Assembly (NCBI RefSeq): GCF_039654945.1
Contig: NW_027361766.1
Coordinates: 35,898,001 to 35,962,000 of the forward strand
Origin: Dendrobates tinctorius
Taxonomy: Eukaryota
DNA: 64,000 bases
Reading direction: 5' to 3'
A program made the position numbers and the translations under genes. The notes below the pieces were generated by a model. It saw only the letters and a program-made list of their open reading frames with translations. It ran no database searches and had not been told where the DNA came from. Below, piece by piece: positions 1 through 64,000 of this stretch (its first letter is position 1; each line of letters begins with the position of its first letter).

Positions 1-2091
1 AACAGACCGTTACCACCCTATATTGTCCACCAACATATCTGTCCTCGCGGCACTATTGTGCATGCTGTGTATACCAACTCCCTGCATAGAGAAAGCATTG
101 TTAATCCTTTTGTTCCATTCTATCTATCAAAACACTGATTAACACTTGCTTTGCCTCCTGCTCATCACTTCATCCTATGCGCCTTCTAGTATCTCACAGT
201 GGGAGCAGATGAGGGCCATAGATAGCTGATCTACTACAAGAAAGTATCACTGTCAGCGGTGTCACATAAGACAAATAAGGCGGTAACCACGATGGCAAAG
301 CTTTGACCCTCTCCATAAATGTTTCCTTTTGGTCAGTACTGTGGGTGTTTACTTTTTTCTCCCTATGATGCTGCCTTTTTATGATTGGACAACATGATAG
401 CATGTTGAAAGTTCAAGCCCTCAGAGCTGAACAAAGTGAAACGCCCAGTTGAATGAGAAAATTAGCATATTTGGCTCCAGTAATTTTGGTGCCCTGTATC
501 TTTATAATAAAGTGGAGAAAAAAAAGAAAAACAGTGTAAGCTACTTTTATGCTACTATGTGCAAGATTTGTAAGGTCACAATTTGTGAAAATCCTCTTTA
601 ACTGAACCCATAGGCTGTAGTGATTGGTAAGTTACTGCAAATCTGTCATTACGCAAGTAGAAAGTAATTTTACTAAAGCCTTACATCTCCTTAGGGTACA
701 TGAGATGATTATTAGAGTAAATGCATGCTGGGTGGATCTCTGACCTCTAAATGTATTCTGTTCTCTCTTGTTCTAAAGCAAATCACAATAGACATGTGCA
801 ATGGGCATAATGACCAAAAATTTGTCCTAAAGCAAAAAAGTACAGTGCGGGTTTGTGAAAGAGTTAACCAGTGGACTCTATTATTACAGATAAAAAATTA
901 TGGAAGCCTAGGGCTGTGGCTTGATCACAGACAACTCAAGCATGTTGTATCCTGTGTGCATTCCTGAGCTAGAAGCAAGCCTGTACAACATAGGGAAAAT
1001 TCCAACCTCAGTACATCCCCAGGAGGTAGTGTGCAGACACATAGCTGATTTGAAGGTGCTCGCTCAGGTATCCATCTTGCTGTGAGTTCACAGGGCCGCC
1101 CTACAAAAATAAATACGGTAGAGCGACTGTTAGGAGTCTGAGGTTGAAGAGGTTACGATGTTGAACAAAACACAATATTGCAATATTCATTTGTAAGGCA
1201 CTTTCAACTATCTTGCTCAAATATCTACAAGTGTTTTTTTTATATATATATTTTTATATGCACAGTTTGCTTGAGAAGTGTATAGAAATACATTGTTTCC
1301 ATAATAATATTTTCATCTTTTGTAGTTTTTCAAGTATTCTATTGCAGAATGCCAGTCTTGGCTGGTAGCCCGTTTGCAATAGTAAAACACTGTGTGACAG
1401 CCGGAGCATCAACACTCTGTCTGTCATATTACGAAGCATGACTTGGCCTCCATATAACTACACAAACTGATCATATTATTTGACTGTTCTAGGAAAATTC
1501 TTAAATATCTCCTTGCCAAATGGCACTTAATTCTAAACTACATGGATTAGGAAATGCTCAGAAGCCTGCCATATTGCTGCTGAGAAGCTGGAAAACCAGC
1601 AAGGCAGGACATTATATTAGCACTTTCAACGTGTGCCAAATTGACATATTGTACATGTAAATTTAGATCCTGGGGTCTACATCTAAAATGTCAGGCATTT
1701 CGCAAAGGGTGTTTCATGCACGTTGCATCAGAAATGGTAAAACCTTTTGCTACATCCATCTGCTCAGATAGGGTAGAAAGAGAATTAGCTAGTATTCACA
1801 GGTTTGTCCTTATCGGAGTTACACAAGATTCTCAGTATCTGTCCTAATTCTTTTGAATTAAAGCTGTTCACTATTGGACACTCCACAATTAACACTCAAG
1901 GTGCAGCATATATTAAAAAAAACTCTATACATACCTCCCAGACTGGCACCATTACTCCAATCTCAGCTTTGTGTCTCTATCTGTTCACCTGATAAAATGC
2001 TTCGTAGTTGTATAAAATTTTCTTATATATTTAGTCTTTTTTTTACACACTAAAGGCTTTTCTAGTCTTTTGAAAACTACTGAGAAGTACC

Positions 2092-2716
2092 TGTTTCGTA
2101 GATACTGCAACAGAGAGGGGCCAGAAGGCCTTGGTTTCTGGTTTCACACATTCCTGCACTGGTTAGGAGTAATTGCCAGCAGTGCAAGGGTTTGTCTGTT
2201 GAAGCTCGTGGAGGTTTCCAACTGAGATTGTCTCAACTGTTCAGTGTGGGCCACTTGCCTCTGGCACTTAAGGATTGCCAATGTTAGTTCTTACTGCATG
2301 GTTTGGAGTTGGAGGTGTAGTTTGTGGTTGGAGGTGGTGTTTGTAAACTTTTCAGGATATTTTTACATGGAGTTTTGTCTGTGTGCACATACTCATCCTC
2401 TCCTATTTAGTTTCTCCTTCCTTTAACTCCCCTGTGTCCCATTCAGTTGTTTAGTGTGCGTATTTTGTAGGGTTGGTATTTTCTTTTATCCCTGTCCGTA
2501 TTCCCTTGTTTGTCTGGTTAGTGTGTTCCTATACACTTCAGCTTCTCACTACCCTTGGTGTGGGATGAAACAATTGAGGGTAGATATAGGAGCATAGCAA
2601 GGCATGACAACCTGCTGTTTCCACTTTCAAGAGTAGTCCTGGGAACAGGAATAGACCAGGGTGCCCCTAGCTATAGAGACCTAGTTAGCACCCAAGGTCC
2701 CAACACCTGCCTGACA
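2092..2716. mobile_element. Solo LTR (Ty3/Gypsy-like), 625 bp
   Basis: TG...TGACA ends flanked by a perfect 5-bp TSD GTACC (2087-2091, 2717-2721); no internal coding sequence. Confidence 0.75.
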
Positions 2717-3531
2717 GTACCTTTATGTTTCTCAATGCTACTATAATTCAAAAATAGAGATGACTATATAAATCTATATTGTTGGTGATTACAAAGTTAT
2801 AAGAAAGTTTGTAATATATATTATCAGAGAAATATGTTTCTTTCTCAACTTCTGAGTCACTTCTGCTCGTCTTTTCTCCCTCCTGAACTCATTATACACT
2901 GTGAAGTACAGCTCACTTCCATCTTGTCTAAGCCAAAAAGGACAGCCACGTCACTGAGAAATCAGATTACAGCTGCTTATTGAAGTTTATGGAGGAGTAA
3001 GGAGGGGCAGAGTAAGAGAAGCAGAAAGACAGAGTGTACTGTTGCTTTCAAGTATGTGTTGCACCATCCCAGAGAAAGATTCACAGCTACAGTGCTGATT
3101 AGTACAGTTGCATTGTGCCCTCCTGTGTATGGCTTTTTCCTACTGTGTTCTAATTTACCTAGACAGGACAGCAAGAATCACAGGTTTCGCTGTATTCTGA
3201 GTATAGAAAACATCATAACGTCTGGCTTCCAGTCATCAGCTTGATGATAGCTGAAATTATATCCTGCAGGGCTCAAAGTTTTTAAGAAATGAAGGGAGCA
3301 AGATACATTTGCATATATATAAGCATAAAATAAAAGAAAACTAATACATCACTGTTCACTTATCCAGCTGCCCCTTCTATACACTATCTGTCCTCTGTTC
3401 TTTCCACCGTCGCAGTCCACATCTCCAGCCTCTTCACTCTATGCAGGGACTTCTGGTTGTAACCGTACCGACACAGTGAACATTTTCATGTCATAACATT
3501 ACAACATACATCGAAACATTGCAACGCACTG

Positions 3532-3562
<31 letters not shown>

Positions 3563-3563
<1 letters not shown>

Positions 3564-3993
3564 GGTATCCTTGTAGAAGAAAGGTCGCACTCATCGGGAT
3601 AAATCCTTCAAATTTATTGACACATGTTACATGTCATAGTCGGGAGGGTGACATTTAGAGTACAAAAAAACTGACAGCGGCAGTTTTGCGCTGCTCAAGT
3701 GCTTCAACGGGGCAGCGTGACCCGCTGAAGCCCTTGAGCAGCGCGAAACGGCCGTTATCAGTATTTTTGCACTCTATATATCACACTCCCGTCTATGACA
3801 TGTAACATGTGTCAATAAATTTGGAGGATTTATCCCGATGAGTGCAACCTTTCTTCTACAAGGATACCAAGTTGTGATTTCTTCGAAGTCAAGTACCCGG
3901 GATCCCTGGTTGTTGGCTTACTGATTGCCGCACATCACCAACACGTTCATGGTAAAAGCAGTGCCGTCCGCGGTTTCTTCTTTGTTGTAGTTG
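3563..3993. mobile_element. Penelope-like element remnant: ~150-bp-arm inverted repeat plus tail, inserted in (TA)n
   Basis: 3563-~3711 is the imperfect reverse complement of 3721-3869. The right arm contains a hammerhead-like YTGAAG..GCGCGAAACGGCCGT motif and AATAAA. (TA)n tracts lie on both sides (~3545-3562, ~3994-4023). The PLE assignment is inferred from this architecture. Confidence 0.6.
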
Positions 3994-6900
3994 ATATATA
4001 TATATATATATATATGTATATATGTCAGAAATAATGATACTCCGATACTCCACATGTAGTAGACAACTGACAGCTTGCGCCAAAAACAGCCTCCAGAGTT
4101 GACAGCTAGACTTTAAAGTAACAAACATGATGATAGGTTACTACCTTCAGTTTATTTGTGTTCTTTATTCTATAACACATGGCATGAAGGAGTGAAGCTT
4201 TCAGTAGGTAATTTTTTGCTATTATTTAGTAATTATTTCTTCTTACACAATTTAATAATGTTACCTGCACATTCTTCCACTTAATATCCTCTGCAAATGT
4301 CATCTTTTCTTCTTACGAAAAAAAAAATCAACAAACCTAGTGCTCTATCTTTTGGATGAGATGAAGCACCGATGCGTATCCTTTAGTATTTTTTCCGAAA
4401 AGGTTTATTGGAAGTGTGAATTGAATGGGATCAGAGTAGATTGGATTGCAGACTGGATGCTGCACAATATCATTCAGAGATGGTTTTATAGAGCAGGGAT
4501 TAAAGACAAAATTGCACCAGGCAGCACAGATATTGAAATGCACAGCGTTGGGAACAATATCTGCTTTCTCTTTTGTTGTGGCAACGACCTACATCTCTCT
4601 GGCACATATCTCAAAGTAATGGCCAGTTCTATGTCTGTAGATATTAGCAGGAAGACGTTTTCTATCAGAATCACTGAATAGCAGACGTACCTCAGCCATT
4701 AGCTCTATCAAGCAGATCAGAAGCATACTAGATTCTACTGCCTTTTTGATTGTACAGGATATAATGCAACAACAGATTTATTGATGTACAATATCAAGAT
4801 TGAAGTTGTGCAATAAAGGAACAAAACTGCCTTTGAATAGACAGAGATCAGTAAAATTGTTTTTATATATAAAATCAATCGTTTAGGGGTTAGTCCTACT
4901 GGCAGAAGAAAAATTCTATTCAATTCTATATAACCAAGCACTGAAGAAAGTGTCTGCAATATAATAGCACATCGGGGTAACTAGTCTTATCAACTGAAAA
5001 TTGTGGACACAAAAAGCAAGGTTACAGTTAAAGGTTTCTCTTTAAAGACACTTTTGTATAGAAATTTGCTTAAACAAAAAGATTTTCCTTTATTTTCTTC
5101 AAAGAACAATGTCGTCGTACAATCTAAATTAGTTTAGCTCATAATTTTGAGTAGAGATACCTGATGACTTCAATACACTCTAAGGCCTCTTTTACAAGTC
5201 AGTGGCTCCGGTACGTGTAGTGACAATTTTATCACGTATCGGAGACACTGACACAGGTAGACCCATTCAAATTAATGGGTCTATGCACATGTCAGCCTGT
5301 TTTCACGGACCGTGTGTCCGTGTGCAAAATACGATGACATGTCCTTTTTTGTGCGACAGCACGGATCACACGGACCCATACAAGTCAATGGGTCCGTGTA
5401 AACACGTACCGCACACGGATGCTGTCCGTGTGCGGTCCATGTGCATATTTCAAAATATAGGGTTAAAGTTGAAGCCAATTGTATCAATACTAGCCAGGTG
5501 TCTAGACATTGCCTGCGAAAAAGTTTGCTCACAGTCTGGACAGCATTTTTTGGAGTGAGGTGAAGTTGGACTCTTCTCACAGTGGTTGGATGTTTGAAGT
5601 GTGGTCATTTTTCAAAAAATTATGCCCCCCCCCCCCGTGTGGACACAGAACAGCTAATACGTCTGGTGGAGTAACATCCCGAACATTAGGACACTCGATT
5701 CGACGGATACCATGACAGGCTGGCCATAGAACTTGCTTGGTTCGCTGAAGCTGAACAGCTCTACCCCAGACCTGGTTGGTCCACATATTCACCAGCCAAG
5801 GAGGCAAAGTATAGTAAGTTACCCCATAGATGTTCCTTTTTAACAATCAATTTCAAAAATTGTTCAAGATGTAAAGAATGACATGGTGATTTATATTTGC
5901 AAGGTTACATGTCTAACCAAAACACACATTAGCTGATGTGTTTTTTGCATTTGTATGTATTATCATATATATTACATTTATTCATAGGCTTATAGTAGGA
6001 TACCTCTATTAAATCTACTAATTCATCATTAACCATGCTTGGTTAAAATTTCAAAAGCATGCAGTGTGTGTCTGTGGCAGTATTTTTGGGGTGCTCAGTA
6101 GTTTCATGGCTGTCCCCAATTTTTTTGTAGGGATAATACATTTTAAAAATAAACCATTTACCTTGCTAAATCAAGGGGTACTTGTCAGACATGTGTTAAG
6201 AATGTGAAGTTTTGCAATGTTCCATGGCCTAACAAATGTGTTAGATCATATTTTACAGTCTGTACTGTATAAAACCATATCTGTACAGATGTCTCACATT
6301 TTTGGGGCTTAGGCCTAACTAGGCTGGCATATTTTGCAATGTGTTAATTTCCTGAGAGAAAATTAAACCAAATTTTTGCCATGCAAGTGTAAATGACGTT
6401 GTTTAAATTAGAACGTGATCGCCAATGACTTAGTTTACATATAAGGATCTTCATGTGCTTCCTGCTATTATTAACCACCCATACACAATATATAGAAAAA
6501 AAACACCCTTTCAAGGTTTGTATTTCACATTTTGTGGTTGACCCACTACTGAATCTGTCTGAGTGTGCTAAATTGAATATTTTGCCTTAATTCTTGACAC
6601 CACACAAAATGTTTTACACACTGCAAGCCCTTACAAATGTCTGCTGGTAATTGTTTATTGTGTTTGTGTTGGTGGAAACACCCCAAGTCTTGCAGGCTAT
6701 GTTGTTTCTATCCGGATTTTAGACATGGTCATGGTGAACAAACATCACATTTTGGGCATGGATGAAAGTGGTCACACACTTCTTAGTCTTAATGTCAAGG
6801 ACAAAATTTTTTTTGAAATTTTTTTTTTAAGGCATCATGATCCTAAAACAAAAACTTAGAAATAGAGCATAGTTGAAACTATTCTGTTGTTATTTAATTA

Positions 6901-7902
6901 ATATTTTAATGTTGGCCTTTATGTAATTTTTATTTTTTTAACACTTTCCCAACAGTTGATTTAGTCAAATGGCGTTGGTGCTCAGCGAGGGACCAGTTCA
7001 GGTGTGAATTTAATCCCCTCCCCTCCACCTCCGGTGCTTCCAAGAAGAGGCAATATGTTTACTACCGCAATTTAGCTTTCCTAAGGCCAATCATGGAGCT
7101 CAATCCGTAAGTGACTTTGTCTTTTTTCCAAAACATTATAACCTTACTACAACAGTGTTTTTATTGAAAATAATTCTTTACATAAATGTGTAAAAAGCTA
7201 TAAAAAAGAATTGTGGACCAATAGTTCGATTACATAAAGAATGTCCAAATTTTCGACATACACACGTGGATACTTTATGTTAAAATTTGAATATTTTACG
7301 TAGTCAACACCTACCTTCGTATGTTGTCACAAATTAGAACAATGTAACTAGTTTGTTGATTTAGTGTTTGTTGTAAATAATTTATATTTATGCCACAATA
7401 TCTTTTCTCCTAGGACGTATGACAACCTGGATGACTCTGATGATTCGCCCACCCCAGACAGATCATTGGCATGTATCTCAGCATCTGAGACCAAACCCCC
7501 AGGTGACCCCACTCCACCAACACAGCCTGAACCGATGTGTGATGCCAGTGAAGCCGCCACTGATGCTGCTCAGAGAAGCACACAACAATCTGGCGAAACA
7601 ACATCACAAGCAGCAACCCCAGCGCCACAGGCAGCATCAACATCATCAGCCCCAGCAACACAGGCAGGATCAACATCATCAGCCCCAGAACCACAGGCAG
7701 GATCAACAGCCCATGTCCCTTGCTATCTTGCCCACACTCTCAGAGATCGATGAACTAGGCGACATGAAGACACACGAATATTGCCTGAGCTCATTAATGC
7801 GCGAGTTTTATCCACCATTAATTCCCTGACACCAGAATATTCAGTTGAGTGGTTTTGTAGGTCCCTCTCCCCTGCCTAGCCAACGTTCCTGATGAATGGC
7901 AG

Positions 7903-9948
7903 TGGGTCGCCCTCCCAGGGCCGTTGGGTACTCGGTACTGGGCCGGTGTCAGGGGAGTGTGTCACAGCAGTGGTGACCCGGTCCATGGCCCTGGGTGCCC
8001 AAGTAATGGGGGAAATGTAGTTAATGGAGTGGAATAGTTTGTGACGCCCCCTGTGGTGCTCGGCAAGGGAGGTGTTAAGCTGACGCTGCAGACAGATCCT
8101 CTGGGACAGATGGTGTGCTGCAGCAGTGATGGTATAGCCCTCCACAGGCAGGGGTGATGTCCCAGGGAAGTGTAGTTGTAATGGTTGTGGAAATGCACAG
8201 GCAGTGTAAAAGATGGTACCCAGATGTAGCGGTGCTGAGTGGGTTGGCGCAAGAATGAATGGAGGACACTGAGGCTTGCAGTTCCAAAGCTTTATGCACA
8301 GTCTGCGGTACACAAGGGTGCCTGCCTCCGGGCCGTGTCCTCCGGGTCACAGACTCAGCCAACCTCCAGGCCAGATGGAAAGCTCCTTTCCAACACTCCG
8401 CCAACATGTACCTTTCCTGAACACCTTGTGTGTCGGAACGCGTGGGTTTCCTTATGCCACCTGATGGGCTGCCTGTCTGACTGCTGACTGGGATGACTGG
8501 GTGACAGGATTCTGATACTTACCCTGACAGGGAAATGGTGATGTATAGCTATACTTTAATCAGGGCTAGTGCATCTCTCAGTACTTCACCTTTGATCTGC
8601 TAGAGCCACTGACTATTAGGATTAAACATATTCTTTGTGTGGTCATTTATTCAGGTATTATGCTTGATATGATATTACACTCTACCTGAGTATACTATAA
8701 CCACTGTGTATCAGGTTTTGCTCTACATAACCTATGGTCTTACCTAAATGGAACAACCAGCAGCATACTACTACTAAATAGTAATTTATATGTGATTTGT
8801 ATATTGTACAGGCAGTTGGTGGACATATTGTGGACTATGGGACCTCTTGTCTGCTATAGTCCCTTGCTTTGTTTTTAAATGTTTTTACTGTGTGTGGTGT
8901 TTCATGACCTGATGTACAATAAAAATTTATGATTTTTTCACAATTACTAGTTATTAGTGTGGTGATCCTAAATTATTTCTTTGCATAGTCTTTCATCTAT
9001 TTAGAATCCAAAGCTTTATGCACAGTCTGCGGTACACAAGGGTGCCTGCCTCCGGGCCGTGTCCTCCGGGTCACAGACTCAGCCAACCTCCAGGCCAGAT
9101 GGAAAGCTCCTTTCCAACACTCCGCCAACATGTACCTTTCCTGAACAACTCCTCTATTGCACCTTAAAGTGTGAAGATCTCCAGTACCGTGGTACTCTGG
9201 AGTTCCTCCTGTCAGATGTTCACAAGAACTCTACTCATATGGCAGACAGCTGAAGCCTACTTCGGGGACTCCCTTCTACTGAGTCCCAGCTCTCTATCCA
9301 TGTTGCTGTTGTGCCCCAAGTCTTAGATGGGAGTAGTGCATTTACAGCCAACTACTCTACCGGTGTCTGCTGCAGAACCATAAGTGTCCATACAACCTCG
9401 GGGACCGGGCCCCGGCCTTGCGCTGAGAACCTATAGGCAGGGTTCCTCTTCCAACCCACGTCTCCTCTCTGTTCTCCTACTCCTTCGTTCCGTACTGATC
9501 CTTCTCTCTCTTATGGAAGCTTAGGTTGCAGTTCTACATCTTTCTCCTTCTTTCCCTTTCCCTTGCCAGCTGGCTCAGATCACTGAGGCAGCTGCAGCAC
9601 TCCTTCCTCCATCCCTCCTTCCAGGAATCCCCACTCCTCCCGAGTGGCTTCCTTCCTCACTGACCTTCTGTCAGACTGAACCCGTAATCCTACACTTTCC
9701 CACTCTTTTATATATCTCAACTCCACCCACCTCCCAGCACATCCAGTGTTCCAAGCAGGGAACCACCTGAGGTGCTCTGCTATTCTCTAAGCACTGAGCC
9801 GCAATGTGGTTGTGCAGAACTACCCTGTTGTGTGGGGTGCGAGTGTTTGAGCGTGGAAAGGCGTTCCCACCTTACCTGGATGGTGGGGCACTACACCATA
9901 GGAGAAGGTGCAGTACCACTGTGGCGACTGAGCCTCAGGGGCACCACA
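7903..9948. mobile_element. Large solo LTR-like insertion with 4-bp TSD
   Basis: TGGGTCGCCC...GGGGCACCACA ends; TSD GCAG at 7899-7902 and 9949-9952. Removing it restores the Harbinger reading frame. Confidence 0.75.
8424..9006 (+). mobile_element. Probable Penelope-like element 3' fragment flanked by a 141-bp direct duplication
   Basis: Starts near CGGAACGCGTGGG (hammerhead GAAACGCGT-like) and has an AT-rich tail with AATAAA. 8283-8423 is repeated at 9007-9147. Confidence 0.5.
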
Positions 9949-10169
9949 GCAGGAACGTGTACGGGCTGCTATATTGACTCTCATTGCTGCTTGCCAGGGA
10001 GAGCAGAAACCCAACCATGTTCTAGGGCCCATTGAACAATGGCAAAATGGCCAGCTTACAACGCAATTGGCATTTGACACCAACATTAGAGATGGGCAAA
10101 ATGTTGGAGTACTATCCTCACGGGCCGAACCTATCACAGCAACACAACAAGCTGAGAGCATGGCTGCAT

Positions 10170-10640
10170 CCGTTTCTGTGCCTCCAACTCCTGCCTCTAG
10201 ACAACATTCAGGTCAAATGTCCGCCATTATTCTGTGCCTCCAGCTCCTGCCTCTAGCCAACATAAGGTAAAATGTCCGGCCCTTATTCGGGACCTCCAGC
10301 TCCTGCCTCTAGCTAACATTATGGGCCAATGTCCGGCCCTTATTGTGGCCCTTCAGGTCCTGCCTCTAGCCAACATTATGGGCCAATGTCCGGCCCTTAT
10401 TCTCGTCCTCCAGCTCCTGCCTCTAGCTAATATTATGGGACAATGTCCAGCCCTTATTCTGGCCCTCCTGCTCCTGCCTCTAGCCAACACTATAGGCCAA
10501 AGTCCGGCCCTAATTCTGTGCCTCCTGCTCCTGCCTCTAGCCAACATTATGGCCAAATGGCCAGCCATTCTTCTGTGTCTTTAGCTCCTGCCTCAAGACA
10601 TTCTTCTCAAAAAATGTCTGGCACTTTTTTGGTTCCTCCT
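10170..10640 (+). repeat. 57-bp coding minisatellite (~8 copies, 19-aa unit PPAPASSQHYGxMSGPxSx) in the Harbinger MADF gene
   Basis: Repeated CCAGCTCCTGCCTCTAGCCAACATTATGG.. units; 19-aa periodicity is visible in ORFs 10234 and 10443. Confidence 0.85.
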
Positions 10641-12113
10641 TCCCGTGCATCCAGACATCATTATGGCCAAGTGTCTGCCCCCACCAGCACCTACAGCCAA
10701 CAATCTGAAAACATTGCTTCCATCATGTCTGTGGGGGATAGTATTGCTGTTAGTTTTGCCCATCCACAGCCCTATGCTCTACCATCAAGGCAGCAGACAC
10801 CTGTGTTTGACCATTTTGTTACACAAAGCCATCTGACAAGAGGTGAAAATAGTACATCACAATCCTATGTCAGCCAGATTTCTGAGTCAGAAAGTACTTC
10901 AGTTCAACAACAACATGTTCAGTCCTCCTTTTTGGGAGTGTCTTTGGAAACCCAACCTTATCCACCATCTCCATCAGTTTCTCCTACAATGTTCACATCC
11001 ACACCTCATCAAATACCAACTCTCCAGGGCCAAATGTCTACAGGTCAAATGGGCACACACTCAGCCAGCCCAGAACGTGAAAGAGCACTCAATCCCAGCG
11101 ACGAGTCTTTCTCTAGTCAGAGTGATTTAGTTGATTTGTAAATAATCTTGCTAAATATGTAGAGTACCCAAAAAAGGCAGACAGCACACCATTCTAAAAA
11201 ATTATAAAGTTGTTTTGTTTTAATAGGCCATCACATTGATTTTTGGCTCATGTTGAGCCTTTTATTATCTGTAATTATTTGGATATTGGCCTAAAGGTTT
11301 TGTATATATCTGGCCTTGCACCCTTTTTTTGGGTTGGGGTTTTGGAGGTGATGATCTTTTGTTGTATTGTAAGCTAAATACATAGCTTTGTATGTTTTAC
11401 TTTTGGAATATAAAACACATTTTGAAGACATATGTTGGAAACAAAAACAAATAACTTGGTTAATTGTTCATATGTGTTTTGTTTTTAATTTACAAATAAA
11501 TATTTTGCATCAAACAGTCATCCAAACATTCACATTTAGTACATAGTTTATTGTGTTAAAAAGAAAATGTAATGGCACACAGCAATTGCTAACAATGTAG
11601 ACATAACAGATCATCTTTATTAAAAGTGTGTAAGTCTTGTTCACATGGCCAACAACATACATTACTTGAAATATACTATAATTAAAGAAGGTACAATCAT
11701 GGGCACACATTTTTTTCCCACTTTGTCATACTGTTACTTAGAGCTCATTCACACTGTAGTGTAAACTTGTGAAATGGAACCCAAATCCAAATGTATTGGC
11801 ATTTACACCTATGTTGCTCTATGATAGTGTGTGAATGTATTATTTAGCTAGCTTGCATTGGCTTATGATCTGACTGAAAATAAATGGCAGCATGCTGCAA
11901 TAGTAATTTTAAAGAACATGACAACACACAATAGAACTCCATGGCTCAACCAAATTCAACAATCCAACACTTATATTAGACGAGTGCTGTTGGTATTGGA
12001 CACACCAATTGCATTGTCAAAGGTGCAAAATCATGTGCCGCATATAGCAAGCACAATGACAGGTTGAAATATCAATGAGATATATGTATGTATTGTAAGT
12101 GTATACATACAAT

Positions 12114-12150
<37 letters not shown>

Positions 12151-12202
12151 GAGAGAGAGCAAGATATATATATATATATATATATATACTGTATATATAT
12201 AT
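12114..12202. repeat. Compound (TA)n(GA)n(TA)n microsatellite
   Basis: Directly visible in the sequence. Confidence 0.95.
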
Positions 12203-12215
12203 GAGCCAAATATAT

Positions 12216-15200
12216 TGTCCTGTCTTCAGCTAAATGAACGGGATTCATATAGCTTAACAAGCAGCAAAACCGCTATACCGGGGTCCAATAAGGCAAACTG
12301 TTGTTGAATCTGTGGCTTATTGAACGTAGGTATATAGATGGTGAAACTACAAATAAACATATAATACAATCAGTCAGTATGGGTACATAAAAATACATAA
12401 TATACATTATACAGATTACCTGTGCTAATAGCTAACCAGGGGAGAGCTAAGTAAAGAAGGTGATCTAGGACAGGGATAAATGTGGGAGCATGGTTACTCA
12501 CCAGCGATGCTGATGCAGGGGGAGAAGAGGGATGAGGTATTTCCAGTATGCAAACAGAAGGGAAAATGGTGGACTGGAGGGAAATGGGCTGAACTAACCC
12601 ACAATCCCTTGCAAACCTACCCAGAATGCATTGGGAATTGGAGGGAAATCAAGGAAGCCAGAAACAGAATAACACTGCAGTTATTATTATTGGCCACTAG
12701 ATGGAGCTGGAAACAATAAACATTAAAATGTATGGCTAACTGAGCATTATACTGAGTTTATGTTATGGAAATAAACAGTTAAGAGTCATTAATTGTGTTG
12801 GAGACAGAACACTCCCCGTCTGGCATTGAACAGATGTCACCATTCTTATCCTCTGAATATAACAACAGAACCAGCTCAGTCACTGGTCTGGAGAATGTCT
12901 TAGGTCCATCTCCTTTGTCCATCCTGAGTTCAACTTTGCGGACATTACCATCTTTACTCGGAAGTGTAGCAGTCGCTGGCCACTGGTTCCGATGGGCCTG
13001 GCAGTCTTTAACAAGTATGAGGCTACCAATCCGAAGATTAGGCCTGGTAGATTGCCACTTTGTCCGTGGCTGCAGGGTAGACAAATATTGTTTGTGCCAC
13101 CTGTCCCAGAATGTATTTGCAAGATTTTGTATCTGTCTCCATTGGCACATGTAGATGTCCTTAGCATCGAATCCTCCTGGAGGGGCACTGGATAGTCCAG
13201 TTTTCTGGGTAAGGAGAGTAGCTGGAGTCAATAACAAGGGCTCCTCAGGGTCATTAGGAACTGGAACCAAGGGCCTTGCCTTGATTGTAGCTGCGGCTTC
13301 TGCAATGAAGATGGTAAGACTTTCATGGGTAAGTCTAGCCGCTCCTTCTTGAAGAAGAGTAGAGTCAAGAAATCTTCGTACCAGACCAATCATTCATTCC
13401 CAAGATCCACCCATATGCGAGGAGTGAGGAGGGTTGAATGACCATGTGCAACTTTGGTCACTGAGGAACCTCTCAAGAGTCTTATGGTCTAGATTTGAAG
13501 GTATGCCCAATTCCATTGCTGCACAAATGAAGTTGGTACCTCTGTCTGAAGGTATATGTTTGATGGGACCATGGATGGCAATGAAACTTCTCAAAGCATT
13601 GATGAAACTTGAAGTGTCAAGTGACTCATTGAGCTCTATGTGGATGGCTCTGATTGACAGACAGGTAAACATGACTGCCCAACGTTTACTATTGGTTTGT
13701 CCGCCTCTCGTGTGACGAGTAACAACTGACCAAGGTCCAAACATATCGAGACCAACGTTGGTAAAAGGAGGGTCTGGGCTGAGTCTATCTATTGGTAGGT
13801 CAGCCATCTTCTGGGCTTGAGTGGAACCACGAAGCTTACGGCAGGCAATACACTTGTAGATGACACTACAGATGAGTTTCTTTGCACCAACAATCCACAG
13901 ACCAGCAGTTCTGATGGCTCCTTCTGTGAATAGTCTTCCTTGGTGTTTGACCAGATTGTGGTAGTGTTGTACAATTAAGTAAGCAACGTGACAGTTTGCA
14001 GGAATGATAAGAGGGAATTTCTCCTCAAACTCCATTTTAGCTTCTTTGAGCCGACCTCCTACTCTCAGCAGGCCGTTGTTGTCGATGAATGGGTCGAGTT
14101 TTCTCAATGAGCTGCTCGCGTGTATTGAAGCTTTGTTAATGAGACATTGGATTTCCACAGAGTAGGTTTCTCTCTGAACTGTGGAGATGATTTGGTTTCT
14201 GGAGGATTCCAAGTCGGAGGCAACATAGGTGCTTTTGCAGAGATGCCAACCTTTACATTTTTCCGTGTCACAAGCTCTGGTGATCTTGAATGAGCGAGCT
14301 ATATGAGTCAGGCAGGTAATGGCTTGAGTAAGTGACTTCCAACTTGAGAATTTGTCAAATCTGTGGGATCCAAGCTGAATAACAGAAGTCATTGTATGAA
14401 GTATGGACACCTGAGGGCGGATTTCAGCATCTGAGTCCTCTCCTATCAGTTCAAAGGTGTCTGGACAACATTCCTCAGTGTACAGTAGTTTTGGTCCTGA
14501 GAGCCATATTGTGCTCTCTAGTCGACTTGTGTCAACTGCTCTAGTTGCATGATCTGCAGGGTTTTGGTCTGTGGGGATGCAATGCCACTGTTTTGGATGA
14601 ACTGATCTCCTAATTCGTAGCAGTCTGTTGTTGACGTAAACGTTGAATCGCCTGGTTTCATTGTGGATGTATCCCAGGACTACTTTGCTGTCTGAGTAGA
14701 ACTTGGCTTGTGTCAGGTCGATATCCATCTCGGATGCGATGAACTCTGCAAACTCGACGGCTAAGACTGCAGCACAAAGTTCTAACCTTGGTATGGTGTG
14801 CTCTGGTTGTGGAGCAAGTTTGGCCTTCCCCATGACAAATCCAATGTGGCTTTGACATTTGGAGTCCACAGTTTTGAGATAAGCACCAGCAGCAATTGCT
14901 TTGACAGAAGCATCTGCAAATACATACAGTCTTTGTCTCTGTATCTCTGTAGACGGCACAGGGGTATATGGCCTTGGCACATTTAGGTTGGAGAGGGCTG
15001 CTAAAGAGTTCTTCCATGCTTCCCACTGGGTTCTCTTATCAGGTGGCAGAGGTGCATCCCAGTCAGAAGTCTCCTTAGTTAAGTCTCTAAGTATGGCTTT
15101 GCCTTGTATAGTAACAGGAGCTGCAAATCCTAAGGGATCGTACAGGCTGTTGATAGTAGACAGGACACCTCTGCTTGTGAAAGACTTTTCTTCCTGGCTG

Positions 15201-18200
15201 ACCGGAAAGGTGAAGGTGTCTGAATGTAGATTCTAGAGAAGCCCGAGGCTGCATTGCATTGGTGTGTGGTCTGACCCCAGGTCCAGGTCTCTGAGACCAT
15301 TACACAAGTCTTGTGAAGGGAATGCTTTCATGAGTACTTGGCTGTTTGAGGCTATTTTGTGAAGCCTGAGGTAAGAGCAAGCAAGCATCTCTTGGGCTCT
15401 CCTGAGAAGACTGATGGGAGTCTCATTTGAAGGCTTGGCTTTCAGACAGTTATCAACATAAAAGTCTTTTTCTATGAATTGTCTGACATCTGATCCGTAT
15501 TCTGATTCTCCTTCTAGAGCTGACCTTTTGAGTCCATAGATGGTGACTGCAGGAGAAGGGCTATTGCCAAAGATGTGCACTCTCATGCGGTACTCTGTGA
15601 CCTCTTTAGTAGCATTGTTGTCTCTGTACCAGAAGAATCTTAGGAAGTGCCTGTCTCTCTCACAAGGAAACAATGGAACATTTGCTGGATGTCAGTGATG
15701 AAAGCAATGGAACACATAAACACATAAGTACTCCGAGCAGTTTGTTATTGAGGTCTGGTCCTGTCAGTAGAACGTCATTCAAGGAGACATCGTCAAACTT
15801 AGCACTGGAGTCGAACACCACTGTAATCTGGCCCAGTTTCTTAGGGTGGTATACTTCAAACATGGGTAGGAACCAGCATTCTTCAGAGTCTTTGAGAGTG
15901 GGAGCTAGTTCTGCATGGAAATTCTCAAATATCTTTGACATGAAGGAGAAGAAGTGATCTCTCATCTATGGCTTCTTTTGCAGATTATGTTTGAGAGAGG
16001 AGAAAAGTTTGAATGCCAGATCTCTGTTGTTTGGTAGACGTGGTCTGTGGGTTCTGAAGGGGAGAGGCGCGACCCAGCTGTTGGTCTCATCTTTTACGAG
16101 TCCTTTGTCCATTACCTCTAAGAACAACTTATCCTCTACCGACATTGCTACTTGGTTGTCTTGCTTAGTTGTTTGGAAGACTGTGCACCCCAACTGATCA
16201 TCATAGCTTCCTGACATCATACTGCTGTCATGAGTAAAGTCTATTAAATGATTGGGCAGTTGGATGCTGTGTGGCAGTTCATTGACATGGAACTCATTGT
16301 TGCAAGGTTGAAACAGAGATGGGCGTCCTTTCTCCAATGTATTTGTTATCATACTTGTCAGAGAATATGGGGCGTGCATGTGTCCCAAGCATACATTTCC
16401 TATTATTACCCATCCTATGTCTAGCTTTTGGGCATAGGGAGCATTGTGGAGTCCATTGATATGACTTCTCACTTTATGAACCTGCAGGATATCTCATCCC
16501 AACAGCAGTATTATCTGTGCCTGAGGGTCGAGTTCTGGTATAAGGTGTACTATGCGTTTTAAGTGAGCATGATAGATTGCCACATCTGGTGTATGGATTT
16601 CAGACCTGTTGTCTGGGATCTGATTACACTCGATGATTGTAGGTAGTGACAGGCAGAATTTTCAGTCTAAGGACTCAATTTGGTAGTCAGTGGCTTTCCT
16701 GCCCACTATTGTCACAGTACCTGCACATGTCTTTAATGAGTAAGGAGTGCTTGGTCCTTTAATGTTGAATAGGTCAAAGAATGTTGATCTAGCCAGGGAT
16801 CGATTACTTTGATCATCCAAGATAGCATACAGTCTCACAGCTTTGTCTCTATGGCCCTTTGGGTACACTCTGCCGAGGAATATTTTTGAAAAAGACCTAC
16901 TGTCTGTTGTCCCTTTACAGACTTCAGTACATTGTGAAGTGATCTCTGGCGTAGCTGCATCAGTGCTTTTTTCCTTCCCGCCATGCTCACTGTCTGCTGG
17001 CGTGTTCTGTGCACTCCATGGAGCTGGGCCACGGTGTAGGGCAGTGTTATGATCTGTGGTACCACATTCTGTGCATTTTACACTGACCTTACAATCCTGG
17101 GCGAGATGAGTGGTGGATGAGCAGCACTTGTAGCAGATACCGTTCTCTTTCAGGAAGCTTCTGCGTTGTGGCATAGATTTTCCTCTGTAGGCTCTGCATT
17201 TCAGGAGAGGATGAGGCTTCTGATGGAGTGGGCACTGCTTGTCAGGTTCTTGTACCTTTGTCTCTGATTGAGAGCGGCCAGCAGACCTGTAATTGGAACT
17301 TGGAGAAGAAACATTAGTCTTGTGCACTGCCACAGATGTTTTATATGGGTTTGCAGCTGGTGGTGGTGCGGCATATGACATTGCAAAGTCAAAGCTGGGA
17401 TCATTTCTGATTGTAGCTTGTTCGTGTATAAAGTCTACAAAAACGGAGAAGGGAGGGAATGAAACACTGTGTTTGTGCTTGTACGTGGAACCACGTGTGA
17501 GCCACCTCTCCTGTAGATTGTAGGGCAACTTTTGGACTATAGGGTTAACACCTTTGGCTGTGTCAAGGTATGCAAGTCCTTGTCGGTCACCTTCACATTT
17601 GGCAACTAGGACCTCTTGTAGCAGGTCACCTAGCTCTCTAAGTTTTGGGAGACCTTTGTTAGATATTTTTGGAAAGTACTCGATTCTTTTGAACAAGGCT
17701 CTCTCTATGACCTCTGCAGAGCCGTAACACTCATCTAGCCTCTTCCAGATCTCTTTAAGGCCGATTTGAGGGTGGTTTATGTTAATGTCCCTGATCCTTA
17801 CTGCATGTTTGACTGACTCTTCTCCCAGGTATTTGACAAAGAGGTCTATCTCTTCCCTGTATTGTAGCCCCAAGTCTCTACTAACATTTTGGAAGGAAGC
17901 TTTCCAAGCTCTGTAACCTTCAGCGTGGTCAGTGAATTTCATGAGTCCCTTGGTAACCAGATCGCATCGTGTGAAGATCCTAGCAAGTTCTGATGTGAAC
18001 TGGTTGTCAGCAGAGTATACTGGTGATGGGTCACCCTGATAGTGATGTGAAGTGCGTTCATACCTGTTAGCATCCTCAGGGTGGCGCCAGCCGGTGTCAT
18101 ATTGCTTCGGTCTGACGTGCAGGGTGTCAGCAAGGTGATTCACGTTGGTTACCTGGTGAGGGGCAAGGTAGACATTAGCAGATTTGTTTTGCTCCATATT

Positions 18201-19617
18201 TTCCTGGAGCTGAGCCTCCTGATGACTCTCACTCATTTCACTGGATGTGTCGTGATCTTGGTTACAGTTCGGATCAGAAAGTTCATTAACATATTGAGAT
18301 GTGAGTTGTGGTGAATCTGGCAATGGCAACTTCAGACTTGACACACTGCTACGGCTATGCAGCTTAGGGTTATGCGTGGCTTCTAGTGATTCTGCCTTGG
18401 CCAATGCTGTAGCAGCCTCTCTTTTTACCGCTAGGCTCTCTAAGGTGGCATCCACACATGCCTTCTCTAACTGCATCTTTCTCTCTTGCTCATCTCTTGC
18501 TAAGCATAACCTTCTCTCTTGCTCCTCTCTTTTTAAGCATAACCTTCTCTCTCAGTCTTCTCTTTCTTTGCGTGACCTGTTCTCTTGGTCTTCTCTTTCT
18601 ATGCGTGACCTTCTCTCTTGGTCTTCTAAGCGTGCTTTCTATAATTTAAGTTCTATCTCTTCTACAGCAAAGCTTGCTCGCATTTTGGCGGCTTCAGCAT
18701 TTGTGCATGCAATGGCGACTGCGCTGCTGATGGATACAGTCTTTGAGGAGACAGATATGGCAGATTTTGTCCTGTGTGATTTGTGGGACATGGTGTCTTA
18801 GGGGGATGCTTGGCTGTGCAGAGATTGCTGTAGCTGTATTAGTTTCTGTGTAGCTGGTGACTTGAATCTCACTAGATGGATTTCTGCAGTTTACTAGCTC
18901 CTGCAAGCTGGATGAAGGGATGTCTTTCTCTGAATTGCACTAGCTGGACAGCTGCTGTTCACTGTGGTCCTTCAAGATGGATGCTCTTCTCTCTGTATTC
19001 CCACTAGCTGGAGAGCCGTCGTTTCACTGTCCTGTCTTCAGCTAAATGAATGGGATTCATATAGCTTAACAAGCAGCTAAACCGCTATACCAGGGTCCAA
19101 TAAGGGAGACTGTAGTTGAATCTGTGGCTTATTGAACGTAGGTATATAGATGAAACTACAAATAAACATATCATACAATCAGTCAGTATGGGTACATAAA
19201 AATTCATAATATATATTATACAGATTACCTGGCTTATAGCTAACCAGGGGAGAGCTAACTAAAGAAGGTGATCTAGAACAGGGATAAATGTGGGAGCGTG
19301 GTTACTCACCGACGAAGCTGACGCAGGGGGAGAAGAGGGATGAGGTATTTCCAGTATGCAAACAGAAGGGAAAATGGTGGACTGGAGGGAAATGGGCTGA
19401 GCTAACCCACAATCCCTTGCAAACCTACCCAGGATGCATTGGGAATTGGAGGGAAATCAAGGAAACCAGAAACAATAACACTGCAGGTATTATTTTTGGC
19501 CACTAGATGGAGCTGGAAACAATAAACATTAAAATGTATGGCAAACTGAGCATTATACTGAATTTATGTTATGGAAATAAACAGTTAAGAGTCATTAATT
19601 GTGTTGGAGACAGAACA
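12216..19617 (-). mobile_element. Full-length BEL/Pao LTR retrotransposon (decayed)
   Basis: LTRs at 12216-12811 and 19028-19617 (TG...CA, roughly 95% identical by eye). PPT GACGGGGAG on - abuts the 3' LTR. The 5-bp flanks TATAT/CATGT form only a degenerate TSD. BEL-type gag-pol lies inside. Confidence 0.93.
12779..18791 (-). pseudogene. BEL/Pao gag-pol polyprotein (Gag with triple zinc knuckle, protease, RT, RNase H, integrase, C-terminal DUF5641-like region), multiply disrupted
   Basis: Knuckles CPLHQKPHPLLKC / CYKCCSSTTHLAQDC / CTECGTTDHNTALH; protease ILDDQSNRS; RT VVFDSSAK, FGNSPSP, FYVDN; RNase H VFADAS..TIPRLEL; integrase HNLVKH..CIAC, GLDMFGP, SDRGTNF, GGSWE; C-terminal WRQIQNLANTFW. 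Confidence 0.92.
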
Positions 19618-21077
19618 CATGTTTAAACTATACATACATAGATGTATATATTTTCTACAGTCACAAGGCAACCTTTACTCTGACGTGTTGGGTGCAATAA
19701 CATCAGGAGATGACAGGATAGAAGACATGCTTTGCACACAGTTAAAACATACTGTATATAATGTGCAGATATATAGATGTCAGTGACAAATACAATGCAT
19801 TTAGTATTTGTGGCAAGTACTGGACATGTTTTGAATTTTTTACAGATACTTTCAAAGCACAGAAATGTCGTCCCCTCAGGCACAATGTTCCAAACAAGCA
19901 GAGGGAAAGGCATCACCTGGGATCAGATGCTGATAGTCTGGTAAGTGGTTAATACCTATGTAGCTTCACCGGCTACTAATATCAGCACACAGCTGTATCT
20001 TTGTATCTTTATCCTTTACTGCCTATTAACATGTGATCAACACCTATAACACTTAAGTGATGTACCCCTAGCTTACAACATCAGCAAAGAGTATGCAGAT
20101 AGATGTTGCCTGATATTATTTGCCTAGGAAGGTGCCTTGGATAATGCTACCTGACTGCATTAAATTCAAAAACAAAATTGCATCAGAAATGTAGCATATT
20201 GAAGATACCATAATTTCCACACTTTGCCTGGCTCTTACCACTTGCCTTGCAGTGGGGTAAAGTTGGTTACTGAGGCCTTAATGTTAACTTTGTAATGTAA
20301 GGTGCTATGAAGGCAGCTTTGTACTTTTGATGTATCAAGAAGCCAACTATACATTAATAATCAGATACATGTTAAATGAATAAATTTAGACCCAGAGACA
20401 ATTACCATTGTTTTAAATATTGATGATCATGCTAAGACACGCCATGCCCTTGTCATCACAAATAACATTAAAAACAAAAATATATTAGTTACTTGGCCAC
20501 CGTTACGTCACATGCAGTAAGCCATATCTGGGGCCTAGGCTGTTTACTACCATGACAGCGATAAGATGCATTCGTCAACACTGTAAACTAATGAGAAATT
20601 ATGAGATGATGGCATTGTGCACCTTCAGTGACTAACGATGACCTAAATGAAGCTGCACCCCCTTCACAGCCTCAAGTGTGCTAAACTATTGAGCTTGTGA
20701 AAATGCTATTTCTATTAGAATTAGCAATGTCAGTATGTATGGGCAAGCTGATCGTCATGTGTCACACTAACATTCAAAAGCACAAACAATGCTTCAGGGC
20801 GTTCTTTATTTTGGCAGACACATTCTTTATTGAGTCAAAAACATAGTGTACTACAAGAAAGCATTAGCCTAAACCAAGACCGAAATTAAACAAATTGAGG
20901 TATTAGTTATTTGGTATTGGTAACCAGAAAACTTTGAGAAGGCCATGTATCTGTTACCAACATCAAATGTAAGCCTGCAACCCACGTAAAGGGTCCTCAT
21001 TGTCTTGCGAGTTCCTAGCCAAATGGCACAAACAAAATACTAAATAAACTTAGGAATTAAGACATGTAAAGGTAACA

Positions 21078-22695
21078 CTAGTTGTTCAACTCAATTTGCC
21101 ATGGCACTACCCTCTGGTGTTAGAAAATAATCAGCAAAAAGATTCCTGACTTCAAGGCCAGACTATGCAACTTGTGTAGCACGCTGACCTTCCTCTGGTA
21201 ATGTCACATTTACCACTTTCTCTTCATCCAAATTATCCAAGGATGGTTCTTGTTTTCTTGAAAAATTATGCAAAATCACAGCAGACTTTATGACTGCCTA
21301 GACATTGTCTGGATGCATCTGGATTTGTGTTTCAAAGATACACCATTTACTAGTAAAGATCCCAAAAGCACACTCAACAAATCGATGGGCTTTCATCAGT
21401 CACATGTTAAAAATTCGCCTACGGGTGTCCAAACGTCGACGTGGAAATGGGCGAAGAACATGCCTGGACAGTGTAAAAGCCTCATCAGCAACCATAATAA
21501 ATGGTGCAGGTGGGGACGAGGCTCCTGGAAGCACACATGGTTGGGGAATATTAAAATTGTTCTCAGCAAGTTGCCTAGCTAATCTTAAATATCGAAAGAT
21601 GCGAGCATCAGAGGCACTCCCATATGCCCCAATGTCAGCAATTACAAAACAGTAATTGCTGTCAGCTACAGCCAGCAGCACTACTGAAAAATATTTTTTG
21701 TAATTAAAGTAACAAAACCCTGATTTTGGTGGTTTCTTCACACGAATGTGTTTACCATCCAGGGCACCTATGAAATTTAGGAACTCTGTGGCTTCCATGA
21801 ACCCCTGGGCAATCCTCACCCAGTCTTATGTGGTTGGCTGAGGCATGAATGGGCTCTTCAGCTTGTCCCAAATGAGATTCCAGGTTGAGTGCACAATCCC
21901 GGATATGGTTGACGTTCCAAGGAGGAACTCAAAATGGAGGGAAGAATATGAATTGCCAGTAGCCAGGAATCTGTTCACAAAATAATAGTTTAGGTGTGTA
22001 AGCATACACAAAATGTACAGAATATGATGCAAAGGAAAACAATACTAACATAGTGGAGCTCAGACAGCACATATAATCCTAAGAGATATGTTGACTAAAA
22101 TCTAAAGAACAACCATGAAGGAAGCACACAGGTGTAAGTTAGAATAGACAGCTCACAAATTTTGCATGTTACTAGTTTGGGTGAGGGTAATAATATTATG
22201 ATAATAGTAATACATAATAGCCAAAATTTTGGGGGGGCCTGTAGTTCTGGAAGAATGGTAATCAAAGACTTGTATGGCAGGTTAAATAATGTTTAGTGTG
22301 TAACCTAGGGAAATCAAACATTACACAACGTAATGTGAAAGCAGGAGCAAAATGTGTGATTTCAAAAAGTTACCTCAAGGTTACTAGCAAACGCTTCTAC
22401 GGAGAAATGCTTAGTCGCATGCAGGTGTCTTGTCTGAGAAGGTAAGGACGCAAAAACTCAAGAATTGTATCAAATCCGGAAATAGATAGCCGACAAAAAG
22501 CCACAAACTTCAACGGGTATTGGCAAAGTTCAAGATACAATTTGGTAAAATGACCATGTGCCCCATGGAGAAATAGTATAGGGTGAACCCATAGCCTTTT
22601 TTTAGCCGTGGTTCCTCATCAAGCATATGTTGACGAACTCCAAATCGACGTGACACAAGCCATGCCAACCACAACACCTCATTTGAAATAGACAT
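21078..22695 (-). pseudogene. Harbinger (HARBI1-like) DDE transposase, 2 exons (22695-22374, 21970-21078)
   Basis: LLVTLR|FLATGNSYSSL spans a GT-AG intron (21971-22373). Catalytic motifs IGALDGKHI, MVADEAF, VECAFGI; also YFNYKKYFSVVLLAVAD. Stops and frameshifts are present. Confidence 0.9.
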
Positions 22696-23535
22696 ATTTG
22701 TGAGGCCTAAGGAATAATAACACACACCCCTAAGCTAATATGTAATTGGAGTAAACCTTTAGGGCAATGTTTTAAACACTAATCGCTAATGGCTCACACC
22801 TTTCCCCGTTTAAAGCTTTAAATTGACGCAATAACCCTTCCTTTGGACATAGAAACCTTAGGTTTGGGTACGTATTCACGCTGACAGTGTCAGGAACACC
22901 GCACTGAACTTGCTCACTGAGCCAGTGTGCGTGTCCTGAGTAAAGCGAACAGTGCTCAAAGATACCTGTGGAGCAGGCAGCAGCCGAGTAGATGCGTACT
23001 TCAGAGCCGCAGGACCTGAAGCACGTGACTGCTAGGGGCGTGGCCTAAACTCCACAGAGCTAGGAGCTGCAAGATAACTCCTAGCAGGGTAACTGCAAGC
23101 CAAAGTTACCAGGGGGCATAGACAGGGAGAATAGTCAAGATGTAGCCAGTGAGTCACACACAGAGATAGCTGCAAAGGTACAAGAGGGGCAAGCAGAGAG
23201 TAGTCAGGTCACAGGCAATGAGTCATACACAGAGATAATAACGCAGTACAAAATCAACAGGCAAACTCACAACGGGAAACAGAACCGGGTCAGAATCATA
23301 TAAACAAGCTATAGCAACAAACAGGCACACAGGGGTCAGCACACTAGGCCAAAGGCAAAAGTATAACTGACAGGGATTGAAGCTTCCCCGGGGTTTAAGA
23401 AGCTCTCCCAGAACCAGAAAGAGGCCACAATCATTAACCCCAGGTGTGCAGGTCAAAACCTGCACCAAGCTCCAGACATTAACCCCAGGTGTGCAGCTCA
23501 AAAACCTGCACTGGGATCATGACAGTACCCCCCTC

Positions 23536-26500
23536 TCAATGGGGAGCCTCTGGAACCCCAGGCTTCCCTGGGTACTTGGCATGGAAAGCCCGAACCAGGC
23601 GATCTGCATGTACTGAGCGAGCAGGGACCCATGAGCGCTCCTCTGGTCCATATGCCTTCCAGTGGACCAGGTACTGCAAAGAGCGGCGCACCCGCCGAGA
23701 GTCCACAATATGTCTGACCTCATACTCCAATTGACCCTCCACTAGCACTGGAGGAACAACTGACTCAGAGTTCTCTTTGACAGATCCTGCGGGTTTCAAC
23801 AGAGATTTATGGAACACATTAGATATTTTTAAAGGAGGCAGGGAGACGCAACCTTTATGCCACTGGGTTGACTATCTCCATAATCTCGTACGGACCAATG
23901 AACTTTGGTCCCAACTTAGCTGATGGTACCTTTAAGTTGATGTTACGTGTGGAGAGCCAAACCTTCTCTCCCATCTGAAACATGTCTCCCGAGGCTCTCT
24001 TTTTGTCCGCAAAATATTTGTATCTCCCCTGGGCCCGAGAGATATTACACCGGACTTCAGCCCAGAGGTTTTTTAACCATTGAACGGACCCCTTTGCCCC
24101 TGGATAACCGGAATCCACCTCAGAAAACTCCCCAAAATGCGGATTAAACCCATAGTTAATTAGGAATGGGGACATGTTGGTGGACTGACTCACCTGGTTG
24201 TTAAAAGCGAATTCAGCCAATGGTAACGCATCACACCAATCCTCCTGTCTGGCGGAGGTCAGACACCTGAGAATTTGTTCCAGGGATTGATTGGTGCGTT
24301 CTGTCTGACCATTACTCTCCGGGTGATATGCCGATGAGAAGGAGAGTGAGATGCCCAATTTCATACAGAACGCCCTCCAAAATTTGGCCACAAACTGCAC
24401 ACCTCTGTCAGACACAACAGTCAGGGGTACCCCATACAATCGGACCACATGCTGCAAAAACAACCTTGACAATGTTTCTGCTGAAGGTAATGCTGCCAAG
24501 GGAATGAAATGGGCCTGTTTAGAAAACCTATCCACCACCACCCAGATAACGGTATTGCCCCTGGAAGGTGGAAGACCAGTAATAAAATCCATGGAAAGAT
24601 GAGTCCATGGCCTATCAGGAACTGGTAAAGGTATGAGTTCCCCAGCCGGTCGGTTAGGCGAGCTTTTGGAACGGGCACACATACCACAAGCAGAAACAAA
24701 TTCCTTGACATCGGACCTTAATGAAGGCCACCAAAAACCCATGGCTACTGCCTCTCTAGTGGCCATGATACCTGGATGAGCACTCAGCCTAGACTCATGA
24801 AACTCCTGCAGAAGTCTAGGCCGCCATGAATCTGGAACAAACAGTTTATCCCCTGGCCTTGTTGTCAGAGCTAGGGACTGAGCACTTAGAATCTCTTGTT
24901 CCAACTCAGTTGAGACCCCCGCCACTACCACCCCTGGGGGAAGAATGGAGGACGGCGGCTCAGGGGGAGACACTGGATCAAAACTTCTGGACAGGGCATC
25001 CGCTTTAACATTTTTGGACCCCGGTCAAAAAGTAATGGAGAACTGAAATCATGAAAAAAAGCTTGTCTAGGAGTAAGCCTCTTAGCAGATTCAAGGTATG
25101 CCAAATTTTTGTGATCCGTGACAACCGTGATAGGGTGAGCCGCCCCTTCCAAAAAGTGCCTCCATTCCTCAAACGCCAGCTTGACCGCAAGAAGTTCCCT
25201 ATTGCCTACATCATAGTTTTTCTCAGCTGAAGAGAACTTCTTGGAGAAGAAGGCACAGGGTTTGAGATTGGTAAGGGTGGCCGGACCCTGGGACAGCACG
25301 GCCCCCACCCCCACTTCAGAAGCATCCACCTCCACAATGAATGGTTTGGACGGGTCAGGTTGTACCAACACCGGGGCAGACATGAAACATTTCTTAATCG
25401 CTGAGAAGGATTCCTTAGTGAGTACAGACCAATTTTTTACATCAGCGCTGGGTAAGATCCGTGAGTGGTTTAACCACTTGTGAGAAACCTTTAATGAATC
25501 TCCGGTAATAGCTCGCAAATCCTTAGTCAGCGATCGCCAGCACCTTCTTAGGATCCATACGAAACCCTTCACAAGACACAATCAGCCCCAAAAAAGACAG
25601 TTCCTGTACAAAAAACAAACATTTTTCCAATTTAGCGAACAACTGGTTCTCCCTGAGTCCCTGCAGAACTGTCTTTAGATGTTGCAAGTGAGATTGACTG
25701 TCCAGGGAATACACCAAAATATCATCCAAATAAATAATAGCAAAATGGCCTATCAGATCAGAAAACACAACATTGATGAAATTTTGGAAAATAGCGGGTG
25801 CATTAGTTAACCCAAACGGCATTACCAGGTTCTCAAAGAGTCCTTCTGATGTAAGGAATGCCGTTTTCCACTCGTCCTATTCCCGAACCCTTATCAGATT
25901 GTAGGCCCCCCGCAGATCTAACTTGGAGAACCATTGGGCCCCAGCTAACTGGTTACATAAGTCTGGGATGAGGGGAAGCGGGTAAGAGTTCCTAACCGTT
26001 ATCTTGTTCAGTTCCCGAAAGTCGAGGCACGGCCGCAAACCACCATCTTTTTTCTTCACAAAGAAGAACCCTGCTGCCACAGGTGACAAAGAAGACCTGA
26101 TATGCCCTTTGCGGAGGCTCTCAGCTATGTACTCCTTCATGGCTTGGCGCTCAGGCCCAGACAAATTAAACAATCGAGCCTTAGGTAACTTGGCTCCGGG
26201 TACTAAGTCAATGGCACAATCGTAGGGTCTATGTGGTGGCAGTGCCTCAGCCTCACTTTCGGAAAAAACGTCTTCAAAATCCTTCAGGTACTCCGGAATA
26301 CCTTCCAGACCGACAGACGACACAGACACGGATTTAACAGCGTTAACAAGATGTCCCAGGTTACCACATTTATTATTGCATCCCCATTGAGTGATTTCCC
26401 CTGTAACCCAATCAATGGTAGGATAATGGCGTTGAAGCCAAAGCATCCCCAGTACCAGTCCTGCAGGCAAGTTATCTAGCACAAGACAACTTAGTTTTTC

Positions 26501-26812
26501 CACATGAGTGGAACCCACTTTTAGAGAAAAAAGTTCAGACCTGCAACAGATACCGTCTTGAGTAAGAGGAGACAAGTCAATTGCCACAAGTTTAACAGGA
26601 TCATGAAGCCTGACTGTCCCTAAATTATTAAGAATCATAACCTTGGTATCAATCAGGTTCACAGCAGAACCGCAGTCAATAAAAGCAGTATTCTGAACAG
26701 GACCATAACCAAGTTCCAGTTCCACCTGCAACACCATTTTTGCACATGAGGAAAATTGTACCTGAAGGTCTAGGTAGCCTCCTCGACTACTACCCAGACC
26801 TAGTCGTTTCCC
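23536..26812 (-). pseudogene. Gypsy pol: protease, RT, RNase H, integrase with GPY/F, chromodomain (disrupted)
   Basis: Protease AFIDCGS; RT SKLDLRGAYN, MPFGLTNAP, YLDD; RNase [16 protein letters not shown]; integrase H..H..CGMC, SMDFI, SDRG, GQTER; GPKFIGPY; chromodomain [33 protein letters not shown]. Confidence 0.93.
26745..26812 (-). promoter_or_regulatory. -1 programmed ribosomal frameshift signal (G GGA AAC + stem/pseudoknot)
   Basis: Slippery heptamer GGGAAAC at 26812-26806 in the gag/pol overlap. A 12-bp stem pairs 26801-26790 with 26777-26766. Loop GAGGA can pair with downstream TCCTC (26752-26748). Confidence 0.75.
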
Positions 26813-27694
26813 GCCACCTTGGAGGATGATGGACAGGAGGGGCAGTCCTTCTTCCAATGTCCAGATTTCCCACAATAGAAGCACAACTGCTTTTCCCGGC
26901 GGCGTCTTCTTTCCTTTCCCTCACAGGTGACAGTGCTCACCTCCATAGCCATAGGAAGAGTCCGGGTTTCATCTCCACTGAAGAATAATGGTGTTTCCCG
27001 TTGCATAATGCCTCTAGCCCATAGCCTGCGATCCATGCGAACCGCTTGGATCATGGCATCCTGCAGGGAGTCAGGTGGAGGATAAAGTGCCAAAGCATCC
27101 TTCAGACATTCACACAGGCCTCTGTGGAACAGCCCCCGAAGGGCGGCATCACTCCAGGAAATCTGAGCTGCCCAACGTCTGAATTCAGTACAGAACCATT
27201 CGGCCGAGTGCTCCCCCTGACAGACACTCATCACCTTGTCCTCAGCCAAACGCACTCTATCAGGCTCATCATAAATAAGCCCTAAGGCTTCAAAAAACAC
27301 ATCCACAGACATTCTCTCAGGGGCAGAAGAGGAAAGAGAAAATTCCCAGGCTTGTGGGGACCCCCTAAGCAGGGACATCACCACCCCCACCCTCTGTTTC
27401 TCATCCCCAGAGGAGCGGGGTCTCAAAGAGAAAAAGAGCTTACAGCCCTCCTTAAATGCCCTGAAATCATCCTTATTACCAGAAAATGTATTAGGCAATT
27501 TAACCGGGGATTCCGGTGGGACTAAAATGACATCTCTATTCCCCACCTGCTGGAAGCCTGCGGAAAGCACCTCCTGAACTGAGTCCTCCACCCGCCATTG
27601 GGACTGGGCCAGAGCTTGGTGTTCCAAACTAAGCTTCTGCAGTGACTTGAGTCAAGCATTTCACCTGCTCAGATAAAGCACACATTGGGTCCAT
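26800..27694 (-). pseudogene. Gypsy gag (capsid + CCHC knuckle), frameshift near the N-terminus
   Basis: KLPNTFSG..F; SLLRGSPQAW; QGEHSAEWFCTEF; CFYCGKSGHWKKDC; probable ATG at 27694. Confidence 0.88.
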
Positions 27695-29874
27695 GCTGCA
27701 GAAGTGAGGAGAGAAAAAAAAATTGTAGGTCAGTTATAATGTCAGGAACACCGCACTGAACTTGCTCACTGAGCCAGTGCACGTGTCCTGAGTAAAGCGA
27801 ACAGTGCTCAAAGATACCTGTGGAGCGGGCAGCAGCCGAGTAGGTGCGTACTTCAGAACAGCAGGATCTAAAGCACGTGACTGCTAGGAGCGTGGCCTAA
27901 ACTCCACAGAGCTAGGAGCTGCAAGATAACTCCTAGCAGGGTAACTGCGAGACAAAGTTACCAGGGGGCATAGACAGGGAGAATAGTCAAGACGTAGCCA
28001 GTGAGTCACACACAGAGATAGCTGCAAAGGTACAAGAGGGGCAAGCAGAGAGTAGTCAGGTCACAGGCAATGAGTCATACACAGAGATAATAACGCAGTA
28101 CAAAATCAACAGGCAAACTCACAACGGGAAACAGAACCGGGTCAGAACCATATAAACAAGCTATAGCAACAAACAGACACATAGGGGTCAGCACACTAGG
28201 CCAAAGGCAAAAGTATAACTGACAGGGATTGAAGCTTCCCCGGGGTTTAAGAAGCTCTCCCAGAACCAGAAAGAGGCCACAATCATTAACCCCAGGTGTG
28301 CAGGTCAAAACCTGCACCGAGCTCCAGACATTAACCCCAGGTGTGCAGCTCAAAAACCTGCACTGGGATCATGACAGACAGCACACGGATGACACACGGA
28401 CAGCACATGGACGAAACACACGGACACACAGATCGTAAGCGGATGACACGCGGATGTTCTAAGTGTACACATGGACACACGAACATGGATTGTTCCAGGA
28501 CCATGTTTACCAGTACCGGAAATATCTGGATGTGTGAAACTGCCCTTACCCTTGTTGGTTTTGGTTCATACTTGTTGGCTTAGGATCTAACAGTTACGGA
28601 TTAATCGCTGCTCTAAACTTACATAAATTAAATAAACCATTCTCTTCTTCTCAACGTCTACACCAAGAACTTTATTTTTGCAGGCAGTAACTAATGCTAT
28701 GAGGCATAGATTACATTGAACAGTGTACAAGAATCTTGTATACATGAAGCAGCATTTCAGACAGTGAATGTAGAAACAGATTATACTGGTACGTAAGGAT
28801 ACATCTGTATATAGCAGTGTATTTCTATGTATATGTATCCTAGAGGTAAAGAAAAAGTCTTTTTTTTTCTCATAAAACTACTAAAAAAATGAAATTATGC
28901 AAATTGTCTCTTCAGAGAGGAAGAGGACTAGAACTCTAGTGCCACTGATACTTCTAGGATGAAAAAATGAAAAAATTACAAAAATGTGATTTTTTTCTTG
29001 TTTATGAGGCTCCACAAGAATTGAACCCACAACCTAAATCACCTCAGGAAGCTGCTATAGATATGAGCCACAGGCTCCTCTGACATGGTAAATTAAGATG
29101 AAACTAGTAAATTAGAGATATATCTGTATATAGCAATATATTTCTATGTCCCTGGATTCTAGAGGGAAAATAAAAGAAGCTTTTTTCTCCTGTACAATTA
29201 CTAAAAAAAAAACAATGAAAAGCAATTACAATAATGTAATTTTTAATATGTCTTTTTTTAAATGACTAACATCACAAATAAGCAAATATCAGATATATTT
29301 GGTGTGCCTGTCATTGCAGCGATCCACACAACACAGCCATCAAATTATTTATAGTGATTGGTAAATAGAGTAAAAACATGGCAATTGATTTTGTTTTTTT
29401 CTGTTAAATCCATAATGAAATGTAATAAACATGTAACGCTGAGGCCGTGTTCACTTGTAGCATAAATGCTCTGTTTTCTTACTGCTTTTTTTGCCAATTT
29501 TCTGCAGGTGTCTGCACCATGCGTTGCAATAATTGTCTTCTCTAATTATTGTGTTTGCTGCATTTCTTTTATGCATTTGACCCTTATTTGGTGTTCTTTA
29601 CTCTGCGCTTAAAAATCAAACTATGCTTTTTTTACATGTGGTTTTTTCAAACTCCACATAGAAGCCTATAGAGAAAAGAAAAACATCAAGACTGTACAGT
29701 ACAAAAGCGTCTTTAGTAGAGTTGAGCGAAACGGGTCAAAAAATTTCAAAAGTCGCCGACTTTTGGTAAAGTCGGGTTTCATGAAACGAAACCCAACCCT
29801 AGGGTGAGGTCGGCCACGAGCTCGGCGACTTTAGCGCCAAAGTCGCGTTTCAAAAGTTTGTTATCCGCCCTTTT

Positions 29875-30000
29875 TCACCCAATGAAGATCCAGGACACTG
29901 TGGGCAATGTGATGACATAGGCAGGGGTCACCACCATCTTTGAGAAGGGCATGCAAGTGATTGGCTTGCTTTGAGGGGCGTCACAGGGGGTATAAAAGGG
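29875..30000 (+). promoter_or_regulatory. Putative hAT transposase promoter (CCAAT boxes, TATA)
   Basis: CCAAT at ~29879, ATTGG at 29960 and TATAAAA at 29991-29997, in a GC-richer context near the element 5' end. Confidence 0.45.
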
Positions 30001-30789
30001 CGTGCACGCCGACCGCCATGTTACTCATGCTGATCTCAGAATAGGGAGAGCTGCTGCTGCTGATTCTGTAGGGAGAGCATTAGGCAGGGAAGAAGACACC
30101 AAAAACTGCTTCTGCTGCTAGAGATTTTGCCTGTACAACACACCAGTCACTGTGTGTGCAGTGCAAGTGGAGGCTATATTTTGCTGGATCAGCTGTGTTG
30201 GTTGTTAGGCTACCTTCTAAGGCTTCCTGACGGCTGCATTGCTGTTTTCCCACTGCTCTGCAAACTGCTTTTTTAAAAGCAATCCAAATTTTTTTTTTGT
30301 CCTGGTGAGGTACTGAGCGTGCATTTTTTCACACCATACAGCGGTGTACACTCCTCACACAGTACTGTGTAACGGCTGTTATCACGGCCACAGTGAAGCT
30401 ATCTGTGTGTGACTCTGTAAGAATAAGTCGAGGACATGTTCCGTTCTTACAGACCTCCACCTTCTAGTTTTGTCTGCTTTTCAAACAGTATATTTGCTGT
30501 TTGATCACATTCAAAACTATAGAGAGACAGCGTGTGTCAGTCCGTATACTTAAAAAACACGGAGCTTGACAATTTTACGGACCCCGGACAGCGGTGTACA
30601 TGCACGCACCTCTCTCAGTACCGTGTAACGGCTGTTATCACGGCCACAGTGAAGCTATCTGTGTGTTACTCTGTAAGGATAAGTCGAGGACATGTTCCGT
30701 TCTTACAGACCTACACTCTAGGGAGATTCCTATTCTGCCCAATTCTATATACACCTTGTAGTTTGTCATACACTAGCCAATTTCTGCCT

Positions 30790-32459
30790 GTGACATAGCG
30801 GTGTGATATTCACTGGGCCTCACACAATCCAACAGTGTCCACAAGTGTGTTCAGAAATTCTACATCTCCCCTGTCCTATAGTGACATTTTTCACACCTAC
30901 GACATTGAGCCTGTGACATAGCGGTGTGATATTAACTGGGCCTCACACAATCCAACAGTGTACACAAGTGTGTTCGGAAATTCTACATCTCCCCTGTCCT
31001 ATAGTGACATTTTTCACACCTACGACATTGAGCCTGTGACATAGCTGTGTGATATTAACTGGGCCTCACACAACAGTGTCCACAAGTGTGTTCAGAAATT
31101 CTACATCTCCCCTGTCCTATAGTGACATTTTTCACACCAGCGACATTGAGCCTGTGATAAAGCGGTGTGATATTGACTGGCCCTCACACAATCCAACAGT
31201 GTCCACAAGTGTGTTCAGAAATTCTAAATCTCCCCTGTCCTATAGTGACATTTTTCACACCTGCGACATTGAGCCTGTGACATAGCGGTGTGATATTAAC
31301 TGGGCCTCACACAATCCAACAGTGTCCACAAGTGTGTTCAGAAATTCTACATCTCCCCTGTCCTATAGTGACATTTTTCACACCTGCGACATTGAGCCTG
31401 TGACATAGCGGTGTGATATTAACTGGGCCTCACACAACAGTGTCCACAAGTGTGTTCAGAAATTCTACATCTCCCCTGTCCTATAGTGACATTTTTCACA
31501 CCTGCGACATTGAGCCTGTGACATAGCGGTGTGATGTTAACTGGGCCTCACACAATCAAACAGTGTCCACAAGTGTGTTCAGAAATTCTACATCTCCCCA
31601 GTCCTATAGTGACATTTTTCACACCTACGACATTGAGCCTGTGACATAGCGGTGTGATATTAACTGGGCCTCACACAACAGTGTCCACAAGTGTGTTCAG
31701 AAATTCTACATCTCCCCTGTCCTATAGTGACATTTTTCACACCTGCGACATTGAGCCTGTGACATAGCGGTGTGATATTAACTGGGCCTCACACAATCCA
31801 ACATTGTCCACAAGTGTGTTCAGAAATTCTACATCTCCCCTGTCCTATAGTGACATTTTTCACACCTGCGACATTGAGCCTGTGACATAGCGGTGTGATA
31901 TTAACTGGGCCTCACACAACAGTGTCCACAAGTGTTTTCAGAAATTCTACATCTCCCCTGTCCTATAGTGACATTTTTCACACCTGCGACATTGAGCCTG
32001 TGACATAGCGGTGTGATATTAACTGGGCCTCACACAATCCAACAGTGTCCACAAGTGTGTTCAGAAATTCTACATCTCCCCTGTCCTATAGTGACATTTT
32101 TCACACCTACGACATTGAGCCTGTGACACAGCGGTGTGATATTAACTGGGCCTCACACAATCCAACAGTGTCCACAAGTGTGTTCAGAAACTCTGCATCT
32201 CCCCTGTCCTATAGTGACATTTTTCACACCTGTGACATTGAGCCTGTGACATAGTGGTGTGATATTAACTGGGCCTCACACAATCCAACAGTGTCCACAA
32301 GTGTGTTCAGAAACTCTACATCTCCCCTGTCCTATAGTGACATTTTTCACACCTGCGACATTGAGCCTGTGACATAGCGGTGTGATATTAACTGGGCCTC
32401 ACACAATCCAACAGTGTCCACAAGTGTGTTCAGAAATTCTACGTCTCCCCTGTCCTATA
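30790..32459 (+). repeat. Tandem array of 123/118-bp units (13 complete + 1 partial) inside the hAT element
   Basis: Units start at 30790, 30913, 31036, 31154, 31277, 31400, 31518, 31641, 31759, 31882, 32000, 32123, 32246 and 32369, and are near-identical. Confidence 0.97.
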
Positions 32460-34338
32460 TACACCTTGTACCTTGTATTACATTACTATATAGTTTGTGG
32501 GATTTTGTGTACATTTTTACCAAAAATGAGGAAGGCTGGTGGAAGAGGCAGTGGAATTGGGCGGGGGTTGCCAGCTGGTAATGATGGTGTTGGTGGTGGA
32601 TCTGATGGTAGTGGCAAAAGCAAAATAGGACCGAATGCAGGAGGTGTTGAGCCTGCGTCATCGTCTGGCTCCACAAGGCCTCGAAGGCTTAGTTTTCTAG
32701 GAGTTGGCAAACCGCTTTTAAAGCCAGAGCTTCAGGAAAAAGTTTTGGCTTACATTGCTGACTCAGCCTCCAGCTCTATCACCTCCTCTTCTGAAGTTGT
32801 AAAAAATAAAAGCACTGAGTCGTCATTGGAGGCTCATGTTCATGAACCACACCTTTCCTTGTGTCCTTCACCCCAACCAAGATTGAAGGATGACGCAGGC
32901 CATACAACTGATTACTCCATGGAGCTGTTTTCACATACCATGACTGGGTTATCAAGTGAAATGGTGAATTACCCAGGCCAAGATGAATCTGACATGGAGT
33001 GCACTGATGCACAGCCACTGATACCTGATTCTGCTGGTACATTCAGTCAGAGCACTACATTGTCCTCGCAGTGTAATGAGCCAGATTCTGACCCTGATTA
33101 GACTCAGGTGCCCCTTCCCGCATACTATACCACCATACACGGTGACACAGAGGAAGGTGCACATGATATTGAAGAGGAGGTGATGGATGACCCAGTTGTT
33201 GACTCAGATTGGCATCCATTGTGGGAAGAGGGTGCTGCTTCCAATAGCTCAGATGAGGAGGAGGAGCATCCACAGCAGACATCGACATCGCAACAGCTGT
33301 TATCTGGCAGGCCCAGAGCACTCCAAAGACAGGTTCCAAAAATCAAAAGAGTTGCTGGACAGTTTGTCCAGACGGTCAAAATAGCACAGCGTGCTAGGCC
33401 GCAAAATGTCTTCCAAAGTAGGAAGAGTGCAGTGTGGCACTTTTTTGAACAAAATCCTGATGATCAGTGTGATGTACAATGTCTGCAAGATATGTTTTCT
33501 GTTGCAATGTGCTAATCTCTTTGTTTTCTCCACTTTTATTTTATACCTGTACTGTACATATTTTATGTCTCAATTTTATAGCAACTTTTATCTGTAATCA
33601 CTGTCCTCTTTCGGAAAATAAATGAAATAATTATTTAGATCTGTCTCCATGCTCTAAGAATCGAACTATACGCCTTTGATAGATAATCGCTACTAATTCA
33701 AGGGGTTTGCCACGGACCCTCTTAATTTAACACTGTGAATTAAGTAACCGTGACTGGTGGCAGCGCATTGTGCACGGCTATTGCGGCTTGCTGGCAGTCC
33801 AGAAGGGTCTTATATTGCTGAATAAGGGGCTGCGGCCACAGCATTGATAATTCCCTTACTGCAGAAGCCTAATTGCCGGTTCACAACAGGCAGCCCGTCC
33901 GGCGACCAATTATCCTAGGTGCAGTTCCCTGACTGACCTGAGGGTAAGGGGGGCGCCGGAGAGCTGCGAGTTCCAAAGTGGAACTGAGAAAGTGGGATAT
34001 ACATAAATCCCCGCAGTACTTGGAAGATTGATAGCAGTGGTGGGGCATCCAAATTAAACCCCCCTGCGGCAAATTGTAGAGCGAGATTAGCTTGCTGGAT
34101 ATTTTTGGTCACATGGTGCCAGTGGTGGGATAACTAAGATAAGCCCCAACGGTGCCTGTGATAGCCGTGTGCCGGCAGTGTGTCTCGTCCCTCCGTCCGC
34201 TGATACACCCGTGTCAGTGGTGGGACTGTGACATAGTGGTGACACAGGGTCCGCTGTCCGTCGCGTTTTGGTGGCAGCGGGACCCCCGTTAGTCGCCTCC
34301 GTAAGTGGACGAACGGCCGTGGGCTGTTCGTCACATAT

Positions 34339-34356
34339 TGGTGGCAGCGGTGGGAT
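34339..34356 (+). promoter_or_regulatory. Primer-binding site complementary to the tRNA-Leu (AAG-type) 3' end
   Basis: TGGTGGCAGCGGTGGGAT, 3 nt after the LTR end, is the reverse complement of ATCCCACCGCTGCCACCA (vertebrate tRNA-Leu 3' end, recalled from memory). Confidence 0.85.
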
Positions 34357-34552
34357 AATCCTAGAGCATTAGTGATTTGGTTTGAGCAATCATTCCTCTC
34401 ACTAAAAACCTGCACGGTTCCTGCGGGAATCCTGCATCATAGGTTTTGGAGAACAGACTCAGTGGTTACTAGTCCTGAGACATTAGTGTGTACTTGCAAG
34501 TATCCCCCTCCCGTTTCTTCGTTTTTCTTTTTCTATCTTTTATTTGGCAACC

Positions 34553-37500
34553 ATGGCGGCAAAAGGAGAACCTTGGTACAACCGGCAGACAAAGGAAGTT
34601 CTTGCTGGGTTATGCACGTACCAAGGCCTTGACGCCACGAACAAAAACAGAGCTCAAATGATCGCGGCTCTAGTGCAGCTGGACAACGACCAGAATCCAG
34701 CAAGAGCAGAAGTTGGCCCAAGTGGCAATGGGGCTGCAGCAGAGGCTCCACTCATGAGCGCGGGCCCCACATTCAACCAGAGCATGCTGGACCCCTACCT
34801 GCAAGTGGCCTTGGACGCACTCCCTGCCGAAGACCGTGATGGACGTCTGGCGCTGATCCAGCAAGCTCGAGAGAGAGCAGAGCAGCGAGCCGAGCGGGAG
34901 GCTGAGAGAGCCGAGCGCCAAGCAGAAGCTCAGAGGGCACATGAGCTGGAGATGCTCCGACAAGGGGGGCATGCCCCCACAGCCCGAAGCGGTGAGCCCA
35001 GCAGCGTCCAGACTCCTAAACCCCGGCTAGAGCATTTTCCCATGATGGAAAAAGACGGGGACTTGGACACGTTTCTGCGAGCCTTTGAGAAAGCCTGCAG
35101 ACAGTACCAGCTGCCTAGAGACCAATGGGCAAGGTACTTGACCCCAGGGCTAAAAGGCAAAGCCCTGGAGGCATTTGCTTCTCTTCCGCCATAAGCCGAT
35201 GACGACTATGACGCCATAAAGCAGGCGCTGATCGCCAAATACTGGCTGACACCTGAGGTATACCGAAAGAAGTTCCGGCACCTCCAACGTGGCCCACACG
35301 ATAGCTACAGTGATGTGGTGCAAGGACTCAGGACCCACTTTGACCAGTGGATCCATGGACTGTCCGTTGAAACCTTTGAGCAGCTACGGGACCTGATGAT
35401 CAAAGACCAGTTCCTGCATCTCTGCCCAGCTGAGGTCCGACAGTTCATCCTGGACCGCGAACCAACGAACGCGGACAAAGCGGCGCAGATCGCCGACAAC
35501 TACGAGGCCAACCGGAAGCTTGAGACGCAGAGGCCAGTCGCCACCAGCTGGAAAGGGGGTAAGCCAGCAACCAACCCCAATGCCCCAGCTAGCCGTCCCT
35601 CCGGAGGCCCAGTCCCTGTTGCCAACTACAGGCCGGCTACTGACAGTCGCCTGTGTCACCACTGCCAGCGGCCTGGTCACTTCTTTTACGCCTGTCCGAA
35701 TAGGCCGAAGAACCCCCCAGCCAAGGCCCCCGGGCCCAACGCCTCTGTTCTTTTGGTGGGAGGTGTGGTTGGGAGGGCTGACGACAACGTTCAACCTGTT
35801 CAGGTGGGGGCCCGTCTTGCTACAGGCCTCAAGGACACCGGGGCTGAACGAACCCTCATCCATCCTGGACTGGCGGCCCCTGAAGAGTATGTTGAGGGGA
35901 AAACCCTGACTGTCACCGGGATTGGAGGCACCCGTTGTCCCTTGCCAGTGGCACGAGTTTTTCTTGACTGGGGTGCCGGGAGCGGGTTGAGGGAGGTGGG
36001 AGTGTCTGAAAACCTGCCCACTGATGTTTTATTGGGGACTGACTTGGGACGGATGGTTGCATACTACGTCCGTGACCCCCTTCCCCAAACTGATAATAAG
36101 GGTAACGGTAACCCTGATGATGAAGAGTTTGTTGAGGGGAAACTGAATGTGTTACCTGCTAATGCCTTGATGAGTAATGATGCAACTAACAACCATTCCT
36201 TCCCCAGGTATGATGCTGATGCTGATGTGAATGTACCAAAGCAAACTGATAACCATTCTTCTCCTAGGAAGTATGATGATGATGTTGATGTATCTGTGCC
36301 GACTGAACCAGTTAACCCTTTCTTTGAAGCGGTAGATGTGTCCACAGGTACCGAAGTGCTCAGCCCCGTCACTCTGCGGAGTGAGACGGCTGAGGAACCC
36401 CTGGCAGGAGTAAGCAACGGTGCTCAAGGAAATGGGGAGGTGCATGGGGACCATGAGGAAGGTAATGCCATGCAGCTGACCAGTGCCACCGAGGAAGGTA
36501 ACTGGCCCATAAGTAGCACTGCTCCTGAAGTGTTGGGGGTGGATGGGGAGGTAGAGCCCAAGCCAGCACCGGCTGGTGGGTCTGTAGAAATCCCCAGGGA
36601 GACAGCATACATAGCAGCTGTCACACGCAGTCAGAGTGCCCAGATCGCAGGTAACGCACTGTCTTCTGGACCCTCCGCTGCTACAGGAGAGACTGAACCA
36701 GAGGTGAACCCAGAGCCGGTTCCAGAGGGTCCCAGTAAAGAGGGGACCCTGACGTCACTTCTGGCAGCCTCCAGCATGGAGTTCCAGGCTGCTCTGCACT
36801 CAGATGCCAGCCTGGAGAAATTGAGAGGTCTCGCCGAGACGCCCACCTCCAAGTCTGATAAGGAGAGGGTGTTCTGGGAACGAGGAAGGTTGTACCGGGA
36901 GAAAGTACCCGGATATCCTAAAAAGGAGTGGTTGAGGGAAAGACAGCTGGTCGTCCCCTATCAGTTCAGAACCGAGTTGTTGCGGATTGCCCATGAGATT
37001 CCACTCGCTGGACACTTGGGGATCAGCAAAACAAAGGCACGGCTGTCTCAACACTTCTATTGGCCCAAGATGGGGACAGATGTAACACACTACTGCCGCT
37101 CCTGCGCCACCTGTCAAAAAGTGGGTAAGGCGGGGCCTGCTCTTAAGGCTCCCCTTATTCCTTTGCCGGTGATAGAGGAGCCTTTCCAGAGAATCGCGGT
37201 GGACATTGTAGGACCGCTGTCCGTCCCCAGCAGCTCCGGAAAGCGATACATTCTCACCGTGGTAGACTACGCTACCCGGTACCCAGAGGCAGTAGCTCTG
37301 TCTTCAACCAGGGCAGATAAGGTGGCTGACGCACTGGTGACCATCTTTTCAAGAGTAGGATTTCCCAGGGAGATGCTTACCGATCAAGGGCCCCAATTCA
37401 TGTCTCGCCTAATGGAGGCTCTCTGTGAGAAAATGCAGGTGACGCAGCTGGTATCGAGTCCGTATCACCCACAGACTAATGGTTTGTGTGAACGTTTCAA

Positions 37501-39574
37501 TGGTACCCTCAAACAGATGCTCCGCATACTGGTTGAGACCCAAGGGCGCGACTGGGAGCGGTACCTCCCACACCTGCTGTTCGCTTACAGAGAAGTTCCG
37601 CAGGCCTCGACCGGGTTCTCCCCCTTCGAGCTCCTGTATGGCAGGCGAGTCCGGAGACCCCTTGGGTTGATAAGAGAATCCTGGGAAGATGAGCCAAACC
37701 CCACAGAAGTGTCCATCGTGGATTATGTCATGCGCTTCCGTGACAAGATGCAGACCTTGACGCAGTTGGTGCATGACAACATGACGCAGGCTCAGGCTGA
37801 CCAGAAGCGCTGGTACGACCAGAACGCCCGGGAGCGGACCTACCAGGTGGGTCAAAAGGTGTGGGCGCTGGTCCCTGTACCAACGGATAAGCTTCAGGCA
37901 GCCTGGGAAGGCCCGTACGTCGTCCACCAACAGCTCAACCCGGTCACCTACGTGGTCACGCTTGACCATGCTCGGGGTAGGCGCAAGGCCTTTCACGTCA
38001 ACATGCTGAAGGAGCACTACGAACGTGAAGCTTGCGTCCTACCGGTCTGCAATCTGCCAGAGGATGGGGAGGAAGATCCCCTCCTGGACATGCTGGCCCA
38101 GGCCAAGGCCAATGGGTCCATTGAGGACATGGAGATAAGTGGTTCGCTCACCGTGTCCCAGCGGTTGCAGTTGATGGCCACCCTGGAACTCTTCCGGCCC
38201 GTGTTCACCAATCGTCCTGGGAGGACGGAGTTAGCAGTTCATGAGGTGGACACCGGGAATCACGCCCCATTACGGCGAACACCTTATCGGATCTCTGAAA
38301 CGGTGCAACAAGTCATGCGCCAAGAGATCGATGAGATGTTAAGGCTGGGGGTGATTCGACGGTCAAAAAGCGCGTGGGCTTCACCTGTAGTCCTCGTGCC
38401 TAAAAAGGATCGAACCACCCGGTTCTGCGTGGACTACAGGGGGCTCAACGCCATCACAACCTCTGATGCCCACCCAATGCCGCGCATCGAGGATCTGCTC
38501 GAGCGGTTGACAAACGCCAACTACATATCCATCATGGATTTGAGTCGGGGATACTGGCAGATTCCCCTGAGCCCTGAGGCGCAGGAGAAATCCGCCTTTA
38601 TCACCCCCTTTGGACTGTACGAGTCCACGGTCATGCCCTTCGGCATGAAGAATGCCCCTGCCACTTTCCAGCGGATGGTCAACCACCTGCTTCGGGGACT
38701 GGAGGAGTACGCGGTGGCGTACTTAGACGATATTGCCGTCTTCAGTTCCACCTGGGAGGAACACCTTCAGCACCTCCAGGAGGTGCTCAAGCGTCTTCAC
38801 CAGGCAGGCCTGACCATCAAGCCGGGGAAGTGCCAGATAGGCATGCACAAGGTCCACTACCTGGGGCACCGGGTAGGCGGGGGTTCCATGAGTCCAGAGC
38901 CAGAAAAAGTGGACGCAATTGTGTCCTGGCCCACCCCCAGGACCAAGAAGCAGGTGAAGTCCTTCTTGGGCACTGCAGGGTACTATAGGCGGTTCGTACA
39001 GGACTATAGCGCCCTTGCCAAACCCTTGACTGACCTCACCAAGCAGAGGCTACCCCAAACAGTCAACTGGACAGATGACTGTGAGGCGGCTTTCCAAGCT
39101 TTGAAAGCAGCCCTGTGCAACTCTCCAGTGTTGATAGCAGTCGACAGCAGTCGCCCTTTTCTGGTACAGACCGACGCCAGCGAGTTTGGCCTCGGTGCTG
39201 TGCTTAGCCAGGTCGATTCGGGGGACCAAGAGCACCCCGTGTTGTATCTGAGCCGGAAACTTTTGCCGAGGGAAGTGGCATACTCGACCATCGAGAAGGA
39301 GTGTCTGGCCATGGTGTGGGCACTACAGCGTTTGCAGCCCTACCTGTACGGGCGTGCCTTCACGGTGGTAACTGACCACAACCCTCTGAGCTGGTTGCAC
39401 ACAGTGTCCGGAACCAATGGAAGATTGCTCCGCTGGAGCCTTGCCCTTCAACAGTACGATTTTACTGTAAAACACAGGAAGGGCAGTGAAAACGGCAATG
39501 CCGATGGGTTGTCCCGCCGGGGCGAACCCGCTGAGGTGCGCATGGCCGATTACCGAGAGGTAATGCCTCCTTAG
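34553..39574 (+). CDS. Gmr1-type gag-pol polyprotein (SCAN-like capsid, CCHC, protease, integrase, RT, RNase H) with one in-frame TAA at 35192-35194
   Basis: ORFs 34544-35194 and 35315-39574 share a frame and the gap between them has no other stop. Motifs: CHHCQRPGHFFYAC; LKDTGA; HEIPLAGH..CATC, AVDIVGP, TDQG, CERFNG, WEGPY; then YLDD; then QTDAS..YSTIEKE. Integrase precedes RT. Confidence 0.93.
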
Positions 39575-41959
39575 CGCCCTCTTAAGGGGGGAGGTGTGAT
39601 GTACAATGTCTGCAAGATATGTTTTCTGTTGCAATGTGCTAACAAACCCTCCATTTTCTTTGAGAAGCTGCCTGCCAGTGTCTCAGTTAGATTGCACACT
39701 ACAGCAGCTTCCCTTCCCCCGAGTGCCATAAACCAATTTCCTGTCACCCCATTTGGCTTCTCTAAGCCTCAGCTGAAAGAGGGAAAAAAAGTGCGGGAAA
39801 GGAAAACTCTTTGTTTGAAATAAAGGTTAGAGGTAACCCTTTAAGAGCCTGCCCTGCGAAAACCGTACCAAGTAGAGATATGGAAATCATATTTTTGTAA
39901 CCTGAGCGGTCCCAGCTTCGATACCCCCTTACTTTCGAAGTTCTACCCTGTCCAGAACATGAGATAGGATTTCCGCCCAAATGGACGGTCATATCGCATA
40001 GATGTTTGATGTTTTCTTGATAGGCTCATTACGCTGGGAAACATGATACCACTGATGAGTCCATACCAGCTTCTCCCATAAAGTTATAGCTAATCTAAGT
40101 TTTGTAGCCAAAACATAACTTGGATAAGAGAGGTGGGATCAACCCAGAATGCACCTCTCTGTGATGTCACATAGGAAAGTCTATAAGGCATTCCCTGGCA
40201 GAACCAGCTCAGAAGAGCTCCAATCCTCGTGCTGAGCAGAACCCAGATGAGTGGAGACGTGCAGCTCCGCCTCCACCCCCCTTAAAACCACATGGGATGC
40301 CTAACAACAATATGGAACTGTGAGTGTAATCTCTTTGTTTTCTCCACTTTTATTTTATACCTGTACTGTACATATTTTATGTCTCAATTTTATAGCAACT
40401 TTTATCTGTAATCACTGTCCTCTTTCGGAAAATAAATGAAATAATTATTTAGATCTGTCTCCATGCTCTAAGAATCGAACTATACGCCTTTAATAGATAA
40501 TCGCTACTAATTCAAGGGGTTTGCCACGGACCCTCTTAATTTAACACTGTGAATTAAGTAACCGTGACTGGTGGCAGCGCATTGTGCACGGCTATTGCGG
40601 CTTGCTGGCAGTCCAGAAGGGTCTTATATTTCTGAATAAGGGGCTGTGGCCACAGCATTGATAATTCCCTTACTGCAGAAGCCTAATTGCCGGTTCACAA
40701 CAGGCAGCCCGTCCGGCGACCAATTATCCTAGGTGCAGTTCCCTGACTGACCTGAGGGTAAGGGGGGCGCCGGAGAGCTGCGAGTTCCAAAGTGGAACTG
40801 AGAAAGTGGGATATACATAAATCCCCGCAGTACTTGGAAGATTGATAGCAGTGGTGGGGCATCCAAATTAAACCCCCCCTGCGGCAAATTGTAGAGCGAG
40901 ATTAGCTTGCTGGATATTTTTGGTCACATGGTGCCAGTGGTGGGATAACTAAGATAAGCCCCAACGGTGCCTGTGATAGCCGTGTGCCGGCAGTGTGTCT
41001 CGTCCCTCCGTCCGCTGATACACCCGTGTCAGTGGTGGGACTGTGACATAGTGGTGACACAGGGTCCGCTGTCCGTCACGTTTTGGTGGCAGCGGGACCC
41101 CCGTTAGTCGCCTCCGTAAGTGGACGAACGGCCGTGGGCTGTTCGTCACAATCAGGCCAAGGTTATCTGTAAGAAGTGCGCAAAGACCTTTAGCCGAGGG
41201 AAAAATCTGAAAAATTTGAATACCAGTTGCATGCTTAGACATTTAACCAGCATGCACTTGCAAGCGTGGACACAACACCAAACCTCAAGTACCACATGTG
41301 CAACTGATCACAAAGAAGGTAGTCAGCAACACTACATTGTTTCCCCCACTGTAAGCCCTTCCACCGGTTAGCACAGCAGCAAATGTTGAGGTGTCGTTGC
41401 AAGGCCAAAGCAGTCAGGGAATCCCACTGTTATATCAACGAAAGACTGAATCTAGGCCATCAGAAAGAACACTAACTCCATGACCATCATCAACCCTCTC
41501 TCAGTCCGCCTTGTCCACTGCTAGTTCCACCATATGCAGCTCTCAAGTCCAGCTCACCCTCCCAGAGACTATGAGTAGGTCAAGAAAGTACTCAGTCTCT
41601 CATCTGCGTACACTGGGTTTGAACGCCCACATTGCCAAACTAATCTCGTTAGAGATGATGCCCTATTGGTTGGTGGAAAGCGCAGCTTTCCGCGAACTCA
41701 TGGCCTATGCAGTACCACGCTATGACCTACCCAGTCGCCACTTCTTCTCTCGCAAAGCCATCCCAGCCCTCCACCATCATGTGAAAGACCGCATTGTCCA
41801 TGCACTCAAGCAGTCAGTGAGTGGAAAGGTGCACCTCACAACAGATGCATGGTCCAGTCGGCATGGCCAGGGCCGTTACATGTCCATCACTGCGCACTGG
41901 GTTAATGTGGAGGATGCAGGGTCCACAGGGGACAGCGGTGGTGGGACAGTGCTGCCTAT

Positions 41960-42133
41960 CTCTCCCTGAACAGGAGCTGTGGTATGTTCAGATCATGTTC
42001 CTGCACAGTCATACATGGCCATTCCATTACACATTACAGCACATGAACATTTTTTTAAAACATTCAATCGTGAAGCCTATTTTTATTCCAAGATCTAGTG
42101 ATTTAAATGTACTTTTTTTGTGGGACAGCCCCT
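41960..42133. mobile_element. T2/Kolobok-like MITE fragment (one end only)
   Basis: Ends GGACAGCCCCT|TTAA, resembling the AGGGGTTGTCC-type TIR with a TTAA target; abuts the hAT truncation point. Confidence 0.45.
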
Positions 42134-42137
42134 TTAA

Positions 42138-45100
42138 CCCCTTCACAACATTTGATGTACCTATACGTCACAGTCAGGACAGGACAGGACATAGTCGTGC
42201 GTGGCAAAGGAGCTATACATGTGTGATCACCATCAGGATCTTGGCTTAAACAATAACTGAGCTCCAGCTGTCACAGCCAGAAGAGGTGTTCACTCTACCC
42301 CAGGCTGTTTAACCCCCTAAATGATGCAATTGATATTGATCGCAACATTTTGGAGGCTAGGAGAGGAATGGGGATCTATTTCCATTCTGATCATGATGAC
42401 CTCCAGGTCTGGCAGCTTTGGTAACCTGTTTAGACCATGCAATAAGAAATAACCATATTTTGTATCGCCTTGTCCGGAATGACCCAATCTATAAAAGTGA
42501 CACTATTTAACCCCATCAGTGATCACAGTAAAAATAAAATAAAAACTTGTAAAAAATACTATGGTTTTTCATCATAATTCAAGTGGAATAAATTGTGATC
42601 AAAAGTTCAAATGAAAATACAAATGCTATAGCTGAAAACATCAACTTGTTCCGCAAAAAAACAAGCCACCATACATCTCTATGAGCAGAGAAATTAAAAG
42701 TTAAAGTTCTCAGAATACAGAATTGCAAATACATTTTTTTTCTCTAAAATAGATTTTATTGTGAAAAAAACACCAAAAAAAGAAAACAAAAGCTACCTTA
42801 TCACTTTTACTATGTGGTGAACGGCATAAAAAAACCAAAAAACAATTATTCAATTGCTGGTTTTTGTTCAGTCTGCCTTAACAAAATCAGAATAGAAAGA
42901 GATCAAAATATGTTATGTTCCCGAAAATTGTGCCAATAAAAATGTCAACTTATCCCGCAAAAAACAAGTGCTCACATGTCTCAGTTGCCAAAAATCTAGA
43001 AAAATTGTAGTTCTTAAAATTTGGTGATACAAAAGCGGTGTCCCTCTTTTTAAAAGTGCATAATATCACAGTTTGCCACAGTTTTGTGCACCTCTGAAAA
43101 GAAGGACACCACTGAACACCGGCCAGACTGAGTCCAGAGTAACTGCTGACTTGTTACAGTGAATGAATCCCCAAAGGGTTTTAGCTGAAACATGTAATTC
43201 AAAGATTTAGATGTAAACCCGATGTAAGTGCTCAGCATAGTGCACAGGATAAAATGTGGTCCAAAATGTTATTTAAAATGTTCTCAACTCAATCCACAGA
43301 AAAAGCAAGTTCCTGTTTAGGTCTGTCATCTATCAATGGGCTTCTACATTATTGATAGCACAGAGGATCTGGAAAAGCACTAAGGCTCCTGGCCCTTGAA
43401 AATATATTCAGTGAATTCTGTCTTCTCAAATCCAAATGTCCCCCTCCCTTCTGAGTCCCAGTGAGACTAAACCACATTTAACATCCACATGTTTGGCATT
43501 TCTTTAACGATGAAGTCCACTTAATATATGGGTACATGTCTCCTGAAGCACTAGCTGGACATAATGTATTGGGCACTACAATGTTTTATTCACTACATTG
43601 CACAGACAATAAAATTCCAGTTTTGCAATTTTCACTCAGCAACATTCACTACTGCCTGTTTCTGGAAAACAGCCATGGAGTCAAAGTTGTCACTACAACT
43701 GATAAATTCCCAGGGCTCTGTATATGGAGTCTGCAAACTAAACTGTGAAAATTTGATCTCCAAGAGTCAAATAGCGCTCCTTCCCTCTCGAGTCTCGCCA
43801 GGTTGCTAAGCAGTACTGTACAGTCACATATGGGGTATGTGGAATCTGTGAGGTCATTTTACCTATTAGCCCTTATAAAATTAAAAACTTGAGTCTTAAA
43901 CAATATTTTAGTGGTAAAAATGTAATTGTTTTTTTTTCATCTCCCAAAGGTATAATATTTTGTGTGGTATGTGTGGTATCAATATCTTAATTTCACCCAC
44001 ATATGAATTCATTGGGAAGTGTTGTTTGTAAAATGTGGTCCCTTATGAAAAGGTTCTGCTGTTCTGGCACTTCAGGGGCAATGCCAGGTGCCAATGTGAT
44101 ATAGCACCCTCAAATCCCAGGAAAATCTGAAAGCCAATATGGCGCTCCTTTCTATTTGAGCTATGCACTGTGCCTCAAAAGTATTTTTCAACCACATATG
44201 GGGTATTGGGATACTCAGGAAAAATTGTGTAACATAATATACCATTCTTTTCTCTTTTCATTGTTTTTGAAAATTAAAAACTTGGGGCCAAGGCCACATT
44301 TTAGTGGAAGTAATTGTAATTTTCCATTGTCTCCGCCAACTGTTATACAATTCTGTGAAGGTTTAAAAATGCCCACTACACCCCTAGATTAACTCTTTGA
44401 GAGGTGTAGTTTGCAAAATGGGTTCCCTTGTGGGGGTTTCTGCTGTTTGGCAAGTCAGGGACTCATTAAATGTGATATATCATCCTCAATCTCTTGCAGA
44501 CAAAATTGCTTTCTAGAATCAACCTGATGCTTCTTCCCTTCCAAGCCCTGTTGTGTACCCAAACAGTAGGTTTTTTTTTTCTTTTTACCACATATGGGGT
44601 TATAATCTGCTCAGGAGAAATTGCTCAACAAATTGTATGGACCATTTTCTCCTTTTACCCTTGTGAAAAAATATTGGGGGCTAAAGCAACATTTTTGCAG
44701 GAAAAATATTTTTTTCATTTTTATACCTCAACACTATAAAATTTTGTGAAGCACCTGTGGGTTCAAGGTGCTCATTACACATCTAAGTAAATTCCTTGAA
44801 GGGTGATGTTTCCAAAATTGGCTCACTTGTGCGCGTTTTCCATTGTTTAGGCACATTAGGGGCTCTGCAAATGCGACATGGCATCCTTTATCTATTCCAA
44901 CCAATTTTGTGCTCCAATAGTCAAATGGTGCCCCTTCCCTTCTGAGCCCTGCTGTGCACACAACTAGTAGTTTTCCACCACATGAAGGATATCATTGTAC
45001 TCAAGAGAAATTGCACAACAAATTGTATGCTCAATTTTCTGCTATTACACTTGTGAAAATTAAAAAATTGAGGCTAAAGCAACATTCTTGTGGGAAAAAT

Positions 45101-45598
45101 GTATTTCTTTTTTCACGGCTCAACATTATAAAATTCTCTGAAGCATGTCTGGGTTCAAGGTGCTTACCACACATCTAGATAGTCATGTACCCTTTTAATA
45201 ACTTAAAAATAAATGTAGTCATCACCTGTCTGCTGGGAATTCATAATAAGGAGGTGTCATGACGATCCCCAACTCTACTACATCCAGATGCTGTGGTCAG
45301 CAGTGACCATTTTACATCCATTTTACAGCACCAAAGTTTGGGTGCCCATTGACTTACTGTATATGAGGTTCTTGTCCGGGGTCAAGTTCGAGTAAAGTTC
45401 TTCTAACCCGAACCAACATTTTTTCTGCTACTCGAACCCGCCAGACCCAAACTTCCACAGGTCCGCTTATCCCTACTCAGAATCACTAGGATATGTTGAA
45501 GGGCTCTTATTTTATTGTCTCATAAAGTGACACTGGTCAGAGTTGTAAAATTTTTCTTGGTCAGGAAAATGAAAACAGACTTATGGGTGAAGAAGCTT
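42138..45598. mobile_element. Non-autonomous piggyBac-like element with internal ~300-400-bp degenerate repeats
   Basis: TTAA|CCCCTTCAC left end; degenerate GTGAAGAAGC|TTAT right end. Recurrent CATATGGGGTA..CTCAGGAGAAATTG blocks from 43.4 to 45.2 kb. No transposase ORF. Confidence 0.55.
45180..45474. mobile_element. hAT-MITE-like fragment
   Basis: GTTCG/CGAAC subterminal motifs ending in CCGCTTATCCCTA (TAGGGATGAGCGG-like TIR). Confidence 0.45.
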
Positions 45599-47394
45599 AT
45601 GAATATAAATATATCTGAGTTCTACTTATTATCCGGTCTAGCCATCCAGAATTATTTACTTAAACAACCCATATTACTTTGGCTGTCTTGCAAGTTGACT
45701 TACCTCTCACAGACCCAACAAACACTTCTGACTTGACTATTTGTTTGATTGATATCAAGCTCAACCTCCCAAGTCTGAACAGAATTTTACTAGCCGTCTT
45801 TTAATGAGACTATCCTCTTCCAGTCGCCACCTACCTTTAAATGGTAAACATTTATTTAGCTAACTCACTGTATATTTATGGTTACTCTCACTTATTGGTC
45901 CCAACTATGTAAAGTAAGTGATATACATTGTGCAGTGTCCCTAAAGGACTCTAATTAGTTACTTACTTTTGTTTCCATTCCACCACTTTTTTCCAGCCTA
46001 CTGACACTTCTAGATGAAAAATATGATCTGTTTTTCATCTGACTGATGCACCACCAATGGATAAGTCAAGGCTCAAGCACCAGATAGCTCAATTGCGTAA
46101 TTTTTGGGACAACATGTATGCATTCCTTGTTGATGCCATCCAACTGTCGGTTATTAGCCAATTTTTCTGCCATCGCAGTGCATGCTCTATCTTCAGTGAT
46201 AAGCAGTTCTTTTGTCAATGTTCACACCTGCATTTCATCATGAATCATAGCGCAACATTAAACCTGTTAATAACTACTATGGCAGATCATGGTGGCACCA
46301 CCATGTGCAACAACCAACACCACTATGAAACCAATTGTGAGCACTTCATCAATTCCCAGGACAATACAGCCTAGAGATCATCTAATCAAAGCCAAATTAG
46401 TGGAATTTTCACATGAAGAAAACAACCTTTGCTGTGACCAATGAAAATACACAACCTTTCTATCTTCCATGGAACTTAATGCTAATATAAAATATTATAA
46501 TTTAAAAATTTTGTTATTCAAAGTAAATGAGGAACCACCCAACATAATAAAAAACTATTCCACTGAATTCTATGGTTACAAAAAAATGCAATCGTTTTTA
46601 TGACATACTTTGCAATTGTACATCACGGCTAACATTTCTAATAGCATTGTACAAAAGCACTGTCTAGTTGTAGGACTTCTATTACACACAGAAGCCACAG
46701 CACAGATGTGAACAGAGCCTTACATGTTTGTAAAGAGTATTGCTCTACATGTGACATTATAAAGCAATATAGCCCTAATCTTTTTAAACAAATTACTTTA
46801 CATTGAATTAAACTTTTTGAAATTAAGACGTGAACTCCTACCTATCAGAACAGGGGGTGTTATTATTCTTTAATAGTGTCGCTATGATTTTGTCGATGAT
46901 AGATTTAAAATTATTATTCATAATGAAATTGAGCAAAAGTAAATCCTTTTCCTAGAACATAAATCTATTACTACCAAATAATTCCAATGAAACGTCATAT
47001 CTTCTTTGTAGCATTTATTTTGAATTACCTGTAGGTTTTTTCAAATAGAACACTTGAATTTTCCAATTTAACTATCAGAGATAAAATGAAATATGTCAAA
47101 GAACAGACAATATCACGAAGTGATGCACAAACTGATAAGCATTTTTTTTCCATTAAATAATGCACTTGATAAACAAATGATAGAAAAATACATCAAATCC
47201 AACTTGTATAAGTTAGAAGGTCAGTAAAAAAAAGTGGAACATTTTTCCAAAGCTCAGAAAAGACAGAATCATCATTTAAGTGGAATGCAAAAAAGAAAGA
47301 AACAAATGCTAAATAACAATCTCATAATAGAAGTAAAAATGAAAAACAATTTACAAAAAAGCAAAACATCAAAAAAAATCAGACCCCACTGAAA

Positions 47395-47731
47395 CATACC
47401 GGCGCTTGCGCAGTACCGATTATATGCTTTGCCCACAGTTGGGCAAGCGCCGGAGGCCTTTTCAATGCGCAAGCGCGGAAAACTACGGCATCTGTGATAT
47501 TCACAGATAAAGATTACATTCAGCAAGCCGAGGAGGGGGGAGAAGGCGAATAAGCCCTGCCCATCGGACCGGACCATGGCGATTTCCATAATCTCCACCA
47601 AGATAAAAAATGTATTTATGCATCAAAGGTGCGGGGTCGGGGGGAATCAAAAGTCCTAATAGAATCCTATGGGACGCACAATTGGGTGATATCTTTACGT
47701 GATATCACTAAAAATGGGTGACAGATTCCCT
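47395..47731. mobile_element. T2/Kolobok-like MITE fragment
   Basis: GC-rich GCGC-palindromic island ending TGACAGATTCCCT|TTAA; the other end was not found. Confidence 0.5.
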
Positions 47732-50582
47732 TTAAAAATAATTCATACTATTACATGTGTAATCAAATTTCCAAAATGCTTCAAATATCAAAATACATAT
47801 TTAGCTGTTGCCCAAGATAAAGCAATTCACACTTGCTGTTATGTCAGTCAATAAAAAAACAGAGGTCGATCAAGGTTATTCCTTAGGAAATATGATTATG
47901 TTTGACCTAAATTAAGAAGCTTTGGTTTAAAGTCTTTAGAAATAAATATTATATTTTACAGATATATATTATAACTTGTACAACAACTATCTAATTTAGA
48001 GATGAAAGTAAATAATGAAGCTTAACATTTTAAAATAGATTTAATTTAAGCAGGAATACATAGTTCAGAGAGGGTAATGCTTAACTTAATGTATGCTGTA
48101 ATTTAATATAGTCCTCAAAACAATATTATGCAGTAGACTATTTCCTTCACTTACTCCATTTTAATCTGGACTGAACTAATCTTGCCTTTGCTTTGGCAGT
48201 AATCCAAAATGATTCCAGTATTATTAAATGAAAATGCTTGAATACCAAGTCCAAGATGCAGGGCTTAAAAAGGTTAATGTATCAATAGCATTTGCTATAC
48301 AGACTTCAACTTAAAGTAGAACAGACACATATTTTGCCATGAAAATTCCGATCACTAGCATATTTGACAATGTCAACCGAAATATGGAACACTTTGCTAT
48401 TTTAGTATATTTTAGACGTTTCAGCTTTTCCCTCTTATTCTTGCTTTGATTCCTGATTACCTTTATGCAAATAACCTTTTTCTTCACTAATTGGATAGTA
48501 ACAAATGAGCTTTATACAATGTGATCTCTAATACATTTTAATACAACATTAGTACGTGAGCTAGAAGTCAGATACAGGCTGACAAATAATGAGAATAAAG
48601 TCCTCCACTAAGCATTAAATACTGTTGCTGTCAGCCGAACAATGGTTGGGCAGATTGTTTAGTTCTCAGCTATTTCACCCGACTACTCTATTCACAAGAA
48701 CACCCACTCTGCAAAACAGTCCTGTGTTCTCTATGAAAGACATCTCTCTAGGTCCAGCATTCCGAAATAGGACTTCTAGCCTGAGATTATCTGTTGTTGG
48801 AGAGCCAGAGGCTTCCACACACATTGATTGCTGGTTGAACCCATCAAACAACTTTATTCTAATGTAGCATATATGGGGACCAGAAGATTATAGGGCCATA
48901 AATGGATCCTTATAGACAGCAATAGGAGCTGCAAGGTGGCAGTGATCAATTTACATGAAGAGACTAAACTGTCTCAAATTAAAAAAAAACCATATCATTA
49001 TGCCATATTATTTTCCTTCAATATATCCTGCAGCACTGTACAGAAATTGTCCATACATAAGTCCTTCTGTTTATAATTGGATTGAAAAGCTCAATCCCTT
49101 GTCTAAGCCAAAAACAAATGAAAGTTAATTTTATAGGGTTTGATTTAATCTATCAGTATATTTTTGCGATGTGGGAGTTAACGAGAGTCTCCCATGAATT
49201 CTCATGCAAACAAGAACAGAACATATAGGGTCCGATTCAGTGGAGAAGGTGCACCATATGGATTTTGGGAAAAGTTTCCTGTAGTATATGGGCCTTATGT
49301 GCAGAGCCCCTAAAGCACGAAAACAGAAACAGCAGAAATCCCCAAAACTGACCCCATTTTTATTCACAGAGAATTCATATAGAGGTGTAATGACCACTTT
49401 GCTTGCACTGGTAATTTTTAGAAATTAGTGAGCAGTGAAAATGGCAGAGTTAAAATTGCAAATATGCCATTTCAATGCTCAATAAATAGTGTACAGTTTG
49501 TGCTTGTTTAGAATTTCACCCCATAAATTGTTCAGCTAAAACTTCTCTGGCAACATATCTAACTAAGTTTCGCAGAGGCGGTGCACAACAGCACAGTACT
49601 TTGCTTCTTGGCTACTGTCAAGTAATGTAATACATTCACTACAACGGGCCACTATGCAATGTATAAGGATGCTGTGTTTCGCCCATACATCGCTTAGTTC
49701 GGGCCACTTCTGAGGCAGCTTTCGGCTGGTCAGTGTTTGTGTCGAATGTCACAGGCCCACCAATCTCAAGCTCATGAACTATACAGTGGATAGGTCATCA
49801 ATCATTATACCAGGAGAACACCTTTAAATGTTCTTTCCCCTCTACAGCACTTTCTTACATGTCAACATTAACTGTGAATTGGGCATACTCCAAGGTTTAG
49901 AAGCATTTGGCTTTGGGAGCGTGGATTTGCTAGATTGTTTTGTGGGAGCTATGTCACTTTTCTATCATCTTTGAGTTACTGTTAATGTGGAAAACCTCTA
50001 TTTTTCTGTTGAAAGACACACAGATGGCAGCATGACTCGGTGATTCTTGATGAGTGGTAACGTTATTAATGTCACTGCTCTTTAGAGCCACCTGGCCTCA
50101 CGGAGTGCAGCATGATTCAGGAGTGGCTGCTAAAACCTATGGAGTCTCAGAACAAGGCTCCATTGGCTTTATATGACAGATTTGGTGTATGTTGTGGGAA
50201 GCGCTTGACTACATTGGACCTGCGTGGGACTTTTTTTATAATAAATTGATGAGCTTGGGACAGTGTCTTGTTTTTATTTCACTCTTTTTATATTTTTCAG
50301 GTATCCATTTGTCAACTATCTTGGGTTACCTGGACTGCATCGGACCTGCATGTTTTTTTTTGCTTTTTTAAACAAATTGGTGAACCGGGGAAAGTGTCAG
50401 GGAGAATTTTTAAATTTTTTTTGAGTGTTTTCCACTTTTTGTTACTGGGTTTGTAATGGACGTATCGAATAGACAATACTCCATTGCTGACATCAGGGCT
50501 TGATGTGAGCTGTGTTTCTGGAAAATTCACAGCTGATATGAACTCTGAGCTCCATTACCCGATTGCCAAGGCACCAGGGTAA

Positions 50583-51074
50583 GGCCTGTTTCACACTTCA
50601 GTTTTTTTCCATCAGTCAAGATCAGCCGTCTTCCTAAAAAAATGGATCCGCCATTTTGTTTGGCCGATCCGTTTTTTTTCCCATTGACTTGCATTACTGG
50701 CGGATCTTGACGGATGGGCATCCGTCGGATCCGTTTTTTTGCGGAACCGCCAATTTTTTTGCGTCCGCTGACATGCCCGGACGGACCTTGTAACGTTTTT
50801 TTGGCTGAAGGATCCGCATTTTTGTACTGCGCATGCCCGGAGGAATGATCTCAGTCGGAAATTTAACCCTGAAATCATTTCTTGCGGACGGTAAAAAGTC
50901 TCTCTCTCTCTCTCTCTCGTCCCCAGACTGCGGTTCCTTTAAAATTCTTCAGCCAACGGATCCATCAAAAAACCGGTCCGCTGGCATCCGTTAACTTCTG
51001 TTACCAACGGATCCGCTTTCCGCCATTTTGGCGGATTTTAACTGACAAGAAAAAACTGAAGTGTGAAACAGGCC
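50583..51074. mobile_element. Harbinger/Tourist-type MITE
   Basis: Perfect 25-bp TIR GGCCTGTTTCACACTTCAGTTTTTT; TSD TAA (50580-50582, 51075-51077); internal CGGATCCG motifs and (CT)n. Inserted in an older repeat related to 59130-59760. Confidence 0.92.
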
Positions 51075-52266
51075 TAATCGGAAAGAGCAAAGGCAAAGTC
51101 CCAGGATTGGCCCATCTATTGTGAAGTGTCACTTCTTGGGCAGCTGCAGGTTGGTATTATTAGACCTGAAAGGGCACAATAACCAGGGACCTTCCCAGCC
51201 TGATAGTATCAGGTCACAGATGTTTGCTTTACCTTTGCTGATTTCATAAAAGAGAGGGGACATCTTTTTTAATTTATTCATTTATTTATTAAGATAAACA
51301 AGGCTAAAAAGCAAAACAATGAATTCCATTTGAAAAGCACTAAAGAGTGCAAGCTAATACTACAGAAGTTTGTAAGATTGCTTTTTGTAAGATTGCTTCA
51401 TTAGTTTTGTAAACTTGATGTAAGTTACATAGATTATTATAGAATGTAAAAGATTATGTTAAAAATGCATTGCATATGGATTGCATGTGCATGTCATAAG
51501 GATGTCATACGAATGCTAGGCGAGAAAAAAAATCACACATTTTCATTGCACTCACATGCATACGGAGTTACATAAGCAGGACATATGCATGACACTTGTC
51601 CCGCTTTTAGGAATGGAAATCGGAGCAATTTATTAAACACTAGTGGGCTCCAGGCCTGAAGCGTAGAATAAAATACAGGATATTTAATTACTATGCTTGT
51701 CACATTTTTAAATATAATTTTAAACCATGTGGATATATTTAGAAGCGTACGTCAAATTTTATGGTTTATTGTAATCTGATCACAGTAAATGATACCATGA
51801 CTACAGGGAAAACAAATATTCCTTGTGAAATGGAGCTGCAGGCTAAATTTATTTTTAAACTAAATATTCTGAGTTTTAAAACACCATGCTAGGTGCATTG
51901 GAGCTGTTTTATGTTAGGGACAATATGGGGTAAATACTATGGATAAATTCTAATGGTGAAATAGTAATTACATTCCTTGGTGACATCTTTATATGACATT
52001 ACCATGTTCCTCCATTTGAAGTCTATACAATGCATACTTTTAGCATAACATACATTTTATCTTGACTACAACTTTTTTGTGCCCCGTTTTTGGTAGGTAC
52101 AGCTCTTGACAGATATTCTATTTGTTTTGGCAGACCAGAATAATAAAGATGATCAAATTTACAAAAATATGAAATCACCAAATCATTTAGACTTTACAGT
52201 GGAATTCCATTCAGTTAATTTAGTCTCCTCAAATTAAATGTCCCTTATTATGCCTTTGGGTCTCTA

Positions 52267-52350
52267 CAGACCCTAGAGCATAATAAACAAAAAAGATGTT
52301 AAGAATATCAGACCCTAGAGCATAATAAACAAAAAAGATGTTAAGAATAT
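52267..52350. repeat. Perfect 42-bp tandem duplication
   Basis: CAGACCCTAGAGCATAATAAACAAAAAAGATGTTAAGAATAT occurs twice in tandem. Confidence 0.9.
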
Positions 52351-53013
52351 AAGCAAAAAACAACTAATACCTCACTGCTCACCTCTTCACACTAGGCCGG
52401 GGCTTCCAATTTCTATCAAGGCTGGGATGTCCCCGTGCATTGGTGTCTTAAGGTTATGGAGCTTATCGTGATGCCACGATATTGCGACCTAAAAATGCAT
52501 ATGCACAGGGATATTCTGGGCCTGATGGCGTCTGAAAGTCCCGGCCTATCATGAGTAGAACTAGTGTTTCCATGCATGGTGAGAGGTGGGGTGTCGAGAG
52601 AGGTGAGCATTGAGGTATCATTATTTTTGTTTCTTTTATAACCTTTTCCAGGTCCTCCATGCTTCAGGAAAATGATGGTTAGTTGGCTGAATTTGGGGGA
52701 ATGAATTACAAATTACAATATTTTGAAAAATACAGATTTTTTTTTAACTCTAGTAGAATTCAATTCCCCTTGAATTAAATTGCCCAGTCCTTCTGAATAC
52801 CTTTCCTCCTGTTCCTATTTAACTGTTAATTGAACTCAACCCAAATAAATCAAAAAGATACAGAGTGAGATTTTACAAGACTACTTTGTCAGATCAAATC
52901 ACTTTTTTCTTTGGTCCATGCAAATCACTTATGGCGATGGCACATTTGTGTAGCTATGTTTTGAAAAAAGTACTGTGAGACGTTATTATTTAATTTAGCT
53001 TGACTAGTCAACT

Positions 53014-54990
53014 TAATAATAATAATAATAAATTTTATTTTTATAGCGCCGACATATTCTGCAGCACTTTACATTTCAGAGGGGATTTGTACAGACAATA
53101 GACATTACAGCATAACAATAATCACATACAGTAGATTATAACAAATACCAAGAGGAATGAGGGCCCTGCTCGCAAGCTTACAGTCTATGAGGAAAGAGGT
53201 AGACACGAAAGGTGGGTGGTAACAGTTGCCCTGATTGCATGGACCAGCCATAATGTTAAGTGTGTAACAGTACAGACACAGAGGGCTAATGGATGCATAA
53301 AGCATGTGGGAACATGACGCGGGAAATCTGGGTATGGTAGAACTTTTGGCTGTGCCACACAGGGATAGATTAGGTTAATGTGTTGAGGCGATAGGCCAGT
53401 CTGAATAAATGCGTTTTCAGGGCACGCTTAAAATTGTGGGGATTGGGGACTAATCGTATTGACCTGGGAAGTGCATTCCAAAGAATTGGCGCGGCACGTG
53501 TAAAGTCTTGGAGACGGGAGTGGAAGGTTCTGACTATTGAGGATGCTAACCTCAGGTCATCAGCAGACGGAGGGTGCGGGTAGGGTGGCATACTGTAACA
53601 AGGGAGGAGATGTAGGGTGGTGCTGAGCCATGGAGGGCTTTGTGGGTGAGGGTAATAAGTTTATACTGAATTCTGGAGTGGATGGGTAGCCAGTGTAATG
53701 ACTGGCACAAGATAGAGGCATCGGTGTAACGATTGGTGAGGAATATGATCCTGGCTGCAGCATTCAAGACAGATTGGAGAGGGGAGAGTTTGGTAAGAGG
53801 GAGACCGATTAGAAGAGAGTTACAATAGTCGAGACGAGAATGAATAAGAGAAACAGTAAGAGTTTTTGCAGACTCAAAAGTAAGAAAAGGTCGAATTCTA
53901 GATATGTTTTTGAGGTGCAGATGACAAGAGCGAGCCAGTGATCGAATGTGGGGGGCAAAGGAAAGCTCGGAATCAAGTATGACCCCAAGACAGCGGGCCT
54001 GTTGCTGGGGAGTAATAGTGGAACCACCCACAGAAATAGCAATGTCGGGTATAGGTACATTAGTAGAGGGAGGAAATACCAGGAGTTCAGTCTTTGACAG
54101 GTTCTGTTTCAGATATAGTGAGGACATGATATTAGACACAGCGTTTAGACAATCGCCGGTGTTTTCTAGAAAGGCTGGCATGATGTCAGGAGAAGAAGCG
54201 TATAATTGGGTTTCATCAGCATAGAGATGGTACTGGAAACCAAATCTACTGATTGTTTGACCAATAGGGGCAGTGTACAAGGAGAAGAGGAGGGGGCCTA
54301 GAACCGATCCTTGGGGGACCCCAACAGTAAGGGGAAGGTGAGAGGAGGAGGAACCGGCAAAAGATACAGTAAAGGAGCGGTCGGAGAGATAGGAGGAGAA
54401 CCAGGAGAGAACGGTGTCCTTGAGGCCAATGGAATGGAGCATAGTGAGGAGGAGCTGATGATCCACAGTGTCGAATGCTGCAGAGAGATCCAAGAGAATT
54501 AGCATGGAGTAATGATCATTTGATTTAGCTGTTAGCAGATCATTAGAGACTTTAGTGAGGGCAGTTTCAGTGGAGTGTAAAGAGCAGAAACCGGATTGGA
54601 GAGGGTCGAGAACAGAGTTTTCTGAGAGATAGCGGATAAGACGGGAGTGGACCAGGCGTTCCAGGAGTTTAGAGATGAAGGGAAGATTAGAGACAGGTCT
54701 ATAGTTAGCGGCACAGTTTTGGTCGAGGGATGGTTTTTTAAGTAGTGGATGTATGATGGCATGCTTAAATGAGGAGGGAAAAACACCAGAAGAGAGAGGT
54801 TAAATATTTTAGTTAGGTGAGGGGTGACAGCAGGGGAAAGGGACTGGAGGAGATGTGACGGAAATGGGTCACTGGTGCAAGTGGTTGGGCGAGAAGATGC
54901 AAGGAGCCTGCTTACTTCTTCTTCTGTGACTGGTTCAAAATCAGAGAGTGAGCTAGATGCAGTGGGGGAGGGAGGACAGTGCATGGTATG
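53014..54990 (-). mobile_element. L2-clade LINE, 5'-truncated (ORF2 RT region + 3' UTR + (ATT)n tail)
   Basis: [45 protein letters not shown]. The 3' end on - reads ...GGCGCTATAAAAATAAA then (ATT)n. Frameshifts are present. Confidence 0.92.
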
Positions 54991-57013
54991 AGTGCATGGT
55001 TTCTTTTATGTTTGCAGTAAAATACTAAAAGTTACTTTACATCAGATTGAAACACACATTTTGACACATTGTGGAGAAATATTCTATACTGTATATTTAT
55101 TTTTGTAATTGAAGGAGGCCCAGTTTCATGGAGCATTTTTGATTACATATTGTGACATGCTAATTTTTATTTTTGATGCCAGTCCATATGAGCACCAAAT
55201 TTTTAATTCCTTCATCCCTAAGCAATTTTCCACATTTTGGTTTTCTTTTTTTACCTTCCCATTTTTATTGTTCCATCCACATAGCTGTATGAGGGCTTGT
55301 TTTTTGTGGGACGAGTTGTAATTTTGAAAGTTTGGAAGAAATTCATTTTATCACGTGATGCACTGGAAAGTGAGAATTTTCCAAATGCTTTGAAATTGCA
55401 AGAAAGTGCAATTTTACTATTTTTTTTGTGGGGGCTTATTTACCACGTTTACTATATGGTAAAACTGTTCTGGCAATATGATTCTCAACATCAGTACAAT
55501 TACGCAGATACCAAACATATTTTTTTAATTTAAGAGGTGAAAAACAATTAGGAAATTTATAGAAAAAAAATTATTTTGCTTATGTCGCCATTTTCTGTGC
55601 TTTGTAACACTTTCAACTTTTGAGATATAGTGCTGTGTGATGCCTCCTTATCTTTTGTAGCCTGAGCTAATGCTTTGACTGATACCATTTTGGGGTAGAT
55701 ATGTTTTCATCACCTGTTACAGTATTTTATTGCACTGTTGCGAAGGCCATAACAACGTAATTTTGGCATATTTTTTTATGCCACTGCCTCTGTCATTAAT
55801 TCCATAGAAAAACATATTTAAACCACATTGTGGTCTGCTGAGTTGTGCTACATGCCATATACTCCATCACGCAGATAAGCCATGACAAAATCTGGTGATA
55901 TTAAAGATATTAATACACCATACCTGTGCAGTCTGAAAATAATGTCACTGGTCCAAACTGGCCATCTTCAAGAGTGCTCAGCAGGAAGATGGGGACTGGG
56001 TGCAGTGCTCTCCTCAAGATACAGCTTGAAAAACAAACCTTAAGCTCTATGTATGTATCCCCTGTATGAATTACCTCTACTTTTGAATTACCAATCTCTA
56101 ACCCTTCTATCTGTAAGGCTGACTATCTGCATGTACTGTATTCTTTAGGGTGAACATATGATTTATAACTGCTCTTATTCTTTCACTTTTAGAAGGGATT
56201 CTGACTTTCAAGCCATAACATCACTAATTGCATACACGTGAGTAATTATATATGTTCTCAGAAGAACTGTAAAACTTATTTGGGAGACATTTGAATTGTT
56301 ATCCTAATATAACCAACAACTAATAATTTCTGCTTTATTGTCTGATACAGTTGATGAGCATTGTATGTTCTGTTCGGTGACATAGAAACAGAATTTAGTT
56401 TGCCTGCGTGTGTAAGGATTGTCCGTCTTTGTCATTTAAAGGCTCTTTCTAGTTGCATAGTTTTGTTGGCCGATATATATCAAAGCCTTTTCACCAGGGT
56501 ATGACCAGGGGTTCAAAGAGGAGTCAGCGCCACAGTAACCTGCCTAATAAAAAGATTCATTGTGCTAAAAGAGAATCTCTTGCTCTTCAGGGCAAATGAA
56601 AAAGCAATCTGAGGAAATTAGGGAGGTGGCACCCTCAAAATTGCCAAGGCATCAGATAATATAGGGGCAGAGATCCAAACCAAAAGATTGTGTCATATGA
56701 ATAATACAAAGCCAAGATATTTATTTATCTAGGCTTCAAATAAAAGAATCTATTGTGCAGATTATAAACTATCAAGTGGAAAGAAGCAAATATATGACCT
56801 GTGGATAAAAAATGGGTCACAAAAATGCACAAGACCTGGAGTTCACAAAATTATTAGACAATAGACATTCTAAGAAATTTAATTGATCAAAAGTAGATGT
56901 TTCAGTGCATATTGATAATATTCATGAAGCATTGTTAGGAGATAGACATGATATTTCAAAACTGGTGGTTGTAGGGGAATTATACTGTGTGTGGGGGCTG
57001 TGGAAATAATATA

Positions 57014-58603
57014 CAGCTCTGGCAAAAATTAAAAGACCACTGCACAGTTTTATAAAAATTAGCTTCTCTACACTTCCGACAGCCATTCCATTCCAGTGTC
57101 AGTTGAATTCCAATCAGAGTACCCCTCATTCTACTTAATGTGCTTCTGATTAGGTGATCACCTGAACCAAATATTATTTAACGAAGGAAAGTATAAAAAA
57201 AAACCCTGCTGTGGTGTTCACAATCCTCTTGCAATAGAACAAGCTGGATGGCAAAACAAGTGCTAGTAATATCCCAAAAGTAATAAGAATGAAAAAATAA
57301 GTTTTAACCATGCCAAAGGAGTTGAAAAGAAAAGTGTTCAGTGAGGAAAAGAAGGGCTCAATTCTGGTTTTAATAGCAGAAGGATACAGTGAGCGTCTTG
57401 TTGCCTGCATCCTTAAAATTTCTAATATAGCAGTCCATTACAACAAGGTTAAGCAGCAGACATTGGGGACAGACTGGCAGAGGGTGAAAATGACTCTCCA
57501 CTGACTGGGATGACCGTCATCTTATTTTAATGTCACTCAGCAATCACAGGATGACATCAAGTGACCTTCAAAAGGAATGGCAAATGGCAGCTAGAGTGAA
57601 GTGCACTGCAAGAACAGTTCATATCAGACTCCTAAAGGCAGGGCTCAAGACATGTAAAGCTAGAAAAAAGCCTTTCATCAATGAGAAGCAAAGGAGAGCA
57701 AAGCTGAAGTTTGCCAAAGACCATAAGGATTGGACCATAGAGGACTGGAATAAGGTAATCTTCCCTGATGAGTCTAATTTTCAGCTATGGCCATCACCTG
57801 GTCATTTAATGGTTAGACGGAGACCTGAAAAGGCGTACAAGCCAACGTGTATTGCACCCACTGTTAAATTTGGTGGAGGATCATTGATGATCTGGGAATG
57901 CTTCAGCAAGGCTGGAATTTGGGCAGGTTAATCTTTGCGAAGGAGGTATGAATCAAGCCGCATACAAGGTTATCCTGGAAAAACTGTTGATTCCTTCTGC
58001 TCAAGCAAAGTTCCCCAACTCTGAGGACTGTTTTTTCCAGCAGGACAATGCACCATGCAACCCAGCTAGGTCAATCAATGTGAGGATGAAGGACCAGCAC
58101 ATTAAATCCCTGTCATGGCCAGCCCAATCCCCAGACCTAAACCCTATTGAAAACTTCTTGTAATCAAGAGGAAGATGGATAGTCACAAGCCATCAAACAA
58201 AGAAGAACTGATTCAATTTTTGTACCAGGATGGCATAAGGTCACCCAAAAGCAGTGTGAAAGACTGGTGGAAAGAATGCCAAGACGCATGATAGATGTGA
58301 TTAAAAATCATGGTTATTCCACAAAATATTGATTTCTGAACTCTTCCTGAGTTAAAACATTAGTATTGTTGTTTCTAAATGATTATGAACTTGTTTGCAA
58401 GAACTGTATTTTTTTGTTATTTTGACCATTTCTCATTTTCTGAAAATAAATACAAAATTTAGTGCTTGGAAATTCGAAGACATGTTGTCAATATTTTATA
58501 GAATAAAAGAGCATTTTACATTTTACTCAAAAATATACCTATAAAGAGAAAAAATAGACAAGCTGAAAATTTAGCAGTGGTCTCTTAATTTTTGCCAGAG
58601 ATG
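57014..58603 (+). mobile_element. Tc1-family DNA transposon (full length, decayed)
   Basis: ~30-bp TIRs CAGCTCTGGCAAAAATTAARAGACCACTGC with TA TSDs (57012-57013, 58604-58605). Confidence 0.95.
57310..58332 (+). pseudogene. Tc1 DD34E transposase (frameshifted)
   Basis: KARKKPFIN..; WNKVIFPDES; PTVKFGGGSLMIW; FQQDNA-(34 aa)-E in WPAQSPDLNPIEN; ends GYSTKY*. Confidence 0.92.
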
Positions 58604-58605
58604 TA

Positions 58606-58860
58606 TTGTGTGGGGGGGCTTTGAGGACACCATACTATGTGGGAGGTTTTTGGGGGCATTATACAGTGTGGAGGGGTTCTGAGGACTTAATGCTGTTTAT
58701 AAGAGGATGGGGAGGATCATTATACTGTGTGGGGGCATTATATTGGGTGTGGGGAATTGTGGAGGCATCATACTGTGTGGAGGGCTGTGGACAGATTATA
58801 CTATATGGGAAAATGTACTGTGGAAGCATCATACTGTGTGTAGGGGCACTGTGGGGACCA
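58606..58860. repeat. Degenerate ~28-bp G-rich minisatellite (CATCATACTGTGTGGGG..), one more unit at ~56975-57011
   Basis: Repeated units occur on both sides of the Tc1 insertion. Confidence 0.7.
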
Positions 58861-60061
58861 TGAGAGCCCTGCCATGCTGTGTGGAAAAATTATTGGGCTT
58901 CTCTAGGAGAAATATTCACACGTGGGCACATTTAAAAGACAGGACAAGGTTTGCAAAGTGGATTAGCATACAGTAAGCAATATGTGTCCCTCCTTCTTGA
59001 TTTTCAAACTTGGGTGACATGGTTTAATCTGCTTAAGCTACAGAGTCAGGAAAAAAATCAAAAAATGTACTGATTTGTGGTTTTAGTGAGAATTATGGTA
59101 GGTACCTGAAAGACAATGACTATTTTTAATCTTATTTACTAGCGGGGATCTCACTGAGACCATGGCAGTTCAGCCCGGCAGGGAACGCAGCATCAGTGAC
59201 CGGAGGTTACCTCAATGACATCACCGCCGGTCACTGAGGCTGCGCTCGCAGCTGTTCAGTCACCAGTGGTTCTCAGCCTGGATGGTCGCATGTTAGCAGG
59301 TTGAAAACTTCTTCCCCAGGCATGGATTATGGCACGGGACAGAACAACTGAAAAATTAAAGATATTGTTGTTTTATTATTTTTGGTTTATTACAGATGAT
59401 CGAGGGCTTTGGTGGAATTAGGTGTTAGGTGAGTATAACTGTGTCTGTTTTTTTAAATTACAAAAGTAAAAGTGTATTTTGTTATATTTCTAATAAAGGA
59501 CTTTTTTTCTGGCTGTGTCTTTATTTACCATATAACTATAGGATTAGTAATTGATAGGTCTAATAGATGCCTCTCCATTACTAAGGCGTGGGCTTGATGT
59601 CACCAGTCAATACATAGGTGACATCAACCCCGCAAATATTAACCCTATTTGCCACCACCACAGGGCAAGTGGAAGAGCCGGACAGAGCACCAGAATTGGC
59701 ACATTTAACAGATGTGCCTTTTCTGGGCAGCTGCGGACTGCAATTTTTCAGCTGGGGAGCAAAAATTTAAGGTTGTATGAAAACGTTCCATACCCACTGT
59801 ACAACCTGTCATTATTGACAGGTGAGTCAACCAATCACCACATAATAGTTTTCAAGTTGTATATAGTAATTCAAAAATAGAAGCTAATCAAATGAGCCCA
59901 ACCAAATCAAAATTGTCTGTGATAATAGTTAAGATTGATTCTCATAAATATTCAATTATCAAAATGCATATACTGTACATTTGTTAAGTTGTTACACAGA
60001 ACGGGTTATTTTGTTATAAACCCTATTTAAAATATGTGTCCTATATGGATATGAATTACCA

Positions 60062-60697
60062 CCGTATATACTCGAGTATAAGCTGACTCGAGTATTAGCT
60101 GAGGCACCTAATTTTGACACCAAAACTGGGAAAACTTATTGAGCTGGGTATGCATTGTCCCCTTATCCCTATCCTGGTATGCATGGATCCTCATCACTAT
60201 CCTTGTATGCATGGCTCCTCATCCCTATCCTGGTCTGCATGGTTCCTCATCACTATCATTGTATGCGTGAGTATCCATTGTTATTAAGTAGCATGCACAG
60301 TGTCAGCTGCAGCCGCAGTACGGTCACGTGTTCCCACTAGTTAAGGAAATGAATATTCATCTCTCTCCATGCCTATGGGAGTGGAGAGAGGTGAATATTA
60401 ATTTCTCTTACATAGTGGGGACACGTGATCACTGCTGGAAGTCGGCGGCTGTGGCTGACACTATGTGCTCTGTTACAGAGAAATGAATATTCACTGTCAG
60501 CGCAGTGAATATTCATTTCTCTTTTAGTAGCAGTCACAGGAGTTAGCAGCAGCCGGCTCCTTTTTCCTGTGACCCGCTGCTCCATCGCTACCTTTGCCTC
60601 CAATCTTCTGGGACAATAACTTGAGCATAAGCTGAGGGGGGTGTTTTCAGCACAAAAAAATGTGCTGAAAAACTCAGTTTATGTTGAGTAATTACTG
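60062..60697. mobile_element. Non-autonomous Tc1/mariner-pogo-type MITE
   Basis: Left end CCGTATATACTCGAGTATAAGC; degenerate right end GTTTATGTTGAGTAATTACTG|TA; internal short tandem repeats and GAATATTC palindromes. Confidence 0.6.
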
Positions 60698-61566
60698 TAT
60701 ATGGTAATTATAAAATTGGTTATTAATTTTACTGTTTTCAAATAGCTTTTAGTTGGTAATGTATTCAGATAAAACATAGTCTCACAATACAGATAATTCT
60801 GACAATGAGTTGTACCTCATAGCCTCTATTATTCAACATAGAAATTTTTGAAGTTGTCATAATAATTTTAGTACAACTCAGTGAACCACAGGGAGATCAG
60901 GGCCCATGTTAACTATGTGAGCCATATATTCCCCCTTTAAAATCTAAAAAAATTAGATTAACATAGGTAAATAATTTCCAAATATACAGTATATATATTT
61001 GCGATACGGTTTGTGTCCTGAGGAAAATGTCTGGAATGACTGAAACATGATGACTAAAAAATCTGAAATATAAAATCCGTTATTTTACTTCCATTTGGAT
61101 CTTCATTGTCTACCAGCAGCGCAGATAAACCACATTTGGCTACTTTTTTTTTCTCTCTCTTTCCTGGTCGAAAGACCGATGGATCTGCAGCAGCTGTTTT
61201 CATGTGCATTCATGTTTGTGGGCACACAACCTTATCAGGTTAGCATAATTTTAGTTGGCATAAATGTTATTCTCAGATAAGACCCTCTTTGCGCTTTATT
61301 TTGCACCTAGTTTCTAGTTTGTCCAAGCAGAACTTTTTGACTGCATGTGGGGTATCTCCGCACTCGAAAGAAAGTGAGTAAAAAACTGTAAGGTGCAATT
61401 TTTTAGTGCTTGCATTTTTTTCAACCTTTTGTCCAAAATTGCGATAATTTCACAAATAATTTCATATCAGACAAATTTTACCAATATCATGAAGTACAAT
61501 ATGTCATGAAAAAACTATCTCAGAATCACTTTGCTGCATTCCGAAGTTATTACCACATAAAGTGAC

Positions 61567-61779
61567 TGTGGAGACACAGGAAGGGGGGTCAATGGATACT
61601 CACATCCGCTCTCCCTAGACCGAATGGAACAGGACTCATACAAACAATAGTCTGTGATTCTTGACAAACCAAAGAAAAACACATTAATTCAATAGTTAAC
61701 ATAAAGTTAGTAGCCTATGTCTCATGGACTACTGAAAATAGACATCTGGATAATTAAGATTAAATGCTGTGTCATCACA
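61567..61779. mobile_element. Small solo LTR-like element (213 bp)
   Basis: TGTGGAGACACAG...CTGTGTCATCACA ends (11/13 inverted match) with a perfect TSD GTGAC (61562-61566, 61780-61784). Confidence 0.7.
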
Positions 61780-61820
61780 GTGACACTGGCCAGATTTCTA
61801 AAATTTGACCTGGTAATTAA

Positions 61821-62236
61821 AAGGGTTGTCCGGTCAAAACCTATAAATCTGCAGTCACTGTGTATGACTGCAGACTTTTGAATTCCACAGTGCACACACT
61901 GCGGGGATTCACCATTTTCAGGCATGGGACCGGAGGGTAGGTATGACATATATACCTCCAGCTAGTGGGCACAGCCATACATTTGTATGGAGAGAGGCGG
62001 TGCCATATAGTCGAATACTTCCACCTCCACTGTCCGTCGCACGTTACTAAATGAGGCGTGGCCTCGGCCAATACAAGTGCATTGAGCAAGACCACACCCA
62101 CTGGCCGGGGATATGTATAACTCATACATACCCTCTGGTCCAGGGAGTGAAACCGGCGAATTCCCACAGTGAACAGTGCGCGTGCTGGGGGAATTCATAA
62201 GTCTGCAGACTTATCATTTTTGACTGGATAACCCCT
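61821..62236. mobile_element. T2/Kolobok-like MITE inserted in a piggyBac-like end fragment (~61330-62270)
   Basis: TTAA|AAGGGTTGTCCGGTCAAAA ... TTTTGACTGGATAACCCCT TIRs. The flanks rejoin into sequence similar to 45475-45598. Confidence 0.7.
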
Positions 62237-62792
62237 TCATGGTCAAAATTAGCTCAGTCGCTAAGAGGATACATTTTTAGCTGCATTTGGAAACTTTCAA
62301 CCTGTACATTGCATTAACATAGATAGCTAGCAAAGGAAAAATAAAAGCTTATTTTTTTTTAAATTGAACATTCAGACTACATTACTTTTTAAATGACCTA
62401 AATAGTATGCAAAGCCAACATACTGTATTTACTGTGTTTTAACTGACTCCAACTAGATATTAATCTAGTTTAAATTAGTATAAATTGCCAGGTAATTTAA
62501 GTTTCTAAAGCACTACAGTTTATCTGGTTAAAAAGGTCAAATGTATAAAAGAGATAAATGGTAAATTACGCATTACATTATCTTGTAACTTTAGGTATCT
62601 GCAATAATGTTTTAAGACTGTTAGTATAGCTAGCCTGACTTCTACTATAAGAAAGTTTTACATTTAGTACTAAACATCAATTTCAGCCAAAATTAAGTAA
62701 AATCTGAGATCGACCAGATATACTGTAAAGAGTATAGTTGGATTACTGGTTTTGCATTAACAGCTTTACTGTAACTTTTTGTATTTCCACAG

Positions 62793-62892
62793 GATCTGCT
62801 TAAAAGTGAAAAAAAAAGAAAAGTCAGTGTCCTGGGATTCCTTCGAAATTCTGCATGTTCACACATGGAGAAGATCCCTCTCTATATGAAAT
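62793..62892 (+). other. Candidate host exon (100 bp), product unknown
   Basis: Polypyrimidine tract + TTTCCACAG acceptor and GTAAGT donor in non-repetitive-looking DNA. One frame is open (DLLKSEKKRKVSVLGFLRNSACSHMEKIPLYMK). Confidence 0.3.
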
Positions 62893-64000
62893 GTAAGTTT
62901 TCTCTTCTCTTCCCCTTTGAGAGGCAGTGTATTGTGAGTTTCCCTAGGGTGTCACATGACTAATTCCAGAGAGAAGGCATAACTATAGCGTGCACTATCA
63001 TGTCTTCTTCTTCCAATATACTGGTAATTGTGAAAATATTAATGTATCCTGATTTAAAAGCATTTCTTTCTACGCAATTATACGCTGTAATTTTTTGATT
63101 CTAAGATTTATAGCACTACATTTACTGAATAAAAAAAAATGTCCATATCTAAAAATAGCTCATAAATAAAAACGAACAGCATACGCAGACCAGATCAATT
63201 CAATTTACAGCCACTACAGTGACCTTATAGGATTGTTATCATGAAGAACATGGTTCAGCAATGCATATGCGGAAAAAAATAATGAAAAAAGCTACCATGG
63301 CAGTAAATTCTGGTTTCAGGTGTATCACAAATTGTGTTAGAAACAAAGTTGAAACAAAAGTTGATTAGTTTTATAAAATGTAGCTAAAAATATCCTTCAA
63401 AAATATAATTCTCAAAACAGTTTGAAAAAGCTCTTTTGGTGCCCAAGATTGGATTTTAACAATGTACTACCTCCAAGGTCTGTGCCTTGGAAAATTAGAA
63501 CTGTAAGATGGACAATCATTCACTTACTAGGTCCAATAACACTAAAGAAAAGGTCTATTTGCTCCTGGCACCCAGAACACTTCTAACAGCTATCTAACGT
63601 GTTTGGCACCTTAAATAGTTTGTCCACTTTATCCCTATTTGTGTTTGTGCAATACCTCAATGTTGGGGATTACATTAATATTGTGAATGTATTTTATATA
63701 TGTGCCTTTAATCTTGTGAACCAATGCATTGTTTTAGTTATTTGGGATGAATCAACACAGACAAGAGGTTAATTCTATCATTTAACTGTGGTTAGGGAAA
63801 ATTTAGGTGGGAGGAGTGCAAGTTTTGAAAGCTCCATCCACTGGCTGTAGATCAGGGAGTCAAATCAGAGAAGAGCAACACATAGGAGATTTATTCTTCC
63901 CATTACATCAGGCCAGGAAGAGCAGACTAATCTGAGTAGTTGTGGGAAAGCACATAAAACACACCATTGTATCTGTGTGTATGTGTACTGTGCAAAGGGC

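What the first reader, a model, noticed from the sequence alone, without database searches (positions are those of the whole stretch)
33750..34356. Ladder of fossil 'LTR end + tRNA-Leu PBS' units with unique spacers inside the Gmr1 LTR
Seen: the true PBS context is GTCACA-tat-TGGTGGCAGCGGTGGGAT (34330-34356). Inside the LTR lie at least five more PBS-like copies: 33755 (TGGTGGCAGCG, after GTGAC), 34029 (13/18), 34114 (16/18, directly after GTCACA, identical to the real LTR terminus), 34209 (13/18) and 34269 (12 nt perfect, after GTCRCG-ttt). A partial GTGACA-tag-TGGTG lies at 34228-34241. The last copies are spaced 60-95 bp apart by non-repetitive sequence, and all recur in the 3' LTR (40569, 40843, 40929, 41024, 41084), so they replicate as part of U5. 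Established: a PBS is normally single, lies outside the LTR, defines the U5 end and is regenerated from the tRNA each cycle. Inference: the LTR may have grown stepwise as priming moved to new downstream sites, leaving a polarised repeat-spacer record of former termini. Alternatively the copies are alternative priming sites or decoys for 3' tRNA fragments. I do not know of a description of this arrangement.
Basis: partly seen in the sequence, partly recalled or inferred. Interest (0 to 1): 0.8.

Follow-up and report, generated by a model that had tools for sequence, protein, structure and literature searches.

The report
Fossil primer sites stacked in LTR
The long terminal repeat of a young poison-frog Gmr1-like retrotransposon ends in a row of decayed copies of its own "repeat end plus tRNA-Leu primer site" junction, which shows that the repeat grew by duplicating that junction; it is a real and unusual structure but probably a relic, not a working device.

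Summary
They exceed dinucleotide shuffles by far: five hits of at least 12/18 against 0.26 expected, 0 of 2000 shuffles.

The element is a young, full-length Gmr1-like Ty3/gypsy retrotransposon of a dendrobatid frog. Its primer site matches the 18-nt 3' end of tRNA-Leu-AAG exactly.

Related copies from Dendrobates tinctorius and two Ranitomeya species show what the ladder is:
- It is a variable-number tandem array in U5. Each unit is a copy of the LTR-end/primer-site junction.
- Units 1 and 2 are old paralogues shared by both genera.
- Units next to the working primer site are lineage-specific, and their number differs between copies.
- Every LTR pair examined contains all its units, so priming uses only the last site.
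- The upstream copies are losing tRNA complementarity (10 to 17 of 18).

So "fossil termini, stepwise polar growth" holds. "Unique spacers" and "priming moved into new leader sites" do not.

The motif at 33755 is different. It is a conserved block, and a sense copy of the primer-site half occurs in the LTR of 7 of 8 frog Gmr1-like elements. I cannot explain this.

The scan already reported the same array on other copies of this genome (s1-382839, s1-377260).

The parts
33462..33466 (+). Target-site duplication ATCAG, left copy (right copy at 41151-41155)
   Evidence: The same 5-mer flanks both LTRs. The host BED zinc-finger reading frame continues across the insertion.
33467..34335 (+). 5' LTR (869 nt). 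From 33513 on it is near-identical to the 3' LTR.
   Evidence: 823 nt with 5 differences. The start is set by the TSD. The first 46 nt do not match the 3' LTR, which I cannot explain.
33754..33765 (+). Conserved block CTGGTGGCAGCG in the upstream, putative U3 part of the LTR. It equals the first 11 nt of the PBS.
   Evidence: It is invariant in Dendrobates and Ranitomeya copies while its flanks diverge. A like 9-mer lies in the LTR of 7 of 8 frog Gmr1-like elements.
33860..34017 (+). Conserved LTR core, probably R (inferred)
   Evidence: It is the only LTR part shared at 80% or more with contigs of two further organisms. It aligns with the Ranitomeya LTRs.
34029..34113 (+). Unit 1 (85 nt): decayed PBS copy at 34029-34046, spacer, then the LTR-end copy GTCACA at 34108-34113
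   Evidence: 14/18 to the Leu-TAG form. It is orthologous to Ranitomeya unit 1 (z 5.3). In rare family variants the real PBS follows the core at this place.
34114..34208 (+). Unit 2 (95 nt): PBS copy at 34114-34131 (17/18 to the Leu-TAG form) plus a copy of the old leader start
   Evidence: It is a paralogue of unit 1. The motif scores 10 to 17 of 18 among the copies.
34209..34236 (+). Unit 3 (28 nt): PBS copy at 34209-34226, then the LTR-end-like GTGACATAG
34237..34268 (+). Unit 3b (32 nt): TGGTGACACAGG..., ending in the LTR-end copy GTCGCG-TTT
   Evidence: Homologous 30- to 31-nt units are present once or twice in Ranitomeya copies.
34269..34338 (+). Unit 4 (70 nt), the youngest and specific to this lineage: 12 exact PBS nt, about 38 nt of insert with a hairpin, then the working LTR end GTCACA and TAT
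   Evidence: It is absent from Ranitomeya, where the real PBS sits at the corresponding place. Flank homology is 12 to 13 of 16. Predicted fold z -3.1.
34339..34356 (+). Working PBS, complementary to the 3' 18 nt of tRNA-Leu-AAG
   Evidence: It is the exact reverse complement of tRF-Leu-AAG-001 as printed in PMC9233364. It lies next to the LTR end.
34544..39574 (+). Gag-pol frame with the order SCAN, integrase, RT, RNase H. One in-frame stop at 35192-35194.
40327..41150 (+). 3' LTR, the part identical to the 5' LTR, with all five motif copies (40569, 40843, 40929, 41024, 41084)

Best explanation
The last 320 nt or so of this Gmr1-like LTR are a tandem array built by repeated duplication of the junction between the LTR end and the tRNA-Leu primer-binding site.

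Each duplication gave two junctions in a row. Reverse transcription kept starting at the downstream intact site. The upstream copy was therefore copied into minus-strand strong-stop DNA and became part of U5 in both LTRs.

Freed from use, the upstream copies decayed. New units were added next to the working site, so the array is ordered by age.

Units were most likely gained and lost by out-of-register template switching of reverse transcriptase between the repeated PBS-like motifs of co-packaged RNAs. Slippage at the DNA level is also possible.

Shown: the motifs, their homology, their polarity, their variable number, and the exclusive use of the last site.
Inferred: the duplication mechanism, the R/U5 limits, and the lack of present function.
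For: Enrichment over shuffles, and presence in both LTRs.

A nearly identical copy in Dendrobates tinctorius (L008, about 97% identity) has the same array.

Ranitomeya relatives (74 to 86% identity) share the core and units 1 and 2, then differ:
- L012 and L011a have one 30-nt unit.
- L010 and L011b have two (32 and 31 nt).
- L009 has one 52-nt unit.
- The window has units of 28, 32 and 70 nt.

The 30-nt unit consists of an LTR end, a 3-nt spacer and a PBS copy, with no extra spacer.

Paralogy of the units:
- Ranitomeya unit 1 against unit 2: z 2.7 to 3.3.
- Window unit 2 against Ranitomeya unit 1: z 5.5.
- The 16 nt in front of unit 4's motif match the 16 nt in front of the real PBS at 12 or 13 positions, binomial P 3e-4 to 3e-5.

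Unit 4's motif is a hybrid: 12 exact PBS nt followed by unit-3b-like sequence. A repeat-mediated switch would give this.

All eight LTR pairs examined end after the last unit.

The unit-2 motif ranges from 10 to 17 of 18 among copies, with different changes in the 5' nucleotides that pair with the tRNA 3' end.

Contigs of the same species show variants:
- The core runs almost straight into the PBS.
- Unit 1 is missing.
- A back-joint from 34203 to 34114 fits a repeated unit 2.

Dendropsophus (L001) has one fossil junction 118 nt inside its LTR, so the process recurs.
Against: - Within the window itself the spacers of units 1 and 2 no longer align (z -0.8). Their paralogy rests on the Ranitomeya sequences.
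- About 38 nt of unit 4 have no detectable source.
- Decay is not monotonic along the array (14, 17, 14, about 11, 12 of 18).
- Unit 4 keeps 12 exact nt. That is as long as the working PBS of some LTR retrotransposons, so it might still bind tRNA.
- The direction of change for the rare short variants (ancestral, or deletion products) is not settled.
- I saw only about ten LTRs, not a genome-wide census.
- No RNA or cDNA data were available.
Confidence: 0.7

Rival explanations
1. tRNA priming jumped to new, partly complementary sites further down the leader. The tRNA copy then repaired each new site into a full PBS. This left former termini separated by unique pieces of leader.
For: The copies lie inside both LTRs and are ordered by age. 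Within the window most spacers do not align with each other. About 38 nt of unit 4 have no source.
Against: The leader after the working PBS is conserved between lineages, so the PBS did not move into it. Each unit carries its own LTR-end copy, which a tRNA cannot supply. The units are paralogues. The 30-nt units have no spacer at all.
Confidence: 0.12
2. The internal copies work today. They could be spare or alternative priming sites, extra tRNA-Leu loading sites, or decoys for 3' tRNA-Leu fragments that would otherwise block the real PBS.
For: Unit 4 keeps 12 exact nt and unit 2 keeps 17/18 to a tRNA-Leu isodecoder. The 11-mer at 33755 is conserved across genera. A sense copy of the 9-mer TGGTGGCAG lies in the LTR of 7 of 8 frog Gmr1-like elements against 0.04 expected. 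The region is predicted to be structured.
Against: The U5 copies change at different positions in each lineage, also in the nucleotides that pair with the tRNA's CCA end. The neighbouring 16 nt are better conserved than the unit-2 motif. No LTR ends at an internal junction. The number of units varies freely between young copies.
Confidence: 0.15
3. Chance matches in a G/T-rich LTR, or an assembly artefact.
For: The 3' half of the LTR is 55% G+C and rich in GTG.
Against: 0 of 2000 dinucleotide shuffles reach the observed counts. Both LTRs, a second species' assembly and two Ranitomeya assemblies carry the homologous units.
Confidence: 0.01

Closest known systems
Retroviral vectors engineered with two primer-binding sites (Voronin and Pathak, J Virol 2004; only the title was verified, in the reference list of PMC4227088; the paper itself was not held)
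   Same: Two PBS lie in tandem downstream of U5. From my own knowledge of that work, starting at the downstream site carries the upstream site into U5 of both LTRs. That is the step needed here.
   Different: Those are engineered, and both sites work. Here the array is natural, has up to five copies, only the last is used, and the others are decayed.
Extra tRNA-complementary segments outside the PBS: Ty3 bipartite PBS in U3, Ty1 boxes, HIV-1 primer activation signal in U5 (from my own knowledge)
   Same: There is sequence in the LTR or near the PBS that can pair with the primer tRNA. The conserved 11-mer at 33755 lies in the upstream LTR part, as the Ty3 3' PBS does.
   Different: Those segments pair with other parts of the tRNA (the T and D arms). 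The copies here repeat the complement of the same 3' end, so one tRNA cannot bind both.
Tandem repeats in LTRs and leaders of retroviruses and gypsy-like elements (U3 enhancer repeats, leader minisatellites)
   Same: Head-to-tail units whose number varies between copies, as template switching would produce.
   Different: The unit here is the integration end plus the PBS. It lies in U5, and its spread into both LTRs depends on which PBS primes.
Gmr1 clade of Ty3/gypsy elements (Gadus morhua Gmr1 and deuterostome relatives)
   Same: Integrase lies upstream of RT and RNase H, with a SCAN-like capsid domain and LTRs.
   Different: I found no description of a U5 array of PBS copies for this clade in the papers searched.

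Membership tests
Gmr1-like Ty3/gypsy LTR retrotransposon | Pol domain order with integrase before RT and RNase H | tested here: met
   Pfam: Integrase_H2C2 and rve at residues 547-736, RVT_1 at 1028-1187, RNase H at 1252-1381
Gmr1-like Ty3/gypsy LTR retrotransposon | Two LTRs, a 5-bp target-site duplication, and a PBS next to the 5' LTR | tested here: met
   TSD ATCAG, PBS 3 nt after the LTR end
Gmr1-like Ty3/gypsy LTR retrotransposon | Closest proteins are Gmr1-type gag-pol with a SCAN domain | tested here: met
   Frog and turtle proteins with the same domain set at 53 to 71% identity. Gag N-terminal part 88% identical to Dendrobates tinctorius.
Variable-number tandem array | Head-to-tail units that are homologous to each other | tested here: met
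   Within the window alone the evidence is weak.
Variable-number tandem array | Unit number differs between copies | tested here: met
   One against two 30-nt units among R. imitator and R. variabilis copies; three units in the window lineage; joints in contigs
Working dual-PBS element | LTRs of some copies end at the upstream junction, with the rest of the array only in the leader | tested here: not met
   All eight LTR pairs end after the last unit. The sample is small.
Ty3-type bipartite PBS | The LTR segment is complementary to the T or D arm of the primer tRNA | tested here: not met
   The LTR motif equals the PBS 5' half, so it pairs with the same tRNA 3' end
tRNA read-through or tRNA-derived insertion | tRNA complement continues beyond 18 nt into the T loop | tested here: not met
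   After GGGAT the copies continue AATCC or AACTA, not TCGAACC. No tRNA genes. No Rfam match above threshold.

The most novel reading that the evidence does not exclude
Frog Gmr1-like elements need a second copy of the tRNA-Leu 3'-end binding half-site inside the LTR for reverse transcription or its control. The U5 ladder is a by-product of this two-site system. It records past primer use, including a switch between tRNA-Leu isodecoders (CAGTGG in the old units, CAGCGG in the young ones).
Probability: 0.15. Interest if true: 0.7.

Novelty: new variant of a known kind. Interest (0 to 1): 0.55.

Why it matters
A PBS is taken to be single and to mark the outer limit of U5. Here a natural family carries a dated stack of its former limits inside the LTR.

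That gives a readable record of how an LTR lengthens. It is also a natural counterpart to engineered two-PBS vectors.

In annotation, LTR and PBS finders can place the LTR end at an internal junction.

A PBS half-site recurs in the LTRs of otherwise unalignable frog Gmr1-like elements. If it proves functional, it would point to an undescribed cis element of reverse transcription.

Tried and rejected
- Spacer-against-spacer alignments within the window gave nothing significant. The homology showed only through the relatives.
- Distant frog elements (Dendropsophus, Lithobates, Rana, Xenopus, Leptodactylus, Pristimantis; L001-L007) have LTRs that do not align with this one and no ladder. They did show single half-site copies.
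- L006 (Hyperolius) was not usable: spliced gene model, satellite flanks.
- No tRNA genes in the window or the loci. The tRNA-Leu assignment therefore rests on human tRF sequences printed in PMC9233364.
- The Rfam scan gave only a sub-threshold snoRNA hit, taken as noise.
- Literature searches for natural multiple-PBS LTRs found nothing relevant. One search failed on a short term.
- I considered that the motif at 33755 marks the transcription start. TATA-like sequences upstream are not conserved between lineages, so I dropped this.
- I considered that the short variants in organisms D and E prove an ancestral short LTR. The 80% threshold would also hide diverged units, so I treat this as weak evidence.

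Full report
**What is there**

The window holds a full-length LTR retrotransposon. The two LTRs are near-identical from 33513 to 34335 and from 40327 to 41150, with 5 differences in 823 nt. The long frame between them (34544-39574) carries a SCAN-like capsid domain, then integrase, then RT and RNase H. This is the Gmr1 order. The frame has one in-frame stop at 35192-35194.

A 5-bp duplication, ATCAG, flanks the element. The host reading frame, a BED zinc finger, continues across the insertion. This puts the true 5' LTR start at 33467.

The PBS at 34339-34356 lies 3 nt after the LTR end GTCACA. It is the exact reverse complement of the 18-nt 3' fragment of tRNA-Leu-AAG as printed in PMC9233364.

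**Check of the observation**

No other place in the 64 kb reaches 13/18 on either strand.

Dinucleotide shuffles of the LTR give 0.26 hits of at least 12/18 against 5 observed, and 0.04 hits of at least 13/18 against 3 observed. None of 2000 shuffles reaches either count.

The same paper prints a second isodecoder fragment (Leu-TAG) that differs by C to T. Scored against that form, the copies at 34029, 34114 and 34209 match 14, 17 and 14 of 18.

**Relatives**

Pol homologues are frog and turtle Gmr1-type proteins at 53 to 71% identity. Elements fetched for six distant frogs have LTRs that do not align with this one and carry no ladder.

The N-terminal Gag piece found close kin. Dendrobates tinctorius is 88% identical, and Ranitomeya imitator and R. 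variabilis are more distant. The host is therefore a dendrobatid.

- Locus L008 (D. tinctorius) holds a copy about 97% identical, with the same array.
- Loci L009-L012 (Ranitomeya) hold a sister family, 74 to 86% identical. Several copies are young: the LTR pairs of L009 and L010 are about 99.8% identical.

**Anatomy from the comparison**

After a conserved core (33860-34017), all dendrobatid LTRs carry unit 1 and unit 2. Each starts with a PBS-like motif followed by a conserved stretch (CTAA..ATAAGCCCC), and each ends in an LTR-end-like CACA.

Units 1 and 2 are paralogues:
- Within Ranitomeya the spacers alone align at z 2.7 to 3.3.
- The window's unit 2 aligns with Ranitomeya unit 1 at z 5.5.
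- Within the window the signal is gone.

Downstream of unit 2 the lineages differ:
- L012 and L011a have one 30-nt unit.
- L010 and L011b have two (32 and 31 nt).
- L009 has one 52-nt unit.
- The window and D. tinctorius have units of 28, 32 and 70 nt.

The 30-nt unit is just an LTR end, a 3-nt spacer and a PBS copy.

In the window, the 16 nt in front of the 34269 motif match the 16 nt in front of the real PBS at 12 positions, and at 13 in the 3' LTR copy (P about 3e-4 to 3e-5). The motif itself is 12 exact PBS nucleotides joined to sequence like unit 3b.

The leader after the working PBS is conserved in all lineages. The added material therefore lies upstream of the working PBS, and the site of the window's unit 4 motif corresponds to the real PBS of Ranitomeya.

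**Contigs of the same and related species**

These show further variants:
- The core is followed after about 13 to 23 nt by the PBS.
- Unit 1 is missing.
- 45 nt of unit 4 are replaced.
- A back-joint from 34203 to 34114 fits a repeated unit 2.

These contigs are short and their depth is low, so I use them only as support for variable unit number.

**Are the internal copies in use?**

Every LTR pair I could delimit ends after its last unit.

The unit-2 motif scores 10 to 17 of 18 among 15 LTR copies. The changes differ between lineages and also hit the nucleotides that would pair with the tRNA's CCA end. The 16 nt after the motif are better conserved.

This is the pattern of relics. Unit 4's 12 exact nucleotides leave some room for residual tRNA binding.

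**Mechanism**

- Established knowledge: minus-strand strong-stop DNA runs from the PBS to the RNA 5' end, and it defines U5 in both LTRs.
- What follows from it: with two junctions in tandem, starting at the downstream one puts the upstream one into both LTRs. Two-PBS retroviral vectors are the engineered precedent. I could verify only the title, because the paper was not held.
- Inferred: gain and loss of units by out-of-register template switching between the repeated motifs. This fits the hybrid make-up of unit 4 and the unit-number differences. DNA slippage is not excluded.

A predicted RNA fold of 34240-34400 is more stable than shuffles (z -3.1). It pairs the unit 4 motif with an upstream CCGCTG-containing stretch that resembles the tRNA 3' end. 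This is prediction only.

**The motif at 33755**

Its GTGAC prefix is not conserved. The block CTGGTGGCAGC, however, is invariant in all dendrobatid copies within a diverged part of the LTR.

Over eight frog Gmr1-like elements, the exact 9-mer TGGTGGCAG occurs nine times in sense orientation inside LTRs, in 7 of 8 elements, against 0.04 expected. It never occurs antisense, and never in 83 kb of internal sequence.

In Dendropsophus the copy lies 118 nt inside the LTR and follows an LTR-end-like ATTGTGAC. That looks like one more fossil junction.

Two explanations remain open: recurrent junction duplication, or a selected second tRNA-Leu site. This is the part of the finding I cannot explain.

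**Earlier notes of this scan**

s1-382839 and s1-377260 describe the same kind of array on other copies in this genome. The follow-up of s1-382839 reached the same reading, including a conserved short motif. I treated them as leads. The tests above are my own.

**Limits**

- About ten LTRs were examined, not a census.
- No RNA or cDNA data were available.
- The tRNA assignment rests on human fragment sequences.
- The R and U5 limits are inferred.

**Verdict**

The structure is real, and as far as I could find it is undescribed. It is best read as a polar, variable tandem array of fossil LTR-end/PBS junctions. It is of moderate interest, and higher if the LTR half-site proves functional.

Noticed in passing
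window 33467-33512 versus 40292-40326: The first 46 nt of the 5' LTR do not match the stretch in front of 40327 in the 3' LTR, although the remaining 823 nt differ at only 5 places. The D. tinctorius copy (L008, about 19430-19480) has a third version. No clear polypurine tract lies in front of the 3' LTR, unlike in L010.
   Followed up: partly
window 33108-33466 and 41156-41368: The element sits inside a BED zinc-finger coding sequence. The downstream part matches Pfam zf-BED positions 16-43. The upstream part ends with the SAVWHFF motif.
   Followed up: yes
window 30707-32585: Tandem array of at least 14 units of 118 or 123 bp, lying inside or next to an open frame (32382-33101) upstream of the BED finger. 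No Pfam match.
   Followed up: no
window 35192-35194: A single in-frame stop splits the otherwise continuous gag-pol frame. Relatives have the frame open there.
   Followed up: partly
L002 5762-5785, L004 5443-5466, L009 9787-9806, L005 5798-5820: Young relatives (LTR pairs 99.7 to 100% identical) carry non-canonical primer sites: a ranid form with inserted bases, and Ranitomeya and Leptodactylus forms with 2-nt insertions. A perfect 18-nt match therefore seems not to be required.
   Followed up: no
L008 14306-14335 and minus strand near 70: Another LTR element, inserted in the D. tinctorius copy, has GTCACA, 4 nt, then a 16/18 tRNA-Leu primer site. This is a second family using the same primer.
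   Followed up: no
L011 1-21029: R. imitator locus with several elements in a row that share LTRs of two types (one or two 30-nt units), repeated with a period of about 9.7 kb.
   Followed up: partly
L001 5640-5662: The Dendropsophus Gmr1-like LTR holds one fossil junction (ATTGTGAC, GTG, TGGTGGCAGCAG) 118 nt before its end. This shows the same process in a distant lineage.
   Followed up: partly
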